The translations under genes and the position numbers were made by a program. The notes beneath the pieces are model-generated. The model did no database searches and had not been told where the DNA came from. It saw nothing but the letters and a program-made list of their open reading frames with translations. From a bacterium (lineage in GTDB: Bacteria; SAR324; XYD2-FULL-50-16): a stretch of DNA of 64,000 nucleotides. The DNA is taken from contig JAVVEA010000001.1 in assembly GCA_032250835.1 (NCBI GenBank), positions 542,765-606,764 of the forward strand. Direction: 5' to 3'. Shown in pieces: positions 1-64,000 of the stretch. Every line of letters starts with the position of its first letter. The first letter of the stretch is position 1.

Positions 1-556
1 CTCCGGCGGCTTCGGGCAGGGCGGCTAAATCGGGGCCTAGGCTCTGCCAAAGCTGGCTGACTGCCTGAATATTCTGCGCCGCAGCCTGAGCCATCAAGCC
101 CACTTGAGTGGCCCGGCCGATCAAGTATCGCTCCTCAAGCTCAATTAACTTCGGTTCCATGCTGAAGCCTTTAAAGAGGTGGTTTAAGTAATCTGCGTCC
201 ATCTTAGCTTTCTGGGGGATCAGCCAGCGGCCCTGGTGGCTGCGTCGGAAAGCCGAGGGGCTTTGGCCAAAGGCCCGCTTAAAGGCCCGGCAAAAGACCT
301 CGTGGGATTCATAGCCTTGGTTCAGCGCGATATCTAAAACCTTTTGCGGGGTTTCGGCCAAAGCCTTTGCGGCCACAGAAAGCCGCCGCGCGGCTATATA
401 CTCGCCCAGACTTTCGCCCAAGAGGACCTTAAAAACCCGCTGGAAGTGCCAGGACGAATATCCGGCTACCTCGGCCACTTCAGCGCAGCTTAAAGCGCGG
501 TCCAGGTGATTTTCCACAAAATCGATAGCTCCGTTGATCCTGGTTAGATAGCTCAT
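1..556 (-). CDS. AraC family transcriptional regulator (Rob-like HTH, probably with GyrI-like domain), runs off window edge
   Basis: Manual translation from ATG at 556: MSYLTRINGAIDFVENHLDRALSCAEVAEVAGYSSWHFQRVFK...GYESHEVFCRAFKRAFGQSPSAFR; absent from ORF track because truncated. Confidence 0.85.
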   Translation of the reverse strand, partial: MSYLTRINGAIDFVENHLDRALSCAEVAEVAGYSSWHFQRVFKVLLGESLGEYIAARRLSVAAKALAETPQKVLDIALNQGYESHEVFCRAFKRAFGQSPSAFRRSHQGRWLIPQKAKMDADYLNHLFKGFSMEPKLIELEERYLIGRATQVGLMAQAAAQNIQAVSQLWQSLGPDLAALPEAAG

Positions 557-686
557 GGGCCCATGATAATAATTGAAAATAGTTCCTTCTTGATCAATCC
601 TGCGCCCAGTTTTGGGGAGCTTCCCTTGGGGCTTGAGAAAGCTGGGGCGCTGTGGGATAATGCGGTTTAACTAACGGTAGGGAACC

Positions 687-1136
687 ATGTCTAGTATTGT
701 CCGCAACAAAAAGGCCTTCTTCGAATATGAGATTTTGGAGAAGTTCGAAGCCGGGATCGCCCTGGTCGGTACGGAGGTCAAGAGCCTACGCGCCGGGAAG
801 GTGAAGATCATTGAGGCCTTCTGCCGGGTCAATAACTCCTTTGAACTGGAGTTGCATATGCTCGACATCGCCCAATACACCCACGGCAACCTAAACAACC
901 ACGAACGCACCCGCGTGCGTAAGTTGTTGATGCACAAAAACGAAATCCGCCGCATCGACCAAAAGACCCGTGAAAAGGGCCTGACCATCGTGCCCATTTC
1001 GCTTTATTTTAAGCGCGGCAAGGTGAAGGTGGAAATCGCCCTGGCCAAGGGCAAGAAACTACACGACAAACGCGCCGACATGAAGGCCAAAGACGCCAAG
1101 ATGGAAATCGACCGCGCCCTCAAAGGCCAGCACTAG
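687..1136 (+). CDS. smpB: SsrA-binding protein
   Basis: NKKAFFEYEILEKFEAGIALVGTEVKSLR, RKLLMHKNEI, KGKKLHDKR motifs. Confidence 0.98.
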   Translation: MSSIVRNKKAFFEYEILEKFEAGIALVGTEVKSLRAGKVKIIEAFCRVNNSFELELHMLDIAQYTHGNLNNHERTRVRKLLMHKNEIRRIDQKTREKGLTIVPISLYFKRGKVKVEIALAKGKKLHDKRADMKAKDAKMEIDRALKGQH

Positions 1137-1282
1137 TGTCCCGTTCGGTGGATTCGTTTACACAGCTTCCGTATTGGGACTTTGAGACAAAACTTAAACC
1201 AGCAGAGGCGACGGGCGTAGCTTCAGGTTCCAGGTTCTGGGTTCTGGGGAGCACAAAGCCTTGTTAGGTTAAAAGTGATGGG

Positions 1283-1840
1283 ACTACTTTTTTTGGCTCA
1301 TTAAGGAGCTTCGAGGCCGCAGGCCGAGGGCGACGTGTGTGACGACGCGAGCTGGCGAGTGTTGCGCAGCCTAAACCGTTGGCGAAGCCAACACTCAACG
1401 AAAAAGTAGCAAAAAAACCAGCCCCCAGGTGGCTCGCCGCTAAGACCCCGTACACCAAACTACGCTAAAAGCCAAAACTCGCCCCGCCAAGCAGCACCGA
1501 ACGAAGTGAGGGCTGCGGGCGTAGCGACGCGAGCCAGCGAGTGTTGCTCATGTTGACGGTCGGCGAAGCCGACTCCCTTACGCTCGGTGCTCGAACAGTT
1601 GGCTTTCTTAACGCTCCGTTTGGCTACGGGCTCTAAGCGTCTCACCAACGGGGGAACCATAAAGGCCCTTACTGTACGGCTATGGCAAAAGGGAAATTTA
1701 CGGCGTAGCCGACTCCTAAGTGGTCGGTGCTCGAACAGTTGGCATTTTGGCTAGGCAATACTCGCCGGCTCGCATTGCTACCCACGCAGCCCTCGGCCTG
1801 TCGGCCTCGAAGCTGCTTAGCGTGGCTACGGGCTCAAAGC
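1283..1840. repeat. Cluster of modular palindromic (REP/REPIN-like) repeats
   Basis: Module A at ~1326-1365 and ~1508-1547, inverted at ~1755-1795; module B CGGCG(A/T)AGCCGACTCC..CGGTGCTCGAACAGTTGGC at 1561-1603 and 1701-1743; module C TGGCTACGGGCTC at 1621 and 1823; GCGAAGC hairpins. Confidence 0.75.
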
Positions 1841-2016
1841 TGCTCGAAAAAATGGGGGAGGGTCTACGCAGTCAAGCTTTGGATTGAGCCGAAGAGTTTA
1901 AAATAGCCGGAAGTCTGAAATCAAGGTGGGAATCAGATGTAAACCTAACAGCCAAACGAGACACTAGCGCGTCTCATCCAATCTTGGCGAGACGAGCTAG
2001 GCCTATAGGTTGACTT

Positions 2017-3543
2017 TTAAAAGTCTACAATGTCCGAAGTGCTCACGCCGGAAGCGCCGGTGGACAGGTCGATACTCCCCAGATAGTCCTTGCCGATATT
2101 GGCCGAGTCGGTGCCGAACTTCCACCAGTGTTTGAGATTTGCAGAACTGCTATAATTGCCCCCATCCACACTCAAGTCGGCGGTGGCACTGCCGGAACTA
2201 TAAAGCGCCGTCACTTCGCTGGCACTCAAGACGCTGCCCCAAAGGGCCAAGGAGTTGACGTTGCCGGTGAAGTTGTAAGAACTAATCGCTCCGTTGTAGT
2301 TGCCAACCGTCAGATATTCGTTCCCGTCGGTCTGGTTCCCGCTGAAGCTGCTACTAACTGGCGTTGCGCTAGCCAAGGAGCCGTTGACGTAAAACTTCAA
2401 GCTCTTGGTTGAGCCGTCCCAAGTCAAGACTAGGTGATAAACCGAGCCGGTCGCGTAGCTGCTGCTAGTCAAGGATTCATGAGCCAAACTGCCGGTGCTT
2501 TGCCCATGGACTGCATAGCGGAAGTTGCCGCCGCTTTGGTAGCGGATTTCTATGGCCCCTTCTTCGTAGTTCGCCGTTGGGGTCATGAACAAGATATAGC
2601 CTTGAACGCTAGGGTAACTGGTCGGCTTGACCCAGGTGGAGATGCTAAAGGTATTGCTGACCCCGAAGGTGCTGGCTGTGCTGTTGCGCAGGAACTTGGT
2701 GGGGGATAGTGCGACGGCTTTCGCGTTGCTGGTCACGCTCAAGCCCGAAGCGGTGAGCGCCTGAGTCGTGTAGCTCAGCGTCGATGCGCTGGCTAGGCTG
2801 GTAGCGTCGGTAGCGGCGGCTGTGGTGGTGATTTTTAGGTTGTAAGTCGTGCCGCTGGCGGCCCCGCTGGGGGTGATGACTAGTACCTTTTTGTCCGTAG
2901 ATAGCGCCAAGCTTAAGGCGAGGCAGTTGGTGAAACTGTCCGCCGAGATTTGGACGCTCCCGGTGCAGGTACCCGCACTGGAATTGGCCGTCAGGCTGGT
3001 GGTATCCATCGCCTTGCTGAAGGTCGCGGTAACGGCAGAACTCGCCGACACCCCAGTAACACCGTCAACTCGGTCGTAGCTAACCGTTGGGGCCGAGGCG
3101 ACAATGAAGCCGTCGGCCATGGTATCGTTGGCTGCCATCGTCGCACCGTTGCTGCCCTGGGCACCGGTCGTTACTTTAAGCTTGTAGGTCGTTGCCGCAG
3201 ATAAATTGCTGCTGGGCGTCGCGGTATAAGATAGTTGGTCGCTAGATTCGCTAAGGGTCGAATTTAAGGGAACGCAGGTTACAAAATCGTCGCTCGAAAG
3301 CTGGATCACGCCGGTGCAATCGGCAGAACCGTCGTTGGTGGTGATGGAACTACTGCTCATGGTCTGATCAAAGGTGACCTTGAGGGTGCTGTTGGCCGCT
3401 ACCGATGCATCCCCATTGGCTGGGGTAGTAGAGCTTACCGTCGGTAAGTCGGCGGTGGCCACCTCATCTTCTTTCGGGGCTGCGCAGCCCAACAAGAAAA
3501 ACGGAATCAACGCAATAGACAAGTACTTTAGGTTTGTTTTCAT
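2017..3543 (-). CDS. Lipoprotein with two bacterial Ig-like (Big_5-type) domains and C-terminal LamG/ConA-like domain
   Basis: Lipobox LLGC; two PTVS..TF..M..SS Ig repeats; FSISTWVKP, HLVLTWDG, FYVNG, LSASEVTALY LamG motifs. Confidence 0.85.
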   Translation of the reverse strand: MKTNLKYLSIALIPFFLLGCAAPKEDEVATADLPTVSSTTPANGDASVAANSTLKVTFDQTMSSSSITTNDGSADCTGVIQLSSDDFVTCVPLNSTLSESSDQLSYTATPSSNLSAATTYKLKVTTGAQGSNGATMAANDTMADGFIVASAPTVSYDRVDGVTGVSASSAVTATFSKAMDTTSLTANSSAGTCTGSVQISADSFTNCLALSLALSTDKKVLVITPSGAASGTTYNLKITTTAAATDATSLASASTLSYTTQALTASGLSVTSNAKAVALSPTKFLRNSTASTFGVSNTFSISTWVKPTSYPSVQGYILFMTPTANYEEGAIEIRYQSGGNFRYAVHGQSTGSLAHESLTSSSYATGSVYHLVLTWDGSTKSLKFYVNGSLASATPVSSSFSGNQTDGNEYLTVGNYNGAISSYNFTGNVNSLALWGSVLSASEVTALYSSGSATADLSVDGGNYSSSANLKHWWKFGTDSANIGKDYLGSIDLSTGASGVSTSDIVDF

Positions 3544-3802
3544 GGGAAAGTCCTCCTGTTACCCATTGATGGCCAGACATGAATCTTTCGCTCTGCAACT
3601 TCATGTTAACATTTAATCGAAAATTTCTGACCAATAATCTACCTTCTGCATTGACCAAGCCAAAGTCGAATATTTTTCCACGACATTCGGTTTCTTCGAG
3701 ATTCCGGCCTCTTGAAGCCGCTTGACCTAAAGACTGAAGCAAGGTAGAATGGTTTCAGCTTTAAAGGAGAATTTATCCTTTAAAGTCCCTGCCTTTCCTT
3801 TT

Positions 3803-4221
3803 GGGGGTGTAATTGGATCTCGACTGGGATGAGCGGGAAGTAGAGAAGCAAGCCGTGGTTGATCGAAGGGCCACGTGAAAAATCGATTGATTAGTAACTG
3901 CTAACAACAGCGAATACAACCTGAACGAAGTAGCTATTGCTGCATAAGCAATAGCCATCTTAGCGATGGTTTTCGGCCCCCGGTTCTGCCGCGGGCTGGG
4001 CGGGAGCGGCGACGATGTCTGGTAATCGTTGTCTTCTGTAACACCACCAGGCTGGTTTTTTGCGGGGCTGTGACGCAAGAAACGAGAACAACCGCAGCTG
4101 GCGTGATATGAGGTCGCCCGATACCAAGACCATCACGCAAGATCAAAATTACGGGCTAAGCTTGTAGAATGCTATTTCCTCCAGCCACAGGACCCGGGTT
4201 CGACTCCCGGCACCTCCACCA
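3803..4221 (+). ncRNA. ssrA: tmRNA; tag peptide ANNSEYNLNEVAIAA* encoded at 3900-3947
   Basis: 5' GGGGGTG pairs with 3' CACCTCC-ACCA including G3.U; T-arm CCGGGTTCGACTCCCGG; tag ORF ends AIAA-TAA; near smpB. Confidence 0.95.
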
Positions 4222-4263
4222 AACATTTCAGGAACTTGCACGTCATAGTGTCCATATAGGTGT

Positions 4264-5253
4264 CTATTCTTGGACAACATGCGAAGTAATTTCTCTCAGT
4301 ACCCTTAAAAGGCCTTTTTCCTCGCTTTTCCGCACAAATGCCAGATACTGGCCATCCCACCCTCTAAGCAATAGGGCCCGAACATATTGATATTCAACCA
4401 AAATGCCACTGGTCCCTAATGGCCCTTCATCTTGTTCAAAGGGCTCAGGCTTGAATATTTGAAAGTGCTTTTGGCCGAAAGCTACATGCCAAAGCTCACC
4501 TGATCTATCATAATGGGGACTATAGTCAGTTTGGGTTATAACCCTCTGCGCATTTTGTATTGAAGAACCATGGGTTGGTAGCTGAGATAGATCAACTACT
4601 AAGATGGTCGGTCCAAGTTGAAATTGTCCCTCTTTTAGATTCTGTTCGATCTGCTTGATGATAGAGCAAATAATCATTTTTGCAGACCAAGGATCATAAG
4701 TCGGCAGATGGTCTTTTTTATCGTCTTGGTCTTTTTTATATGGTTCTACGGTGGTGATAGAAATAGCCAATCGTTTTCCTTTTTTTAGCTGATCTTCAAT
4801 ATCGATCTTAGCATTAGTAAATTGGTCCAAAATATTTTTATATTTGGACTTACCATTGAGTTGGTGTAGCGATTTGACTTCAAAGTAGTACTTCGTTTTA
4901 TTATAAGGCAGAAAATAGGTGAAATCTGGTTTTTTCCCAGCAGTCCCTTCAGGATTCTTTTCAAGTTGCGGCAAAGATGCTCTTAGTTCTTTATAAATTT
5001 TTGCTTCTCTTACAACACCGTGCAACTGCATAAGCGGAACAACATTGCCAAATTCATTAAGTGATTGAATTACAAATCTTTTAGCAACTTCACCATATTG
5101 TTTAAACATAAGCTCTTCTGAATCCTCCAAAAAGTAGGCAAACTCTTTAGTGATCTGTTGTAAAATTGTAATCTCACCGGATATACCGTTATATTCCTGT
5201 TTTAATAAGAGAATAAGTTGCCAAAGATTTTTGTTCTCTAGAATTTCTTCCAC
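4264..5253 (-). CDS. AT-rich PD-(D/E)XK nuclease-like protein (true start probably GTG at 5253)
   Basis: KKPDF...YYFEVKSL motif; G-rich SD-like sequence upstream of GTG; visibly AT-rich. Confidence 0.6.
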   Translation of the reverse strand: MEEILENKNLWQLILLLKQEYNGISGEITILQQITKEFAYFLEDSEELMFKQYGEVAKRFVIQSLNEFGNVVPLMQLHGVVREAKIYKELRASLPQLEKNPEGTAGKKPDFTYFLPYNKTKYYFEVKSLHQLNGKSKYKNILDQFTNAKIDIEDQLKKGKRLAISITTVEPYKKDQDDKKDHLPTYDPWSAKMIICSIIKQIEQNLKEGQFQLGPTILVVDLSQLPTHGSSIQNAQRVITQTDYSPHYDRSGELWHVAFGQKHFQIFKPEPFEQDEGPLGTSGILVEYQYVRALLLRGWDGQYLAFVRKSEEKGLLRVLREITSHVVQE

Positions 5254-5815
5254 GCCACCCCCTTCAATTCCTGTTCTGTAACTAAAGTTATACCGCTGAA
5301 AGGTCTTAGTGGTAGTATGCCCTGAAAGGGCCATGATTTGGAAGAAGTCATTACCTGCAAGCCGCAAGTTATTGATGGCGCAGTGTCTCAAGTCATGGAA
5401 GGTGAAGTCTCCCAGGCCAGCCTGTTCAACGGCGGCAACATAGTCTTTGCGGATGTTCCCATAAAAGCCCGCTATCGGCCTCCCTTCCTTCAAGAAGACC
5501 CCGGCTGTTCCAATCCCGCGCGGTAGCTTCTTCAACCAACTTTTAACCTTCGGGTGAATCGGCACAGATCGCTTGCGGCGGGTCTTAGTGTCTGTTCTTT
5601 CCAACCTAATAAAGCCCTCGCCCAAGTCCACTTTATCCCAAGTCAATTTTACGATTTCGTCTTGCCGCATGGCCATATAAAAGGCCATCGAGACAATAGG
5701 CTTCAGGTATTCCGGGCTAGCGTTCCACAACCTCAAATACTCTTGCTCTGACAGCACCCTTGCCCGGACGTTGTCTTCTGGAAGTTTCTTGATGTTGGTG
5801 ATCGGGTCCACTATA
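5238..5815 (-). pseudogene. Tyrosine recombinase/phage integrase remnant, catalytic domain only, with C-terminal frameshift
   Basis: MRQDEI, FHDLRH, LSGH, RY catalytic motifs; N-terminal domains missing; extra T at 5284-5286. Confidence 0.85.
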
Positions 5816-5828
5816 ACAACACGAGGGG

Positions 5829-6104
5829 TTGAAGAAGCAGTCTTATGAAGAAATCGCTTTAAACCCAAAGTACTTAGCCCGTGATACTTCTGGAAAGGAA
5901 GATAAAAAGCTGAAGCTAATGAAGGCCATGGGAGCAAAGGCCAAGTTGTTTGACGACATTACCGAGGCGATCTTGCAAGACCAAGGCTTTGCTGTTGAGC
6001 CAGACAGTGAGCTATACAAGGTACTGCGGAAGAACTTAGCAGGATTGCAGCCCCGGCGAGATCAACCCGCTTCAGAAGCGTTTTTAACTGGCTATCATGT
6101 CTAG
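5829..6104 (+). pseudogene. Gene fragment, possibly the linker region of a second integrase
   Basis: ILQDQGFAVEPDSELYKVLRKNLA resembles linker segments of long phage integrases (recalled resemblance); no good start. Confidence 0.35.
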
Positions 6105-6237
6105 TTATGTGACTATGCTAGATAGGTTGGAAGATGCAGAAGCTTTTGATGGCTAGGGTTTCATTGGCCCTATCTAAGCTCACCTGAGCTATCACCCAAG
6201 TTTTGTTGCCCTGTACTTAACCGCTTCCTAAGGGGTC

Positions 6238-6531
6238 GTGATGATGCAGAAAATGCTGTTAGTGTTTATCTTTGCCCTTGTTTCCTTTAGTGAACTATTT
6301 GCAGGAAGCGCTTGGCCGATGGAGTTTCTTTCGGAGGCTGAATTTCGCCGGCTCAACGCGCAAAAATACTATTCACCGGTCAGATTGAGTAAGCAGGAAG
6401 AGCTAGCCAAAGCGCTCGAACTTGAAATCCTCGGTTTTGCTTATTTTATAGGGGACTATGGCGTTAACGATAGCTTCAGGAAAGTCACCAAGGGACACAA
6501 AACACTGCTCCCCTTAGGACCGCAACATTGA
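6238..6531 (+). CDS. Short secreted hypothetical protein, possibly a truncated Sel1-repeat protein
   Basis: Signal peptide; LGFAYFIGDYGVNDSFRK is Sel1-like. Confidence 0.4.
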   Translation: MMMQKMLLVFIFALVSFSELFAGSAWPMEFLSEAEFRRLNAQKYYSPVRLSKQEELAKALELEILGFAYFIGDYGVNDSFRKVTKGHKTLLPLGPQH

Positions 6532-6791
6532 CCCACCCAAAGTTACCGACCTATTTCGTTTCCAGCGTTGGTTTCAACCAGCCTGAACGTCTCTTTTCTA
6601 TGAGCCGGAAACCCGCTCCTGATGACGGTGACCAGCCCCCATTTGGCCAATTTTTGAAGTCATCCCGAGGTCATTTAACGTGGCCCCGTTTTTGAGGGGC
6701 TGTTCAGCAGGCCTGTTCCCGGCATGCTTAGCTTGACAGTGGTCCGAAAAACCGGCACTTCAGAAGCAAAACCCCGAACCCGATAGCTATA

Positions 6792-7316
6792 ATGAGCAAC
6801 TCAAGCCCCATAAAGGCAGGCGAACTGGCCTTGGAACGAATCATCTTTGCCAGCCGTTGGATACAGGCCCCTGTATACCTCGGCTTGATCCTCGGCGCGA
6901 TGCTTTACACCTATAAGTTCGCTGTCGAATTGATTCACCTGACCCTAGAAACCCCGCATTTGACCGAAGAGCAGTTGATGCTGGGGATTTTGACCTTGGT
7001 GGATGTTTCCATGGTGTTGAATCTACTCTTCATGGTGGTGATCGGAGGTTATGCTACCTTCGTTAGCCATATGGATATCTACGAGCACGAAGACCGGCCC
7101 GATTGGCTAGAGAAAATCGACGCAGGCATGCTTAAAGTCAAACTCGCAGCGGCTTTGGTTAGCATTTCAGCGATCCACCTGCTCAAAGCCTTCGTCAACA
7201 TCGAGAATAAAAGCTTTGAGCAATTAAAGTGGCAGGTGATCTTGCATCTGGTTTTTCTGCTTTCGGCGGTTGTGCTAGCGCTAATGGAATGGGTGATCAA
7301 AAAGAGCCATCACTAA
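6792..7316 (+). CDS. UPF0114 / YqhA family membrane protein
   Basis: ERIIFASRWIQAPVYLGL, GGYATFVS, LKVKLA..LVSISAIHLLKAF. Confidence 0.9.
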   Translation: MSNSSPIKAGELALERIIFASRWIQAPVYLGLILGAMLYTYKFAVELIHLTLETPHLTEEQLMLGILTLVDVSMVLNLLFMVVIGGYATFVSHMDIYEHEDRPDWLEKIDAGMLKVKLAAALVSISAIHLLKAFVNIENKSFEQLKWQVILHLVFLLSAVVLALMEWVIKKSHH

Positions 7317-7377
7317 TCCGAGTAGGGGTGACTTCCTTAAAACCGGCGGTCCGCCGAACCCTGTTGCTTATTAAACC

Positions 7378-7980
7378 TCAGGCCTTCGTCGCCAGGGCCA
7401 AAAAGATCGGGTAGGTGTTGGTTTCTTTGACGGCCTCAAAGGCAGTGACGAACCGGACCTGTTCAAAGCCATAGGTTTCCAGCAGTCCCTGTAGGTAGTC
7501 GCGCCGGATGCCTGAGTGAAAAACCCCCTGGGTCCCGGCGGGGTGGAAGCTGCCGTCCTCTTCGTCCAGATCGGCCAGCGCCACTTGACCGCCCGCTTTT
7601 AGGTGCTCGGCAAACTGGGCGATCATCTTTTCGGTGTCCTCGACGTGGTGCATGGCCATAGCGCTCATGATCAGGTCGTAAAACTCGCCGGTAGGTACAT
7701 GGACCATATTTTGGCACAGGATCTCGACCTTGCCCTTCAGTTCCTGCTTGGCCAACAGTTGCTCTAACATAGCCTGCGAAACGTCCACCGCCGTGACTTT
7801 TTGGACGTAAGGGGCAATCTTAGAGGTGATCATGCCCGTTCCGGCCCCAAAATCCAAAACATGCATCTGCGGATGCAACGCGACTTCGTCGATGATCGAC
7901 TGGCTGATGGCTTTAGATAGCTGGGCCACCAAACTGTTTTGATCCCACTCTTTGGCTTTTTCTTTAAATAGATCGGTCAT
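7378..7980 (-). CDS. Class I SAM-dependent methyltransferase
   Basis: VLDFGAGTG motif; MAMHHVED; ADLDEEDGSFH; start chosen at MTDLFKEK. Confidence 0.9.
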   Translation of the reverse strand: MTDLFKEKAKEWDQNSLVAQLSKAISQSIIDEVALHPQMHVLDFGAGTGMITSKIAPYVQKVTAVDVSQAMLEQLLAKQELKGKVEILCQNMVHVPTGEFYDLIMSAMAMHHVEDTEKMIAQFAEHLKAGGQVALADLDEEDGSFHPAGTQGVFHSGIRRDYLQGLLETYGFEQVRFVTAFEAVKETNTYPIFLALATKA

Positions 7981-8321
7981 CTGATTTCTCCTGGGTTTTT
8001 TATGCACTTTAGGCCCATTCTAAAGAGTTCACAAGCAGGGGCCGCATAGATTTTGCTGGGGAGCGTCCCGCCCCAACAGCCAACGAATCCCCACAAAGGC
8101 CGGGGTGGGTTTAAATCAAAAGGGTAGCAGCATTTGATCCGCATTGTGTTAACCTGACCGCAAGGGGGCCGGCCAATCAAGGCCCTTTGCGGCCCCCAAC
8201 GCGCCCCCGGTGGCCGCGCTCATTTTTAGGCTATTACAGCCTAAGGGATTGTGAGATACTCGCAGGAGGAACTAGCCCCTAAGGAGCTGGGGGCAAGTTC
8301 AGAACCTTTCCTAGGGCAACC

Positions 8322-8786
8322 ATGACCCAGCTATATTGTTTAAAGCAGGAACAAACCCTCAACATTCCTATCGACCAAGCTTGGCAGTTTTTCTCGAACC
8401 CCTACAACCTGGGCGAGATCACCCCGCCGCAGATGGGGTTTAAGATCACCAACGAAGCCAATGCGCTCAGTTATGAGGGGCAAATCATTAGCTACCAAAT
8501 CGGGATTTTGCCCTTCATCACCACTACCTGGGTGACTGAAGTCAAAGGGCTACAATTACACCGGCAATTCGTTGATGAGCAACGCTTCGGTCCTTACGCC
8601 TTTTGGCACCACCATCACTGCTTTGAATCCCTCGACGGCGCGGTACGGATGACCGACGAAGTGCATTACGTGATGCCCTTTGGCTTGATTGGGCGGTTGG
8701 TGCATTTTCTTTATGTAGGCCGCAAACTAAAATCAATCTTCGAGTTCCGCCGAAAAGTCCTGGCCCAACGCTTCGGGGAACCATGA
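8322..8786 (+). CDS. SRPBCC family protein
   Basis: WQFFSNPYNL..ITPP, FVDEQRFGPYAFWHHHH. Confidence 0.88.
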   Translation: MTQLYCLKQEQTLNIPIDQAWQFFSNPYNLGEITPPQMGFKITNEANALSYEGQIISYQIGILPFITTTWVTEVKGLQLHRQFVDEQRFGPYAFWHHHHCFESLDGAVRMTDEVHYVMPFGLIGRLVHFLYVGRKLKSIFEFRRKVLAQRFGEP

Positions 8787-9247
8787 ATCTATTCATTTTT
8801 TCGCTAGAGCATGAAGAAAACGCCCGGTTCCACTGCGACCGGCATGTGGTCAAAATGTGTATCGAATACGCCCAGTTGCTCTCTACCGCTTGCCGGTTAA
8901 AGGGCCAAGACGAAGGATACCGGCTGACCCATGTTAACCACCCTTGCTCCTTGTGGGTACAAAAATCAAAAGCCAACTGGCGATGGGTGTTGGACTTATT
9001 GGCGGCACTAAATGCGGAATATCGTTTTCGTTACGGCAAAGAACCAAACCATAAGTCCTTTGAGGTGGCCCAAAGCCTTACTTGCCCGGACTTACCTAAC
9101 GAGGGGCTCAGCCCTTTTGCTCAGGTCATGCCCGAGCAATACCGACAAGCAGACTGCGTACAGGCCTACAGAGATTACTTTAGGGGTGAAAAGCGGCGGC
9201 TGGCGCAATGGACTAAGCGAGAGGTACCTGGATGGTTTTCAAACTAA
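8783..9247 (+). CDS. Pyrimidine dimer DNA glycosylase/endonuclease V-related family protein
   Basis: MNLFIF..HCDRHVVKM.IEYAQLLST, THVNHPC..W, AYRDYF, WTKRE.P.WF. Confidence 0.75.
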   Translation: MNLFIFSLEHEENARFHCDRHVVKMCIEYAQLLSTACRLKGQDEGYRLTHVNHPCSLWVQKSKANWRWVLDLLAALNAEYRFRYGKEPNHKSFEVAQSLTCPDLPNEGLSPFAQVMPEQYRQADCVQAYRDYFRGEKRRLAQWTKREVPGWFSN

Positions 9248-9257
9248 AGGATTGGGC

Positions 9258-9818
9258 ATGAAAAAGTTTTTATTATGGCGCTCTGGTCTCTTAGCGCTCC
9301 TGTTCGCGCTGGCTAGCCTTTGGCCTTCTGTGGCTTCGGCTGAACCGCCCGAGGTGGTGCCCAAGGTGGATTTAGCGAGGTATCTAGGGGACTGGTATGA
9401 AATCGCCGCTTACCCCCAATGGTTTCAAAAAGGTTGCACCGCCACCTTGGCAAACTACTCAATGCGAGCAGACCAAAGCTTGAGGGTATTAAATCGCTGC
9501 AAGCTCCAGGACCCAAAGAGCGGCAAAGAAAAGGAAGCCGAAGGAATCGCCTGGGTCGTCGATTCCCAAAGCAACGCCAAACTAAAGGTCCAGTTCTTTT
9601 TGTCCTCTTGGTTTCGGGCTGATTTTTTGGCCGGTGATTATTGGATCATTGCTTTGGGTGAGGACTACCAATACGCCGTAGTGTCCGACCCGACCAAGGA
9701 ATACCTATGGATTCTCGCGCGCCAGCCCATCCTGGCGGAGGCGACCTTAGAGGCGATTTTAAAAAACCTGCAAGCCCAGGGGTATGACCTGGAAAAATTG
9801 CAGTACACCAAGCATTAA
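9258..9818 (+). CDS. blc: Bacterial lipocalin (Blc-like)
   Basis: VDLARYLGDWYEIA, AKLKVQFF, GDYWII, YLWILAR; ATG at 9258. Confidence 0.9.
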   Translation: MKKFLLWRSGLLALLFALASLWPSVASAEPPEVVPKVDLARYLGDWYEIAAYPQWFQKGCTATLANYSMRADQSLRVLNRCKLQDPKSGKEKEAEGIAWVVDSQSNAKLKVQFFLSSWFRADFLAGDYWIIALGEDYQYAVVSDPTKEYLWILARQPILAEATLEAILKNLQAQGYDLEKLQYTKH

Positions 9819-9891
9819 CCGGCAACCCTCGCCCCAGAGCGGGCCCCGCTGGGAAATTAAGCCCTAAAAGCCGCGGTCAAACCGCTGGCCC

Positions 9892-10785
9892 CTACCCAGC
9901 GCCGATGCCGCCCCTTAACCCCAGAAAAAAGTCCTTTGGTGGCGCGCCGTGGTAGCGTTTGAACTCGCGGCTAAACTGGCTGACGCTTTCGTAGCCCACC
10001 TTGCGGGCCGCCTCGTTGACCCTCAGGCCGCTTTCGGTAATAAAGGTCCGGGCTTTGAGCAGGCGGATTTGTTTTAAGTATTGGATCGGTGAGGAATCGG
10101 TGACCTCTTTAAAAGTATGGTGGAAGGAGGAAACGCTCATGTTGACGGTCTTGGCCAGGGCTTCCACGTCCAGGGGTCGGTCGAAGTTAACGTGGATTTC
10201 CTTGAGCGCCATGTCGATTTTGGAGAGGTTGGTGTTGCGCATAGCTAGGGCATAAAGAGGTGCCGCCTTTTCGTCCTTGAGCAACTGAAAAATCAATTCC
10301 CTTAATATCCCTTCGCCTAAAATTTTGGTTTCCGTTGGCTTTTGCAGCAGCTGAACCAGCCGGAAAAGGATGTCTTTAAGCGCCGGGACGAGGTCCGCAA
10401 TATAAAGCCCGCAATCCTTTTCGCTGGATTTATACCGGCTGAAGTCAACGGAACTGCCCATCAAATGGATGATGTTATTTAAGGTCGGGATGTCGATATC
10501 CAAAACCAACGCCAGCAAAGGCTTACCGGGCTTGATGGAAGTTTCGCAGGCTAAAGGTAGCGGGACGGTGAGCACCAGATACTTGGCTGGATCGTAGGAT
10601 AGGACCAAATCTTTAGCGTAAATTTTCTTTTCTCCTTGAAGGACAAAGATAATCCCTTGATTATATAACAACGTAGCCCTTCCATGGGAGTGGTCGTCTT
10701 TGTAGATACCCACCTGGGGCAATAAAGTCTGGTTGTAGCCCTGCTTAACCGCCAGCTGAGCGGCCAAATGAATGATTTGTTGCAC
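9892..10785 (-). CDS. AraC family regulator (YqhC-like)
   Basis: QGEK, YLVLTVPLP N-domain; MSVSSFHHTFK..SPIQYLK; VGYESVSQFSREFKR; GTG start inferred. Confidence 0.9.
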   Translation of the reverse strand: MQQIIHLAAQLAVKQGYNQTLLPQVGIYKDDHSHGRATLLYNQGIIFVLQGEKKIYAKDLVLSYDPAKYLVLTVPLPLACETSIKPGKPLLALVLDIDIPTLNNIIHLMGSSVDFSRYKSSEKDCGLYIADLVPALKDILFRLVQLLQKPTETKILGEGILRELIFQLLKDEKAAPLYALAMRNTNLSKIDMALKEIHVNFDRPLDVEALAKTVNMSVSSFHHTFKEVTDSSPIQYLKQIRLLKARTFITESGLRVNEAARKVGYESVSQFSREFKRYHGAPPKDFFLGLRGGIGAG

Positions 10786-10860
10786 CTTACGCTCCACTTC
10801 CTGTTTTCTTAAAGGATAACACACAATCCCCTTTGCGGCATGCCTAAAAATACAAATTTT

Positions 10861-10890
10861 GCAGGAATAGGTATGAAATAGGCAGGTTTG
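10861..10890. promoter_or_regulatory. Putative AraC-type operator (GCAGG direct repeats 21 bp apart)
   Basis: GCAGG at 10861 and 10882 between the divergent AraC and SDR genes. Confidence 0.4.
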
Positions 10891-10964
10891 TGTATTTAAA
10901 CTCAAGGTAGCCTGGATATAACATAAAGGCACAAATTCAAAAACCTCAAGCTACAGGAACCCAA

Positions 10965-11939
10965 ATGGCAGAACCCATCAAAACGCTCTACTTACCCTCG
11001 GTCTTAGAAAAGCACGCCCAAGACCTGAGCGGCAAAGTGGTGGCCATCACCGGCACGACCAGCGGAACCGGCTTTATCGCCGCCCGGGAACTGGCCAAAA
11101 AAGGCGCAGAGGTGATCTTGTTAAACCGCGAAAGCCCCCGCGCCGAGCAGGCCTTAAAAGACCTCCAAGCGGCGGTCCCTGGGGCAGAATTTGAGGCCAT
11201 CCCCTGCGACTTAGCCAGCTTCAAAAGCGTAAATCAGGCCTGCGAGCGCATTTTGTCCAACCACGGGGTTCTCGACGTGCTGATCAACAACGCTGCCGTG
11301 ATGGCCCTAAAAGACTACGCCACCGAAGACGGCTGTGACATCCAAATGCAAACCAATGTCCTCTCGCATTTCTTGATCACCCGGCGGTTGTTCCCTTTGC
11401 TGAAAAAAAGCCGCCAGGGCCGCATCGTCAACCATTCGTCTATGGCGCGGATGGGCGAGCCCTTAGAGCTAAAATACTTTGGTAAAAATGGCGGGGAGCT
11501 GGGCGGCGACGGCACCGAGCAAGACAATCTGGGCTTTACCGGACCCCGGTGGCAACGCTACCACCAAAGCAAACTGGCCAACTTTGCCTTCACCTATGCC
11601 TTAAAAGCTCGTCTCGAACAGGCAGGCATCAACCACGTCATCACGCTGGTCGCCCATCCTGGGTTGGCCTTGACCAGCTTGGCGGCGACGACGGCCAAAA
11701 CGGGCGGCATGGATAAAGACGCGGAGTTGATGACCCAAGCCCAGTCAGCCGAAGACGGCGCGGCGGGGATCATCCGCGCGGCCATGGACCCTCAAGCCAA
11801 GTCCGGTGATTTTTATGGCCCAGAGCTTTGGACCGGCTTTCCAGACCTACGCGAGCCTGAAGCAGAACTCCTCAGCCGAGAAAACCTCGAAACCACCTGG
11901 AAGGGCTGCGAAGCTGCCGTAGGAACCTTTACTCTCTAG
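10965..11939 (+). CDS. Short-chain dehydrogenase/reductase
   Basis: ITGTTSGTG, LINNAAVM, YHQSKLAN (YxxxK), AHPG. Confidence 0.92.
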   Translation: MAEPIKTLYLPSVLEKHAQDLSGKVVAITGTTSGTGFIAARELAKKGAEVILLNRESPRAEQALKDLQAAVPGAEFEAIPCDLASFKSVNQACERILSNHGVLDVLINNAAVMALKDYATEDGCDIQMQTNVLSHFLITRRLFPLLKKSRQGRIVNHSSMARMGEPLELKYFGKNGGELGGDGTEQDNLGFTGPRWQRYHQSKLANFAFTYALKARLEQAGINHVITLVAHPGLALTSLAATTAKTGGMDKDAELMTQAQSAEDGAAGIIRAAMDPQAKSGDFYGPELWTGFPDLREPEAELLSRENLETTWKGCEAAVGTFTL

Positions 11940-12225
11940 CACCCAAGGGCCCCCGCGGCCTGGGGGTCCAATCCATCGTTCCGCATCATTCCGGCCCGAG
12001 AGGCCTGATTTAATCCAGCTAAATGCGGAGTGAATGGGTCGCGAAAAAACCTAACCTTCCGCCGAACCGGAGGGGTGCCCCATAAAGTCCAGGGTCTAGC
12101 TCTGGTCCCTCCTGGCCCCAGTACGGAGGTTAGGGGACTGGTGGTGTTTTTTCAGGTAAGAACTCCTGACCCTCCCTTTTTTTCAGATTATCTATCTGAT
12201 TACATTTGACTTTAAAAATTACCAC

Positions 12226-12280
12226 TTTACAGACCGACGGTCGGTCGATTATATTTTAATCACACCGACTAACGGTCGGT
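12226..12280 (+). promoter_or_regulatory. Promoter with two TetR-type operators
   Basis: TTTACA..TATATT flanking palindrome GACCGAC-G-GTCGGTC (12232-12246); second site ACCGAC-N5-GTCGGT (12264-12280). Confidence 0.7.
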
Positions 12281-12319
12281 TTGCTTCTGTTCAAGGGATC
12301 ATTTACCCAAAAGGTCGCC

Positions 12320-12946
12320 GTGGCTCGAACCGTAAAAAAAGCTTCCGAAAGACGCGCTGAAATCATTCAAGCTGCCCGAGAGCATTTCCAGACGGAAGAT
12401 TTCCAAAAGCTCACGATGCAGAACTTGATGGAAAAGCTGAATATCGCCAAAGGCACGATCTATCATCACTTTAAATCTAAAGAAGAGATCCTTGAAGCGG
12501 TCGTGGAAGAGATGGTCGATGAAGAAGTGGCCCACCTCCGGGCTTTGCTCAAGGAGCATCAAGACCTAGCACCCATCGAAAAATTGGCCCTGTTGATTGC
12601 CGCAGGGCAAATGGCCGACGACCATGAAAAGCTTCTCGAAAACCTCCACCACCCCGAAAACGCAGCGATCCATGCCAGGCAGTTGGCCCGCCTTTTGTTA
12701 AAGATAGCGCCGCTTTATGCCTCGGTGATCCAAGAAGGCGTTCAAAAGGGGGTGTTTAAAACGGACCACCCCTTAGAATGCGCCGAATTGCTGCTCGGCG
12801 GCATCCAATTCCTAACCGATGAAGGTTTTTATCCCTGGGAAGCAGCGCACATATTGCGCCGGATGAACGCCATTCCCAGTATGGTTGAGAACTTGTTGGG
12901 AGCGCCGGTCGGCTCCTTTAACTTCTTAAACCAGGAGGCCCCATGA
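12320..12946 (+). CDS. TetR/AcrR family regulator
   Basis: IAKGTIYHHFKSKEEIL HTH; GTG start inferred. Confidence 0.92.
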   Translation: MARTVKKASERRAEIIQAAREHFQTEDFQKLTMQNLMEKLNIAKGTIYHHFKSKEEILEAVVEEMVDEEVAHLRALLKEHQDLAPIEKLALLIAAGQMADDHEKLLENLHHPENAAIHARQLARLLLKIAPLYASVIQEGVQKGVFKTDHPLECAELLLGGIQFLTDEGFYPWEAAHILRRMNAIPSMVENLLGAPVGSFNFLNQEAP

Positions 12947-13115
12947 ATCGTTGGATTGACCAAGACCCCTTGGTGGATTGAGCGCCATCGCCGGGATCAG
13001 TGCGCTATTAGCCGATCTGTTGCTTCTACCGGCGCTGCTAACGACCTTTAACGTCACCTTTGCCGGGGACCGGCCAGCATCTAAGGTGCCCTTCGACAAA
13101 GGAGTAGTGCAATGA
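12943..13115 (+). pseudogene. Internally deleted MMPL/RND transporter remnant
   Basis: ATG overlaps TetR stop; shifted frame reads GGLSAIAGISALLADLLLLPALL, like the last TM helix of MMPL proteins. Confidence 0.6.
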
Positions 13116-13254
13116 GTTGGTCATACCAGCTTAAAAATCGGGTGGGTCTTCTGGGGCAGCGAGCTTCCCAACAGATGCTCCGGCGCAAAGGGGGATCAAG
13201 AATCCCCAAAAACCAACAATGAATCCGTCTCATCATAAAACAAAGGGGAAGGCC

Positions 13255-14502
13255 ATGTGCATTCAAGGGAAGATATTCAAACGGATGATGCTGCTGGTCC
13301 TTATCGTTCTGGCCACCCCAGCCCAAGCCATCGAACGCCGCAGAGCGCAGTTTTACACCGAAGAAAGTTACATGATCTTGCCCCTGCCCTACAGTATTCC
13401 AGGGATTGGTTCGGGACTGATGGGTATTGGCCTGCTGGGGAACGTGGGCGGGACCCACGCGGATGTCTACGCCCTGCAAATCACGGGCGACGCAACCGGC
13501 ACCATCGCCGCGCTAGAAGAGGTGCACCTCATCCCTGAAACCCTCTGGGTCAGTTACTTTATCCAAGACCTGAGTCGTGCAGCCATTAACATCTACGAAA
13601 AACGGGGCATGGACACCCAGAAGGACGACTACCGCTTAGTAGAAGTCAACCAAGCCGACACGCGCCAGCCGGGGGTTACCTTGAGCCTGTGGGAGCGCCG
13701 GATTGAGCTTTCCTACCTGCACTTCGTCCAAAATGCTGCGGTCACCAAGATATACACGCCTGATGAAGAATTGATCAGTGAGTTTAGCCCCGCCTATGAA
13801 TTTACCTCCGAGGCCACCTATATGATCGGGGTACTGGACTACACCGACGACAAACAAGACCCTCGGGTAGGTTTTCGCTTAGACTATACCCGCAGCCAGT
13901 CCCCGGCGACCAGCGAAGTCAACCCAGACTATTATACCAGCAACGCCGGGGCCAGTGTGTACCTACCAGTCGGCAAGGCCAGCACCTGGGTGTTTAACTA
14001 TTACCAGTCCGATGCGGTGGTGACCCGAGAGGGCATCACCGATGAAGCCTACATCATCAACGAACTGGGTTTTAGCTGCGCCGACTCGGACACCACCTGT
14101 TTGGCCACCCAAGCCGACTTTGTGGCCGATTACCAAGCCCAGCGTAAATATGGCACCGCCGATAGCCTAGGCGGGCAAAATCGCCTCCGGGCCTATCCCC
14201 AGGGGCGCTACCAAGCAGCCCATATGCTTTACTATGGCACAGAGTTTCGCTGGAACTTTAACGAAGAGGTAACCCCCTTCGACTGGTGGATCTGGAAAGA
14301 CGTTTCCACGGGCCTGCAACTGGCCTTTTTCTACGAAGCGGGCACCGTGGCCGAGCTCAAAAGCGACCTGGGCACCGCCATGCGCAGCAGCTCCGGCGTA
14401 GGCCTTCGGATGGTGTCGGGTTCGGGATATGTTTACCGGTTCGACGTCGCCTCGGGCCAAGAAGGCAGCAACACCACCATGATCTTTGCCTACCCTTGGT
14501 AG
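13255..14502 (+). CDS. Outer-membrane beta-barrel protein (BamA/TamA surface-antigen-like)
   Basis: Signal peptide; LGGQNRLRAYPQGRY, GTEFRWN, SSGVGLR, C-terminal aromatic YPW. Confidence 0.7.
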   Translation: MCIQGKIFKRMMLLVLIVLATPAQAIERRRAQFYTEESYMILPLPYSIPGIGSGLMGIGLLGNVGGTHADVYALQITGDATGTIAALEEVHLIPETLWVSYFIQDLSRAAINIYEKRGMDTQKDDYRLVEVNQADTRQPGVTLSLWERRIELSYLHFVQNAAVTKIYTPDEELISEFSPAYEFTSEATYMIGVLDYTDDKQDPRVGFRLDYTRSQSPATSEVNPDYYTSNAGASVYLPVGKASTWVFNYYQSDAVVTREGITDEAYIINELGFSCADSDTTCLATQADFVADYQAQRKYGTADSLGGQNRLRAYPQGRYQAAHMLYYGTEFRWNFNEEVTPFDWWIWKDVSTGLQLAFFYEAGTVAELKSDLGTAMRSSSGVGLRMVSGSGYVYRFDVASGQEGSNTTMIFAYPW

Positions 14503-14724
14503 GTCTGGATACCCAGGTCAGGCCCTAATAGCGCCAAAGTGGCCCCGTTCTCATTGGAAATGAGTTTAGAGAAATGCTGTCGGTGCTTTTGGGTTTCGGC
14601 GGTTCCAAGCAACTAAGGCAAAATAGGGTGCCCCTGACGGGGGGCTTAAAAGAAGCTCAGGGGGATCTAGCTTTTTATTTGGCTCGGTGTGAAAATAGCG
14701 GCGAACCTTCTTGCAGGAAACGCT

Positions 14725-15186
14725 ATGGAACACCTTACTGACCTTCTTAAAGAAGAGCGCCGCTGGCTGACGTTGGCGGTTTCGCATATCATTCTGGCCG
14801 ATGGTGTGGCTGAAACCATCGAAAAAGAATACCTAAAAAAACTCATGCGCAACATTTTTCTTGGCGATACCAAGGAGGTCTTACCGGAAATCCAGGCCCT
14901 TTTCCGCGCCAAGACCCTGCCGCCGCTCGAAAAAATCAAGGTATCCGACCTCGACCACCTGATTTACATGCTCGACATCATAGCCTTTTCGGTCTTTGTT
15001 AACGGCAAAAAGCCGCAGACTCAAACGGCCAAGTATTTTGAGGCCGGCAAGGCGTTGGGGGTGAATATAGGAACCCTGTCTTTTCGTCTGAGCTTAGAGG
15101 CCGAAAAATTCCGGGTGGAGCGTAAGCTAGAACAGATAAAATTGGACATAAAAAAGGACCGCATGAGAACCTTGCAGGTCGACTAA
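14725..15186 (+). CDS. TerB-like hypothetical protein
   Basis: AVSHIILADG..E.IEKEYL resembles TerB fold. Confidence 0.55.
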   Translation: MEHLTDLLKEERRWLTLAVSHIILADGVAETIEKEYLKKLMRNIFLGDTKEVLPEIQALFRAKTLPPLEKIKVSDLDHLIYMLDIIAFSVFVNGKKPQTQTAKYFEAGKALGVNIGTLSFRLSLEAEKFRVERKLEQIKLDIKKDRMRTLQVD

Positions 15187-15269
15187 ATCCTGTTTGATCT
15201 TGAAATCTATTACCTAACTATACTCGGACGCTTGGTCCGGCCTGTTTTGAGCTAACCCCCAATCGGAGG

Positions 15270-16343
15270 TTATTTTAGAGGCTGGTGCAAGCTTAAAAAG
15301 ACATCCGATTGGTGGTATTCGATTTGTGATTTGATCCGCTCGATCTCCACGGCCTCGTTGCCCGCATCTTTGATCATCGCCAAGGCCGCATTTAGCTCTA
15401 AGATGTCCGGTGCCCGTCCCAAGGCGGAGCGGTAGGTGTTACGGATGCGCTCTAGCCTCATGGGAGTCGCTACCTCTAATAAGCTCTTGATGGTCTCGAT
15501 CCCCCGGCTTTGAAGAAGCTTTAAAATCGGGTTCAGGTCTTTTATGGCGCATTTCACCCCGATTTCCATGAATACCTTGGGTAGGTTTTCAAAAGCCAGC
15601 AGGTCGGAATCTTGGTAGGTAGCGATTTCTTGGTTATGGATCAGTTCTTCGTACAAAAGGTTAAACTGCTCGTCGATGGCGCTGATCTGCCTACTTAAAA
15701 TTTGCAATCTCCGTTTTGCTGAGAAGTGGGTTCGGTTTTCTGGTTTATAGGCCAGAACATGCTCCAACTCACTCCAAAGCTCTTGGGCCATGGTTCTAAC
15801 CTGAATCTCAAAGTAGGGCCGCTCCTGGATAGGCACCGAGCTATTGGCCAGACGTACCGTATAATGCACCGAGGTATAGCCGCTTTCTTTGCTTTTCTGC
15901 TCGATGTGCGTCAGGCCAAACCGGCTGTGTAACTCAGGGCTGATGTAGGCTTCTGGCAAAAAGGACTCAGAAAGCTCAAAGAGCCCCGAACTACGGATTT
16001 CCTTGTCGATCAACGGTAGCTGCGAAGGAAAATAGACGATCACCCGCACCCCTAGGGCATCGGGCATCTGCAAAAAACTGTTGGGCGAAAGGCCCTCAGG
16101 GAACAGGCGGGGCTTGCGGAAGACCTTATCCACCACCTTTTCGGGGTGTTTGATCCGAACCAGAGACATCCGGATCGGTGAAGGCGTAGCGACCCCCTGG
16201 CTGAGCGCGTATTTTTCCCAATACTCCGAATGTTCCCATCTTTTTAAGAGCTCTGAAACCTCTTCAAGGGTGGGCTTTAATATGTGCAATTCATATTGCT
16301 CATATTCCCGTAAAAACTTCTTTAGGTCACTGTTTTGCTTCAT
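15270..16343 (-). CDS. RelA/SpoT synthetase-domain protein (small alarmone synthetase-like)
   Basis: RIK..EKVVDK, DALGVRVI, SGYTSVHY, FEIQVRT..QELWSELEH..AYK. Confidence 0.88.
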   Translation of the reverse strand: MKQNSDLKKFLREYEQYELHILKPTLEEVSELLKRWEHSEYWEKYALSQGVATPSPIRMSLVRIKHPEKVVDKVFRKPRLFPEGLSPNSFLQMPDALGVRVIVYFPSQLPLIDKEIRSSGLFELSESFLPEAYISPELHSRFGLTHIEQKSKESGYTSVHYTVRLANSSVPIQERPYFEIQVRTMAQELWSELEHVLAYKPENRTHFSAKRRLQILSRQISAIDEQFNLLYEELIHNQEIATYQDSDLLAFENLPKVFMEIGVKCAIKDLNPILKLLQSRGIETIKSLLEVATPMRLERIRNTYRSALGRAPDILELNAALAMIKDAGNEAVEIERIKSQIEYHQSDVFLSLHQPLK

Positions 16344-16819
16344 ATAGAGCAAGAGGGGAAAGGATTAACAAGCGCCGCTAACCTGTTTTTAATTTATAAA
16401 TCCTCCCAAACGAAGCGCTCGCGTGATTTTAGCTCGCCAAGGGGATTTTGAATAGAAGAAAGGGATTCGCCGAAACCTGGGGAACGGGGGCTTGCTTTTA
16501 AGGGGCAGGCCAGAGCAAATGAGGATAAATTACGAAAAACTTGTTTCTATATTGCCACTCTCAGCCGTTGCGGCCATCATCAAGGGGTTCGTGCGACATC
16601 CCAGGGGGGTCTCAGGCCAGCTCGATGGGCTAGCGCACAGAAAGAGTCAAAAATACTACAACGCACCCAAGGTCCTAAAACCTCCTCACCGAGGCCAAAA
16701 CCTAGCCCCTGCGCCCTTAGAATATCTTAAAGGCTTGCCAACGGTTGAAAGGGCTGTGACATTTTACTTTGATAAAGCTCCCTTCAACTCAATCTCCTCA
16801 GTTAAACCCACCCATACCC

Positions 16820-17149
16820 ATGAGCCAAAACCAAACGCCCTATTTTGTCACCATCGTCACCACTGAATTTTCGGGCAAAGATCCGGTCGGTTATGACCAA
16901 TACCGCGCCGAGCTTTCGGCGGTCGTCTCTAGCCAACCGGGCTTTATGCGGTCCGAGACGGTCCATAATGGGGAGCAGACCGTCAGCCTGACCTACTGGG
17001 AAAGCGAAGCCGCCATGCAGACTTGGGCCTCCTCACCGGCGCACCAAGAAACCAAGAAAAAGAGCCATGCCGGGGGCTGGTATAAGTCCTTACGCCTAGA
17101 AATCGCTCAAGTGACCACCGCCATGGAATTCCCGCCGCGAAAGGGCTGA
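16820..17149 (+). CDS. Antibiotic biosynthesis monooxygenase family protein
   Basis: SQPGF, SLTYWESEAAMQTW...H, WYKS. Confidence 0.85.
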   Translation: MSQNQTPYFVTIVTTEFSGKDPVGYDQYRAELSAVVSSQPGFMRSETVHNGEQTVSLTYWESEAAMQTWASSPAHQETKKKSHAGGWYKSLRLEIAQVTTAMEFPPRKG

Positions 17150-17376
17150 AAACCAGGTCGGCGGCGCGGTGCCAGTTGGGGCAAAAAAGACCGCAGGCTT
17201 GCTGGCAAAGGCCAGCCACAAAGCCTCTGTCCCTAGGACGCCGTCCAGCCCTTGGGGAACCCTCGGGTCTAAAATCCGGTGCCCCTTGGGCGGATTGAAG
17301 GCACGAACCCGCCTCCTCCCGCTGTTTTAGCCAGGGGTTCTAAAGGCCTAGAGCATTCCCCCTATTGGCTTTAGGT

Positions 17377-18267
17377 CTAAGCGAGGGAATTTAGGTAATC
17401 TAAAAAGAGCTGTGCGGTGGGGCTTAGTTTTTTTCCCGTTGGGGTGATCACAAACAAATCGCGCTCTGGCTGCATATGGTCGATCTCTTTGGCCAAGAGT
17501 TGCCCCCTTTTGAGCTCCTCTTCGCTCGAGGCCAGCGAGACAATGGCCACGCCCATTTGATGGGCCACCGCTTTTTTCAGCGCTTCGGCACCGCCCAACT
17601 CGGCCACTACATTTAAATGCCCGGGAGCCAAACCCAGGGCTTTAAACCTCCCCAAAATCACCTCTCTGGTCCCAGAGCTATCCTCACGCAGCAAAAGCGG
17701 CTCCTGGGCCAACTCCTCTAAGGCTATGCTAGAGCGATCCCGCCAGCGGTGATTGGGCGCTAAGATCAAGACCAATCGATCCTTTTTCCAAGCCTTCCAG
17801 CGCAACCCGCCGACCCCCAGCTTAGCCCCCACCAAGCCAATCTCGGCTTGTCCTTCTAGCACCTGATTGCAGACCAGCCGGGTGTTCGAAAGAATCAACC
17901 GGGGCCGGATATGGCCGTTGGCACGGCAGAAGGCGGCCAATAGGCTGGGCAAGATGTAATTTCCCGGTAGGCTGCTGGCGGCGAGCAGCAATTCGGTGGT
18001 TTGGCTGGCCTGTAACTGGCTCAAATCGGCTAGGGCGGCTTCTTTGAGGGCTAAGATTTGGGTCGCGTAGTTGGCCAAAGTTTTTCCGGCTAAAGTCAGC
18101 CGCACTCCGTGGCTGCCCCGCTGGAACAGGGCTTGGCCAAATTGTTTTTCTAAGGCGGCAATGGCTTCGCTCACTCGGGGCTGTGAAAGCCCCAAACTCT
18201 TGGCCGTGGCGGTAAAGCTTTGGGCCTCGATCAAGGCCAGAAATATTTTTAGCTGCGCGTCTTTCAT
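17377..18267 (-). CDS. LysR family regulator (CysL/selenium metabolism-associated type)
   Basis: SFTATAKSLGLSQPRVS HTH; AASSLPGNYILP; REDSSGTR. Confidence 0.9.
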   Translation of the reverse strand: MKDAQLKIFLALIEAQSFTATAKSLGLSQPRVSEAIAALEKQFGQALFQRGSHGVRLTLAGKTLANYATQILALKEAALADLSQLQASQTTELLLAASSLPGNYILPSLLAAFCRANGHIRPRLILSNTRLVCNQVLEGQAEIGLVGAKLGVGGLRWKAWKKDRLVLILAPNHRWRDRSSIALEELAQEPLLLREDSSGTREVILGRFKALGLAPGHLNVVAELGGAEALKKAVAHQMGVAIVSLASSEEELKRGQLLAKEIDHMQPERDLFVITPTGKKLSPTAQLFLDYLNSLA

Positions 18268-18277
18268 GGGCTCACAA

Positions 18278-18294
18278 TATCGCCTAATCCGATA
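18278..18294. promoter_or_regulatory. Putative LysR box (TATCG-N7-CGATA, contains T-N11-A)
   Basis: Interrupted palindrome between the divergent LysR and ABC operon. Confidence 0.55.
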
Positions 18295-18421
18295 ATTTTC
18301 ATCCTAAATATACGATAACCCGTATGGTCGTAAAAAGAGTGTTCCCAAAAATTGTCTTCGCCCCTAAATGCTGATAGGAATCCAGATCAACCCATTTTTT
18401 AGAATCCCTAGGAAGACCTAC

Positions 18422-19276
18422 ATGAAAGCTTTATTCACCCTCTTAGTTTCCCTTTTATTGTTGGCTCAGCCCTTGTTGGCTTTAGAGCTAAAGTTTAGTG
18501 CCATCCCCGACCAAGATACGGACCGCTTAGAGCAGCGGTTCTCCAAGGTGGCCCAATACCTTAGTGAGAAGTTACAAATCAAGGTAACCTACGTCCCCGT
18601 AAAGTCTTATGCCGCCTCGGTGGCCGCCTTTAAGAACAATGAGATCCAGCTGAGCTGGTTTGGGGGGCTTTCTGGGGTGCAAGCGCGGTTGGCGGTCCCG
18701 GGCTCAACGGCCATCGCCCAAGGCAAAGAGGATCAAGAATTTGTGACCTATTTTATCGCCCACCACAGCACCGGCTTAAAGCCCGCCGCCGAACTGCCCA
18801 AAGCCCTGACCGGTAAGACCTTTACCTTCGGTTCAAAAGGCTCCACTTCGGGCCGCTTGATGCCTGAGTATTATCTCCGCGAACAGTTTAAGCAGGACCC
18901 CAGGGAGTTGTTCAAACGAGTCGGCTTTAGCGGGGACCACTCCAAAACCATTGCCTTAGTGCAGTCCGGTGCCTACCAAGTTGGGGCCGTGAATTTTCAG
19001 GTCTATGAGCAGGAACTAAAAGAAGGCAAGGTTGACCCGAAAAAGGTCCGCGTGATCTGGAAAACCCCCACCTACCCTGATTACAACTGGTCGATTAGAG
19101 GAGATGTAGACGAGGTTTATGGAGCGGGATTTACCAAAAAAGTCCAACAGGCCCTGCTTGAACTTACCGACCCCGACATCTTGGCCAGCTTCCCCCGAAG
19201 CGCCTTTATTGAGGCCGACAACGGGCTGTATGAGCCTATTTTGACAACCGGCGAGGCCATTGGGATCTTGCGCTAA
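18422..19276 (+). CDS. PhnD-like ABC substrate-binding protein (putative selenate transporter family)
   Basis: FSAIPDQD, WFGGLSGVQAR, FTFGSKGSTSGRLMP, GFSGDHSKT, TPTYPDYNW. Confidence 0.85.
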   Translation: MKALFTLLVSLLLLAQPLLALELKFSAIPDQDTDRLEQRFSKVAQYLSEKLQIKVTYVPVKSYAASVAAFKNNEIQLSWFGGLSGVQARLAVPGSTAIAQGKEDQEFVTYFIAHHSTGLKPAAELPKALTGKTFTFGSKGSTSGRLMPEYYLREQFKQDPRELFKRVGFSGDHSKTIALVQSGAYQVGAVNFQVYEQELKEGKVDPKKVRVIWKTPTYPDYNWSIRGDVDEVYGAGFTKKVQQALLELTDPDILASFPRSAFIEADNGLYEPILTTGEAIGILR

Positions 19277-19277
19277 C

Positions 19278-19937
19278 ATGCAGCCGATCTTTGACCTTAA
19301 GGGCTTTAATCTCGACTTTGGGGAACATCAAGTCCTTAAAGGCATTAACCTAAAGATCGAAAGAGGGGAAAAAGTCGCGCTTATCGGCCCCAGTGGGGCC
19401 GGTAAGACGACTTTGTTAAAGGAGCTATTTGCCCAAGCCGCAGAGCCCAAGGCCTTTGTTCCCCAAGCCCAGGCGATGGTGGCGCAACTGAGCCTCTTCC
19501 ACAATGTCTATATAGGGGCCTTGGACCACCACTCCTTTTTTGTGAATCTGCTGAACTTACTGGTCCCGCAAGCAAAAATGAAGCAGAAGATCCTGCCGAT
19601 TTTGCGGAACCTGGGGATTGAGCAACGAATCTTTGAATCCATTGGCTCCTTTTCGGGCGGCGAGCAACAGCGGGCCGCCATAGCCAGGGGACTGTTTCGG
19701 CCCGCAGATTTATTGCTGGCCGATGAACCCGTTTCTTCCTTGGACCCGGTTAAGGCAGGCTCGGCTATCGACCTGATGCTGCGCGAAAAAGAAACGGTGA
19801 TCCTGTCGCTGCATTCGGTTGACCTAGCCTTAAGCAAAGCCCAGCGAATCATCGGCCTGAAGGCCGGTCAAATCCTCTTTGACCGGCCCCAGGGTGCGGT
19901 AACCCCAGCGGACCTCAAGCAGCTATACCAGCCATGA
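19278..19937 (+). CDS. PhnC-like ABC ATP-binding protein
   Basis: GPSGAGKTT, SGGEQQR, LLADEPVSSLDP. Confidence 0.92.
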   Translation: MQPIFDLKGFNLDFGEHQVLKGINLKIERGEKVALIGPSGAGKTTLLKELFAQAAEPKAFVPQAQAMVAQLSLFHNVYIGALDHHSFFVNLLNLLVPQAKMKQKILPILRNLGIEQRIFESIGSFSGGEQQRAAIARGLFRPADLLLADEPVSSLDPVKAGSAIDLMLREKETVILSLHSVDLALSKAQRIIGLKAGQILFDRPQGAVTPADLKQLYQP

Positions 19938-21409
19938 TCAATCGGTCTTTAACGATCCTGGCGTTGGCGGTGCTGGGGTTGTTTTTTGCGGATCTGGAGA
20001 TCTCGGCTTTAGAGCCCTGGACCGAATTGGGGAGAATGCTTCAAGGGGCGCTTTCGCCCGACTTGCTGTCCCTAGAGGTGGTCGGTAGGGCCCTGTTTAA
20101 CACCTTGGCCTTCGCTTTGGTGGGAACCTTCTTGGGCGGCTTGGCTGGCGGGCTGCTGGCCTTTTTCCACCACCTCAGGCTGGTTAGGTACAGTTGCGCC
20201 TTTGTCCGCTCGATCCACGAGTTATTTTGGGCCTTTTTACTGATGCCTATCTTGGGGCTCAATTCGGTCTGCGGTGTCTTGGCCATTGCGATTCCCTATG
20301 CGGGAATCTTTGCCAAGGTCTACGCCGAAATCTTAGAAGAAGCCGATCCTAGGCCCCTGCTGGCGATCCCAAAAGCAACCGACCCCTTAAGCCGCTTTTT
20401 CTACGGCTACTTGCCGGGCCTTTTTAAGGAACTCAAGCACTACACCAGCTACCGTTTTGAATGCGCTTTGCGCTCTAGTGCGATCTTGGGTTTTATTGGG
20501 CTGCCCACCTTGGGCTATCATCTGGAAACTTGGTTACGGGAAGGGCAATATGGGCAGGCCTTTACGCTGATTTATATCTTTTATGGGTTGATCTTTTCGA
20601 TCCGCGCCTGGGCCAGGCCCCGTTGGATACTCTTCTGGGTTGCGGGTGCTTTTTGGGGAATATCTAAGGAAATCTCTTTTTCGCTGGAAAACACCACCCG
20701 TTTTTTTAGTTATGAAATCCTTCCTTGGCCGGTCAGACAAGGTGAAGGGATCGGCGAACTGGGTTCGTGGTTTTATCATTTACTGACCCACCAAGTCTTT
20801 GAAGGCACGCTGAATACCTTGATCCTCACCCAGGTTTCTTTGGCCCTATCGGGGATCTTGGCCCTTGGTTGGTTTCCGCTGGCCAGCAAAACCTTTGTCG
20901 GTCCCAGAGGTTGGTTCGGTGGGCATTTTGTCTTGGTGGTGCTGCGCAGCACCCCTGAATACCTGCTGGCCTATATCTGCATCCATCTGTTTGGCCCTTC
21001 GATGTTACCCGCGATCATCGCGCTTTCGGTCCATAACGGCGGGATTCTAGCCCATCTTTCGTCGCTCAATGCGGACCAGATAAAACCGGACCTTTCAGGT
21101 GCGGCCAAGCCCGCCAACCGTTATTTTTATGAAGTATTACCAAGAATCTACGGCCAATTCTTGGCCTTCTTGCTTTATCGGTGGGAGGTGATCTTCCGCG
21201 AATCAGCTATTTTAGGGATTTTAGGGGTGTACAGCCTCGGCTTTTTTATCGATAGCGCCATTGCCGCAGACCACCTGGACGAAGCCTTTGCCCTGATTGT
21301 TCTCAGTGGTTTGTTCAACATCCTGATTGACCGCGCCAGCCAGTTCTTCAGAAAAGGCTTTGCTCCCGGTGCAGGGATCAACCCGCCTCATTCTTTGGCT
21401 CTAGACTAG
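19934..21409 (+). CDS. PhnE-like double-domain ABC permease
   Basis: Two repeats: RSIHEL..YRFECALRSSAILG and RSTPEY..YRWEVIFRESAILG. Confidence 0.88.
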   Translation: MINRSLTILALAVLGLFFADLEISALEPWTELGRMLQGALSPDLLSLEVVGRALFNTLAFALVGTFLGGLAGGLLAFFHHLRLVRYSCAFVRSIHELFWAFLLMPILGLNSVCGVLAIAIPYAGIFAKVYAEILEEADPRPLLAIPKATDPLSRFFYGYLPGLFKELKHYTSYRFECALRSSAILGFIGLPTLGYHLETWLREGQYGQAFTLIYIFYGLIFSIRAWARPRWILFWVAGAFWGISKEISFSLENTTRFFSYEILPWPVRQGEGIGELGSWFYHLLTHQVFEGTLNTLILTQVSLALSGILALGWFPLASKTFVGPRGWFGGHFVLVVLRSTPEYLLAYICIHLFGPSMLPAIIALSVHNGGILAHLSSLNADQIKPDLSGAAKPANRYFYEVLPRIYGQFLAFLLYRWEVIFRESAILGILGVYSLGFFIDSAIAADHLDEAFALIVLSGLFNILIDRASQFFRKGFAPGAGINPPHSLALD

Positions 21410-21566
21410 AACAATAAATCCAGAGGGCAGCCATGCTACCTAGACCGGGACTCGGTTTTTTGGCACTTCTTTTGAAGCTTAGGAGCTAAAAAAGCCACCG
21501 GAATGCGGCTCGCTGGTTTTTCAAGGAAATCCAGCCCGCCCAGTACTAACTAAAGGTAATGATTTT

Positions 21567-22922
21567 ATGAACAAACTGCTCGATTGGTCTGGTTATCGCG
21601 ACCGGGGCCTGGGTGATGCTTACGCCGACATCCCGAATCATGGCGAGGATTTTGCCAAGGCTATTTCTGTCTGTATTCGTAGCGGAAATTGTCAGAAAAC
21701 TGACAATCGTGGCGTCATGTGTCCTAGTTTTAAAGTCAGCCAAGCGCCTAATTTCTCCCCCGGCGGGCGCGTGCTGCTCTTTAAAAAACTCCTGAACCAA
21801 GACGATATTTCCTTTTTGCGCGATGAGGCGCTGGCCGAATCGTTGGCCCAATGCGTATCCTGTAAGGGCTGCAAACGAGACTGCGAAAACGGCCTGGATA
21901 TGGCGGCCATCAAGGTGGAATACTTGGCCCAGCGTCACCAAGCCGGGCTCGCGCCAAAGCGCAACCAACTCTTTGCCGAGTTTCCCTTTCTCCTGTACCG
22001 CTTTGGGGCCCTAAAACCGCTGATCAAATGGCGCAACCGTAGCACCTGGCTAAAAAGCCTCGGCGAGAAGTTTTTAGGGATCAACGCCCAAATGCCGCTC
22101 CCCGAACCCGCCGCCGAGCGTTACCAGGGCCCCAAAGACCCGGTCTTGGCGGCCCAAAGTTCAGACCCCAACTGGTCGGTGGTTTTGCTGGTAGACAGCC
22201 TCACCGCTATGTTCGCGCCCGAAGCGGCCCGAGACGCCGAGAAGCTCTTGCGGGCGGCAGGTTATCAAGTAACGGTTTTACATCCCCAGTCCGACCCCCG
22301 CAACGGCCTGTTAGACAGCGGGCGTTCTTTGTTTTCACAGGGCTTTATCGAGCGCGCCAAAGAACAGGCGCAACAGCTGTTGGGCCTACTGACCCCTTTT
22401 GTAGAAGCCGGGCACCGCATCATTGGCTTAGAACCTTCCACCCACCTGATGCTCCGCGACGAGTTTCTGGTGTTAGGCCTAGGCGAGCCCGCGCAAGCCT
22501 TGGCGGCTCAGACCCTGTTGCTAGAAGAATTCATTGCCAAAGAACTGGCGGCCAAGCGCTTCCAGGCCCAATTTAAAGCCTACCAGGGCCCCAGCCCGGT
22601 GCTGGTGCATGGCCACTGCCACCAAAAGGCCGTAGGGGCCATGAAGGCGATGCGCAAAGTCGTCAAACTGATCGACGAACTGCCCTACCAATATATGGCC
22701 GTTTCCTGCTGCGGGATGGCGGGTAGCTATGGGATGGAAGCCGAAAATGCGGCCCAATCAAAGGCCATGGCCCAACTGGAATTGCTGCCTAGCTTAGACG
22801 CAGAGCCCCAAGGGCTGGTGCTTAGCAATGGGTTCTCCTGCAACCAGCAGATCCTTGGGCTGCGCGGCCGCAAAGCGGTCCATCTGGCAACGTTGTTGTG
22901 TGATCATTTAAAGACGGACTGA
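21567..22922 (+). CDS. (Fe-S)-binding oxidoreductase, GlpC-like with CCG domain
   Basis: CIRSGNC..MCPS, CVSCKGCKRDC, HGHCHQKA, SCCGMAGSYG, GFSC. Confidence 0.88.
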   Translation: MNKLLDWSGYRDRGLGDAYADIPNHGEDFAKAISVCIRSGNCQKTDNRGVMCPSFKVSQAPNFSPGGRVLLFKKLLNQDDISFLRDEALAESLAQCVSCKGCKRDCENGLDMAAIKVEYLAQRHQAGLAPKRNQLFAEFPFLLYRFGALKPLIKWRNRSTWLKSLGEKFLGINAQMPLPEPAAERYQGPKDPVLAAQSSDPNWSVVLLVDSLTAMFAPEAARDAEKLLRAAGYQVTVLHPQSDPRNGLLDSGRSLFSQGFIERAKEQAQQLLGLLTPFVEAGHRIIGLEPSTHLMLRDEFLVLGLGEPAQALAAQTLLLEEFIAKELAAKRFQAQFKAYQGPSPVLVHGHCHQKAVGAMKAMRKVVKLIDELPYQYMAVSCCGMAGSYGMEAENAAQSKAMAQLELLPSLDAEPQGLVLSNGFSCNQQILGLRGRKAVHLATLLCDHLKTD

Positions 22923-23031
22923 GCCCGACGCTGGGCTGGGAAGAAACGCCTTGGGCAGGAGGGGGCTTCGGGCCTTGGCAAAGCGGCCTGAGTGACTTAA
23001 ACTGAAGACCAACCCAAACCAGGAAAAGAGC

Positions 23032-23370
23032 ATGAAAATCGAATGGTATTACCACCGCAACGGTTGAGTCTCCTGCGGTAAAGCCCAAGAGGTTCTTGGG
23101 GAAAAAGGCGTCGAAGTGGTAGAACAAATCGACGCGAGAAAACTGAAGATAGATGACGAACAGGCCTGGGAACGCCTCAGCCAAGCCAGCCGCGTGGTCA
23201 TCGCCCAAGGTAAGGCGTTATTGGAGTTTGTCCCTTCGGCGGACACCCAGGATGACATCCTGCAAAAGGCCATGGGCCGTAGCGGCAACCTACGGGCCCC
23301 GACGATGCTGATCGAAGGGACCTACTACGTGGGCTACAATCAAGGGCTCTACCAAGAGCTTTTTGGCTGA
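23032..23370 (+). CDS. ArsC/Spx-like thioredoxin-fold selenoprotein (UxxC)
   Basis: MKIEWYYHRNG-TGA(23065-23067)-VSCGKAQ in frame with track ORF 23116..23370; GRSGNLRAPT motif; downstream hairpin. Confidence 0.88.
23084..23100 (+). promoter_or_regulatory. Putative bacterial SECIS hairpin
   Basis: CCCAAGA-GGT-TCTTGGG, starting 16 nt after the in-frame TGA, G in loop. Confidence 0.7.
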
Positions 23371-23692
23371 TCCTTAACACCTCACGAAGCGGCTTAGGTT
23401 GGCGCGCCCGCTTAAGCGCCGCAAAGTCCCAGGCCGGGTAGAACGCCTCAAGTTCTACCCCCACCTCCACCTGATACCACCACCTCTGTTTTGCGCCAGC
23501 CTTGGCTTCACCGATTCCAACAAATCCCCTCCAACCGAACGGTTAAGCGGAGTAATCTATATTGATTTTAACGCTTAAGACATAGAACACAAATTTAATT
23601 GCTGATGATTCATGTATTTTGTATAATTTGATGGCCTCTCCAAAGTAAAAGGAGCTGGAAACTGACGAGGTACTGCTACTTATAGAGGAAAG

Positions 23693-25648
23693 ATGCAAAA
23701 GCTGTGGATGGTTATGCTAGTGGCCCTTTTGGTGGTTATTGGCTGTAAAAAAAATGAAGAAAATCAGACCGTGGTAATCAGCGGTACACCAACCGTATCT
23801 TCGGTCAGCCCTGCGGATGGTTCTGCTAGTGTGGCCACCTCCGGCTCTCTGGAAGTCACCTTCTCTGCGGCCATGTCATCAGGCAGCTTAAATACTAACG
23901 AGTCAGGAAGCTCTTGTAGCGGGAGTATCCAGCTCAGCGCCGATAGTTTCGCCACCTGCGCCACCTTGGCGCCCCCCAGTTTAGACAGCACCGGCAAAGT
24001 AGCAACGGTCACTTATTCAGGTCTCACCAGCGCAACGACCTACCAAGCAAAGATCACCACCGCGGCCACCGCTTCGGGAGGTTCAGCCTTGGCCTCAACC
24101 TACTCCTGGTCTTTTGTCACCGCCTCAAGCAGTACCGACAGCACCGCCCCGGCCAGTGCCGCCCTTTCAATTGAGGGCGGTGCCAGCGCGACCACTTCGA
24201 CTACTGTCACCGTAACCCTCTCGGCCACGGATGCGACGGGCGTGACGGGCTATTACCTCTCTAGTAGCTCCAGCACCCCCTCGGCTTCGGCTAGTGGTTG
24301 GATCAGCCTAACCGCCGCGACCAGCCTTTCGACTTCGGCCTCTTATAGCTTAAGCAACACCGAGGGAACCCAAACCCTTTACGCATGGTTTAAAGACGCC
24401 GCTGGGAACCTTTCTTCCGCGGCTAGCGACAGCATTTTATTCACCAGCACTTGGACCAAACAACCGGGCAACGCGAGCGCCCAAGACGGCAATGCCCTTA
24501 CCCTTGATGCGGATGGCAACGTGATCGTCGTGGGGGCAACTTCAGGTAGCTTAGATGGCGCAGCCAGTTCCGGCGGCTACGATGCCTTCATCACCAAATA
24601 CAACGCCGCCGGCACCTGGCAATGGACCACCCAGGTGGGCTCTATCGGCAGTGAGGCGGCGACGGCAGTAGCCACCGATAGCTCGGGAAATATCTATTGG
24701 GTTGGCACAACCGATAACTCCGTTTCGCCCAACACCAGCTCAGGTGGAATTGACGTCTTAGTAGGAAAAATTGATGCCTCTGGCACTCAGGTGTGGTTGG
24801 CGCAACCGGGAACTTCGGGCTCAGACTACGCCACGGGTATAAAGGTCTCTTCGGCAGGGGACCTGTACATTACCGGCTACTCTACTGGCTCGTTCAGCGG
24901 CAGCAACCCCGGCGGTACGGACCTTTGGTTTGCCAAGCTAAACAGTTCTAGTGCGCTCCAATGGATAACCCAAAGAAACCAGACTGGTAACCAACTGTCC
25001 TATGGGATCGTGCTCGATTCAAGCGGCAACATTTATATCGGGGGTGATACAGACACGGCTATGGACGGCCTAGCTTACATGGGCGGAACCTATGATGCCT
25101 TTGTTTCTAAGTTCGATACCTCGGGCAGTTGGGTTTGGACCAGTGCCTTTGGTAGCGCCACCGAAGACCATGTAAAACAAATCGCCATTGACTCGTCGGA
25201 CAACCTCTACCTTAGTGGCAGCACCGATGGTAACTGGGACGGCGAATCTGCCCATGGCGGAATGGACCTGCACTTGACCAAATATAACTCATCGGGCGCT
25301 CGGCAGTGGACCCGTATCCGGGGTACCAACCTGACTGAAGAGGGCCGAAGCCTAGCGATTGCCAACAACAAAATCTATCTCTTCGGCACCACCCAGGGGA
25401 GCTTAGACGGCAACAGCCTAACCGGGACCACCGACGTGGCACTTTTGGAATTTAGTTCCGATGGGACTTGGAACTGGACCAAACAACTGGGAAATTCCGC
25501 TGCGGCGTTGACCGCCTACGGATTGGCACCAAGTAAAAATGGCGACCTCAACATCACCGGCTCGACCACCGGAGCTTTCTCGGGCTTCAGCCAACAGGGG
25601 GTTCGGGACGTATATTTGATCAAAAACCCTTCAGGCTATCTCCCTTAG
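23693..25648 (+). CDS. Lipoprotein with Ig-like domains and SBBP-type beta-propeller repeats
   Basis: Lipobox VIGC; repeated DSSGNIY..G.T.G / DAFxxKY..SG..xW units. Confidence 0.85.
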   Translation: MQKLWMVMLVALLVVIGCKKNEENQTVVISGTPTVSSVSPADGSASVATSGSLEVTFSAAMSSGSLNTNESGSSCSGSIQLSADSFATCATLAPPSLDSTGKVATVTYSGLTSATTYQAKITTAATASGGSALASTYSWSFVTASSSTDSTAPASAALSIEGGASATTSTTVTVTLSATDATGVTGYYLSSSSSTPSASASGWISLTAATSLSTSASYSLSNTEGTQTLYAWFKDAAGNLSSAASDSILFTSTWTKQPGNASAQDGNALTLDADGNVIVVGATSGSLDGAASSGGYDAFITKYNAAGTWQWTTQVGSIGSEAATAVATDSSGNIYWVGTTDNSVSPNTSSGGIDVLVGKIDASGTQVWLAQPGTSGSDYATGIKVSSAGDLYITGYSTGSFSGSNPGGTDLWFAKLNSSSALQWITQRNQTGNQLSYGIVLDSSGNIYIGGDTDTAMDGLAYMGGTYDAFVSKFDTSGSWVWTSAFGSATEDHVKQIAIDSSDNLYLSGSTDGNWDGESAHGGMDLHLTKYNSSGARQWTRIRGTNLTEEGRSLAIANNKIYLFGTTQGSLDGNSLTGTTDVALLEFSSDGTWNWTKQLGNSAAALTAYGLAPSKNGDLNITGSTTGAFSGFSQQGVRDVYLIKNPSGYLP

Positions 25649-26115
25649 CGTTGTCGGGCCAGACACATTGAACCTGGTTTTTGTCAGGCTAGCTTAGATC
25701 TTGCTGGTGCTGGGGTTGATCAGTGCAAGGCGCTTCGACTTTAAGTTCCCTGAATTTGCCGCTTTTAGGGTTCCACCTTGCATTCCGTCGACCACCCCAG
25801 CCCTGCTGTTCCCTGGCAAATCGGTCGCAACAAATCCCCCCTAGCCCTTTTCGCACCCAGAGGCTCCTACAGTTGGGTTGTAATCTCAAATTGTCTATAC
25901 CCTCCTCTGCAAGTCTAGATTGGATTTAATTTACCCAATAAAATCAAGCAAACCTGATCTACAAAGCTACCCTCTCTAAATGCCTTGAATTTTTCGGGTA
26001 GTTTGCGAGGGGAACTTGATGTTACCATGAAAATAAGATTCACTGTTTTGGGCTGTCTAGCGGCATATGCCCTTGGGACTACAGCCTAAGAAACACTACC
26101 AGCAATAGGAACCCT

Positions 26116-27831
26116 ATGAAAACTTGGTCGATTCGAGGCAAAATTGTGGTCGGCTTCGCTTTCACCTTGGTGATGCTCGCGACAATCAGCGGGTTTGCCT
26201 ACTATAGCACCGCCAGTTTGATCCAAGCGGCGGGGTGGGTTTCGCACACCCGGGACGTGATGGGTAAGTTAGATTCCTTATTGTCCCTGCTCAAAGACAC
26301 CGAAACGGGACAGCGGGGCTACTTGATCACTGGCCGCGATAACTACCTGACCCCTTACATTGAAGGCAAAAAGCAACTGGTAGTAGCGCTGGATGAGATC
26401 CAAACACTGACCTCGGACAACCCGAGACAACAAGAGCGGATCAAGCGGCTGCGCCCCTTGATCGACGCTAAAATGGCCGAACTCAAAGAGACTATCGACC
26501 TACGGCGCGACCAAGGATTTAACGAGGCGCTAGAGGTGGTCCTGACCGATCAGGGCAAGGAGATCATGGACAATATCCGCAAGGTGTACGAGGAAATGTA
26601 TAACGAGGAAAACACCCTGCTAAAAACCAGAGAGGCAGAAGCCCATTCAACAGCTCAGACTATAGTGGTCACCAGTTTCTTGGTGTCCTTTGTGTTGGTG
26701 GTGTGGATCGCTTTTTGGCTGGTGAAAAATATCAACGGCATTCTTTCGGCCGTGATGGAAGACATGGCCATTACCTCCGACCAACTAGACACCGCCTCTC
26801 GCAGCTTGTCCCAAAGCGCCCAACAACTCTCCTCCGGGGCCACCGAACAGGCGGCTAGTTTAGAACAGACCTCGGCGGCGATGGAAGAGATGTCTTCACA
26901 GGCCAAAGAAAACGCGGCCAGAGCGGACACCTCTGCTTCGGCTATGAAGGATGTGGCTCGTTTGGTCGGCGACTCAGTTTCTGGGGCCAAGGAAGCGGCT
27001 ATGCTTTCGGACCAAGCCAAAGACTCGGCTGAAAAGGGAAGCCAGTCGATGAAAGAAATCGCTTTCGCCATGACGGAGATCAGCAAAGGCAGTGAAGAGA
27101 TTGCCGACATCATTGAGGTGATCAATGAAATCACCCACCAGACTAAGATGCTGGCCACCAACGCCGCCATCGAGGCAGCCCGCGCCGGGGAACAGGGCAA
27201 AGGCTTCGCGGTGGTAGCCGACGAGGTTTCCAAGCTGGCTGAAAGCTCAAAGAGCGCCGCCAAGGACATCGCGCACCTCATCAAAGACTCGGTACAAAAG
27301 GCTAAAAATGGCAGCGACTTAGCAGCCAATGGAGAAGATTCCTTAAAAGAAATTTTGGAACAATCCATTAAAGTCGCGGACCTGATCCAACAGATTTCGT
27401 CCGGTTCGGCGCAGCAAGCCCAGAAGGTCGCAGCAGTAGCCGAAATGATGGACGCCATCACCAACGCTTCAAACGAACAAGCCAAAGGAGTAGAGCAGGT
27501 CACCCATGCCATGGTTCAAATGGACCAGTTGACCCAGGCCAATGCCGCCAACGCTGAAGAAACCGCGGCTTCTTCCGAAGACCTGATGGCTCAGTCTTCG
27601 AGCTTACAGCGGGTGGTAGCCGACCTTTCCCTCCACGCGGGCCACGAGGCAAGTCGCTCACCCCAGCCGGGCTATGCGGGCCCGATGACCGGACCGGCCC
27701 GAGTCCAGAAGATTGAAAATCAGCCCCGTGGCTCCGCAACAGCCGCCTCGACCCCAAAAAGTGGGGCGAAAGGCCAGCTACGCAAGCCTTCCGAACAGAT
27801 ACCACACCATGGTGACTTTGAGGATTTTTAA
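26116..27831 (+). CDS. Methyl-accepting chemotaxis protein with CHASE3 sensor
   Basis: [13 protein letters not shown] (CHASE3); [30 protein letters not shown]. Confidence 0.95.
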
Positions 27832-27915
27832 GCTGGAATAAAACTGCTTTGGTGAGAAGCTCTAAAGGGTTACCGCTGGGGGCCTTCGACTAGAGAATAT
27901 GGAAGGCTCTCCGAA

Positions 27916-29808
27916 TTATGGCCGCAGCCGCAAAGAAACCAGGGCGGTTTTTAGGGCTTCGGGGTCTAGGGGTTTGTTTAAAAAACCGTCAAAAGGATCG
28001 CTCAAAGAGCGCGCGTCCAGTTCCATTTTACTGTAGGCCGTCAGGGCAAAAATCAGTAACGGGTCCTTTGCCGGGGTCTGGCTGCGGATCTTTTGGGCCG
28101 CCTGGGCCCCGTCGTATCCCGGCAAGTCTATGTCCATCAAGATCAGGTCGGGGCCAAGTCGTTGCGCCATTTCCAACGCCCCAGGACCGCTAGTGGCGAT
28201 GCCCAAAAGCCGGTAAGATTCCAAGGCCTTCTTAGTGCTTTCTTGATGGATCGGGTTGTCTTCCACAACCAATATCTTCAGGTCCGCCAGCCAAGCGTCG
28301 GTATTTATCTCATGGGTTTTGGGGGCCTCGCCCTTGGGCAGGGTGAAGTAAAACCGGGTGCCTTGGCCCGGTTCGGATTTTACTCCCAGCTGACCGCCGT
28401 TGCGCGTCACAAACTCGCGGCAAAGCACCAAACCCAAACCAGACCCCACTTCGCCATCGGTACCCGGCTCAGAGTGCGCTTTACCTAGCGCAAAGAGGTT
28501 GCCCTGCTGCTCGGGAGTCAGGCCTCGGCCCGTATCGGTTACCGAGAGTTCCCAGTAATCCCCTAGGTCCGCTTGCGTGAGGCTAACGCGCCCGCCGTTA
28601 GGGGTGAACTTGATGGCGTTGTTTAATAAATTGCGTAGCGCCGTGTTGAGCATACCCAGATCACCGAAGGCGAAGGTATTGCGCATCAATTGAGCGTTCA
28701 ATTCAATCCCCTTGTGCCGGGCCTGCACTTCTGCAATAGCCAAGGCTTGAGAGCACATGTGTTCCAAGTCAAAGGCTAAGGGCCTGCATTCAAGTTGCCC
28801 CTGTTGGCTGCGGGCCCAAGAAAGTAGGTTTTCTAATAAGTGATAGGTGCTCTTGGTGGTTTTTTTGATGGTTTCAAACATGTCTGCGGGAATCACTTCG
28901 CCTCCAGACAAAATTTCGTTAAACATAATCGAAAGGCTTCCGATGGGCCCGCGCAGATCGTGACTGATCAGGGAAAAAAATTTGTCTTTGGTTTGGTTGG
29001 CAAGCTCCAATCGTTCCTGCAACTCTACGAGAGAGGTCACGTCCGTCGAGATACCGACCAAGGCACTCACTCTGCCTTCTTGGATCAAAGGGATTTTAAT
29101 GGACCAATAATGCCGCAGTTCCCCAGAGGCATCCACAAAGGTTTCCTCACCAGCGGCCTTTTTCGCTGAACTCAGAACTTTTTGGTCCATCTGAGCAAAA
29201 TGTTCGGCCTCTTCTACGGACATCAGGTCGCTATCTGATTTCCCGACGATCTCCTCTTGAGAGCAGCCGTAAAGCTGCGCTGTTAAATCATTAACATACA
29301 AATACCGCCCGGTCGCATCTTTCATGTAAACATGGGCTTCGATATTGTTTAAGATGCTGTCTAAAAGCTGCTTCTGTTCTTGAACCTTTCGTTGCAATTT
29401 GAGGCGCTCAGTGATGTCCGTCGAAATACCACACATTCCCGTTATTTTCCCTTGTTCGTCAAAGAAAGGAACTTTAACAGACCAATAGGTACGCCTTTCT
29501 CCTGTGGTAGCGATAACGTTCGTTTCCTCTGTTTCCAGGCTTTCGCCTCTGTCTAAAACCAACCGGTCATTTTTGCGCAGTTCATCGGAAACCTCTAGAT
29601 CAAAAAACTGCTCATCCTTTTTGCCGATCACCTCTTCTAAAGGAGCGCCAAAGAGGTCGCAGACCATCTTGTTAGCATAGCTGTAGCGCCCTTCTCGGTC
29701 CTTGGTAAAAACATAGGCCCCCACATGGTCCAGCGTCGTTTGCAGCTGAAGATTCAACGCCTTCAACTGCTTGATTTCTTGCTGCGCGTCGGTCAATTTA
29801 TCGTTCAT
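27916..29808 (-). CDS. PAS-PAS hybrid sensor histidine kinase/response regulator
   Basis: Two PAS repeats; ISHDLRGP; NLLNNAIKF; GSGLGL; LILMDIDLP. Confidence 0.93.
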   Translation of the reverse strand: MNDKLTDAQQEIKQLKALNLQLQTTLDHVGAYVFTKDREGRYSYANKMVCDLFGAPLEEVIGKKDEQFFDLEVSDELRKNDRLVLDRGESLETEETNVIATTGERRTYWSVKVPFFDEQGKITGMCGISTDITERLKLQRKVQEQKQLLDSILNNIEAHVYMKDATGRYLYVNDLTAQLYGCSQEEIVGKSDSDLMSVEEAEHFAQMDQKVLSSAKKAAGEETFVDASGELRHYWSIKIPLIQEGRVSALVGISTDVTSLVELQERLELANQTKDKFFSLISHDLRGPIGSLSIMFNEILSGGEVIPADMFETIKKTTKSTYHLLENLLSWARSQQGQLECRPLAFDLEHMCSQALAIAEVQARHKGIELNAQLMRNTFAFGDLGMLNTALRNLLNNAIKFTPNGGRVSLTQADLGDYWELSVTDTGRGLTPEQQGNLFALGKAHSEPGTDGEVGSGLGLVLCREFVTRNGGQLGVKSEPGQGTRFYFTLPKGEAPKTHEINTDAWLADLKILVVEDNPIHQESTKKALESYRLLGIATSGPGALEMAQRLGPDLILMDIDLPGYDGAQAAQKIRSQTPAKDPLLIFALTAYSKMELDARSLSDPFDGFLNKPLDPEALKTALVSLRLRP

Positions 29809-30150
29809 GTAAATTCAAGTGGGTTTTGGCAATCTAGGCAAGTTACTTTGGCTACCTTAACATCCCCCCAAAAAATGCTAAGTCCCGGCAGGCTGAGAAA
29901 CTCTTTGCGGATAGAGATTACCACTTTTATAGCACCTACAAAAGCCCAAACCTTTAGTTAGACGACTTTGATGAAAGATTTCACCGCCACCGAAACCGAG
30001 ACCTTTGGGATCGCCTGAGGTAAACTAGCTTGCCAAAAGGGGTTTAATTCTGGGTTCGAGTTGATTCGGAGAGTGGGCTCAGCTAACATCAACCGTAAGT
30101 CCTTAGAAACAGGGCCCACCCTTACCCCTTGAGACAGCCAGACAAAATCT

Positions 30151-30438
30151 ATGCGAAAACTTCGATACTTAGGCGAGCCCTCTAACTTTGTGGCCCAGTT
30201 GATCGAAACCAACCACCGCGATTCGGCCAGCTTGATCCGCGAAACCCTGCTTGAGGTCTGCCGCGCCGGCAAGATCCATTCGGCGGTACAAAAGGCGGGG
30301 GACAAAGAGAATATGTACCGGGTCCGCTCGCTGCCCGGCGATTCGGACGGTTTGCTGCACCCGGGCTACGAAGCCATCTTTTTACTGCTCGAACAAGCGG
30401 TCTTGGTGCTCGAAATCCGGCCTCTTTCGCTGGACTGA
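30151..30438 (+). CDS. Hypothetical protein, RelE/ParE-like fold suspected
   Basis: 95 aa; YRVR..YEAIF..VLVLEI pattern. Confidence 0.45.
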   Translation: MRKLRYLGEPSNFVAQLIETNHRDSASLIRETLLEVCRAGKIHSAVQKAGDKENMYRVRSLPGDSDGLLHPGYEAIFLLLEQAVLVLEIRPLSLD

Positions 30439-30506
30439 TGGGCTTACCTTATTTACAAAGAACTTAGTGATTTACGCACTTTTTGATTTGAATTTTAGGA
30501 GTAAAA

Positions 30507-31526
30507 ATGAAGCCACACCTTCTGGGGTTATGGTTGGTCCTCTTCGCCCTCGGCTCTGCGGGTTGCTCGGATATTCGGCGTGAATTTTGGTCTCTGGTCC
30601 ATGAAGCCGACCTGCACGATGTATCCAAATTTAAAGGCGAGCGCCGCGACTATGAGCTGATCAAGGCCAAAGTCCAACAGCTAAGCCCCAAAGGCTCCCC
30701 CATTGCCTCAGACGATCTGGGGCAAGTTCCGGTCGGGGACGGATCAACTTACCCCTTGTATGTTTTACATTACCGGCCCCCTAAACCCACCGCCCAGCCG
30801 CTACGCATTCTAGTCAGTGGCAGCGTACACGGAGACGAGCCAGCGGGAACAGCAGCAATTTTCAGGCTCGCCGAACAATTATTAGCAGACTTGCCAGAGG
30901 ACCTAGAGGTCTGGATGTTTCCGGTCGCCGCGCCCAGAGCCTATGTAAAAGACTCCCGCTTCACTGAGCCGATCAACGGCCAAAAGAAGGCCAACCTAAA
31001 CCGGGATTTTCTGATCGACCTGCCGGAATATGAAGAAGCCAAGGGAGAACGGGACGAAACGGGCCAGTTGATTCATGCTACCCGAGAATCGACGTTGTTC
31101 ACTCGGTACCTGATCGACCTGAAAGTGCAGGTCAAAAGCTTCGACCTGCACCTCGACTTTCACGAATGTTCGATCTGCCAAGCGGGGATGTTATTCACCA
31201 ATGACCTTAGCCAAGGTAAAATGCTGGATGCCATGTATCCGCCGCTTAAGCCGAAGCCAGGGGAGAAACCCTTTCCCTTAAAACAATATGACTTTTTGGT
31301 GGACTACCTAAAGACCTACAAGGATCAGCTATATTTTGTGGACCCCTTTAAAGGCCCGCCGGTCTTTTCCCGCTGGACCTTTGTTAAGCTTGGCGTACCA
31401 AGCTTTACCACCGAAACCGGGCAAGGCCGTAGCCTCAATGACCGCGCTCAACTTCAGTTGGCCATCTTAAACCATGCGGTAAACTACCTAAGAACCCAAC
31501 GAGCCCAACCTTCAGGTTCCAATTAG
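30507..31526 (+). CDS. M14 family zinc carboxypeptidase / AstE-like lipoprotein
   Basis: SVHGDEPAG, NLNRDF, LDFHE, TTET. Confidence 0.85.
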   Translation: MKPHLLGLWLVLFALGSAGCSDIRREFWSLVHEADLHDVSKFKGERRDYELIKAKVQQLSPKGSPIASDDLGQVPVGDGSTYPLYVLHYRPPKPTAQPLRILVSGSVHGDEPAGTAAIFRLAEQLLADLPEDLEVWMFPVAAPRAYVKDSRFTEPINGQKKANLNRDFLIDLPEYEEAKGERDETGQLIHATRESTLFTRYLIDLKVQVKSFDLHLDFHECSICQAGMLFTNDLSQGKMLDAMYPPLKPKPGEKPFPLKQYDFLVDYLKTYKDQLYFVDPFKGPPVFSRWTFVKLGVPSFTTETGQGRSLNDRAQLQLAILNHAVNYLRTQRAQPSGSN

Positions 31527-31576
31527 CCCCGCAGGCAGTGGAGCCTGGGCCCGAGCAGCTGAGCCCGCCTTAAGCT

Positions 31577-31960
31577 TTAAGTGCAACAACGCCTAGGCTT
31601 TGGCAGACCCGCAATCCGGGCTGCCTGAGCAATTGGGCCCAAGGGGAAAAGCCGGTAAAAGGTTTTGATCGCCTCCGTCCGCTCCAGGCCTTTAAGCTCT
31701 GCATAGCGGTTCATCAGCACCTTGTTGTGCGGTGCTTCACCCTGAGCAAAAAACATCTCCCGCATCAGGTGGATCACCTCCCAAGAGGCTTCGGTCAATT
31801 CCAAGCCATCATCATCCGCAAAGGCCAGGGCGATTTGATCATTCCAGTCCTCCGGCTGAGGTAAAAAACCATCATCCAAAGGGATTTCCTGGCCCCCGAC
31901 AACCAACCGGTTTTCTTTTAATTCTTTTAACATGCTGTCTGGTTCGATTCTGGGGTTCAC
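31577..31960 (-). CDS. TusE/DsrC family sulfur relay protein
   Basis: LDDGFL...EDWN, WEVI..MRE, LFPLGP..QAARIAGLPKP..C. Confidence 0.88.
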   Translation of the reverse strand: MNPRIEPDSMLKELKENRLVVGGQEIPLDDGFLPQPEDWNDQIALAFADDDGLELTEASWEVIHLMREMFFAQGEAPHNKVLMNRYAELKGLERTEAIKTFYRLFPLGPIAQAARIAGLPKPRRCCT

Positions 31961-32269
31961 TTTTAGCGTGATGGCTTGAGGCCCCTAGAGCTTGCTTAGC
32001 CTAGTCCGGCTAAAACTCAAGATGGGATGGACACCATACCTTTGCTCAATAGGTTGCCCCGAAGGCTGTGGGCTGTAAAGAAATTTGCTACCTAGAGCCG
32101 CCAGCAATCAAACCCAATGGGGTTTCCATTACCATATGGGACCCCAAAAACCGGGCACAAAAGCCTTGTAGGGCGGAGCCAATCTTCTTATAGTTTGGCC
32201 AAGCCGCCTTTTTTGCGGTTCCTTCGAACCCAATCCTGAGCCCCTAGCCAGACCCTTTGCGCTGACAAT

Positions 32270-33634
32270 ATGAACCCCTCGTTCCTCTTTCTGCTGGCCT
32301 TCTTGGCGCTGTTGCAACTGCGGGGTGACGGCTACTTTCCCTTCCCCAGGGATTGGCCAAAAGATTGGTTGTTGGCTTTGGTCCTAGGCCACCTAGCCCT
32401 GCTGTGGGCGCTGCTCCTGGGGTTTATTCGGGCCCAGCACCAAAATCGACCGCTCTTAGGGAACTGGTTGCGCTGGGTGGGGCCCGCCAAGTGGGGGGTA
32501 GCGCTCGGGGCTATTGCGTTGATTGTTGCCGGGCAGTGGTTGCAGGCCCAGCGTTTCGCCGCCATAGGTTACCGTTGGGAGCCCGGCGTGATGTTCACCC
32601 TCTTGGCCGCCTCGTTGGTCCTAGTAGCGCTGGCTTTTGCAAAGGAGCGGACGGGGCGCGAGCGGACCGCCTGGGCCTTGCTGGCGGCGGCGGCTCTGGG
32701 GCTTAAATTCTACCCCATCTTTTGTTTCCCCATCACCGCAGAGCGTAGCGACATGCTACCGATCTTATCCGAAGCGGGCCAAGCTTGGCTCTCGGGTACC
32801 GAGGTCTACCGGTTTTATCTTTTAGACAACGGCGTCGAAACCCAAAATGTGCGCCTACCGGGCATGATCGCCCTTTACCTACCGGCGGTGGCGCTGGGTT
32901 TAGATTTACGCTGGGTGGTCTGGGGCTTTGAGGCGTTGGTTTTTGGGGCCTTGATCGTCCTGGGCGGTCGGTTGCCTTCTCAAAAGCGTCCGGTCTGGGC
33001 GCTGCTGCTGGTGGCCTTTTGGCTCCTCCCCTATTGGCAGATGCGCCATGAGTTGTATGAAGTGCCCTTTTGGTTGCTCTTGATGGCCGCCTTCTGGGCC
33101 TTGGAGCGTGAAAAGCTGTGGGCCTTAGCCTTTTTGCTGGGGGTGATGGTGGCCACCTTACAATGGGGCTGGCTCTTTGCGCCCTTCTTCAGTTTGGCGG
33201 TATTGCGCCGCTGGGGTTTAAAGCCTAGTTTATTGGCTGGCTCGTTCGCGCTGGCGCTGGCGGGGCTGATCCTCTGGTCAGCGGTGGGCAGCCATTGGGG
33301 GGATTTCTATTTCCACGTCTTTAGCTACTACCGGCACTTCTTGGCCCAAGGTGTCCCCTACCTTATGTCGATGTATTTAACGGCGCTACTGGCCAAGTTA
33401 GGGGCTCTCGGGTGGCTGTTGCCGATGCAGGCGCTGGGCGTGTTTGGGTTGCTCGGTTGGCATGCCCGCAAAGCCCGCCCAATCTCTGTGCTGATGCAGG
33501 TCTGTGCCTTGGCGCTGGCCTGGATGCTGCTATGGAACGCCGTTGCCTGGACCTACCAATACCTTCTGGTCTTTTTGCTACTCTTACAATCCTGGCGCGC
33601 CCAAGCATTAGAAGAGCTGAAGGGCGCTGACTAA
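32270..33634 (+). CDS. Polytopic membrane protein (GT-C glycosyltransferase-like)
   Basis: Many TM segments; RSDMLP loop. Confidence 0.55.
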   Translation: MNPSFLFLLAFLALLQLRGDGYFPFPRDWPKDWLLALVLGHLALLWALLLGFIRAQHQNRPLLGNWLRWVGPAKWGVALGAIALIVAGQWLQAQRFAAIGYRWEPGVMFTLLAASLVLVALAFAKERTGRERTAWALLAAAALGLKFYPIFCFPITAERSDMLPILSEAGQAWLSGTEVYRFYLLDNGVETQNVRLPGMIALYLPAVALGLDLRWVVWGFEALVFGALIVLGGRLPSQKRPVWALLLVAFWLLPYWQMRHELYEVPFWLLLMAAFWALEREKLWALAFLLGVMVATLQWGWLFAPFFSLAVLRRWGLKPSLLAGSFALALAGLILWSAVGSHWGDFYFHVFSYYRHFLAQGVPYLMSMYLTALLAKLGALGWLLPMQALGVFGLLGWHARKARPISVLMQVCALALAWMLLWNAVAWTYQYLLVFLLLLQSWRAQALEELKGAD

Positions 33635-33880
33635 ACGCCGACGGGTGAGACGATCAATTTCAATAATACCTGATTTACCTGCATTGGATAACAATCCACT
33701 AACGGTATGTTTCCCGGTTCCTCTTTGAGGGTTGCTTGGTACTTTAGTTCGTTCCAGGCCATTTTTTTTGCCTTGATCCCCTGTTGGTTGAGGTTCACTT
33801 TCTGTTGGACGCAGGTGTCTGGGTGACTGAATTCCCGTATGATCAAAACAGTATCCTTAATCCGCTCCACCCTCTCTTGA
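33631..33880 (-). pseudogene. Histidine kinase fragment
   Basis: ERIKDTV..IREFSHPD, GNIPLVDCYPMQVNQVLLKLIV; no H-box or G-boxes. Confidence 0.65.
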
Positions 33881-33959
33881 ATTTCATGTGGGCCTAAAAA
33901 CCCATCACAAAAAACTGACCTAATGGATCGAAAAAACCCCGCAATGGAATAATGATTTC

Positions 33960-36311
33960 TTGATTCTGAAAAAACTGTTAGGCCTTGATAGCTCTTTTTG
34001 TAACCCCTTTTCGGTCTTCCTTTTGAAGTTACGATTGCAAGGAAAATTCATCGGCCTTCTGGTAGTGGGTCTGCTGCTCACTCTGGCGGTTGCCCTGTGG
34101 GGTGGGAAGCTGCTGCTCCGGTCGCTGGAAATGCAACTGGGCACGGGCTTTTCAAAAAAGCAGGTGCTCTACGACAAAGAGCGGAGCTTACGGCCCATCT
34201 TAAAAGAGCTGGAACTAACCAAAAAGCTGGCGCAATCTAAGGCAATCGTCGGCTGGGCGGCTAACGAAAGGGACCCAAAACGCACCGAGCAGGGATTGGC
34301 TGCTTTGGAGGCCTTCCGTCTTGAATCCGTGGACCAAAGCTACTTTATCGCCCTGGTGGGCACCAAGGGCCTCTACTTTAACGACGACAAAACCCCCTTC
34401 TCGGGCAAGCCGCGCTACCTGCTCGACCCCAACAAACAAGAAGACTATTGGTTTTTTAATACCCTAAAACAAGAAAAGCCTTGCCGGCTGAACGTGGATT
34501 ATAACGAAACCTTAAAGATCAACAAGGTTTGGATCAACTGCGTGATCAACCAAGAGGGGATTCCCAAAGGAGTGGTCGGCACCGGTTTTGAGTTGACCGC
34601 TTTCATCAACCAAGTAATCAACGACACCGAACAAGGCATCAGCAACCTGTTCATCGATTCTTCCGGAGCCATCCAAGCCCACCGGGATCATGAGATGATC
34701 GATTTTAACACCATCTCTAAAGAAACGGGGCCCACCAACTCCCTGTTCTCGCTGCTCGCCGACGAAAGCCAAAAAGACCAGCTCCGAAAGGAGATGTTCC
34801 ACCTCAAACAAGAAACCAATCTCGCCGCCAATCTGGTATTAGATATCCAGGGCCGCGAATATATGGTCGGCCTGGCTTACATCCCTCAGATTGATTGGTA
34901 CAACCTATCCTTGTTACGGGTGGACCGTTGGGGGAACCAGAACCTGCTTTTGCCGATCGTCGGGGCTTTGGGGGTGGTGATTTTGCTGCTCTTTGGGCTG
35001 GCCTATGGGATGTTTAAATGGTTGATCTCCGACCGCTTGGCCAAGCTTGACCTAGGCGTCCTGCAAATGGGTAAGGGGGATTATAGCTTTGCTTCGGCTG
35101 AACAAAACAACGACGAAATCGGGAGGCTGGCGGCCAACGTGACCGAAATGGCCCGGAGCATCGAGACGAGAACCCACGAATTAGAACAGATGGTCAACGA
35201 GAAAACGGCGGAACTGCATCTGGTCAACAGCAGCAAGGACAAGTTCTTTTCGATCATCAGCCATGACTTACGTGGTCCTGCAGGCAGTCTAGCCATCATC
35301 CTCAACGAGGTGATCACCCAGCCAAGCGATATCGACGACGAATTACTCGACGGGATGAAACGGACCACCAAGAATCTATACAACCTCCTCAACCAGCTTT
35401 TAGAGTGGGCGCGGAGCCAACAGGGCAAACTGGAGATGAACCCTTCGAGCTTTGCGGTGGGACACCCGATCTCTGAGATGGTCGAGTTGATCTCTTCTCA
35501 AGCCACCCAAAAGGGCGTGGAGCTGGTCCAGCAGGTCCCGGCGGAGTTGTATGTTAAAGCCGACTTGGCGATGGTTTCGTCGGTGGTCGGCAACCTGTTG
35601 AGTAACGCCGTCAAATTCACCCCTAAGGGCGGCAAGGTGAACATCACCGCCTCCAAGCAAAGAGACCAAATTAAAGTGGCGGTGACCGATACCGGAACCG
35701 GCATGCCCAAGGACGTAAAAGACAAGCTGTTTAAAATCGACGAAAAGGTCAAAAGCAGTCTGGGCACCGACCATGAGGAAGGCTCCGGCTTGGGGCTGAT
35801 CCTATGCGCTGAATTTGTCGAGAAAAACGGAGGCCAGATCGGCGTGTCCTCCATCGAAGGGAAGGGTTCCACCTTTTGGTTCACCCTGCCCAAGGGCGAG
35901 CGGACCCCGCAGGTCGCCCCAAAACCTCCAATGGACCTAAGTAAAATCAGGGTGTTGGTGGTCGAAGACAACCCCGTGCACCAGCAATCGAGTATCCAGG
36001 GCTTAAACAAAATCGGCCTGCCCTTTGAGGTGGCAGGCAACGGCGTCGAGGCGCTGTCGAAGATGCAATCGTCGAAGTTCGATTTGGTCTTGATGGACAT
36101 TGATATGCCCCAAATGAACGGCATCGAAGCGACCGAACAGATCCGCGCCACCTATGGGGAACAACCCGTTATTTTTGCCCTTTCCGCCTACAGCCAAACC
36201 GAAATGATCGAGGCCTACCCGAGCGCTGACTTCCCGGTCTACCTAAACAAACCGCTAAATCCCGACGAACTGGTGGTGGCTATGTACCGGTCGATTTTAT
36301 TAGGGCAGTGA
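33960..36311 (+). CDS. Membrane hybrid histidine kinase (Cache-like, HAMP, HisKA, HATPase, REC)
   Basis: Two TM segments; NDEIGRLA HAMP; ISHDLRGP; LVLMDIDMP. Confidence 0.92.
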   Translation: MILKKLLGLDSSFCNPFSVFLLKLRLQGKFIGLLVVGLLLTLAVALWGGKLLLRSLEMQLGTGFSKKQVLYDKERSLRPILKELELTKKLAQSKAIVGWAANERDPKRTEQGLAALEAFRLESVDQSYFIALVGTKGLYFNDDKTPFSGKPRYLLDPNKQEDYWFFNTLKQEKPCRLNVDYNETLKINKVWINCVINQEGIPKGVVGTGFELTAFINQVINDTEQGISNLFIDSSGAIQAHRDHEMIDFNTISKETGPTNSLFSLLADESQKDQLRKEMFHLKQETNLAANLVLDIQGREYMVGLAYIPQIDWYNLSLLRVDRWGNQNLLLPIVGALGVVILLLFGLAYGMFKWLISDRLAKLDLGVLQMGKGDYSFASAEQNNDEIGRLAANVTEMARSIETRTHELEQMVNEKTAELHLVNSSKDKFFSIISHDLRGPAGSLAIILNEVITQPSDIDDELLDGMKRTTKNLYNLLNQLLEWARSQQGKLEMNPSSFAVGHPISEMVELISSQATQKGVELVQQVPAELYVKADLAMVSSVVGNLLSNAVKFTPKGGKVNITASKQRDQIKVAVTDTGTGMPKDVKDKLFKIDEKVKSSLGTDHEEGSGLGLILCAEFVEKNGGQIGVSSIEGKGSTFWFTLPKGERTPQVAPKPPMDLSKIRVLVVEDNPVHQQSSIQGLNKIGLPFEVAGNGVEALSKMQSSKFDLVLMDIDMPQMNGIEATEQIRATYGEQPVIFALSAYSQTEMIEAYPSADFPVYLNKPLNPDELVVAMYRSILLGQ

Positions 36312-36373
36312 GGGGGCTTAGGCGCAACTAGGGGTTACGTCCTTAAAGCCCCTGGCAGGTAGGTTGAACCGGT

Positions 36374-36988
36374 TTATTTTGGGGTTGCCCCTGCCGCCAG
36401 GGCTGCCCTTTCGATGGCAACATAGGGCTGCGCCCCTACGATGCGCGGACCCTGGGCAAAAACAAAGGTGGGGATCGCTTCGACTCCGTCGAGGCGAGCT
36501 AATTGGGCCATCCCTTCGACCCGCAGCCGGTATTCCTCTTGAGCCCCTAGGGCCAGGGCGCTGGGCGCGTCCAGTCCCGCCGCCTCTAAGAAATACAATA
36601 GGTCCTCGTCGGCTTCTAAGGACCGGCTTTGCCGCCAATAGCCCAACATGGCGGCCTCTCGAAATTGCATCAAGCGGCCTTGGTCCCGGGCCACTTCGGC
36701 TAGCGCCAACGCCCGCCCGGTATTGGGCAAAATCTCTTGAGGCGCTATGGGTTCCAGTCCCGCCGAGCGGCAGGCCTGCGCTAAGTGTTCAGTAAAGCCC
36801 GCCACCCTTGCCGCGCCAAAGTAATCCTTGATGGGCATACCCCCGACGGGGATTTCTGGGTGCAGGACAAAGCCCCGCCAGTCTAGCTCTATGTGATACT
36901 CCTCTTGCAACCTGACCAGGCTGCTATGCTCCGCAATGAAGCAAAAGGGTCAGATAAAATCTGAATAAAAAAGCAGCTTCGCGTCCAT
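36374..36988 (-). CDS. DsbA/FrnE family selenoprotein (UPFC)
   Basis: ATG 36988: MDAKLLFYSDFI-TGA(36952-36950)-PFCFIAEH in frame with track ORF; LHPEIP, AIPTF, IVGAQPY. Confidence 0.9.
36907..36924 (-). promoter_or_regulatory. Putative bacterial SECIS hairpin
   Basis: GCAGCCU-GGUC-AGGUUGC, 25 nt after UGA; GGUC loop as in E. coli fdhF SECIS. Confidence 0.75.
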
Positions 36989-37129
36989 TGGGTTCCTCCT
37001 GATTGGTCTCTTATTATACTGCATCAAGGCAATAAACTAAAACCCCGAAATTGAATAGGGCCTAATTTATGTCCCGCCCTAGGCGACGTGAAGCGCCGTT
37101 TATGGCCTAAACCCTTCCAGAGTCAGTTT

Positions 37130-37752
37130 ATGGAACTATTTAGAGAAGTTACATTGACGTTATGCGGCCAGGGCCATGGATCAGGCGGTGGTGCCCCAAG
37201 CAAAGGTCGAGCGCATCCTTGAAGCAGCCCGCCTAGCCCCCACTTCCAGTGGGTTGCAGCCCTTTGAAATCCTGGTGGCCAAAAAGCCCGAATTAAAGGT
37301 CCAGATCCGCAAGATTGCCTGGAATCAGCCGATGGTCACCGATTGTTCGCACCTCTTGGTTTTTGCCGCTTGGGACACCTACACCGCCGAGCGCATCAAT
37401 TAGAGGTTTGACCTGACCAATGAGGTGCGCAGACAAAGCTTTGAAGGCTGGGAAAATTACCGCCAGCAGCTACTGGCTACCTACCCGCAGCGCGACCCCG
37501 AGGTTAATTTCAACCATGCCGCCAAACAGGCCTACATTGCCTTTGCCCACTCTATGGTGGCCGCTGCTTTTGAGTCCGTGGATAGCACGCCGATTGAAGG
37601 GTTTAACCCACAAAAATTTTGGACTTAAGGTCAAGGGGCTTAGAAGTTGTGTGCTGCTGCCGCTAGGCTACCGGGACGAACCCAAAGACTGGTTGGTGCC
37701 ATTAAAGAAGATACGAAAAAGCACCGAAGACTTGGTTACCCTAATCCATTGA
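37130..37752 (+). pseudogene. NfsB-like nitroreductase pseudogene
   Basis: RLAPTSSGLQPF, DSTPIEGF, LLPLGYR; extra T near 37141, TGA 37155, TAG 37401, frameshift near 37620. Confidence 0.88.
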
Positions 37753-38355
37753 GCCCTGTGGGTTGGAGTCTTTGGTATCCAGCCGAGAGGGTTTTGGAGT
37801 TTTAAAGAGCTAGCCACGTTGCGGCCCTAACCTAGTTAAACTAACCTTTTCAGCTACGGCCAAGCCCCTTGAAAGAAAGGGGTAGATTTTGTGTCCAAGC
37901 CCTCCCCTGCTGCTTCCTGGCTTAAGAGCCACCGAAACTAAGCCCATCAGCCGCCTCATTCTTTGCACCTGACATTATACCCGAAAACTGGATTGTTTTA
38001 AAGATTAGAATTTTGATAAGTCTTCCAAAGGAGGATCAACCTGAAAAAAATCAAAATTCTCAGATCAGCCGATCCGTCTTGCTCTGGCCTAAGCCGAGCA
38101 AGGAACCAAGGTCTAGGAGATCCTTAGAAGCACCGGCATCGCTGCTGGGGAGTAAAAATCCCCAGCAGCGGAACCGGTTAATGGGCAGGGTCTAGTGGTG
38201 CGACTTGACGATCATGCGGGTCATTTTATAGTTGATCACCAAAAAGCGCCAAAATTGCCAGAGCAAAAAGGTCCTAAAAAAACGGACCACTTTGCCCGGT
38301 TGGGGGGCGTAATACTGTTGATCGGTCGGGCGGTACTTTTCCATAGTGAAATCCT

Positions 38356-39813
38356 TTATTCGGGGATGAGGAACCAGAAGGGTTTGGCCTTCGCTTTATA
38401 AAGAAACAGGTGGTGTAACAGGTGTTTGATCCAATGCCCGGCCAAGCCGATCTCCCCAAAGGAGTGGTCCATATCGCGGCCCGTTTCGGGGAAACGCTCG
38501 AAATCCGGGACTACCGGGTACATGGTCATCGACGCGGCTTTACCACGGGTCAGGCTCTTGCCCGCGCTGGCCACACAGGCAGCCCCGATCTCGGACATGC
38601 TGGCATGGTGAGTCGGCTTGGGGGCGCCTTTGATCATATCCACTACCGATAATGCCACGGCTTTACCGATGATCGCCGAAGGCATACCGGTTCGCGGCGG
38701 GGTCGGGTTGATCGGCGTTCCGCCGGGGCTGGTCCGGGGACGGCTGATCAGGTGCGGCGGGGCAAAGGCGATCCCAGCGGCGAAGATATTAGACCACTTG
38801 GGGTTTTGGTACGTCTTGGGCCAATCAGAGGCGCTCCATTCCTCAAAGGGGCGCGGCGTGTAATCGGCGTCCACTTTCATGAAGCCGTTGGGCGCAAAGA
38901 GCTGCTCGGTGATCTCCTCCCCGGCGCGGTCAAAGGCTTTAAAGCCCGCCCCGGCAAAGGGAGGGATCAACATGGCAAAGTCAAAGCCCTGCTCTTTAAA
39001 TTCCCCTTCTAAGGTCTCGTAATGCGCCTTGCCGGACTCCACCTTGTTCACCCCAGCGCCGGTGATCCAGCTAATGCCCGATTCGGCAAAGAGGGATTCG
39101 GTGAAGACCTTGCTGTGGGTCATGTACCCGCCGCGTTTGATGTGCATCCCGCCGACCCCAAAGTCGCCCAGGTTGGCCTCGTTGGTGATGTAGTGCAGAT
39201 CCGCCATATCCCGCAGGCCTAACTTACGTAGCTCAAAGTCCAGGTTAAAGAGGTACTCAAAGGCCGCGCCTTGGCAGGTGGACATACCGTGTCCTGTGCC
39301 GATCAAGATGCGCTTGCGTTGGCCCTGCTTCATCTCTACGGTCAAATTAGCGAAAGCTTCGGCGGCCTGGGCGGCATGTCCCGCGGTACAAACCGAAAGA
39401 CTGTGGCCAATATCGGGGCCCAGGCCTTCGGTGGCCGCGAAGTTTAGGCGCGGGCCGGTGGAGTTGATCAAAAAGTCGTAACCCACCTTTTCGGTCTGTC
39501 CCTTTTGGGCCTCATCGGTGCGCTCGACGGTCACAAAGCCGGTCTTTAGTTCTTGGTCCCCATCGGGGTGGATGCTCAACGCTTTGGCCTGAATGAACTC
39601 AATGCCTACCTTTTTATAGACTGGGGCGAGATCAAAGGTCACCTGCTCGGGCGTCATCTGCCCCACGCCAACCCAGATATTACTAGGAATCCAATTCCAC
39701 TTTGAGTTGGGCGTCACCACCGTGACCTGGTGCTTCTTGCCCAGTTTTTGGCGCGCGAAGAGCGCCGCCGTATGGCCGGCGATACCGGCACCTAATATGA
39801 GTACACGAGCCAT
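38356..39813 (-). CDS. sqr: Sulfide:quinone oxidoreductase, type VI (SqrF-like)
   Basis: GAGIAG, WNWIPSNIWVGVG, TCQGAAFEY, PPRTGMPS, GAACVASAG, GEIGLAGHW. Confidence 0.88.
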   Translation of the reverse strand: MARVLILGAGIAGHTAALFARQKLGKKHQVTVVTPNSKWNWIPSNIWVGVGQMTPEQVTFDLAPVYKKVGIEFIQAKALSIHPDGDQELKTGFVTVERTDEAQKGQTEKVGYDFLINSTGPRLNFAATEGLGPDIGHSLSVCTAGHAAQAAEAFANLTVEMKQGQRKRILIGTGHGMSTCQGAAFEYLFNLDFELRKLGLRDMADLHYITNEANLGDFGVGGMHIKRGGYMTHSKVFTESLFAESGISWITGAGVNKVESGKAHYETLEGEFKEQGFDFAMLIPPFAGAGFKAFDRAGEEITEQLFAPNGFMKVDADYTPRPFEEWSASDWPKTYQNPKWSNIFAAGIAFAPPHLISRPRTSPGGTPINPTPPRTGMPSAIIGKAVALSVVDMIKGAPKPTHHASMSEIGAACVASAGKSLTRGKAASMTMYPVVPDFERFPETGRDMDHSFGEIGLAGHWIKHLLHHLFLYKAKAKPFWFLIPE

Positions 39814-39933
39814 AAAAATACCCTCAATGAATTACACCTAATAAGGTGTGGTTGAGTACCCCTGGGCCCAAAATATTTTGGTTCCCCCCAATGGTACGAA
39901 AACCGGCCTGGACACAACCTGGTGCCGGACCGG

Positions 39934-40599
39934 CTAAACAGTACAAAAAGTTCCTCCGCTGCTTTGCTGGACGCGCAGCACAATCACCGCCAGCCCCAAT
40001 GCCACCAGACCCACCCCCCAAAGGGGACGGAACCGGCGTGATAACTTAGCTCGGATCAGACCCGAAAAGAGCCCAATCCCCAACAAACCGGGCAAGGTGC
40101 CGACCCAAAAGAGGCCAAAAACCGCCGCCCCAGCAAAGGGGTCGCCCGTAGAAAGAGCCAAAGTCTGCACCGGAAACAAAACCACGCAAGGCAAAAACCC
40201 AGACCCTAGCCCCAATAGCCAAAGATTTAAAGGTTTTGGTCTCCTAAAGGCCCAACTCGTGACTTGGTTTAAGCCCGGCAGAGACCAATGAATCCGCAAG
40301 GCCTTAAAGCCGCCCAATTCGCGGACCCCAAAGCCGACCAGCAAAAGACCACCGATCAATCCAGCGACACTGTGGATCTCTTGGATCGGCAAAGCCTGAT
40401 CCACCAAGAAGCCCAATAGCCCCCAGATGGCCCCCAAAAAGAGGTAAGTCGAGAGCCGCCCCAGGTGCCAGAAGGCATGGTGGCTTTGCCGGGGCAAGCA
40501 AGAAGAGTAACCCGCTACGATCGGCCCACACATGCCCATACAATGCGGCGTACCCAACAATCCGGCCAAAATCGGGGCCAACCAAAAAATTTCGGTCAT
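39934..40599 (-). CDS. DsbD_2/TauE-like membrane protein associated with cco operons
   Basis: HCMGMCGP, GRLSTY, GFLPC. Confidence 0.88.
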   Translation of the reverse strand: MTEIFWLAPILAGLLGTPHCMGMCGPIVAGYSSCLPRQSHHAFWHLGRLSTYLFLGAIWGLLGFLVDQALPIQEIHSVAGLIGGLLLVGFGVRELGGFKALRIHWSLPGLNQVTSWAFRRPKPLNLWLLGLGSGFLPCVVLFPVQTLALSTGDPFAGAAVFGLFWVGTLPGLLGIGLFSGLIRAKLSRRFRPLWGVGLVALGLAVIVLRVQQSSGGTFCTV

Positions 40600-40760
40600 T
40601 GCTCCTCCTTCGGTGGTTTGGGGCCATCGTCCCAAAGAGGTTGGTGGCGCATCTTTTCGGCGTCATCGAACTGGTGGTTTTTCAGGCCCCAAATAAAGGC
40701 GGCCAAGCCGCCCAGACCGAGCAACAAAGAAACGCCCAACATGATCGGTAACATTTGCAT
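40596..40760 (-). CDS. ccoS: cbb3 oxidase maturation protein
   Basis: Manual translation MQMLPIMLGVSLLLGLGGLAAFIWGLKNHQFDDAEK...; below track cutoff. Confidence 0.88.
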   Translation of the reverse strand: MQMLPIMLGVSLLLGLGGLAAFIWGLKNHQFDDAEKMRHQPLWDDGPKPPKEEQ

Positions 40761-43168
40761 TAGGCCCTCCTCCCAAAGGAATAAGAGTGCAACACCACTA
40801 ACAACGAACTAAGGCTCATCGAAAGAGCGGCCAGCACGGGAATCACCCAGCCAACCAGCGCCAAGGGCACCACGAAGAGATTGTAGCCAAAGGAAAGGGC
40901 CAGATTTCCTCGGAGTAGTTTGGCGGTGCCCAAAGCGATTTGCCGAGCCCGCAACAAACCCTTTGGGTCGCCGTTGAGCAAAATCAGATCGGCCAAAGCC
41001 AACGACTTGACCGCACCTTGCCCCATCACCAACCCCAACTGGGCTTGAGCCAAGGCCGGGGCGTCGTTGATCCCGTCACCGGCCATCCATACTTTTGCTC
41101 CCTGGGCTTGAAGTGCTTGGACATAAGCCAATTTATCCTGAGGCGTCTGTTCGGCGTGCCAGTTCTCGATCCCCACCTCTTGGGCCGATTGCCGGACCGG
41201 ACCCGGCCGGTCGCCGCTGAGCAGGTGCAACTTCAATCCAGACTGGCCAAGCGCATGGCAGGTCTGGGCAGCATTGGCTTTGAGGCGGTCCGCCAACGCA
41301 TAAAGCGCCACCAAGCGCCCTGCCATAGCCAGCCCAAACAAACTGGCCTCGGGCCACTGGACGGCCAATTCTCGGGCTCCGACGGGCCAATCCTTCTCAG
41401 CCGCCCAATCGGGGTTGCCCCCGCGTACTTCTAGGCCGTCGAACCGGGCCAAGATGCCCAATCCGGGGACTTCACGGTAGCCTTCGGGTTGCGCCGCCTC
41501 GCCCTTAACACCCAAATATTGGCTAAGAGCTTGAGCCACCGGATGGCTGGATTTAGAAACCAGTGCCTGGGCCACCGCCGGGGCAAATAGCAGGTCGCTC
41601 CACTGCCCTACCACCTGCGGTCGACCCAGGCTGAGGGTACCGGTTTTATCCAACACCAAATCGGTGATCTCGCCCAATTGTTCCAGGCCGTCGGCCCCTT
41701 TAAACAAGATCCCCTCCTGGGCGGCTTTGGCCAAGCCGCTCAAGTAAGCCAGCGGCGTGGCCAAAGCCAAGGCACAGGGGCAGGCGATGACCAAAACGGC
41801 TACCGCAATGGCAAATCCCTGATTCCAATTGAGGGCCCAAGTCCAATAGCCGAAACTGCCCAGCGCCAAAAGGGAAATCACCGCCACAAAGTGGCGCGAT
41901 AACCGGTCGGCGAGCCGCTCAAAAGAGGGCTTGTTTTCGATGGCGCTTTCGATCAACTCCAAAATGCGGTTGGCCGTGGCTTGGTCCGAAGTATGCTCGA
42001 CGCGGTAAAAAAAATGACCCTCTTGGTTGAGACTAGTCGCGTAAACCCAGTCGCCCGGTTGTTTGGCCACCGGTGTGGCTTCACCGGTCAAAAAGGACTC
42101 ATCCAAAGAAGGGTACCCCTCAACCACTCGCCCGTCGGCCAACAGCGGCTCGTGCGGAAGCGCCTCTAGAGTCCAGCCCGGCTGGATATCGGCGGCAGGA
42201 CAACTTTGGATTTGGCCCTTAACCTGCCGCAGCGCCCGCTTGGGCAGTCGGTCGGCCAGTTGGTCGCCTCGGTCGAAAATCGCCTTTAAGCTCAGCGATT
42301 CTAGCAACTTGGCGCCTAAGATAAAGGTGATCAGCATCACGGCGGCTTCGAAGTAAGTCTCGCCCCAGCCGAACAGCGCGGCAGCACTAGAGTAGCCCCA
42401 AATCAGCAAGCCACTAGCGGCAATTTGAAAATCCATCCCCAGCAGCCCGTGCTTTAGACCCTGCCAAGCGCCCTTCAAAAAGCTACGGCCCGAATAGAAT
42501 ACAACCGGTGTTGCCAATAAAAATCCAGTTAAATCAAAAAGATGATTGAATTTGGCTTCCATCCCCTGAAAATATCCTGCCCATTGGGCGATGGCGACCC
42601 ACATGAGGTTCATGGAAGCGAAGAGCGCCACCACGAAAGAAATGTAACGTTCTTTGCTATGACGTTCGGGTTCTTCGGAACAACCCGGCGAGTAGGGATG
42701 AGCGTCGTAGCCGATGCTGCGGATGGTCTCAAAAATCTGTGTTAGATTCACCCTTTGGGGGTTCCAGGTGATCGTTGCTTTATGGGTCGAGTAGTTGACC
42801 CGGGCTTCGATCACTCCGGGCATTTGCTCCAAAATATTTTCGTTGAGCCAAACGCAAGCGGCGCAGTGCAAGCCCGAAAGGACTAGGCGCATCTTGAAAT
42901 AATCACCCTGCGTTTGTGCATGGCGCAAGATCAGTTGGTCTTCGTCGAGTCCTTCCAAGTCACCGGTAGCGAGTGGCTTACCTCCAGACTCTAGTTGGCG
43001 TTTTTGATAAAAGTCGCCCAAACCAGCCCCTTGAATCATCCGGTAGGCCCCTTCGCAGCCGTGGCAGCAAAAGGACAACTCTTGACCGTTGAGCTGCGTA
43101 GACACCCGTTGCTCCGGCGTTATGGGCGCTAGGCAATGGATACAGAAAAGGTGGCTGGGGCGGTTCAT
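40760..43168 (-). CDS. ccoI: Copper P1B-type ATPase
   Basis: CIHC, FCCHGC, HCAAC, CPC, DKTGT, GDGIND. Confidence 0.93.
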   Translation of the reverse strand: MNRPSHLFCIHCLAPITPEQRVSTQLNGQELSFCCHGCEGAYRMIQGAGLGDFYQKRQLESGGKPLATGDLEGLDEDQLILRHAQTQGDYFKMRLVLSGLHCAACVWLNENILEQMPGVIEARVNYSTHKATITWNPQRVNLTQIFETIRSIGYDAHPYSPGCSEEPERHSKERYISFVVALFASMNLMWVAIAQWAGYFQGMEAKFNHLFDLTGFLLATPVVFYSGRSFLKGAWQGLKHGLLGMDFQIAASGLLIWGYSSAAALFGWGETYFEAAVMLITFILGAKLLESLSLKAIFDRGDQLADRLPKRALRQVKGQIQSCPAADIQPGWTLEALPHEPLLADGRVVEGYPSLDESFLTGEATPVAKQPGDWVYATSLNQEGHFFYRVEHTSDQATANRILELIESAIENKPSFERLADRLSRHFVAVISLLALGSFGYWTWALNWNQGFAIAVAVLVIACPCALALATPLAYLSGLAKAAQEGILFKGADGLEQLGEITDLVLDKTGTLSLGRPQVVGQWSDLLFAPAVAQALVSKSSHPVAQALSQYLGVKGEAAQPEGYREVPGLGILARFDGLEVRGGNPDWAAEKDWPVGARELAVQWPEASLFGLAMAGRLVALYALADRLKANAAQTCHALGQSGLKLHLLSGDRPGPVRQSAQEVGIENWHAEQTPQDKLAYVQALQAQGAKVWMAGDGINDAPALAQAQLGLVMGQGAVKSLALADLILLNGDPKGLLRARQIALGTAKLLRGNLALSFGYNLFVVPLALVGWVIPVLAALSMSLSSLLVVLHSYSFGRRA

Positions 43169-43169
43169 C

Positions 43170-43724
43170 TCAATCCATCTGGCTTTTGCAGACCTGCCCA
43201 GGTGCCAACAGGCGGCCCGGGGCGCCCGGCTGGTGGGGGAGGTAATAAACAAACTGCCGGGCGACCTCTAAGCCCCCTACCTGAACGTAAGTGTTAAGGT
43301 GCCAGCAGCCCCCCTGTGAAAGTGCCTGCGGCTCGAAGCGGTAAAGGCCGTCCACGTAGACCGCTTGACCTAAAGACTGGTCTGCTTTGGTGGTCGCCGG
43401 ACGGGTCCAGAGCGCCTGGATTTGTGCCTGGGCTACGGGCTCGCCCAACCGGCTCAAGCGCAACTGGGGGGCGTTGCTGCCCAGTTGGGGCAGGCCCACT
43501 GGCTCCAAGGCATAGCTCTGCTGGGAAAAATCTCGGGCCATTTGTTCTAACTCGGCAAAGCGGTCGTCTACTTGGTGGTAGTCGTAGGGATATTGGTTAT
43601 CCAACTCCACTCGCGCATGGGTTAAGGAAAGATTGATGACCATCGAAACGGACAGCACCATGCCGCCAAAGAGCGCTAAGATAGCCCAGGGCCAATAATT
43701 CCATTGACTTGGTGTGAGGTTCAT
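43170..43724 (-). CDS. ccoH: FixH/CcoH family protein
   Basis: YWPWAI TM segment, DY..VD, TRPAT..D; position between ccoG and ccoI. Confidence 0.78.
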   Translation of the reverse strand: MNLTPSQWNYWPWAILALFGGMVLSVSMVINLSLTHARVELDNQYPYDYHQVDDRFAELEQMARDFSQQSYALEPVGLPQLGSNAPQLRLSRLGEPVAQAQIQALWTRPATTKADQSLGQAVYVDGLYRFEPQALSQGGCWHLNTYVQVGGLEVARQFVYYLPHQPGAPGRLLAPGQVCKSQMD

Positions 43725-43750
43725 CTTGTCTCCTTTGGTTAGGTTGGAGG

Positions 43751-45097
43751 TTAAGGTCCCGGTGAGATAAAAACGGTGGTCACTTCGGCCTTCATGGCCC
43801 CCGGCCCGTTTACCAATAGAGTCATTGGCTGGCTGAAAGGGCTGCGGCCCTTGGGTAAAGGCCCCATCTTCTGGATTACCAAGGTTTTTCGGACCTGTTC
43901 GCCGCCTGCAATGAAAAATTCCTGGCGCGGACGGAGCAATTTCAGCTTGGGATCATCTTTAATTAGAACCCGGAACTTCCCGCTCCGGGAGTTTTTATTG
44001 GTCACCAACAGGGTCAAATGGTTTTCCACCTGTCCGTGACGGATAGCAAACAATTCGGTGTTGCGGTTGACGTTGAGCAGAATCGGTTCGCTGCCCATAC
44101 TGCGGTAAAAGAGTACCCCAAAGGCCGCCAACAAAAGCGCCAAATAAAAGACGGTGCGGCGGCGGAGCAACTGTACACTGCTTCCGTTTAAGGCTTCTTC
44201 GGTGGTCCAATGGATCAAGCCCGGTTTGTCTTTCTTGGCCATTTGGGGCACGCAAGCGTCCACACAGTCGAGACAGGCAACACAGCCCAGTTGCAAACCC
44301 TCACGGATGTCAATCCCCGTGGGGCAGGCCTTGACACAGGCCAAGCAGTCGGTGCAGTCGCCCGACGCCTCGGTACCCTGGTATCTTCCTTTGCTGCCGT
44401 CGGGGTTGTCGCCCCGCTTATGGTCGTACAAGATAACCGGCGTTTTCTCGTCAAAGAAAACTGACTGGATGCGGGCGTAGGGGCAGGCGTACTTGCAGAA
44501 CCCTTCCTTGAACCAAACCACCGAGGCCACCAAAAAGGCCGCAAGCCCAAGCCAAAGCCCCAACAAAAACTGGTGTTTTTCGGGCCATTGAAGGGCATGG
44601 ATAAATTCCTTGGGCTCCACGAAGTACCACAGCAGATTGGCTGCCGCCAATAATGCCAACGCCGCCCAGATCACCACCGCTAGGGCATAACGCAGCTTGG
44701 CGCTGAAGTGCTTCAATTTTAAAGGTTGGTTTTTGTCCGCCACCTTGCCCAGACGTAACATCCGGAACAAGATCCAATCGCGGAAGATCATGCGGAACAG
44801 CGTCTGGGGACAACTCCAACCACAAAAAACCCGCCCCCCTAGGCTGGTGATGAAGAACAAAAAGACCGCCCCGATCAAGAGCAGCAGCGGGATCAAAAAG
44901 AGCTCTTGGGACTCGAAGCGGAGGCCTAAGAACTCAAAACGCTGGTGGACGAAGGAAAGCAGGAATAAGTGGTTTCCGTTGATCTTTATGAAGGGCAAGG
45001 CCAAAGAGACAACCGTCAGCGCCACCATGACTATTTGCCGTAGTCCATGAAAGCCCTGCAACCCCTTAAAGGCTTTGGTTAATTTCAGTTGGCCCAT
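43751..45097 (-). CDS. ccoG: cbb3 oxidase accessory ferredoxin-like protein
   Basis: GRVFCGWSCPQT, FCKYACPY, CTDCLACVKACPTGIDIR. Confidence 0.95.
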   Translation of the reverse strand: MGQLKLTKAFKGLQGFHGLRQIVMVALTVVSLALPFIKINGNHLFLLSFVHQRFEFLGLRFESQELFLIPLLLLIGAVFLFFITSLGGRVFCGWSCPQTLFRMIFRDWILFRMLRLGKVADKNQPLKLKHFSAKLRYALAVVIWAALALLAAANLLWYFVEPKEFIHALQWPEKHQFLLGLWLGLAAFLVASVVWFKEGFCKYACPYARIQSVFFDEKTPVILYDHKRGDNPDGSKGRYQGTEASGDCTDCLACVKACPTGIDIREGLQLGCVACLDCVDACVPQMAKKDKPGLIHWTTEEALNGSSVQLLRRRTVFYLALLLAAFGVLFYRSMGSEPILLNVNRNTELFAIRHGQVENHLTLLVTNKNSRSGKFRVLIKDDPKLKLLRPRQEFFIAGGEQVRKTLVIQKMGPLPKGRSPFSQPMTLLVNGPGAMKAEVTTVFISPGP

Positions 45098-45105
45098 TTG
45101 GTCCC

Positions 45106-45246
45106 CTATTCGCCAGGATTGCTTTGGTAATAATTGGTGGCGTTGTGGGCTTGGGTCTGCAATGAAAAGGTCATCAAACCGGCCCAGATGGCCACCAGAG
45201 CGAGAACCAAGATCAAAAATCCGCCCAGTCCGTTGAGTTTAAACAT
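45106..45246 (-). CDS. Small membrane protein, DUF4006-like
   Basis: MFKLNGLGGFLILVLALVAIWAGLMTFSLQTQAHNATNYY; GGAG SD; located directly after ccoP. Confidence 0.65.
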   Translation of the reverse strand: MFKLNGLGGFLILVLALVAIWAGLMTFSLQTQAHNATNYYQSNPGE

Positions 45247-45261
45247 CCTATCTCCTTGAGG

Positions 45262-46161
45262 TTATTCGACCAAACGCTGAGCCACAAAGAGGCTCAAAGC
45301 GTGGTACTGGGTTTCGGATAGCGCCGAATTGCCGAAAGCAGGCATCTTACCGATCAGCCCGTCTTTTCCAGCCTTGATGATTTCCTTAAGGTAAGTGGGT
45401 TTGCCATATTCGGTTAGGTCGGCGGCAAATCCCAGCATGCTCCCGCCCGGTCCATCGCCTTTGCCTTCGGGTCCATGGCAAACAGAACAATAGGTACCAA
45501 AGGCCTCGGCTCCGGCTTGGGGATCGCCCAAGCGGACTTCACGGCCCGAAAGGGTCATGACAAAACCAGCTATGTTCTCGGCCACTTGCTGGCGTTCTGC
45601 CTCCGTTTCACCCAACCCTTCCCATTGGGGCGGCATCATGGGGTTCAGTTTATTCAACCCTTGGCTGCCTTGCTGGATCACGGTGATCACGTGGGTTTCG
45701 GAACCAAAGGCGATCAAGTCGGCAGCGCGGCCATTCTGGCCGTCCCCGGTCAGACCATGACAGGCCGAACATTTGTCGTTAAACAAGCTCTCGCCCATAT
45801 CGGCCAATTGCTCGTCACTCGCGTCTTCCCATTGTTTTTCAAAGATTTCTTGGTACTTGTCCACCTCGGTATGGTATTGTTCAGTCTGCGAGAAGTTGAA
45901 CAGCGGATAGCCCCAGACGGCGTACCAGACCGTAAAGGCGATCGTCGCAACCCCAACGATATGCATCACCTTGGGAGCCGGGTTGTCTTGTTCTTTGATG
46001 CCGTCAAAGGATTCGTCCAATTCACGGCCTTGAACACCACTCTTTTGGCTCATCTGACGCCACAAGAAACCAGCCAGACCCACCACCAAAACGGCAATAG
46101 CCACTGCGAAGATCAGGGTGGCCTGAGATTCACTGTCGATCATGAAATTTGCGGCAAACAT
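45262..46161 (-). CDS. ccoP: cbb3 oxidase subunit III (diheme)
   Basis: FDGIKEQDNPAP, CSACHG, CSVCHG, MPAF. Confidence 0.93.
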   Translation of the reverse strand: MFAANFMIDSESQATLIFAVAIAVLVVGLAGFLWRQMSQKSGVQGRELDESFDGIKEQDNPAPKVMHIVGVATIAFTVWYAVWGYPLFNFSQTEQYHTEVDKYQEIFEKQWEDASDEQLADMGESLFNDKCSACHGLTGDGQNGRAADLIAFGSETHVITVIQQGSQGLNKLNPMMPPQWEGLGETEAERQQVAENIAGFVMTLSGREVRLGDPQAGAEAFGTYCSVCHGPEGKGDGPGGSMLGFAADLTEYGKPTYLKEIIKAGKDGLIGKMPAFGNSALSETQYHALSLFVAQRLVE

Positions 46162-46168
46162 CTGCTTC

Positions 46169-46333
46169 CTAGTCTTTGGGGTTGAGAGGTCGGTTGTCTT
46201 GCAGGGGGATCATTCCACCTCGCTCGATACGCAGGCGGCGGTCTTTATCGCCCCACAGATAAGCAATGTAGAGGTACAGCACCCCGGCCATCCCTCCGGT
46301 AAAAAACAAGTAAAGCCATTGTCTCCAGTCCAT
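46169..46333 (-). CDS. ccoQ: cbb3 oxidase subunit IV
   Basis: MDWRQWLYLFFTGGMAGVLYLYIAYLWGDK..IPLQD; between ccoO and ccoP. Confidence 0.8.
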   Translation of the reverse strand: MDWRQWLYLFFTGGMAGVLYLYIAYLWGDKDRRLRIERGGMIPLQDNRPLNPKD

Positions 46334-46344
46334 TTGTATGCTCC

Positions 46345-47022
46345 TTACTTGAGTGAGTTGAGGTAAGCGATTAAGGCGACGACCTGCTTGATTTCACCTT
46401 GGGCAAAGGCTTCTTTGACCTGCCTTGACTTCATGGCCGCCACAATGGGTTCGGCCTCGCGCAAAGCGTTTTGTTTCATTTGTTCCAAGTCGCCCAAAGG
46501 GGGCTGACCCGGCTGGTCATAGGGGACGTTGTACACTTGTTTGACCGTTAACATCTCGGCAAAGGCCGTTTCTAGGTCTGCGGGCTCTTCAAACAACCAA
46601 GGGAAGTTGGGCATGTTGGTGCCGGGGCTAACCGAACTCGATCGTTCAAAATGGGCCTCATGCCAGTCCGTGGTGCGGTAGTTGCCTACCCGCAGCAGAT
46701 CGGGTCCAGTGCGCTTAGAGCCCCAAAGAAAGGGGCGGTCGTAGGCATATTCACCGGATTTACTGAAAGCCCCATAGCGGTCCGTTTCGGCCTTAAAGGG
46801 GCGGATCAGTTGGCTGTGGCAGGCGTTGCAAGACTCCTGAATATAGACCTGTCGCCCCGTCAGTTGTAGGGCGGTATAGGGCTGTTCCCCTTGGATTGGT
46901 CGCGAGTTTTCAAAAAATGAGGGGATCACCTCGACGATGCCGCCGATCACGATGAGCGCGAAGATCGCGCCGCCAAACCAAAAGGGCCGTCGTTCAATCG
47001 CATGGAATAAAGCTTTAAACAT
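46345..47022 (-). CDS. ccoO: cbb3 oxidase subunit II
   Basis: CNACHSQLIRP, WGSKRTGPDL. Confidence 0.96.
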   Translation of the reverse strand: MFKALFHAIERRPFWFGGAIFALIVIGGIVEVIPSFFENSRPIQGEQPYTALQLTGRQVYIQESCNACHSQLIRPFKAETDRYGAFSKSGEYAYDRPFLWGSKRTGPDLLRVGNYRTTDWHEAHFERSSSVSPGTNMPNFPWLFEEPADLETAFAEMLTVKQVYNVPYDQPGQPPLGDLEQMKQNALREAEPIVAAMKSRQVKEAFAQGEIKQVVALIAYLNSLK

Positions 47023-47030
47023 GACTCTCC

Positions 47031-48479
47031 TTATGCGCTTAGCGGTTCAGCCACCGTCGCCATGGCGGCCTTGGGTGCGCTGTTGATAGTTTTAACGATG
47101 TTGTAGACAAACAAGACGAAACCGCCGAGGAAAAGGGCCCCGCCGATGCCACGCATCGCCCAGTAGGGATACAAGGCGCGGACGGTATCTAAGAAACTAT
47201 AGGCTAGGTTTCCGTATTGGTCGGTGGCGCGCCACATCATCCCCTGGGTGATCCCGGCGACCCACATGCTAGAGAAGTAAAAGACAATTCCCAGCGACTG
47301 CACCCAAAACTGGGTTGTGGCTAATTTGATGGAGTGTAACTCGGTTTTCCACATGCGCGGAACCATGTGATAAATCGCGGCAATGATGGTGAAAGCCACC
47401 CAGCCCAAGGCCCCGTTGTGCACATGGCCAACGATCCAGTCCGTAAAGTGAGCCAAGGCGTTGACCGATTTGATGGCCTGGGTCGAGCCTTCTAACGTCG
47501 CGAAGCCGTAAAAAGTGGAACCCACCACCAAGAATTTTAAGACCGGGTCGGTCTTGAGCTGTTCCCACTTGCCCTTGACGGTCATCATCATGTTGATCAT
47601 GGAGCCCCAACTCGGCAGGATCAAAACGATCGAAAAAAGCATGCCCAAGGTTTGGACCCAATCGGGCACGGTCGAATAAAGTAGGTGGTGTGGACCGGCC
47701 CAGAGGTAAAGGAAGATCAAGCCCCAGAAAGACCAAAGGGAAAGCTTGTAGCTATAAACTGGCTGGTTGACTTGTTTGGGGATGAAATAATAGGCCATGG
47801 CGATGATCGGCACCGTCAGGACAAAGGCCACCGCATTGTGGCCAAACCACCACTGCACGTTCGCGTCATTGGTGCCCGCATAACCCGAAACGGCATGCAG
47901 CCAAGATCCTGTACCGGCGATCAGGCGGGTGGGGATGGCGAAGTTGTTAAAAAGATACAACATGCCCACGCCCAAAAAGGAGGCCATATAATACCAGATC
48001 GAAACGTACAGCGTCTTTTCGCGCCTTGCACCGACCATGGCAAAGATATGGGCCCCCCAAGTGAGCCACATGACTACCACCAAAATGTCTAAGGGCCATT
48101 GCAACTCAGCATATTCTTTGCTGCTAGTGACGCCTAAAAAGAGCGATAAGGCCCCCAAAGCTAACAGAAGGTTGTAGATCACCAAATGGAACTTAGCCAA
48201 ACCGGGAAGCACCATGGGCACCCGCAGTACCCGCTGAGAAACGTAGTACCAAGTCGAAAAAATACCTGAGAGGGTGAAACCATAAATCACCGCATTGGTG
48301 TGGATTGGACGCAGGCGGTTGAAGCTAAGGTAAGGCAGGTCAAAGTTAAGGACCGGGAAAGCTAACTCTAAGGCAATCCACAGCCCCACCGACATGCCCA
48401 CCACGCCCCAGACTAAGGCCGAGAGAACAAAGCCCTTGGCGACGGAATAATCATATTCGTTGGGTACCGTTTGGCTCAT
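47031..48479 (-). CDS. ccoN: cbb3 oxidase subunit I
   Basis: RLRPIHTN, QWWFGHNAV, WAGPHHL, DWIVGHVHNGALGW. Confidence 0.97.
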   Translation of the reverse strand: MSQTVPNEYDYSVAKGFVLSALVWGVVGMSVGLWIALELAFPVLNFDLPYLSFNRLRPIHTNAVIYGFTLSGIFSTWYYVSQRVLRVPMVLPGLAKFHLVIYNLLLALGALSLFLGVTSSKEYAELQWPLDILVVVMWLTWGAHIFAMVGARREKTLYVSIWYYMASFLGVGMLYLFNNFAIPTRLIAGTGSWLHAVSGYAGTNDANVQWWFGHNAVAFVLTVPIIAMAYYFIPKQVNQPVYSYKLSLWSFWGLIFLYLWAGPHHLLYSTVPDWVQTLGMLFSIVLILPSWGSMINMMMTVKGKWEQLKTDPVLKFLVVGSTFYGFATLEGSTQAIKSVNALAHFTDWIVGHVHNGALGWVAFTIIAAIYHMVPRMWKTELHSIKLATTQFWVQSLGIVFYFSSMWVAGITQGMMWRATDQYGNLAYSFLDTVRALYPYWAMRGIGGALFLGGFVLFVYNIVKTINSAPKAAMATVAEPLSA

Positions 48480-48668
48480 GACATCCTTGGGGGAAAGACA
48501 TTGGGGAAATTGTTGGCTTCATTGTAACCTACTAAAAACAACAATTTCTATTTGGAAAACTGCTGTACCTTGCCTAGCAAAATTCCCATACCGGTCATGG
48601 TGAATTCCCAATATGCTCGCTATGAGCTATGCTGTATTTAGAAAGAAACCTAAGAACAAAAGACTGCC

Positions 48669-49310
48669 ATGAAGCTCCGTTTGCTGCTGGTCGATGATCA
48701 ACTGATGTTTCTTGAAATGCTGCGTTCTGCACTTGATGCAGAGCCCGATTTTGAAGTGATCGGGACGGCGGCTAAGATTCAAGAGGCCCTGTCTTTGGCC
48801 GCCGAGCACCTGCCGGACTTTGTCTTGATCGATTACGAACTCAACGGCGAGGATGGCGCCAGCCTAGCCAAAGCCCTGAGCGGTGCCCACCCGGGGATGA
48901 AGGTATTGGCGCTCAGCTCGCATATTGAACCCGAAGTGGTGGTGCGGATGCTGGCCGCCGGGGCAGTGGGCTATTTAGACAAATCAGCACCGATCAGCCA
49001 GTTGATTGAAGTGATCCGCTTGATCACCAAACACCGGGTCTACCTCTGCCCGGATTTCGGGCAAATTTCCCGCTGGGTCAGCCGTGGTGAAGCCCCCGAA
49101 GGCCCCGACCCGCGCCTAAACGAAAAAGAAGTGGAAATCATCCGCCTTCTGGCCGAAGGGTACGCCAGCAAAGAGATTGCCGACCAGTTGTCACTCAGCA
49201 CCAAGACAGTAGATGTCTACCGCCAGAAGATTCGCGGCATGTTGGGCTTAGACTCGGTGGCCAGCTTGACTAAGTACGCCCTAAAAACGGGCCTGATCTC
49301 CTTAGACTGA
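48669..49310 (+). CDS. NarL/LuxR family response regulator
   Basis: REC domain plus SKEIADQLSLSTKTVDVYR HTH. Confidence 0.93.
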   Translation: MKLRLLLVDDQLMFLEMLRSALDAEPDFEVIGTAAKIQEALSLAAEHLPDFVLIDYELNGEDGASLAKALSGAHPGMKVLALSSHIEPEVVVRMLAAGAVGYLDKSAPISQLIEVIRLITKHRVYLCPDFGQISRWVSRGEAPEGPDPRLNEKEVEIIRLLAEGYASKEIADQLSLSTKTVDVYRQKIRGMLGLDSVASLTKYALKTGLISLD

Positions 49311-50398
49311 TGGCGGATTTTAAACTCTTGATCGTTGATGACTTGGCCGAAAACCTACAGGCCATCGCCGCTAGTTTGGAGGGGACGGGCTACGATATGG
49401 CCTTTGCCCTCAGCGGGGAAGAGGCTTTAGAAAAATGCGCCGCCACCGACTTCGACCTGGTTATGTTGGACCTGATGATGCCTGGCATTGACGGCATGGA
49501 GGTCTTGTACCGTCTACGGATCAACCCCAGCACCGCCGACATCCCGGTGGTGATCGTCTCGGCGAAACGGGAGCTAGACATCAATCTTCAGGCCCTTGAG
49601 TTGGGGGCGGTAGACTACCTAGCCAAGCCCTTCGACAAGCGCGAACTGCTGCTGCGGGTGCGCAATCAGTTGGAACTACGGGGCACCCGCAAGGCGCTAG
49701 AAGAGGCCAACCGGGTTAAGGACCGGTTTCTTTCGCTTTTGGCCCATGACCTCAAAGCCCCCTTGGGTTTGGTCTTCCAGCAGGCAGCCCAAGGCCTCAA
49801 ACAGACCGATGTTCCCGAAGGGGGAGCGCTGCACCAACGTTTTGAAGCGATCCAAAAAAGTGCCCAAGGGGGGTTGGATTTGATCCAACAGCTTCTGGAC
49901 TGGGGACGATTGCACCAGGGGAACGTCCCCTTCCGACCACGCCGGTTTGACCTTTTTGAAGTTGCCGAAAGAGTCAAAAGGTACCTTGAGGACGCCGCTC
50001 AGAACAAAGGGGTTTGCCTGGAGAACCGAATAGCTCGGGGCAGTGGCGTCTGGGCGGACCCTGAAATGGTCGAAGCGATTTTACGCAACCTGATAGGTAA
50101 TAGCTTAAAATACACCGAACAGGGCGGCCAAGTCTTCGTTTGCGCCACCTCGGTTGGCCCGAACCTGATGGTAGAGGTTTTGGATCAGGGCTGCGGGATA
50201 CCACCAGAGCGTCTCAAACAACTCTTTTTGCCGGGAGGCCTGAACAGTACGGAAGGGACCGAAGGTGAGCGGGGCAGCGGCTTGGGCCTGTCTTTGTGTC
50301 AGGCCTTGGCTGCCCAACATCACACCCGGATTCAGGCTGAATCGACTCCCGGTGAGGGCAGCCGCTTTTACTTTTCCCTGGCCCAGGAGTCCGCTTGA
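49310..50398 (+). CDS. REC-HisKA-HATPase hybrid kinase
   Basis: LVMLDLMMP; LAHDLKAP; NLIGNSLKY; GSGLGL. Confidence 0.92.
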   Translation: MADFKLLIVDDLAENLQAIAASLEGTGYDMAFALSGEEALEKCAATDFDLVMLDLMMPGIDGMEVLYRLRINPSTADIPVVIVSAKRELDINLQALELGAVDYLAKPFDKRELLLRVRNQLELRGTRKALEEANRVKDRFLSLLAHDLKAPLGLVFQQAAQGLKQTDVPEGGALHQRFEAIQKSAQGGLDLIQQLLDWGRLHQGNVPFRPRRFDLFEVAERVKRYLEDAAQNKGVCLENRIARGSGVWADPEMVEAILRNLIGNSLKYTEQGGQVFVCATSVGPNLMVEVLDQGCGIPPERLKQLFLPGGLNSTEGTEGERGSGLGLSLCQALAAQHHTRIQAESTPGEGSRFYFSLAQESA

Positions 50399-52776
50399 AG
50401 TCGCGGGGGCTGCTCTTATGCTTTCTGATTCCGCCGGGTTGTGCCGGAGCAGAAGGCCTGGACGGATACCTGCCCCCTTGGGCCCAGCTGCTGGGCTTCG
50501 GGGTCCTTTTTCTGTTGATCCTTGCTTGGACTTGGAGGCGCAAAAACAGGGCATTGGTCGAACACAAACGTTATAAGGAACTAGCCGACCAAAACCGCTT
50601 AGTTTTGCAGTCTGTCGATGAAGGGATTTTCGGGCTAGATTTAGACGGGCGCTGTACCTTCATCAACGAGGCGGCTTGCCGGATGTTTGGCTACCGCCGC
50701 GCCGAGGTCATCGGCGCGGACATGCATTTGCTCACCCACCATACCCAACTAGACGGTACGCCCTTCCCCAAAGAGAAGTGCCCCACCTGGGACGCCATGT
50801 ACCGGGGTCAAGTGACTCGGGTGGCCGAAGATAATTTTTGGAACCGCGAGGGGCAACCTTTTATGGTGACCTATTCAACGACACCCTTGAGCGATCAAGG
50901 GCAAATCCTTGGTGCAGTCACGGTTTTTCGAGACCTCACCCGCCAAAAACAAGACCAGCAGCGTATTGCTGAACAACGGGCTACCCTAGAAGGCCTTTTT
51001 ACCGGTTCGGCGGCCATGATGGGGGTCTGTGAACAGCTAGAAAACGACCTGCTAGTGGTGGCCATCAACCCGGCGGCGGCCCAATTTTTTGGTTACCCCG
51101 CAGAGGTCTTAACAGGCCAGCGCGTACGCTCCTTAGGCCCGCCTGAGCGATACCTAAAACTTTGGAGCCGCCAATTTGAAGCTGCCCGCACCGCAGGCAC
51201 CCCCAAAAGGTACACCTACCGCCACCACCTTAGCCGCCGCGAATGCCGCTGGCTAGAAGTCGATGTATTTTATACCGGCATGGGCGAGTTGGGCCCCCGT
51301 TACACTTTTGTGGCCTTAGACCAGACCGAACGCAAGCGCAACGAAAGACAACTGATCCAAGCCAAGCAAGAAGCGCAACGGGCCGCCCAGGTTAAGACCG
51401 ATTTCTTAGCCAATATCAGCCACGAAATCCGCACCCCCCTCAATTCGGTGCTGGTCTTTGCCCAATTACTGGCCGAAAAGGGGCTCACCGAGCAGCAAAA
51501 GACACTGGTCAACCCGATCCAATCGGCGGGCAAAAACCTCTTGACGCTGATCAATGATCTATTGGACTTCCGCAAGATCGAGGTGGGGCACCTCAACCTG
51601 AATTTGGAGGGCTTCGCCTTAAGCCCCTTGCTCGACGAGGTGCTGGAGGGGTTTATGCCCCAAGCCGAATCCAAAGGCCTCAAGCTAGTCCGCGAACTGC
51701 CCGACCCTCTCCCGCCGCCGGTATTGTTGGACCCCGAACGGCTGCGCCAAATCTTGATGAATTTATTGGGCAACGCCGTGAAATTTAGCGACCAAGGGGA
51801 AATCCGCCTTTTGCTCTCCTGGAAGAGTTTGGGCAAAACCCGCTTGAGCGTTACCATAAAGGTCCTGGACCAAGGCCCCGGTATTGCGGCACAACAACAG
51901 CAACACCTTTTTGAAGCCTTTACCCAGGGTAAACAAAAACAGCGTGAAGGGGCCGGACTGGGCTTAGCCATAGCTAAGCAGCTGACCCAACTGATGGGCG
52001 GGGAACTGAGCGTGGACAGCCAGTTGGGCCAAGGTACCTGTTTCACCTTGTTTTTCGCCACGGTCCCGTTGGCCACCGTCACCCAAAGTACCCCGACAAA
52101 GGTCACGCCGCTGCCCGAAGAGCTGATCAATGCCAAAATTTGGCTGTTGATGAATCCGCCGGAGCGCCCCCATTTAGAGCAAACCCTTTCGATGATGGGC
52201 GTTCAGGTGTACGGGCCCCAATTGCCGGGTCAATTGGGGCCGCCAGAAAACCTAAGCGTCGATCTTTGCCTGATTGATTTAGATTCTCTGAGCGAGGCAC
52301 AACAAGCGCAGCTTCAAGTCAACTGCACGGGTCTAATGCCACTATTGTTGTTGAGCCAGCAGGAAGTGCACTTCACATCGGGTTACAAGCCCACAGTGCT
52401 CAGCAAGCCGGTAGAGCCCGCCAGCCTTAGAGGCCAATTAGTGCGCCTGCTACGCCAATCCAAGCCAACAGTCCACCCCCCAGAACAAGGGCTTTCCGAG
52501 GTCATGAGCCATTGGGACGCCGGGCGTTGGGCCCTGGAATCGGCCTCAGTGTTGACTTATCTTGAGCAAGTGGAGCGAGAGGGCCTCCTCTCGGCCTATC
52601 AAGGCCTTAGTGAACGGTTGTCTTCGTTGGCCAGCGCGGCCCAACATGCTGGCCTCGCGGCCAAGTCCGCCCGGTTGGAAAAGGCCCTCGCACGCTTCGA
52701 TATCTCATCCCTCAGGCAAGAGGCTACCCAACTACGGCAGCTATTGGAGCAGTTAACGGCTCAGATAGACAAATAG
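50395..52776 (+). CDS. Membrane PAS-PAS histidine kinase with degenerate REC/Hpt-like tail
   Basis: Two PAS domains; ISHEIRTP; NLLGNAVKF; GAGLGL. Confidence 0.88.
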   Translation: MKSRGLLLCFLIPPGCAGAEGLDGYLPPWAQLLGFGVLFLLILAWTWRRKNRALVEHKRYKELADQNRLVLQSVDEGIFGLDLDGRCTFINEAACRMFGYRRAEVIGADMHLLTHHTQLDGTPFPKEKCPTWDAMYRGQVTRVAEDNFWNREGQPFMVTYSTTPLSDQGQILGAVTVFRDLTRQKQDQQRIAEQRATLEGLFTGSAAMMGVCEQLENDLLVVAINPAAAQFFGYPAEVLTGQRVRSLGPPERYLKLWSRQFEAARTAGTPKRYTYRHHLSRRECRWLEVDVFYTGMGELGPRYTFVALDQTERKRNERQLIQAKQEAQRAAQVKTDFLANISHEIRTPLNSVLVFAQLLAEKGLTEQQKTLVNPIQSAGKNLLTLINDLLDFRKIEVGHLNLNLEGFALSPLLDEVLEGFMPQAESKGLKLVRELPDPLPPPVLLDPERLRQILMNLLGNAVKFSDQGEIRLLLSWKSLGKTRLSVTIKVLDQGPGIAAQQQQHLFEAFTQGKQKQREGAGLGLAIAKQLTQLMGGELSVDSQLGQGTCFTLFFATVPLATVTQSTPTKVTPLPEELINAKIWLLMNPPERPHLEQTLSMMGVQVYGPQLPGQLGPPENLSVDLCLIDLDSLSEAQQAQLQVNCTGLMPLLLLSQQEVHFTSGYKPTVLSKPVEPASLRGQLVRLLRQSKPTVHPPEQGLSEVMSHWDAGRWALESASVLTYLEQVEREGLLSAYQGLSERLSSLASAAQHAGLAAKSARLEKALARFDISSLRQEATQLRQLLEQLTAQIDK

Positions 52777-52815
52777 GGCAATTTTAAGGGGGTATATGCA
52801 CAATGCACCTGAGGA

Positions 52816-54204
52816 CTACCCGCGCTTTATAACCATTTGCCAATTAGTTGAAATGGTCGTGTTACTCCCCGCCCCATACCTATGACCAAAAATTGACACC
52901 CCGACCTTGGTGGCGGAGGTCCCGTCAAAATACCGCAGATAAGTCAAAGCCAAGGTTGCGCCGTAAAGGGGCGCGGTACTCCGGCTAAAGGATTCAGCCA
53001 CAACACCCGAAGACCCATTCACCAAAAAAGCTTTTAAGGGCGCATCAGCCACGGTGACCGACCCAAAATCGAGTTGGACCTTTAGGTTGATCTCGTACCA
53101 ACCGGGATGTACCGGCCAAATCCAGTTGCCGTCATAAGCAAAGTTGCCGGCAGGACCGGTGATGGTCGCCCCGCCCATCAAAGAGACCCCAGCGGGGGTT
53201 CCCCCAAAATAATCGCCCACATTAGCAGTAATCCCCGAATTTGTGCCCGAGGCCATGACGATCCGGTCTTCTTTGGCATCAGCATAGGCCTTAACACTCT
53301 GCTGGGTGGGCAAATCGGCGTCCGAGTCCGAGGCCATATTGTCCTCGTCCTTAATGCCCACAACGGCCACCAGCCGTTTATTGACTCCGTCCCACTGCGC
53401 CAAGCTGCCATCCAGCAAAAAAGGACCTTCGTCGGCGCGCGTGGTTAGGGCCTGGGTGTCATCGGCTAACGTAGAGGCCCCGGTGGTGGTGGCGGTAGCC
53501 GACGAGTTGGCTCCGGTAACGGTTTCCCCGCTAGTGAAAGCCACCGAACCAAACGGGATATACCAAAGATTCGAACCACTCAGGCCAATGTAACGCCCCA
53601 GCGCACCGGAGGTAGCCCCTGATAAGGGCTCCCCCACCGCAAAGCTACCGCTAAGCCCCGTCACAGCCACGACGCCGCAAAACTCGCCGAGCCTGGCCGT
53701 ATCGTTGTTTTCGTCAAAGTGCAGCCCATAAGAGCTAGCCGAACCACGCGCAAATAGCAGACCCGCCCGCTGGTTGGTCACCCCCGGCCCCACCTCGCCG
53801 TCGTTGAGCAACACTTGCGTATCGGCGGTTTGGATCTGCGAACTAATCTGAAGGCTTTGCCCTTGGACCAATAAATTCCCCTGAAAAACCACTTCCGGCG
53901 CGTCTAGCTGAGCGAAGTTGTCTAGGCTCCCGGCGGAGAGGCGGATTTCGATAGAATCGCCGGGGTTAAAGGCCAGAGCGCTGGTTCCTTCCAGGGCGCG
54001 AGTGACCGTCAGCAGATTGCCCGACTTGGCGGTGATCTTTAAGATTTCATGATGGCTAGTCCCGCTTTGGAAGACTACCGCCCGGTAGTAGTCGGTCGGG
54101 CTGGCAAAGACCAAGGCCGAGGCGTCTGAAATGGTGATGGAGCTATCGGTCGGGGCCACTGCAGCCGCCAGAGCCTGGGACCATAGGTTAACGAACTTTT
54201 CCAT
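52816..54204 (-). CDS. Phage tail fiber / virion structural protein
   Basis: HEILKITAKSGNLLTVTRALEGT..F..GD.IE.R N-terminus; IKDEDNMASDS..LPTQQSVKAY.D motif common in fibers. Confidence 0.75.
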   Translation of the reverse strand: MEKFVNLWSQALAAAVAPTDSSITISDASALVFASPTDYYRAVVFQSGTSHHEILKITAKSGNLLTVTRALEGTSALAFNPGDSIEIRLSAGSLDNFAQLDAPEVVFQGNLLVQGQSLQISSQIQTADTQVLLNDGEVGPGVTNQRAGLLFARGSASSYGLHFDENNDTARLGEFCGVVAVTGLSGSFAVGEPLSGATSGALGRYIGLSGSNLWYIPFGSVAFTSGETVTGANSSATATTTGASTLADDTQALTTRADEGPFLLDGSLAQWDGVNKRLVAVVGIKDEDNMASDSDADLPTQQSVKAYADAKEDRIVMASGTNSGITANVGDYFGGTPAGVSLMGGATITGPAGNFAYDGNWIWPVHPGWYEINLKVQLDFGSVTVADAPLKAFLVNGSSGVVAESFSRSTAPLYGATLALTYLRYFDGTSATKVGVSIFGHRYGAGSNTTISTNWQMVIKRG

Positions 54205-54212
54205 GTGGCTCC

Positions 54213-54599
54213 TTAGATGGGATCGGCAATGGTGGCGTCAAAATCCGGGGTGTCTACCTGGTTCCCGCCGACCACCACCTGCGAAGCAGTGATGGGCCAG
54301 ACGTAGAGCAAGCGGCTGTGGCTGTCGTCCACAATGGCGATGTGGTCCATGGTCCCCGAATAGCTGATCTGGACCGACTGCGCCGCCACGGTCACCCGGC
54401 GGCCCGTGGTGGCCCCGTTGCTTAAAGTGAATTCCACCGGGGTCAGGCCCAAGTCGCCTAAGCGTTTGCCGGCGGGTATGGCGGTGATGGCCTCGTTATA
54501 GGTAGCCGGTTGCCCCTGGCAAACAATGATCCGCTGGCCATTCTGTTTGAGGTGATCCAACCCAAAATCCATCATGTTGTCGTGCGCCCATTTGCCCAT
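54213..54599 (-). CDS. Phage virion structural protein
   Basis: GGAGG SD; FTLSNG..GRRVTVAAQ, DHIAIVD..LLYV. Confidence 0.7.
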   Translation of the reverse strand: MGKWAHDNMMDFGLDHLKQNGQRIIVCQGQPATYNEAITAIPAGKRLGDLGLTPVEFTLSNGATTGRRVTVAAQSVQISYSGTMDHIAIVDDSHSRLLYVWPITASQVVVGGNQVDTPDFDATIADPI

Positions 54600-54607
54600 A
54601 AGGCCTC

Positions 54608-55396
54608 CTATAGGTTTTCTTCTAAGGTGAAGTCGATGGTGTGGAAGGCGTGGCCGCCTTCGGTGGCCGAAAAGCTCCCGCTGGCAAAGCTCGCCCAATG
54701 GGCGTAGCGGTGGTCTAGGCTGTTGCCCGAGGCGTCACTGCGGCCTTCTACGGTAAGAATGGCAAAGGGCGTAGCCCCTTGGACCAGTTGGTACAGCTCA
54801 ATCAGGCTATGGTACTGGTCCCAGCCGGTGGGGTCTTTTAGCGGGATCTCTAAGGTGAGCTTGGGCGAGCGGGCCACCTCCTTGGCGCGGGCCCACTTGG
54901 CCCCGTTACGCAACCGTTGGCTGGTGGAATAGTCTTGTAAGCCCTGGGCGTAGCCCCACTTGGGGTTCACATACTTTGAAACCAAGCCCGAGGTGACCCG
55001 GCCGATCTTGGGGGTCTTGTGGTTGGCGGTGCCCAAGGTCAGTTTAAACCAAGCGGCGGACTGCTGGGCGAATTCAAACCAGACCGAATGGACCCAGCTT
55101 TCGCCGAACAATTCCTGTTCCTTGCCGCTTACCGTCAGGCTGTCCACTAATTGGGTCATTGCGGCGTCTGAATAGACCTGCAAAGTCAATTGCTCCACCT
55201 CCAACCCAAAGAGTGCCACCGCGTTGGCCGGGCCCGCACTGGCCAAGTTGACCACCAGTTCACTGGCCGCCCCGGCATCGGCCTTCCAGGGGCGTCTCAG
55301 GTGGTCGTCGGTCAGGTTGCCAAGGGGATATTCGGCCAGCGTTTCGGCGGGGCCCGCATCGACCAGCGTGATGTTGTCGGGATAGATCAGTTTCAT
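54608..55396 (-). CDS. Phage tail protein (distal tail-like)
   Basis: YPLGNL.DD...PWK, NPKWGYAQGLQDYS; synteny with TMP. Confidence 0.65.
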   Translation of the reverse strand: MKLIYPDNITLVDAGPAETLAEYPLGNLTDDHLRRPWKADAGAASELVVNLASAGPANAVALFGLEVEQLTLQVYSDAAMTQLVDSLTVSGKEQELFGESWVHSVWFEFAQQSAAWFKLTLGTANHKTPKIGRVTSGLVSKYVNPKWGYAQGLQDYSTSQRLRNGAKWARAKEVARSPKLTLEIPLKDPTGWDQYHSLIELYQLVQGATPFAILTVEGRSDASGNSLDHRYAHWASFASGSFSATEGGHAFHTIDFTLEENL

Positions 55397-57189
55397 GTGA
55401 GCGTTCCTTTGGCGAAGATGGTCAGGGTTTCGGCACCGAAGTCCAACAAAAAGGAGCGGACCTTGCCCGAGACGTTGGCCGCCGGTTCTAGCTGCGTATC
55501 CGTCAAGGCGATGGCCTCACCAAAGACGGGAAGGCGCTCCAAGGGGCTTTTTAGGGTGATTTTGGCCAGCTCCCGCTCCGCAGCCAGGGCTTCGAGCCGG
55601 GCACGGTTGGTGGCTTCAGAATAACTAAAGGCCACAAGATTCTTTTCTTCGCCCAGGGCGCTGGTCCCCTGGACCACCACCTCCTTTTTGGCGGTCTTCA
55701 GCGCCGGGATAGAGCTCCCGGCCCCGTTGTTTTGGCTGCCCGCGAAGCGCTCTTGCCAACTACATTTAAAATGCCGCACCGGCAGTTCAAAGGCATAGTC
55801 CACCTCAAAGAGTTCGAAGTCGTCTAAGGTCCCGGCGTCTCCATGGGCGACTCGGTTGCTAAAGAGGTGCAGGCCCAGCGAGTCGATCCAAAAGGAGTAG
55901 TTGCAGGCCCCGGCCACCTGATCCAGCAAGTCGATCACCGCCATTTGGCTGTCGATCAGCGCGCCCACCTCAATATTGGCCGGATCGTAGGCCCCGCCTA
56001 ATTCTAGGTTGTCTAGGTCTAAGCCCAACCGGGCGCAACCCCAGGAGAACAAATCGCCCAGGCTGGTTTGCTGGCCCGTGCCTTGGGCCGAAGCGGTACC
56101 AAAGACCTGGGTCGCGCCACGGTCTAGATATTTATTGGACGTGCCATCGGGGGCCCAGGTGCCGTCGGTTACGTCCACCCCATCATCATGCACCGTCAAG
56201 CCAGCGCCCAAGGTCCCCACAAAGCTGGGGCGGTAAAACTTCCAGCCCGTGGACTTGCCAGTACGCACCAAGGGCACTTGGGGTACCTGTCCCAAAACCA
56301 ACGGCAGGGGCACCAATTCGGCGCTGCATTCCAAATTGCCTGCCGTTCCGGTTTCGCTACTGAGCACCTCAAACTGGTTGGGTGCGGGGACGGCGCTGAC
56401 CGGGTATTCCCCCTCAAAAGCCGCCGAATCCCCTTCGGCCACCCGCTGTAACAAAACCCGCTCGCCCACCGCCCGCCCGTGGTCCGCTTCGGTGGTGACC
56501 AATAGTTTGGTGCCGTCGGCGCTCAGCGAGGTCACCGCCAAAACGCTATTAAAGCCCACCCCGTTGCTGAGCACCAAGGCCTTGTAGTCTGGCTCAAAGA
56601 GGTCGTACTCGGCCCCCTGGGCCCCCCGGCGGCGCAAAACGGCGTCGCCCTCGAAAATAGTCCGGGAGCGGTCATCCCGAGCACCCCACTGGGCGGTTAT
56701 GTGCAGTTTGTCCGGCGGAGCGATGGCGCTGCCTGCCTCGTCTTTAAAGGCCCCCGGCAAGAAGCCGATTTTGCCCCAAGTTAGCTTGATGTATCCGCCA
56801 AACTCGCGGGTTTCATATTGGATAGCGGGCAAACTGCTGATTTGTTGGTCCCAAAAATGCTCGACGCCTTCGATGGCCTCATGGGAAAAACGCTGCACCT
56901 GGCTGCCCGAGTGGGTCACGGTAATGTAGAGAAACCCATAACGTAAAACGCCCGAGAAGAAGACGTTCTGGGCGAACTGCTGGTGCAGGGCGCTTTCGAC
57001 ATCATACAAAACCCCGTCGGACAGATTGCCGCGTAGGTTGTGGATTTGAACAAAGCCGGGCAGTTGATCGGCCCCATGGGCCTGCTGGGCCCCGAACAGC
57101 GCCACCGAGAAGCTCGGTTGGCCCGCAAAGGGGTCCGCCAAGATAGCGGCATGGCCGATTTGTCGGCCCAATAGGGTTGCGTTGAGCAT
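55393..57189 (-). CDS. Phage tail hub/tip protein
   Basis: Immediately downstream of TMP; VPLPLVLGQV, VHDDGVD, LLDQVAGACN motifs. Confidence 0.65.
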   Translation of the reverse strand: MLNATLLGRQIGHAAILADPFAGQPSFSVALFGAQQAHGADQLPGFVQIHNLRGNLSDGVLYDVESALHQQFAQNVFFSGVLRYGFLYITVTHSGSQVQRFSHEAIEGVEHFWDQQISSLPAIQYETREFGGYIKLTWGKIGFLPGAFKDEAGSAIAPPDKLHITAQWGARDDRSRTIFEGDAVLRRRGAQGAEYDLFEPDYKALVLSNGVGFNSVLAVTSLSADGTKLLVTTEADHGRAVGERVLLQRVAEGDSAAFEGEYPVSAVPAPNQFEVLSSETGTAGNLECSAELVPLPLVLGQVPQVPLVRTGKSTGWKFYRPSFVGTLGAGLTVHDDGVDVTDGTWAPDGTSNKYLDRGATQVFGTASAQGTGQQTSLGDLFSWGCARLGLDLDNLELGGAYDPANIEVGALIDSQMAVIDLLDQVAGACNYSFWIDSLGLHLFSNRVAHGDAGTLDDFELFEVDYAFELPVRHFKCSWQERFAGSQNNGAGSSIPALKTAKKEVVVQGTSALGEEKNLVAFSYSEATNRARLEALAAERELAKITLKSPLERLPVFGEAIALTDTQLEPAANVSGKVRSFLLDFGAETLTIFAKGTLT

Positions 57190-57195
57190 AGTAGG

Positions 57196-60100
57196 TTAGA
57201 GGTTAAGTCCGCCGCGTTGTTTGCGCTCGCCGGTCTGATTAGCTAAGCTGCGTCCCATTTGGTCTAGGTCAAAGACCACTACCGGCCCGCCCTTGTCGCG
57301 GATGCTGCGTTGGATGTCCACCAACTCACCCAAGCGATCCACCAACCGGTCTAGCCGCTGGTTTTCGCCTTCTTTAGACCCGCCTTTGATTTCGACGGGA
57401 ATGCTCTTTCCGTTCGGCAGAGGTACGTGGGCTTCGGCCTGGAACCTACCTTCGGAGACCCAAGCGAGCTGCGGCCCGTAGCTAATACCGCCGTCGGCAT
57501 ATCCGCCAATCTGTAACCGGTCGCCCACCAACTGCGAAAGCCCCGCATAGTCCACCTGTTTGTATCCCGCCACTTCGCGCACCAAAGAAGGCAACACCCG
57601 CGCTAAGTCTTGGGCGATCACGCCCGCCCCGGCCCCAAAATGGCCCTTGGCCTGCCCCTGCCCGTTCCAATCCCAATAGGCTTGGCGTACGCCGGGCAAT
57701 AGCTCTTGGCCGTAGTGCACGTTTGACTTAAGCCGCTGGTCCGAAAGGCCGGACCAGTGGCTACTTCCAAGCCCACCTATGCCTCCGCCGCCGCCGGGTA
57801 AAGCTTCCATAACGGCATCATAAATGGCACGGGGCAGCTCCCTAATCATCTTCACAACTGCATTGTAAAAATTTGAGCTAATCTCCGTGATTGCGCGGGT
57901 GATATTGTCCCAAATGCCTTTTACAACAGATGAAGCCGCGCCCCAAATCGCCGAGCCTAGGTCCATGATGGCGTGCCAAGCACCTGAAATCAGGCCGCCT
58001 AAGTCCTTAAACAGGGTTTTGAGCATCCCGCCCAGGGCTCCAAACGAGTCGGTTAGTCCCGTCCAAATATCGCTCAGTATTTTAGCGACCCCTTCAAAGA
58101 CTGATTTTAAGGCGTTGATTCCGCCCTGAACGTTGGTCAAAATACCTGCAATCCATTCCAGGGAATCCAAGATCATCTGCAAGATGCCCTTGCTTTCGGG
58201 GCCCAGTGTGGGGGCTTCGACGGCATCGGCCAGACTGTTGGCCTGGGTGATGAGGTCGGGACCGCTCGAAAGCCCGTCCAGGTCGTTCTGGGTCACCTGT
58301 TGCACCGATTCCAAGCCCGCCACCACCGCCTGATAGATGTCGCGATACCCCTGGCTGCTGCGTAGTTGGGCTTGGGCGGCGTCTAAATATTGGGTGCTGT
58401 AGCCGGTCAGTTGCCCCACCCGGTCTTGCCGTTCCTTCGCCGAAATGCCCGATTCCTGGGCGGCGGCGAGCAATTCATTAAACCTTGCCGTCTTGGCGTC
58501 TAGGCTCTGCAACTCGGGGTTGTACTGAGCCCCGCTGATCTGCTCTAAGGTGCTTTTGAGGGTGTTGAGCACCCCTTGTAGCGTGGTGCGGCTCGCCTCG
58601 GTAGAATCTTTGATCTTCTTTAGGGTTTCAAACTGCTGCTTGGAAAGATCAATATAGCGGTCCCAATAGTCACTGGCCCCACGGTCGAGCCCTTCCCGCT
58701 CACTTTGCAGCCGCTTGAACTCGGCCCCCCAGTCTTGGGGGCCCCAGTCGGCTCGTTGTAAGTCAGTGACCCAGCCCCGGATGGATTTGGTCAGCTCCTT
58801 GAGCGCCGCCACCTGAGCTTCGGTCACCTGCCGCTCGCCGCCGCCAAAAATCTGGGCCAGGGCCCGCTGGAAGCCCTCGAAAAAGCCGTTGATCAGGCGG
58901 TCCAAAAATTCCGCCGTAAGTAAGGTACCCAGGGCCTCGGTGAACAGGTCCGCCAAACCGTGGATGCTGTCGCGCAGCAACGTGGGGAGGGACTTTAGCC
59001 AGTTGCCGATCTTCGAGCCCAAATCCCGCCAGGCCTTTAATAAATCGGTCACCATGTTCATGATCGCGTTGGCCAATGAAGGGATGGCCATGGCCAAGTT
59101 ATACATAGAAGAAGCTGACTTCAGCATCGCGCCGGTCGCATCCATCAGCGGCTTGCCGAATTCTTCTTTGCCGGATTCCTTATCTTTTTGGTTCTGCTGG
59201 TCGAACTGCTCCTTGGTCTGGCCGATCTCCTCCACCTTCTGGGCAAAAAACCGCTGCCCCATCTCCTCGCCCATCTTCCCGCCAATGTCCCGGGCGATTT
59301 GCTCATATTTCTGAAAAGCTTCCTGGATCGCCCGGTCGGCCCATTCGGCGCTGCCTCGTTTGATCGTTGAGTCATAAAGGCGCTGGGCCTCTTCACGGGC
59401 CATAATCTTTGCCGGATCTTCCGAAGCAGCCGCCACGCTTTGGGCTTGTTCGAAGCTGCCAGAGTTTCTCACGTCCAGTAGTTGCTGCTCCACCTGCAAC
59501 TGATCCAGCAGGTCCTGGTTCTTTTTCTGTTCGGTGGAACGAATTTCCTCACCTTGCGCGGCTTGGTCTTCTAAGTACTTTTTACGCAATTGCAGAAACT
59601 TGATCTCCCGCTGGATCGCCTGCTGGTGTTCGGGCTTGTCCACTAGTCCAAAGGCTTCGCCCATCTTAGTAAAAGCCCCACGTTGGGCTGATTCCAGTTT
59701 GACATACTCACTTCTCAGCTTCTTTATCTGTGATTTTACGCCCTCGTCATTCAAATCACCATATTTCCCATTCAGGGCGTTATCACTCAGTAAAGCCGTA
59801 TCAGCTTTACTTTGCTGGTCAGCAGAACTTTTCTTCATTCTTGTGAAAATTTCGATCCAGCCTCTTACCAATATAAACGTTGGGTTCATGGCGATTAAGA
59901 TTGTTTTGACGATCTTAAATATTTTGACCAAAACCTCGCCCAAATCCACTAAGACCAGTTTGTTTTCCACGATCCATTGAGTGGCCTCTTGAAACCCTTT
60001 TTTTAGGTCACCAGAAAACAGACCATATATCTCGTCGCTGACATCGCCGACCGCCGAAAGAAGCCCATCCAAAGCCCCCGAAAGGGTATCTCGTTCTGCC

Positions 60101-61224
60101 TCAGCAACTTGTTTGTTGATCCCCGCACCCTTGCGGTATGCCGCGTTCAAATTCTCTACCGCATCGGCCTGCCCCAACAATGGGCCATAAGCTGCGGCGG
60201 CTTCCTTGCCCAACAGCTTCTGAACCTGCGCCGCGTCCCAACCCGCTTTCTGCATCTCCTTGAGTGCCTCAACAAAGCCCTTTCCTTGGCCGTCCACCTT
60301 CAAGGCTTTAAAGGTTTCGGGTAATACTTTAAAGGCGGCATCAAGGCCCGTTCCCGCGTCCTTGATCTGAACCCCCTGGTCAACCAAGGAGACCAAAATA
60401 GCGCCGACTTGTTCCAGGTCGTGGCCCGAAGCTTGTGCGCTTTTCCCAACCTTTTGGAACGCCGCCGCCAGCTCTGGGACCGTCACGTTTGCTCGGTTGA
60501 TGCTATGGACGATCATATCGTTGATCCGTCCCATATCTTGCGGCAACAGTTCCATGCTTTTCTTGATTTTGCCCGAGTGTAACGCTGCCTGTTCTGGGGT
60601 TATCTGGGCAGCGGTGGCCAAGTCCATGGCACCGGGAAGGGCTGCTAGGGCTTGGGGTGTATCCAATTTAGCGTGTTGCAATTCAACAAACCCCTTAAAG
60701 GCTTGGGCTGGAGAGAATTCGGTCTTGAGGCCCATTTCTCGGGCACGCATCTCAGCATTCTTCATCTGATCCGGATCGGCCTTCTTTGCGGCTTGGAACC
60801 TTTTTAGTTCTTTTTCTAAATCGCCAGCATCTTGAACGGCTTTTTTACCCCTTTTCAAGAGATCCCCTACAGCCTCACCGCCCGCTACCGCCCCTTCAAT
60901 GAACGGCATGACAGAAGCGGCATAAATCTCGCGCCGCTGCTTCAACGTCCCACCGTTCCTACTCACGGATAGATAAGTAGTACTCCTATCCCGCTCCCCT
61001 TCGTCGCGGTCTATTGCATGCTTGGCCTTGATCGAGTTTTTGGTGAATCGGTCAAAATTTTGACCCGCCAGGTCCGTAGGACCCCTGTCTTTCAGTCTTG
61101 TGTTGAACTTCTCAACTGCCTTGTCGGTGGATTGAGCTTCCTTGCCCAGAGCTTTCAGCTTGACGGTCAACGCTTCGGCGTTACGCTGGGCTTGCGTGCT
61201 GTCTAGAGAAATCTTGAGGTTCAT
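57196..61224 (-). CDS. Phage tail tape measure protein (TP901 family) with S74-like chaperone domain near C-terminus
   Basis: AREMGLKTEFSPAQA..ALPGAMDLATAA TP901 core; SDQRLKSNV..GVIAQDL..VDY; YADGG..GP..EG..EA..PL; SD AAGGAAGG before ATG 61224. Confidence 0.92.
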   Translation of the reverse strand: MNLKISLDSTQAQRNAEALTVKLKALGKEAQSTDKAVEKFNTRLKDRGPTDLAGQNFDRFTKNSIKAKHAIDRDEGERDRSTTYLSVSRNGGTLKQRREIYAASVMPFIEGAVAGGEAVGDLLKRGKKAVQDAGDLEKELKRFQAAKKADPDQMKNAEMRAREMGLKTEFSPAQAFKGFVELQHAKLDTPQALAALPGAMDLATAAQITPEQAALHSGKIKKSMELLPQDMGRINDMIVHSINRANVTVPELAAAFQKVGKSAQASGHDLEQVGAILVSLVDQGVQIKDAGTGLDAAFKVLPETFKALKVDGQGKGFVEALKEMQKAGWDAAQVQKLLGKEAAAAYGPLLGQADAVENLNAAYRKGAGINKQVAEAERDTLSGALDGLLSAVGDVSDEIYGLFSGDLKKGFQEATQWIVENKLVLVDLGEVLVKIFKIVKTILIAMNPTFILVRGWIEIFTRMKKSSADQQSKADTALLSDNALNGKYGDLNDEGVKSQIKKLRSEYVKLESAQRGAFTKMGEAFGLVDKPEHQQAIQREIKFLQLRKKYLEDQAAQGEEIRSTEQKKNQDLLDQLQVEQQLLDVRNSGSFEQAQSVAAASEDPAKIMAREEAQRLYDSTIKRGSAEWADRAIQEAFQKYEQIARDIGGKMGEEMGQRFFAQKVEEIGQTKEQFDQQNQKDKESGKEEFGKPLMDATGAMLKSASSMYNLAMAIPSLANAIMNMVTDLLKAWRDLGSKIGNWLKSLPTLLRDSIHGLADLFTEALGTLLTAEFLDRLINGFFEGFQRALAQIFGGGERQVTEAQVAALKELTKSIRGWVTDLQRADWGPQDWGAEFKRLQSEREGLDRGASDYWDRYIDLSKQQFETLKKIKDSTEASRTTLQGVLNTLKSTLEQISGAQYNPELQSLDAKTARFNELLAAAQESGISAKERQDRVGQLTGYSTQYLDAAQAQLRSSQGYRDIYQAVVAGLESVQQVTQNDLDGLSSGPDLITQANSLADAVEAPTLGPESKGILQMILDSLEWIAGILTNVQGGINALKSVFEGVAKILSDIWTGLTDSFGALGGMLKTLFKDLGGLISGAWHAIMDLGSAIWGAASSVVKGIWDNITRAITEISSNFYNAVVKMIRELPRAIYDAVMEALPGGGGGIGGLGSSHWSGLSDQRLKSNVHYGQELLPGVRQAYWDWNGQGQAKGHFGAGAGVIAQDLARVLPSLVREVAGYKQVDYAGLSQLVGDRLQIGGYADGGISYGPQLAWVSEGRFQAEAHVPLPNGKSIPVEIKGGSKEGENQRLDRLVDRLGELVDIQRSIRDKGGPVVVFDLDQMGRSLANQTGERKQRGGLNL

Positions 61225-61426
61225 CTCACAATCCTTCCTTGTTGAGGCTGGGGATAAATGATGGGTTCCATCATCCAAACCAACCGAAGTTCAAATCCGC
61301 CCGATCCTTGGGCGTCTAACGGGATTAAAAACCCTAATTACGTAAAAAGCTCAATCCTTATCACCGAACCGCAACATATACCCCCGAACGGTCACAGGAA
61401 AAGGGGGTAAGGATTCCGCTAAAAGA
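61141..61426 (-). repeat. Leader + TMP 5' repeat, copy 1 (attached to the full TMP)
   Basis: Aligns with 62294-62544 and 63714-64000. Confidence 0.92.
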
Positions 61427-61568
61427 AGCGTGTCTTGATCACTTTGAGTCCCGTAGACAACTGTTGGCATTGTTATGGAGTGCCAATTGCCATTGGGAAT
61501 ATTTTGAGGTATTTCTAACTTTATATTTTAAAGGGGAATTCCCCCAGGACCCATCTCTAAAAAACCAA

Positions 61569-62243
61569 ATGAAATCTATCGTCCTCCTTTTTACCTTTCT
61601 GCTGGCCTTCTCCTGGCCCGTTTACGCCGAAATGAAGCCGGAGACCTTAAAAAAGATCAAGCAACTCTACTTAGAGCTTCAGGCCTTTAAAAACGATTCG
61701 CTTTTGACCCATGTCGGCTTGAGTCCCTATTGCATCTACGGTAAATGGTCTGATTCAGTCTCGGCGATCAACCGTGAGTTGGGCCAAGATCAGCGCATGA
61801 AATTAGCCGATGGGACATTTTTTTATCCTGTCATCTCATTGAGTTATTTAGGGAATGAGATATCGGACAACGCAGCTCATGGCAGACCACCAGACAACGC
61901 CGACACTCGGAAGGACGCACGTGAGTTTGAACAAGCCCTCGGCATCAAAACACCCCCGCCAAACCCTGGCCGCCAGTTATACCTAACAAAGGGGGATCGC
62001 TTGTGTTCTGCCGACAAGGAACTATTTATAGAGGCAACCACTTGGCTTGCCGATGGCGATTTTGAGGCCTTTAAACCCCTGTACCTCTCAGATCAGGTAT
62101 TTGCGACGAAAGCTAACGTTGAAGTCTACATTGTGGAAAGCGACATCCTCCTCCTAAGAGTCCGCCCCAAAGGCTCGCAGGCCACCTATTGGTGCTATGA
62201 AGATGTTATCCAAGACTGTTCCAGCCCACCGTCAGGCGAATAG
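61569..62243 (+). CDS. Secreted hypothetical protein (cassette gene 1)
   Basis: Signal peptide MKSIVLLFTFLLAFSWPVYA; C-terminal domain shared with 62677..63426. Confidence 0.8.
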   Translation: MKSIVLLFTFLLAFSWPVYAEMKPETLKKIKQLYLELQAFKNDSLLTHVGLSPYCIYGKWSDSVSAINRELGQDQRMKLADGTFFYPVISLSYLGNEISDNAAHGRPPDNADTRKDAREFEQALGIKTPPPNPGRQLYLTKGDRLCSADKELFIEATTWLADGDFEAFKPLYLSDQVFATKANVEVYIVESDILLLRVRPKGSQATYWCYEDVIQDCSSPPSGE

Positions 62244-62256
62244 CGACAAAAGCGCC

Positions 62257-62349
62257 TCAGGTCCGAAACGCCTTTTGAGGCACTCGAATTAATAACGCTT
62301 CGGCATTACGCTGGGCCTGGGTGCTGTCCAAAGAAATTTTTAGATTCAT
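62257..62349 (-). CDS. 30-aa mini-ORF / truncated TMP 5' end
   Basis: MNLKISLDSTQAQRNAEALLIRVPQKAFRT*; first 19 aa identical to TMP; same SD. Confidence 0.6.
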   Translation of the reverse strand: MNLKISLDSTQAQRNAEALLIRVPQKAFRT

Positions 62350-62544
62350 CGCGCAATCCTTCCTTGTTGAGGCTGGGGGAAGTTGATGGAATCCATCATC
62401 CAAACCAACCGATGTTCAATACCACCCAATCCCTGGGCGACCATTTAGACCAAAAGGCCCGTAATCCGCGAAAGTCTAACCCCTTCAAGCGAACCCCAAC
62501 ATACCCCCTGATGACATACAGAGACAGAGGGCAAGGATTCCGCT
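62294..62544 (-). repeat. Leader + TMP 5' repeat, copy 2 (most diverged)
   Basis: Shares CAATCCTTCCTTGTTGAGGCTGGGG, CCATCATCCAAACCAACCGA and AAGGATTCCGCT. Confidence 0.9.
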
Positions 62545-62676
62545 CCATAAAAACGAATCAACTCCCAAGCCGGAGCCAGTTGCAAACGAGGAAGATTTGA
62601 GTTATTTTTTCCGCAAATGAACTAAAGCCCAGAACCCGTCTCGGCACCCATATTCTAGCTAAAACAACTGAAAGCC

Positions 62677-63426
62677 ATGAAAACCCTCATTCTGCTCCTT
62701 TGCTCCCTGGGCCTTGCCTCCGCCACCTTGGCCGCCAAAAAACCCGATCCCCCCACCTGCCCCAAGGCCCTGGACCCGGCCAAGGTTAAAAAGTATCAAA
62801 TCATCAAGCAGGAGCGCTCTAGCTCGACAAGAATCGATGCCAACATCTACGCACCCCACGCCAAAACTATTGAGGAACGCGCCCAGACCGCCATGCAGGC
62901 GGCGCTGGAAATCCAAAAGGAAACTCAAGCGCGTTATGTTTGGGTGATAATGATTCGAAGCCCCGAACAACCCGAATCACCCTGGAGGGCCAATGCCAGC
63001 TTCAACCCCGAGGCACATAGAGACAAACATGTCGTCTGGCGGGTAGTGACTCAGGTCGCCAGCCGCCCCCGCTACAACGCCCAATTCACGACCTATTGCC
63101 AGCAGTGGGAACCCTCTAAACTCACCCCCCTCAAAAGCACCCAGGTCGACCACATCAAGCCCCCACCGCCAGAAATCCACCACACGAGTGGGCTCGGTCT
63201 CTGCACAGTCTCAAAGGAAAACCTGATGAAAGCTAACAAGCTTTTTGATGCACATAAGGAGGGAGAACTAATGCGTATGGTTGAGGAATATTCACTGGCC
63301 ACCTTAAAGGAGGACTTACCAGTCTATCTTGAGGATGAGACCAATGAATCGTTTATTGCGATCCGTCCAAAAAACGAATCCGTATATTTCTGGTGTTTTA
63401 CCTCCCCGTCACCTCTGAAGGATTGA
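62677..63426 (+). CDS. Secreted protein with DUF4875-like N-domain (cassette gene 2)
   Basis: Signal peptide; APHAKTIEERAQTAMQAALEIQKET resembles DUF4875 (recalled); C-domain shared with 61569..62243. Confidence 0.8.
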   Translation: MKTLILLLCSLGLASATLAAKKPDPPTCPKALDPAKVKKYQIIKQERSSSTRIDANIYAPHAKTIEERAQTAMQAALEIQKETQARYVWVIMIRSPEQPESPWRANASFNPEAHRDKHVVWRVVTQVASRPRYNAQFTTYCQQWEPSKLTPLKSTQVDHIKPPPPEIHHTSGLGLCTVSKENLMKANKLFDAHKEGELMRMVEEYSLATLKEDLPVYLEDETNESFIAIRPKNESVYFWCFTSPSPLKD

Positions 63427-63686
63427 CGCGCTTTTAAGCCAAAAGCGAGGCAGTTTTGGGGTACTTTCGAGGTAAATGCGCTGGTGCCCGGATTTTCGCC
63501 AAAATCCCCTGCCACCGCGCGAAAAATTAACAGGGTGCCATAGAAGTACTAAGACGCAAACCACCGGCTTCACATGGTCGATTCGCTTTAAAATTTTTCC
63601 CTATATTTCAAACATATAATAAAATACTTTTATTGAAGTACTATGAAAGTATTTATGCCCCACCAAAATAGCTCCACCGACATCAG

Positions 63687-63797
63687 CTAGCCCCCTTGGC
63701 TGCTCTTGGCCGCCTTGCCCAGAGCTTTCAGCTTGACGGTCAATGCTTCTGCATTGCGTTGGGCCTGCGTGCTGTCTAGCGAAATCTTTAGGTTCAT
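63687..63797 (-). CDS. 36-aa mini-ORF / truncated TMP 5' end
   Basis: MNLKISLDSTQAQRNAEALTVKLKALGKAAKSSQGG*; first 28 aa identical to TMP. Confidence 0.6.
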   Translation of the reverse strand: MNLKISLDSTQAQRNAEALTVKLKALGKAAKSSQGG

Positions 63798-64000
63798 CGC
63801 ACAATCCTTCCTTGTTGAGGCTGGGGAAAAATGATGGAATCCATCATCCAAACCAACCGAAGTTCAAATCCGCCCTATCCTTGGGCGTCTAACGGGATTA
63901 AAAGGCCCGCAATGCGTAAAAAGCTCAATCCTTATCACCGAATCGCAACATATACCCCCGAAAGGGCACAGGAACAGGGGGCAAGGATTCCGCTAAAAGA
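63714..64000 (-). repeat. Leader + TMP 5' repeat, copy 3 (reaches window edge)
   Basis: Near-collinear with 61141-61426. Confidence 0.92.

Follow-up and report, generated by a model that had tools for sequence, protein, structure and literature searches.

In phage HK97, the exclusion moron gp15 lies between the tail chaperone and tape measure protein (TMP) genes (PMC3594210). Two other kinds of phage-encoded protein are described as acting on tape measures: Tab, a cytoplasmic, prophage-expressed protein encoded between the terminase genes, targets the tape measure of incoming phages (PMC10884400), and the Ltp-type lipoproteins of temperate phages act on the TMP of other phages (PMC3952083). 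For the orphan arrays of CDI and Rhs systems, a displacement model is described in which retained homology permits recombination (PMC4927057). Here, we analyzed a locus of a SAR324 bacterium at which copies of the start of a TMP gene alternate with genes for secreted-type proteins. The window (the whole 64,000-nucleotide stretch of DNA that was analyzed) ends within this locus. We see about an even chance that moron cassettes form a tandem array here, between the tail-assembly-chaperone genes and the TMP gene, and that this array grew by recombination and carries exclusion-type cargo.

The Start of the TMP Gene Is Repeated at the Head of the Cassettes

The TMP matched PhageMin_Tail in a Pfam search (E 7e-23) and 26 PHROG families, nearly all of them named tape measure (best E 1e-31). 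The start of its gene forms part of a repeated unit, composed of the TMP start, the Shine-Dalgarno (SD) sequence and a leader of ∼190 nt, of which three copies lie within the window (U1, U2 and U3; Table 1). A repeat search returned 61140-61330, 62265-62455 and 63713-63903 as direct copies (93% and 72% to copy 1) and aligned 61327-61426 with 63901-64000 at 89%. By BLASTN, U1 matched U3 at 91.7% over 288 nt and U2 at 75.5% over 253 nt. All units carry CAT (ATG on the minus strand), CCTTCCTT (SD AAGGAAGG) and the codons MNLKISLDSTQAQRNAEA, and the leader of U1 holds the near-palindrome TGATGGGTTCCATCA. Homology among the units runs ∼140 nt further toward the cargo, into the promoter-like site before each cargo gene.

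Two more copies (U4 and U5) lie beyond the window edge, at L001 4723-4924 and 6075-6174 (an L001 position is the window position minus 60235), and a sixth (UC21) lies on an orphan 1604-bp contig, C21. All six head their cassettes with a TMP piece that runs from codon 1 to codon 19 or to about codon 29. U3 is truncated by the window end and by a run of 129 Ns that begins exactly there, in U4, codon 4 is a stop and the leader has lost 45 nt, and U5, which adjoins the chaperone genes, is decayed. The TMP-derived short ORFs end after 30-36 codons. An earlier note on this DNA had described three same-orientation copies, each with leader, SD and first TMP codons, only the first of which continues into the full 1342-aa TMP, and had suggested that the array may pass the window edge. 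All of this was borne out, the three copies in gap-free sequence, and counting units past 64000 and genome-wide by BLASTN, as that note proposed, added the two copies past the edge and the one on C21.

The marks of an integron cassette array, an IntI integrase and attC sites, were not seen in the region scanned. The repeats of the array are direct, 250-400 bp long and include coding sequence, with only one weak inverted repeat in the repeat search, and no integrase family was found among the ORFs scanned from window position 40760 to L001 18411. No transposase or integrase is present between the cassettes.

Table 1. Features of the array and the TMP gene within the window
Feature	Position	Strand	Description
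TMP gene	57196..61224	-	1342 aa; ATG at 61224; begins MNLKISLD
Unit U1	61140..61426	-	TMP codons 1-28; T core 61171-61224; SD AAGGAAGG 61233-61240
Promoter-like site before A1	61487..61515	+	TTGCCA-17-TATTTC; consensus match
Cargo gene A1	61569..62243	+	224 aa; signal-peptide-like N terminus, N-domain, Pro-rich linker, SH3b-like C-domain
Hairpin with U run on TMP-sense strand	62247..62277	-	Between A1 stop and end of U2 short ORF; fold of L001 1995-2075
Unit U2	62257..62544	-	30-codon ORF MNLKISLDSTQAQRNAEALLIRVPQKAFRT 62257-62349; T core 62296-62349; SD; B-type leader
Promoter-like site before B1	62580..62608	+	TTGCAA-17-TATTTT; homologous site before B2 also in promoter scan
Cargo gene B1	62677..63426	+	249 aa; signal-peptide-like N terminus, DUF4875-like N-domain, PPPP linker
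Spacer S1	63427..63712		55-nt AT-rich element at 63603-63657; three AGTAYT boxes
Unit U3	63687..64000	-	36-codon ORF MNLKISLDSTQAQRNAEALTVKLKALGKAAKSSQGG 63687-63797; T core 63744-63797; SD; A-type leader

The Array Is Inserted between the Chaperone Genes and the TMP Gene

In four of four related elements (L021-L024), the TMP ORF either overlaps the chaperone T-frame ORF or begins 35 nt past it, in agreement with the earlier note, which had taken a TMP gene directly after the chaperone genes to be the normal order. In the array-bearing element, ∼5.4 kb separates the two. The array is therefore a lineage-specific insertion at the site of the HK97 gp15 moron. As expected of a moron, it stands between genes that are adjacent in relatives and has a base composition unlike that of its neighbors, with a G+C content of 0.43-0.56 (two B-gene windows reach 0.58-0.59), where the chaperone and tube genes have 0.55-0.67. 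No comparator genome carrying the array was found, and the encoded TMP start was absent from the three sequence collections searched. The element that hosts the array is head-tail phage-like and may be defective. A genome-wide search revealed a single full TMP gene and a single tube gene, indicating that the array does not represent several merged prophages.

The Array Is a Higher-Order Tandem Repeat

As a whole, the array forms a 2.6-kb higher-order tandem repeat. The stretch from the 3′ half of A1 through U2 to B1 is 80.4% like that from the 3′ half of A2 through U4 to B2 over 1315 nt, and S1-U3 is 79.4% like S2-U5. There are two junction types in all, one joining an A terminator to TMP codon 19 (three times) and one joining a spacer to TMP codon about 29 (twice). 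The 55-nt AGTAYT element of S1 recurs in S2 and is found twice ahead of the chaperone genes. The two junction types and the higher-order repeat suggest that the array grew mostly by amplification of existing units rather than by many independent captures. The recombination that the earlier note put forward for the array is supported by the mosaic relationships and synonymous divergence described below.

The same architecture would be produced by an old static tandem duplication, which we regard as rather unlikely. Here, one moron and an upstream region reaching into the TMP gene would have been duplicated and the copies would have diverged in place, the TMP-start and leader pieces being kept as functional where they stand, for example as a promoter or operator with a short leader ORF, or as a regulatory region of the cargo. 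The presence of just two junction types fits such a history, as does the regularity of the 2.6-kb repeat. The units, moreover, are ∼80% alike and hence not recent, and most of the growth could be old in-place duplication, which counts against growth by recombination.

The 3.66-Mb assembly contains four N runs, of which two fall in the array: one is the 129-N gap at the window edge, and the other, of 8 Ns, lies inside A2, flanked by an exact 79-nt duplicate. The 400 nt that directly follow the 129-N gap show 100% identity between A1 and A2. The assembly beyond 64000 is therefore not secure, and both the number of copies and their order in that part are uncertain. In addition, two orphan contigs, C21 and C37, hold variants of the cassettes and end in overlaps of about 77 nt with the array. 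These observations would also be expected if the array were in part an assembly artifact, in which a scaffolder chained variants of a single cassette pair from a mixed population or from collapsed repeats, the true array being shorter or reordered. We consider this improbable. U1-A1-U2-B1-S1-U3 is free of gaps, and within it a TMP start with 190 nt of A-type leader comes after S1, an order that a single-pair locus could not produce. U4-B2-S2-U5-chaperone is gap-free as well, the orphan contigs point to more copies, not fewer, and the estimated contamination of the genome is 0.01%.

The Cargo Genes Belong to Two Paralogous Families

The cargo falls into two paralogous families, A and B, of orphan signal-peptide proteins that have an SH3b-like C-terminal domain in common. 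Between the unit copies lie single plus-strand ORFs with signal-peptide-like N termini (A1 and B1 in the window), consistent with the opposite-strand genes for putatively secreted proteins of the earlier note; in place of its variable cargo, there are two families that share a C-terminal domain. The array holds at least four cargo genes, or at least seven when the orphan contigs are counted. C21 carries the 3′ end of A3, a unit, B3 and then another B start that lacks a preceding unit, and C37 carries B4, which is 98% like B1 across the first 202 nt and divergent afterwards. The central part of B1 is nearly invariant and its SH3b-like C-domain variable; in the B genes, dS is 0.05-0.8 in the center and saturated in the C-domain. 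The cargo genes are under purifying selection, with dN/dS values of 0.06-0.6.

Family A had no match in Pfam, PHROG, PADLOC or NCBIfam. For B, DUF4875 (PF16175) was the sole Pfam match; B1 scored 35.2 bits, B2 26.5 and B3 27.0 (cut-off 25), the match in the N-domain covering profile positions 2-65 of 156 only. PHROGs, PADLOC and NCBIfam gave nothing. DUF4875 proteins, which thus share the B N-domain above the gathering score, are without known function, and a search of one literature collection found no paper mentioning DUF4875. Beyond DUF4875, no Pfam, PHROG, PADLOC or NCBIfam family ties A or B to a known exclusion or defense protein. There are no toxin/immunity pairs, each cassette having one gene without a toxin domain in Pfam.

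Among PDB folds, the B1 model was closest to 4lg3 (E 0.014). The C-domain of A and B was modeled with a pLDDT of 94.4, and its best VIA-align matches were 6bim_A (Z 5.8, rmsd 3.5, 66 aligned) and 3h41_A (Z 5.5, rmsd 4.9, 78 aligned), in both cases to the SH3b regions of NlpC/P60 proteins; Foldseek searches of the PDB with this model gave no match at E ≤ 0.001. A word-indexed search returned no relatives of A or B outside this genome, and there were none in 40 related genomes, metagenome or viral contigs, or phage records. The C-domain does align with a secreted family of ∼105 aa (about 20 small signal-peptide proteins of no known function) over TKxGY...VY..D....KIRPKG...WT; these proteins lack the Cys pair of the A/B C-domain. 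P0006 (300 aa) has the same two-domain build as B.

Divergence of the TMP-Start Copies Is Nearly All Synonymous

Across the six copies, at least 16 of the substitutions in the first 18 TMP codons (the T core) are synonymous and only 3 are of another kind, a pattern that rests on 54 nt and that in-place selection on short ORFs could also yield. The T core has 16 variable columns, 12 at codon position 3 and none at position 2 (P = 8e-4 for the codon-position bias and 1e-8 for the synonymous excess); in the leader, which served as the control, variable columns by phase number 24/27/22. Synonymous and other changes amount to 8/0 for U1-U2, 8/0 for U1-U3 and 10/0 for U2-U3, and amino-acid changes are limited to U4 (the stop) and U5 (two replacements). 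The T core and leader also give conflicting relationships (Fisher p 0.003 for each comparison): the nearest neighbors are U1-U4 and U2-UC21 in the T core, and U1-U3 and U2-U4 in the leader. U1 and U3 are identical in codons 19-28, yet differ by 8 synonymous changes in codons 1-18. On these sequence comparisons, the near-purely synonymous divergence and the conflict between T core and leader indicate that TMP-start pieces were probably exchanged with functional TMP alleles.

Copies diverging in place would account for part of this picture. Four copies keep the leader, SD, start codon and an unchanged peptide, and synonymous sites in the T core have diverged to about the same order as those of the neighboring B N-domain (dS). 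The identity of U1 and U2 drops steadily away from the TMP start (81-85%, 82-91%, 72%, 63% and 54%), as a functional core would give. However, the conflicting relationships argue against such a static duplication, as do the tails of the short ORFs past the TMP-derived part, which change by replacements only, so that the ORFs as such are not conserved. Moreover, U4 has acquired its stop and leader deletion although its cassette gene, B2, is intact, and the promoter scan of the TMP-sense strand detected nothing σ70-like in the leader. Nor does the leader have a covariation-supported RNA structure (2/56 pairs).

Candidate Transcription Signals and Possible RNA Regulation

The pattern TTGCMA-17-TAYTTY was present in four of four readable cargo upstream regions (A1, B1, B2 and B3), and the hairpin after A1 is terminator-like for both directions, with equivalent sites after U4 (a 14-pair stem and T run) and on C21 (z −2.0 and −3.1). 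Overall, promoter-like and terminator-like sites in the scan were no commoner than in shuffled sequence. Terminator-like hairpins in the TMP sense stand between the chaperone genes and the TMP gene, an arrangement that we count against the moron array.

The repeated region might instead act as a regulatory RNA, with TMP translation kept low in the lysogen or in superinfecting relatives, either by cargo read-through antisense to the TMP ribosome-binding site or by the invariant leader GCGGAATCCTT pairing the SD region (AAGGATTGCGC) shut. In four of five copies, RNAalifold does pair the SD region with the invariant 5′ end of the leader; SD and start are kept in all copies, and the cargo genes extend right up to the TMP-start pieces. 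We nevertheless think this very improbable: the same 2/56 pairs covary, with an unfavorable covariation term, Rfam gave no match at E up to 1, hairpin terminators separate the A genes from the next TMP-start piece, and a constraint at the RNA level would not yield the strict third-codon-position pattern.

Proposed Origin and Comparison with Known Systems

In each cassette, three parts can be distinguished: a ∼400-bp head module, corresponding to the intergenic region of a divergent TMP-moron pair (TMP codons up to 19 or about 29 together with the SD, the 190-nt leader and a promoter-like site pointing away from TMP); an opposite-strand gene for a putatively secreted two-domain protein (A or B); and a hairpin terminator or spacer. 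The array may have originated in one or two displacement-type recombinations, whereby incoming DNA (a moron and a TMP start) would cross over inside the TMP gene and shift the resident TMP start upstream; U5, decayed and beside the chaperone genes, would be the oldest relic of such a displacement. Head modules would later have recombined with one another, by unequal homologous recombination and by gene conversion, and, as we infer from one genome, would still do so, making the array grow and change. Functional TMP alleles of related phages would take part in the exchange, and this would account for the exact TMP N terminus that is still encoded by copies without function. The cargo would be transcribed from its own promoters in the lysogen, its products acting in the periplasm or envelope with a specificity set by the variable C-domain of B. 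By analogy with HK97 gp15 at the same site, its role would most likely be protection against superinfecting relatives.

HK97 gene 15 is an extra transcription unit at this same site; like the predicted products of the array, its protein is envelope-directed, and in both cases the G+C content departs from that of the neighbors (PMC3594210). However, its one product is a small YebO-family protein of the inner membrane, whereas the array holds multiple opposite-strand genes for proteins of 224-249 aa, each with a TMP-start copy. TMP-targeting exclusion, as by Ltp and Tab, is the kind of function that we propose, by analogy, for the cargo. The gene for Ltp belongs to the lysogeny module. By sequence and family, A and B are unrelated to Ltp and Tab, neither of which is known to form arrays, and they showed no membership in YebO/gp15, Ltp, Sie or PADLOC-type families.

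Like the array, the orphan cdiA-CT/cdiI and rhs-CT/rhsI arrays are tandem cassettes that retain a piece of the main gene (PMC4927057). The resemblance to polymorphic-toxin arrays drawn in the earlier note therefore holds in that a main-gene fragment heads each cassette, and fails in that the cargo is on the opposite strand, unfused and without toxin/immunity pairs. The retained piece is the 5′ end here and an internal or 3′ part in CDI/Rhs arrays, and the cargo, on the plus strand with TMP on the minus strand, is never fused to the repeated piece, unlike the in-frame CDI/Rhs cassettes. Because of this, recombination cannot give the TMP a new end, and recombination between copies would alter cassette number, not the TMP protein. 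Within B, the variable C-domain beside a near-invariant center resembles the modular pattern of the CDI/Rhs arrays.

The Unit Belongs to a Tandem Array That Extends Past the Window Edge

A repeat search bore out the claim of the earlier note that the window contains three direct copies of a unit made up of the start of the tape measure gene (TMP), its SD and a noncoding leader. BLASTN of copy 1 (U1) against the whole assembly matched copy 3 (U3) over 288 nt at 91.7% and copy 2 (U2) over 253 nt at 75.5%. The same search recovered two more partial copies on the same contig, so that the array does continue past the window edge, as had been thought possible, and an additional copy on the 1604-bp orphan contig C21 (UC21). 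In every copy the SD, AAGGAAGG, is followed by an ATG and the first TMP codons, MNLKISLDSTQAQRNAEA, on the minus strand. Only U1 leads into the full TMP of 1342 aa, as proposed; Pfam PhageMin_Tail (E 7e-23) and tape measure families of PHROGs both match this ORF, which is the single full-length TMP in the genome. The genes between copies, described previously as secreted and oppositely oriented, are indeed plus-strand genes with signal-peptide-like N-termini. We refer to these cargo genes as types A and B.

On the plus strand, the array reads TMP (reverse strand), U1, A1, hairpin, U2, B1, spacer S1, U3, a 129-N gap, A2, hairpin, U4, B2, spacer S2, U5, a noncoding region X of 390 nt, the chaperone T-frame and G genes, and the tube gene. 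Positions beyond the window are given on L001, a stretch of contig C11, where L001 position = window position - 60235. The array repeats in tandem at a higher order, its period being ∼2.6 kb: besides the likeness of U1 to U3, the segment from the 3′ half of A1 through U2 and B1 is 80.4% alike over 1315 nt to that from the 3′ half of A2 through U4 and B2, and S1-U3 is 79.4% alike to S2-U5. Homology between units extends past the leader and through a conserved promoter-like sequence, TTGCMA-17-TAYTTY. The array contains only two types of junction. In U2, U4 and the C21 copy, the terminator of the A gene abuts TMP codon 19; U3 and U5 have the spacer joined to TMP codon ∼29. An integron identity of the array was considered and rejected, no integrase family having turned up among the ORFs scanned.

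Coordinates of the array, its elements and its flanks
Feature	Sequence	Position	Strand
Stretch L001	Contig C11	603000-622999	
Element including array (∼26 kb), small terminase to tail fibre	Window; L001	52816-64000; 1-18411	
Flank 1, host PAS histidine kinase	Window	50395-52776	
TMP	Window	57196-61224	-
Leader of U1	Window	61241-61426	
Leader of U2	Window	62350-62544	
Leader of U3	Window	63798-64000	
AT-rich 55-nt element	Window	63603-63657	
AT-rich 55-nt element	L001	5965-6019	
AT-rich 55-nt element	L001	6253-6307	
AT-rich 55-nt element	L001	6437-6491	
B3 to next B start	L002 (= C21)	1-140	
Flank 2, gene resembling a chemotaxis receptor (translation read by eye)	L001	19314 onward	

Contig C21 contains the 3′ end of A3, one unit, B3 and then directly a further B start: ∼25 nt after B3 come the −10 part of the promoter-like site, a 5′ UTR and the start of the B gene. 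Since no TMP-start unit lies between B3 and this B start, not all cassettes are headed by a unit. A second orphan contig, C37, holds a fourth B gene, the first 202 nt of which are 98% like B1 and the remainder different. Together, the two contigs raise the count to at least three A genes and at least four B genes. The part of the array inside the window is gap-free. Two of the four N runs in the assembly fall within the array, A2 includes an 8-N gap with an exact 79-nt duplicate on its flanks, and for 400 nt directly after the 129-N gap A1 is 100% identical to A2; because of the N runs and this identity, the order and number of units past 64000 are uncertain. Related sequence is present in a soil-metagenome run (X1), which contains 27% of the sampled words and yielded 23 contigs, 85-99% alike and covering 24 of 30 bins of L001 1-9000, that include parts of A, B, the spacers and tail genes. 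One of these contigs passes from spacer to a TMP-start piece and continues with unlike sequence, which hints at another junction in a relative; with depth under 4 and short contigs, it was not counted as evidence.

The TMP-Start Pieces Differ Almost Only at Synonymous Sites

We compared the first 18 TMP codons (the T core) among six copies. Of 16 variable columns, 12 fall at codon position 3, four at position 1 and none at position 2 (codon-position bias, P 8e-4), and two of the four position-1 columns are synonymous Leu changes. Specifically, the counts of synonymous and other differences are 8/0 for U1-U2, 8/0 for U1-U3, 10/0 for U2-U3 and 10/0 for U1-UC21, the amino acid being changed only in U4 (a stop at codon 4) and U5 (K4Q and S9R). 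Tallied from the codon table, the T core has at least 16 synonymous substitutions and 3 others, with 22% synonymous expected by chance (synonymous excess, P about 1e-8). As a control, variable columns of the noncoding leader are even by phase (24/27/22). The other unit copies open short ORFs of 30-36 codons, whose tails outside the TMP part contain replacements only, indicating that constraint at the protein level acted on the TMP-derived part rather than on the short ORF itself.

The T core and the leader have different nearest neighbors. The T cores of U1 and U4 (93%) and of U2 and UC21 (96%) are closest, and the leaders pair U1 with U3 (91-94%) and U2 with U4 (74-86%), rank reversals that each have a Fisher p of 0.003. 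Moreover, U1 and U3 are identical in codons 19-28 but have their eight synonymous differences in codons 1-18. From these alignments, we read the T core as having been exchanged patchily with diverged yet functional TMP alleles, atop amplification of the unit. Synonymous-only divergence of dead gene fragments would be a rare and direct trace of such exchange. U5 adjoins native upstream region X. With its two replacements and a TMP frame that breaks off after about codon 21, this copy appears to be the oldest of the displaced TMP starts.

A degenerate pattern of the first 13 TMP codons gave 0 matches in genome, metagenome and viral contigs. Likewise, no relatives were found for the TMP in genome contigs or for the tube protein in viral contigs. 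The TMP matched 319 phage records, with identity below 60% throughout and query coverage always short of 80%; none of these phages is therefore close.

The Array Is Inserted in a Head-Tail Module

The array is located in a complete head-tail module comprising genes for small and large terminase, portal, scaffold, P22-type coat, adaptor, neck, tail terminator, tube, chaperones, TMP, a 598-aa protein and fibre. Homologues of the 598-aa protein directly follow TMP in related elements. The element apparently consists of the head-tail structural module only. The ORFs scanned, which took in part of the small ones, included no gene for an integrase, a repressor, replication or lysis, and the element may thus be a defective prophage or GTA-like.

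Among the other genomes of the same family, 6 of 18 have a tube homologue; across the class the count is 7 of 88, this genome included. One genome (G002) has a related element with terminase and tube proteins 44-45% identical. As a query for a shared chromosomal position, the flanking PAS histidine kinase had too many paralogues to inform. In all four related elements read (L021-L024), the TMP ORF starts within 35 nt of the chaperone T-frame ORF or overlaps it, which identifies the array as a lineage-specific insertion. The G+C content of the array is below that of the adjacent tail genes.

Near the C terminus of the TMP, residues 1161-1215 match Peptidase_S74 weakly (E 1.2e-4; 22.7 bits against a cut-off of 22), and these residues are also matched by baseplate and fibre families of PHROGs. 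Peptidase_S74 is an intramolecular chaperone of endosialidases and tail fibres.

The Cargo Genes Encode Predicted Exported Proteins with a Shared C-Domain

The A proteins have 224 aa and the B proteins 246-249 aa, and both are predicted exported envelope proteins. A word-indexed search of 5.8 billion clusters returned only the own-genome copies of A and B. B was not found in 40 related genomes, bar one weak match (49 residues, E 2.5e-4), nor did a B alignment match metagenome or viral contigs. Similarly, tblastn of B1 and one small C-domain protein against 50,697 phage records gave no match.

B consists of a signal-peptide-like N terminus, an N-domain, a center that is near-invariant in four copies and a variable C-domain. 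The N-domain scores above the Pfam cut-off for DUF4875, and among PDB folds the best match, obtained with a model of pLDDT 62.5, is 4lg3 (E 0.014). Synonymous divergence is 0.05-0.8 in the center and saturated in the C-domain, and dN/dS is 0.06-0.6 throughout; the B genes are therefore mosaic and selected, and the dN/dS values speak against reading them as pseudogenes.

A profile search of 1.84 billion representatives gave 35 matches at E up to 0.001. The nonself matches comprise DUF4875 proteins, ∼20 small C-domain-only proteins (103-130 aa, with a signal peptide and the match restricted to the C-domain) and larger proteins with a C-terminal C-domain; one WD40-repeat protein was judged spurious. 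One of the larger proteins, P0006 (300 aa), shares the two-domain architecture of B. The C-domain of A also aligns with the small secreted-protein family. This group (P0010-P0038) is apparently an unnamed family of small secreted bacterial proteins, its C-domain common to A and B and marked by the motif TKxGY...D..A...VF.LK.G..VY..D....KIRPKG...WT. Neither Pfam nor NCBIfam has a model for this group, and a Pfam search with the small homologues at E up to 10 confirmed no family.

A C-domain model built from the family alignment (pLDDT 94.4) is a small barrel with a helical hairpin. Foldseek against the PDB gave no match at E up to 0.001, VIA-align gave weak matches to SH3b parts of NlpC/P60 proteins (Z 5.8 and 5.5), and BFVD gave two small uncharacterised phage proteins (E under 0.001, TM 0.67-0.73). 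The Atlas provided leads only, a 70% viral 108-aa cluster and Sap1 (PF28314; TM 0.58-0.73), and for the A N-domain no usable feature match, with rows at TM 0.44-0.54 only.

Comparison with Morons and Orphan Cassette Arrays

The morons known from the chaperone-TMP junction occur singly, and we found no description in the literature of a tandem moron array with duplicated TMP starts. The term moron was coined at this site, where HK97 has gene 15, coding for an exclusion protein, between its tail chaperone genes and TMP (PMC3594210). Our array occupies the same site and has two features of morons, a position between genes that are adjacent in relatives and a distinct base composition; it can be likened to a moron sitting where HK97 has gp15 and multiplied into a recombining array. 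It is only this position and precedent that suggest an exclusion role for A and B, and no exclusion or defence family in PHROGs, PADLOC or NCBIfam matched either protein.

The earlier note also likened the array to polymorphic-toxin cassette arrays, a likeness that holds in part. As in CDI/Rhs orphan arrays, a piece of the main gene is kept at each cassette, and U5 as a displaced start fits the displacement model proposed for those arrays (PMC4927057). In contrast, their same-strand, in-frame cassettes and toxin/immunity pairs are missing here.

A more far-reaching reading, which we regard as unlikely, is that the TMP start is a standing recombination anchor by which the element stockpiles diversifying, periplasmic, TMP-directed exclusion proteins. 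Each related phage recombining at the TMP start would leave its own moron and a displaced TMP start. The array would then be to phages what CDI/Rhs orphan arrays are to toxin loci, and the TMP-start relics, in their near-purely synonymous divergence, would be a fossil record of such recombination.

More generally, a diversifying multicopy array with a translatable TMP start per unit would show how a phage can multiply and diversify genes of benefit to the lysogen through homologous recombination within its late operon. Were the cargo exclusion proteins, DUF4875 and the unnamed SH3b-like domain of ∼20 small secreted proteins would gain a function, with the variable B C-domain a candidate specificity module. 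Coming from one locus in one draft genome, with gaps within the array and no comparators, the array has the value of a lead.

Expression Signals and the Leader

The promoter-like site, predicted by consensus match, precedes the cargo in all four readable upstream regions. As to a third feature of morons, a promoter and terminator of their own, the array thus has candidate signals, although in one scan promoter-like and terminator-like sites came up no more often than in shuffled sequence. On the TMP-sense strand, the short ORFs of U2, U4 and the C21 copy are each followed immediately by a hairpin and U run. A late transcript from the chaperone genes would run into these hairpins before reaching TMP, so that transcription of TMP would call for antitermination or else for a promoter within or close to the U1 leader. 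A promoter scan found no sigma-70-like site in the leader.

The leader contains a 15-nt palindrome, TGATGGAATCCATCA, that is perfect in U2 and U3, and its far end carries an invariant GCGGAATCCTT, complementary to the SD region ∼185 nt away. The palindrome could be a protein site and GCGGAATCCTT an anti-SD element, both as candidates. A structured leader RNA is not supported: consensus structures of the two strands have only 2 of 56 and 1 of 46 compensated pairs, and Rfam gave nothing over the array at E up to 1.

An AT-rich 55-nt element occurs in four copies, one per spacer and two within the 390-nt region between U5 and the chaperone genes. It contains three AGTAYT boxes spaced about one helical turn, and in one of the copies it overlaps a promoter-like site directed at TMP. 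The copies may serve as binding sites for a regulator.

Follow-up and report, generated by a model that had tools for sequence, protein, structure and literature searches.

Displaced tape-measure gene starts in a phage tail cluster as probable remains of cassette stacking

The gene cluster described here encodes a phage tail with a TP901-type tape-measure protein (TMP) and a Phage_tube_2 tail tube, and its TMP gene lies near the end of a 64,000-nucleotide stretch of bacterial DNA, which we refer to as the window. The tail-assembly-chaperone genes (G/GT) and the TMP gene are normally adjacent; here a stack of at least four cassettes, antisense to TMP, stands between them. On contig C11 the order is G/GT, f5, B2, f4, A2, f3, B1, f2, A1 and TMP, where A and B denote two families of cargo genes, whose proteins have signal-peptide-like N-termini, and f2 to f5 are truncated copies of the TMP start, which we call stumps. 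We placed G/GT by position, as a 136-aa ORF that follows the Phage_tube_2 gene and across whose end the -1 frame is open. Beyond base 64000 the number of copies and their order are tentative, since the assembly has N gaps directly after the window, an exact duplicate of 400 nt and two stray contigs with further variants. The part of the array that lies in the window, together with TMP, comprises the following features:

57196..61224, minus strand: TMP, the working tape-measure protein gene, an intact ORF of 1342 aa matching PHROG tape-measure families (best E 1.2e-31) and Pfam PF10145 (precomputed)
61141..61224, minus strand: working TMP start, codons 1-28, with the ATG at 61224; the A-type arm is codons 1-19 (61168-61224)
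61225..61440, minus strand: leader block up1, about 215 nt, delimited by alignments, with a short palindrome and the invariant 25-nt ribosome-binding-site block
61487..61515, plus strand: promoter-like site 53 nt before A1 (TTGCCA, 17 nt, TATTTC), predicted by regular expression
61569..62243, plus strand: cargo gene A1, 224 aa, with a signal-peptide-like N-terminus; it matches no known family
62257..62349, minus strand: stump f2 (copy 2), 30 aa, with the ATG at 62349 and the stop at 62257-62259; TMP codons 1-19 followed by 11 codons of the cassette-A tail
62350..62562, minus strand: leader block up2, B-type, delimited by alignments
62580..62608, plus strand: promoter-like site 68 nt before B1 (TTGCAA, 17 nt, TATTTT), predicted by regular expression
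62677..63426, plus strand: cargo gene B1, 249 aa, with a signal-peptide-like N-terminus, a partial DUF4875 match and a variable C-terminal domain
63585..63665, minus strand: AT-rich element in the 3' spacer of B1, containing a short palindrome; the array has four copies of it
63687..63797, minus strand: stump f3 (copy 3), 36 aa, with the ATG at 63797; TMP codons 1-28 followed by 8 codons of the cassette-B tail and a stop
63798..64000, minus strand: leader block up3, A-type, which reaches the end of the window and is followed there by an N gap of the assembly

Each cassette closes with a leader of about 215 nt, followed by a ribosome-binding site and by the opening codons of TMP from the ATG on, 19 of them in A and 28 in B. 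This block of leader and gene start is repeated before every cargo gene, as direct repeats that flank the cassettes. The leader up1 is 92% identical to up3 and 75% to up2, and its motifs are, within the genome, confined to the array. A 25-nt block containing the ribosome-binding site is identical in four copies (TMP, f2, f3 and a further copy on contig C21) and has no other occurrence in the 3.66 Mb genome. At a larger scale, an A gene with its stump, leader and B gene aligns as a unit with a second such pair (80% identity over 1315 nt), and the alignment of the two A-B pairs has a single period of 2.57 kb. Plain tandem duplication would also give this alignment of the pairs. The GC content of the array (0.493) is below that of TMP (0.548), which in turn is below that of the downstream tail genes (0.592); the B1 3' spacer is at 0.43.

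Purifying selection acts on the cargo genes (dN/dS 0.19-0.57). The match of B1 to DUF4875 (Pfam PF16175) has an E-value of 1.3e-8 and covers residues 36-95, and its paralogues B2, B3 and B4 are 70%, 64% and 59% identical to it, respectively. The C-terminal 90 or so residues of A1 are related to B1 (30% identity, E 2e-7). Comparison of the cargo proteins with PHROGs, PADLOC and NCBIfam returned no family; a protein search with B1 recovered only the four copies of this genome and one with A1 only itself, and the genomes of 60 relatives gave four weak matches to B1 (E 2e-4 to 6e-4), confined to the DUF4875-like part. The AlphaFold model of B1, built from 4 sequences, has a mean pLDDT of 62.5, and a Foldseek search of the PDB with it returned nothing at E 0.001 or better. 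The ESM Atlas provided leads only, with a best feature score of 0.88 at structural TM values of at most 0.39, among them a weak row to a superinfection-immunity cluster (TM 0.30). As a guess from position alone, the cargo might have a role of the superinfection-exclusion type. Each cassette has a single cargo ORF, and no match to a recombinase family was found in the cassettes.

Promoter-like sites of the form TTGCMA-17 nt-TAYTTY precede three of the five cargo starts examined (A1, B1 and B2); none was found before B3, nor before A2, whose upstream region abuts an N gap. The B2 site was also detected by a generic sigma-70 scan, which over 6.1 kb returned 2 promoter-like sites against 5.1 expected by chance, showing no enrichment, and gave no site in the leader block. 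The A tail forms a hairpin followed by a U-run on the TMP-sense strand in all three copies (-19.2, -19.2 and -20.6 kcal/mol; z -2.2, -3.2 and -4.4), and in f2 this hairpin (-19.2 kcal/mol, z -2.2) corresponds to the 11 extra codons. One A-tail terminator was also flagged by a generic scan. The hairpin is weaker on the cargo strand, so that the clear terminators face the TMP direction and not the cargo direction. As an A-tail terminator should stop transcripts from upstream, TMP would need a cassette-borne leader. The leader itself had no Rfam match at E 1 or better, and RNAalifold found compensatory changes in 0 of its 45 pairs; the leader hairpin and the B tail folded no better than shuffled sequences (z -1.1 to +1.1). 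A tRNA-like or attachment-site reading of the leader was without support.

The initial annotation had noted that the mini-ORFs f2 and f3 diverge from the TMP start at synonymous sites only, and the counts bear this out beyond random expectation. Over codons 1-19, TMP and f2 show 9 base differences in 8 codons (2, 3, 4, 7, 10, 11, 15 and 19), all 9 silent and none a replacement, the region having 12.2 silent and 44.8 replacement sites. TMP and f3 show 8 differences in 8 codons (3, 6, 11, 13, 14, 15, 16 and 18), with a ratio of 8 silent to 0 replacement, and are identical at codons 20-28 (0/27 bases different). The two stumps differ from each other by 11 silent changes and no replacement. When 8 or 9 random substitutions were placed in the 18 codons after the ATG (100,000 trials each), an all-silent outcome never arose at a transition bias of 1 or 2, and at a bias of 5 it arose in 3 of 100,000 trials with 8 changes and in none with 9. 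The probability that chance produced the silent-only pattern is below 1e-4. The example codon pairs and the lengths of 30 and 36 aa given in the initial annotation are correct, as is its observation that both copies keep the ribosome-binding site and the ATG, the 25-nt block being identical in them.

The genome holds six copies of the TMP start, namely TMP and the five stumps f2, f3, f4, f5 and fC21 (on contig C21), the last three of which lie beyond the window. The silent-only pattern is not general among these. f4 is interrupted by a stop at codon 4, and an internal deletion of 45 nt in its leader takes out the ribosome-binding-site block; f5, which adjoins G/GT, carries K4Q, S9R, V21L and L23M and a frameshift; and fC21 has a single residue change, L19F. 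Start signals and an open frame are not retained by all copies: two of the five stumps (f2 and f3) are clean and two (f4 and f5) are broken. The whole leader block is kept by TMP, f2, f3 and fC21, and by f4 minus the 45 nt; f5 shares with the other copies only about the last 20 nt before the ATG. Decay thus forms a gradient, the stumps nearest TMP (f2 and f3) being clean and those farthest from it (f4 and f5) decayed. The TMP homology ends at two fixed junctions. In f2, f4 and fC21 it ends after codon 19 and is followed by one tail common to all three; in f3 and f5 it ends after codon 28 and is followed by a second common tail, the homology of which extends over 369 nt at 79% identity, spacer included.

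Different segments of the repeated arm group the copies differently. In the distal leader f2 groups with f4 (62/82; 41/45) and TMP with f3 (77/95; 37/45). In codons 1-19, f2 groups with fC21 (54/57, with a 70-nt identical run) and TMP with f4 (51/57, with a 35-nt identical run). TMP and f3 agree at every base of codons 20-28 but differ at 8 of the 19 third positions just before. Because adjacent segments group in conflict we read the arms as recombination mosaics, which are an indirect trace of recombination. Silent divergence between arms is 0.55-0.89 in 14 of the 15 pairs (0.17 for f2-fC21). Between stumps and TMP it is 0.64-0.74, above that of the flanking cargo genes (0.13-0.47), in which A genes account for 0.13-0.28 and B genes, in their N-terminal and central parts, for 0.33-0.47. 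Judged from these alignments, the excess in the arms is unlike what co-divergence in place would give.

In none of the collections searched did we find an intact TMP allele with the codons of copy 2 or copy 3. The back-translated TMP start gave no match in viral contigs or genome contigs (18 codons) or in metagenome contigs (13 codons), the invariant 22-mer of the ribosome-binding-site block had no occurrence in metagenome or viral contigs, and none of the pattern matches to TMP residues 1-450 (92 in genome contigs, 6 in viral contigs) was confirmed. A search of 87 further genomes of this class with the same residues gave no match at E 1e-10 or better. Residues 1-300, searched against 5.8 billion proteins, recovered only relatives of at most 34% identity, and residues 1-150, searched against 1.84 billion representatives, recovered the protein itself and one match at E 4.8e-5. 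Among public runs, related words were present in a soil metagenome only and in no RNA run, and sequencing runs X2 and X3 gave next to nothing that aligned to the stretch. The soil run yielded 26 short contigs related to the stretch, 14 of them under 90% identical. One soil contig of 496 nt, aligned on 61104-61601, spans past both junction points with 40 differences, which implies that at least one further diverged start of the full-length type exists in nature. The collections searched yielded no related locus of any kind, whether with a single cassette or with none, and we infer insertion order and mobility from one genome.

Based on these observations we propose, with a probability of about 0.6, that f2 and f3 are displaced former working 5' ends of TMP, left behind by recombination-driven stacking of cassettes, and we class the locus with phage moron and cassette shuffling. 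Read along the TMP strand, a cassette would consist of a tail (in A, with a TMP-sense intrinsic terminator), an antisense cargo gene with a promoter-like site, a leader and a TMP start. Each new cassette would bring a fresh TMP start, and probably a fresh leader and promoter, and the older start would persist as a stump joined to DNA of the cassette. The block of leader and gene start may serve as a portable homology arm, such that homologous recombination between arms would insert, remove and reshuffle cassettes, within the genome or between related phages, with insertion in the manner of the Campbell-type integration of a circle. An arm that lands beside the TMP body would have to encode a working TMP N-terminus; because arms in this position must work, their divergence would be silent only. 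Stumps that have been internal for long would decay, as f4 and f5 appear to have done. Two options had been offered for the mini-ORFs in the initial annotation: the view of them as scars from different functional TMP alleles is favoured by the flanking direct repeats, the junctions, the cassette tails, the decay, the mosaics and a silent divergence higher in the arms than in the cargo genes, and that of selected peptides is disfavoured by the broken state of f4 and f5. A further-reaching proposal, which we hold tentatively and at somewhat under even odds, is that these are recombinase-free, self-stacking moron cassettes that use a replacement TMP start as their arm, entering and leaving the head of the gene through ordinary homologous recombination without inactivating TMP, with the stumps as their footprints.

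Of the alternatives, tandem duplication in place by unequal crossing-over fares best, with gene conversion keeping the stumps TMP-like and with neither import nor cassette mobility; we nevertheless consider it unlikely. The A-B pairs do form a single 2.57-kb period with junctions common to both, and copies within this genome share identical patches (35 nt between TMP and f4, codons 20-28 between TMP and f3, and 70 nt between f2 and fC21). However, conversion would erase silent differences too, yet these are more frequent between stumps and TMP than in the cargo genes. Moreover, f2 and f3, neither of which works, differ by silent changes alone, which divergence after truncation cannot yield. 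If tandem duplication did build the array, the codon-19 junction would be old, and the clean state of f2 would need later recombination patches.

It is quite improbable, in our estimate, that the mini-ORFs are real small genes under selection for 30-36-residue peptides or for their translation, whether as TMP mimics, decoys or leader peptides. The absence of replacements from the 19 codons of f2 and f3, set against 8-11 silent changes, the intact ribosome-binding-site block of f2, f3 and fC21 and the same-strand terminator that makes the A-type stumps compact units are what such genes would show. However, two of the five stumps are broken (f4 by its stop at codon 4 and lost ribosome-binding site, f5 by its frameshift), the residues after the junction are reversed cassette tails that differ between copies (..FRT, ..FQR), and selection in place does not predict a silent divergence in the arms above that of the flanking genes. 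The stumps can be explained without decoy or leader peptides under selection, and we do not favour these.

An assembly artefact, in which the assembler strung in tandem the versions of a single locus carried by several strains or related prophages of a mixed sample, has very little probability. The only related public run is a soil metagenome, N gaps of 129 and 8 bases follow directly after the window with an exact duplicate of 400 nt and a duplicate of 79 nt around them, and the stray contigs C21 and C37 hold further variants. Against this, the series TMP-up1-A1-f2-up2-B1-f3-up3 is continuous and contains no gap, exact runs between copies in the window reach at most 36 nt and are too short for merging at usual assembly word sizes, and copies that are 75-92% identical are not strain-level variants; the junctions of codon 19 or 28 to cassette tails exist whatever the order of the units. 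Two further readings were dropped: a diversity-generating retroelement, since the changes are of all base types and at third codon positions, and selection for silent divergence against repeat deletion, which leaves the absence of replacements in non-working stumps unexplained.

Morons are known at the chaperone/TMP junction, and little is understood of how they reach it while the tail operon stays intact. A moron is extra DNA that separates two genes standing side by side in related phages (PMC3594210, citing Juhala et al. 2000). Morons also have a promoter and a terminator of their own and are expressed from the repressed prophage. Gene 15 of HK97 is an independently transcribed extra gene between the tail-assembly-chaperone genes and the tape-measure gene, with an envelope product (PMC3594210). 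On the part of that source used here, the array is like gene 15 in apparently occupying the same slot and in having a GC content below that of its neighbours, the base composition unlike its surroundings being a moron trait. It differs from gene 15 in its at least four stacked antisense cassettes, its spare leader with 19-28 TMP codons and the stumps left behind; the portion of PMC3594210 on which this comparison draws reports no duplication of the TMP start for gene 15.

The array is also reminiscent of the PeSL mobile regulatory cassettes of T4-type phages, in which ORFan genes are flanked by direct repeats of promoter, ribosome-binding site and start region, and in which recombination of the repeats deletes, inserts and shuffles cassettes, with crossovers between the -10 element, the ribosome-binding site and the ATG; PeSL mini-circles have been shown by inverse PCR (PMC2839356). 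As far as the relevant part of that source describes them, both systems have direct repeats of one regulatory block flanking each cassette. Compared with that of PeSL, the repeat of the array is longer (about 270-300 nt), and since it takes in the coding start of an essential structural gene, this gene has to be rebuilt in every event. The array further belongs to a siphovirus-type tail cluster and not to a T4-type phage, and it is known from sequence alone, whereas circles are known for PeSL. The T4-type early promoter and stem-loop motif of PeSL were not found in the array block, which has no detectable sigma-70-like promoter and no supported conserved stem-loop.

Phage 21, like the element e14, inserts into the icd gene of E. 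coli. In e14 the element carries a replacement gene end, the displaced end persists as the fragment pseudogene icdC, and most differences between the two ends are silent or conservative (PMC13626634). To the extent covered by the part of this source used, e14 and the array are alike in supplying a replacement end for the interrupted gene and in the retention of the displaced one. In icd, however, the end is 3', the gene belongs to the host, and a single insertion is made by a site-specific recombinase; here the end is 5', the gene belongs to the phage, and the insertions are stacked. The integrase or recombinase carried by an element of the e14 type was not found in the cassettes.

The cassettes bring a terminator, a putative cargo promoter and a spare start for the essential gene that they interrupt, and the displaced starts range from fresh ones to decayed ones. 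If the proposed arm mechanism is true, it would explain the pile-up of diverged exported-protein genes at one spot and the relics that look "selected", and would show where to seek cassettes in other phages. If the self-stacking reading is also true, it may represent a general route by which phages gather envelope-protein genes at the chaperone/TMP junction. For the discovery of small ORFs the locus holds a warning, in that silent-only divergence of a mini-ORF can come from its parent gene and does not imply a peptide function. In outward form, f2, f3 and fC21 resemble small genes, as their ribosome-binding site, ATG and open frame are all kept and the A-type stumps are closed by a terminator.

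The window (positions 542765-606764 of contig C11, in a draft genome of 3.66 Mb and 43 contigs) carries a tape-measure protein gene (TMP), identified by matches to PHROG tape-measure families (best E 1.2e-31) and by a precomputed Pfam assignment (PF10145). Its ribosome-binding site (RBS), ATG and first codons recur in two further same-strand copies in the window, the truncated starts or stumps f2 and f3, and two cargo genes, A1 and B1, lie between the repeats; the interval singled out by the initial annotation runs from the f2 stop through the f3 ATG.

57196-61224, minus strand: TMP ORF, 1342 aa
61569-62243, plus strand (opposite to TMP): cargo gene A1, 224 aa, between repeats
62349 (ATG) to 62257 (stop), minus strand: stump f2, 30 aa
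62677-63426, plus strand (opposite to TMP): cargo gene B1, 249 aa, between repeats
63797 (ATG) to 63687 (ORF end), minus strand: stump f3, 36 aa

The initial annotation held that the two short ORFs differ from TMP only silently, and this proved correct. Over codons 1-19 TMP and f2 show 9 base differences in 8 codons, all 9 silent, while TMP and f3 show 8 differences in 8 codons, again all silent, with 0 of 27 bases differing in codons 20-28; f2 and f3 are separated by 11 silent and no replacement changes. The 19 start codons comprise about 12 silent and 45 replacement sites, and when 8 or 9 random substitutions were scattered in 100,000 trials at a transition bias of 1, 2 or 5, an all-silent outcome never appeared at bias 1 or 2 and appeared at most 3 times at bias 5. 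The all-silent divergence of both stumps from TMP is thereby confirmed as real and far beyond chance.

These copies belong to a longer array, whose order outward from TMP is TMP, up1, A1, f2, up2, B1, f3, up3, an N gap, A2, f4, up4, B2, f5, an AT-rich spacer, a 136-aa ORF and a Phage_tube_2 tail tube gene. Here up1-up4 denote a leader block of about 215 nt 5' of each ATG, which is also repeated (92% identity between TMP and f3, 75% between TMP and f2), and A and B are two families of antisense cargo genes. The GC content of the array (0.493) is below that of TMP (0.548), which is in turn below that of the tail genes (0.592). The 136-aa ORF (minus strand, positions 6614-7398 of L007, beyond the window) has a -1 frame open for 140 codons from 49 nt before its stop; neither frame matched a Pfam, PHROG or NCBIfam family, and by position and canonical frameshift layout they are putative tail-assembly chaperone genes (G/GT). 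Two stray contigs carry further variants, namely the end of A3, a stump (fC21), a leader and B3 on C21, and B4 on C37. On C21 (L004 1-135), about 24 nt past B3, come an upstream region and gene start resembling those of B1 (94.6% identical), with neither a stump nor an A gene between them, so a B-B arrangement exists in some copy or strain.

The N-termini of A1 and B1, judged from the sequence by eye, are hydrophobic and signal-peptide-like. At the C-terminus the two families have in common a domain of about 90 residues (30% identity, E 2e-7), marked by two conserved cysteines and a VY...RPK...WC pattern, for which no library tried gave a match; B1 has a partial DUF4875 match, and neither A1 nor B1 matched PHROGs, PADLOC or NCBIfam. 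Among the four B copies the C-terminal domain is the most variable part, with a replacement divergence of 0.22-0.53 compared with 0.03-0.10 in the centre, and B4 (L014), set against window 62983-63426 of B1, is 98% identical over its first 202 nt and then has a very different C-terminal domain; this pattern suggests that domains have been swapped or that a recognition domain has diversified.

The five stumps differ in their state of decay. Two are clean (f2 and f3), fC21 has a single replacement (L19F) and two are broken: f4 is interrupted by a stop at codon 4 and has lost the RBS block through a 45-nt deletion, and f5 has K4Q, S9R, V21L and L23M plus a frameshift, with only about 20 nt upstream in common with the other copies. 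The clean stumps are the two closest to TMP and the most decayed, f5, adjoins G/GT; this gradient matches addition of cassettes at the TMP end with older starts left behind, and with four ordered stumps is suggestive only.

The stumps end at two fixed junctions. Similarity to TMP stops after codon 19 in f2, f4 and fC21, with the same tail in all three (A-type), and after codon 28 in f3 and f5, with another common tail. On the TMP-sense strand the A-type tail forms a hairpin followed by a U-run (-19.2, -19.2 and -20.6 kcal/mol; z -2.2, -3.2 and -4.4); the cargo strand gives a weaker hairpin, and a generic scan also picked up one copy. Three of the five cargo starts examined, those of A1, B1 and B2, have a promoter-like site (TTGCMA, 17 nt, TAYTTY) 53-68 nt to their 5' side; the generic scan found no enrichment of promoter-like sites, and neither a promoter nor a supported RNA structure was detected in the leader block. 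An AT-rich element of about 60 nt, containing a short palindrome (ATACTTC..GAAGTAT type), is present four times in the array, at window 63585-63665 and at L007 about 5990-6010, 6230-6300 and 6430-6500; two of the copies lie between G/GT and f5 and one each in the 3' spacers of B1 and B2. The genome has 33 occurrences of its 9-nt core word, four of them in the array, and the generic scan placed a promoter-like site within one copy; it may be an operator/promoter module.

Neighbouring segments of the arms (leader, RBS and TMP start up to the junction) give contradictory groupings. In the distal leader f2 groups with f4 and TMP with f3, whereas in codons 1-19 the pairs are f2 with fC21, which agree at 54/57 positions and have an identical run of 70 nt, and TMP with f4, at 51/57 with an identical run of 35 nt. 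No difference separates TMP from f3 in codons 20-28, yet 8 of 19 third positions differ just before, the break falling at the A-type junction. Of the silent sites, a proportion of 0.55-0.89 is changed in 14 of the 15 arm pairs, as against 0.13-0.28 between A genes and, for B genes, 0.33-0.47 in their N-terminal and central parts. Stumps diverging in place with their cassettes would be expected to show cargo-like silent divergence if selected as peptides, and many replacements if junk. Neither pattern is seen, which implies that the arms carry older TMP-start alleles; these would have diverged under selection as working gene starts and later been brought together by recombination. The only public trace of the array was a single soil metagenome run, in which 26 related contigs, all short and of low depth, were found, 14 of them less than 90% identical; one of 496 nt is colinear with the working TMP copy past both junctions, with 40 differences. 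These sequences point to a pool of diverged alleles.

We propose that a cassette consists, on the TMP strand, of a tail (in the A type a terminator), an antisense cargo gene with its promoter-like site, a leader block and a TMP start. An added cassette would halt upstream transcription, shield its own cargo from antisense read-through and supply TMP with a new leader and start. The leader and start repeat would act as a homology arm of about 270-300 nt, through which a circle or a related phage genome could recombine at the head of any related TMP gene. Such recombination would produce the observed layout, with the old start cut at the cassette's fixed junction, then the cargo, then a new start fused to the TMP body. 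No leader block is present at f5, the leftmost stump, which fits a first insertion into a phage without one. An arm landing next to the TMP body would survive only if it encoded a working N-terminus, and silent-only divergence would follow without any stump function. Against this mechanism, neither a recombinase nor a circle was seen for the cassettes, and no comparative support for it was found.

Further points against the mechanism are that the two A-B pairs form a single aligned unit (80% over 1315 nt), as after a simple tandem duplication, that f2, f3 and fC21 do resemble compact small genes, that the leader yielded neither a promoter nor a supported RNA structure, and that the assembly past base 64000 has N gaps, a 400-nt exact duplicate and stray contigs. 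The fixed junctions, the mosaic arms and silent divergence in the arms above that of the cargo support the suggestion of the initial annotation that the starts are scars from different functional TMP alleles. Its other option, selected short peptides, is not favoured, nor are f2, f3 and fC21 as small genes, despite their compact look: silent divergence in the arms exceeds that of the cargo, two of five stumps are broken, and since the last 11 codons of the 30-aa ORFs come from the A-type tail, their ends are by-products of cassette DNA. Silent-only divergence of a mini-ORF can be inherited from its parent gene, and calls for caution.

With its probably displaced TMP starts, the locus would be a case of moron or cassette shuffling, of a new form. 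HK97 gene 15, the first described moron, sits between the genes for the tail chaperones and TMP, the same position as the present array (with chaperones placed by position), and encodes an envelope protein blocking entry of other phages (PMC3594210); in PeSL cassettes of T4-type phages, whose shuffling logic is similar, promoter/start-block repeats flank ORFans and recombine into mini-circles (PMC2839356); and e14 in icd leaves the icdC fragment, a displaced gene end differing mostly silently and so a precedent for the proposed displaced starts (PMC13626634). In none of the three, as there described, is stacking combined with antisense cargo and with a spare 5' end of an essential phage gene. 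Keyword searches of open-access text returned no account of morons flanked by duplicated TMP starts, which is not proof of absence.

Runs of N occur just past the window end, at C11 606765-606893 (129 bases) and 607296-607303 (8 bases). The intervening 400 nt match the 5' part of A1 (window 61557-61956) at 100% identity, and the 8-N gap has a copy of one 79-nt stretch on each side, which looks like scaffold ends that were not merged. The tandem arrangement within the window is considered sound, since no gap interrupts the sequence there and the longest exact run that any two copies have in common is 36 nt. A cluster of nested direct repeats (1326/1508 and 1561/1701) lies at the window's far end (1320-1800), together with a 56-nt inverted repeat (1320-1375 / 1745-1800) that is 79% complementary.
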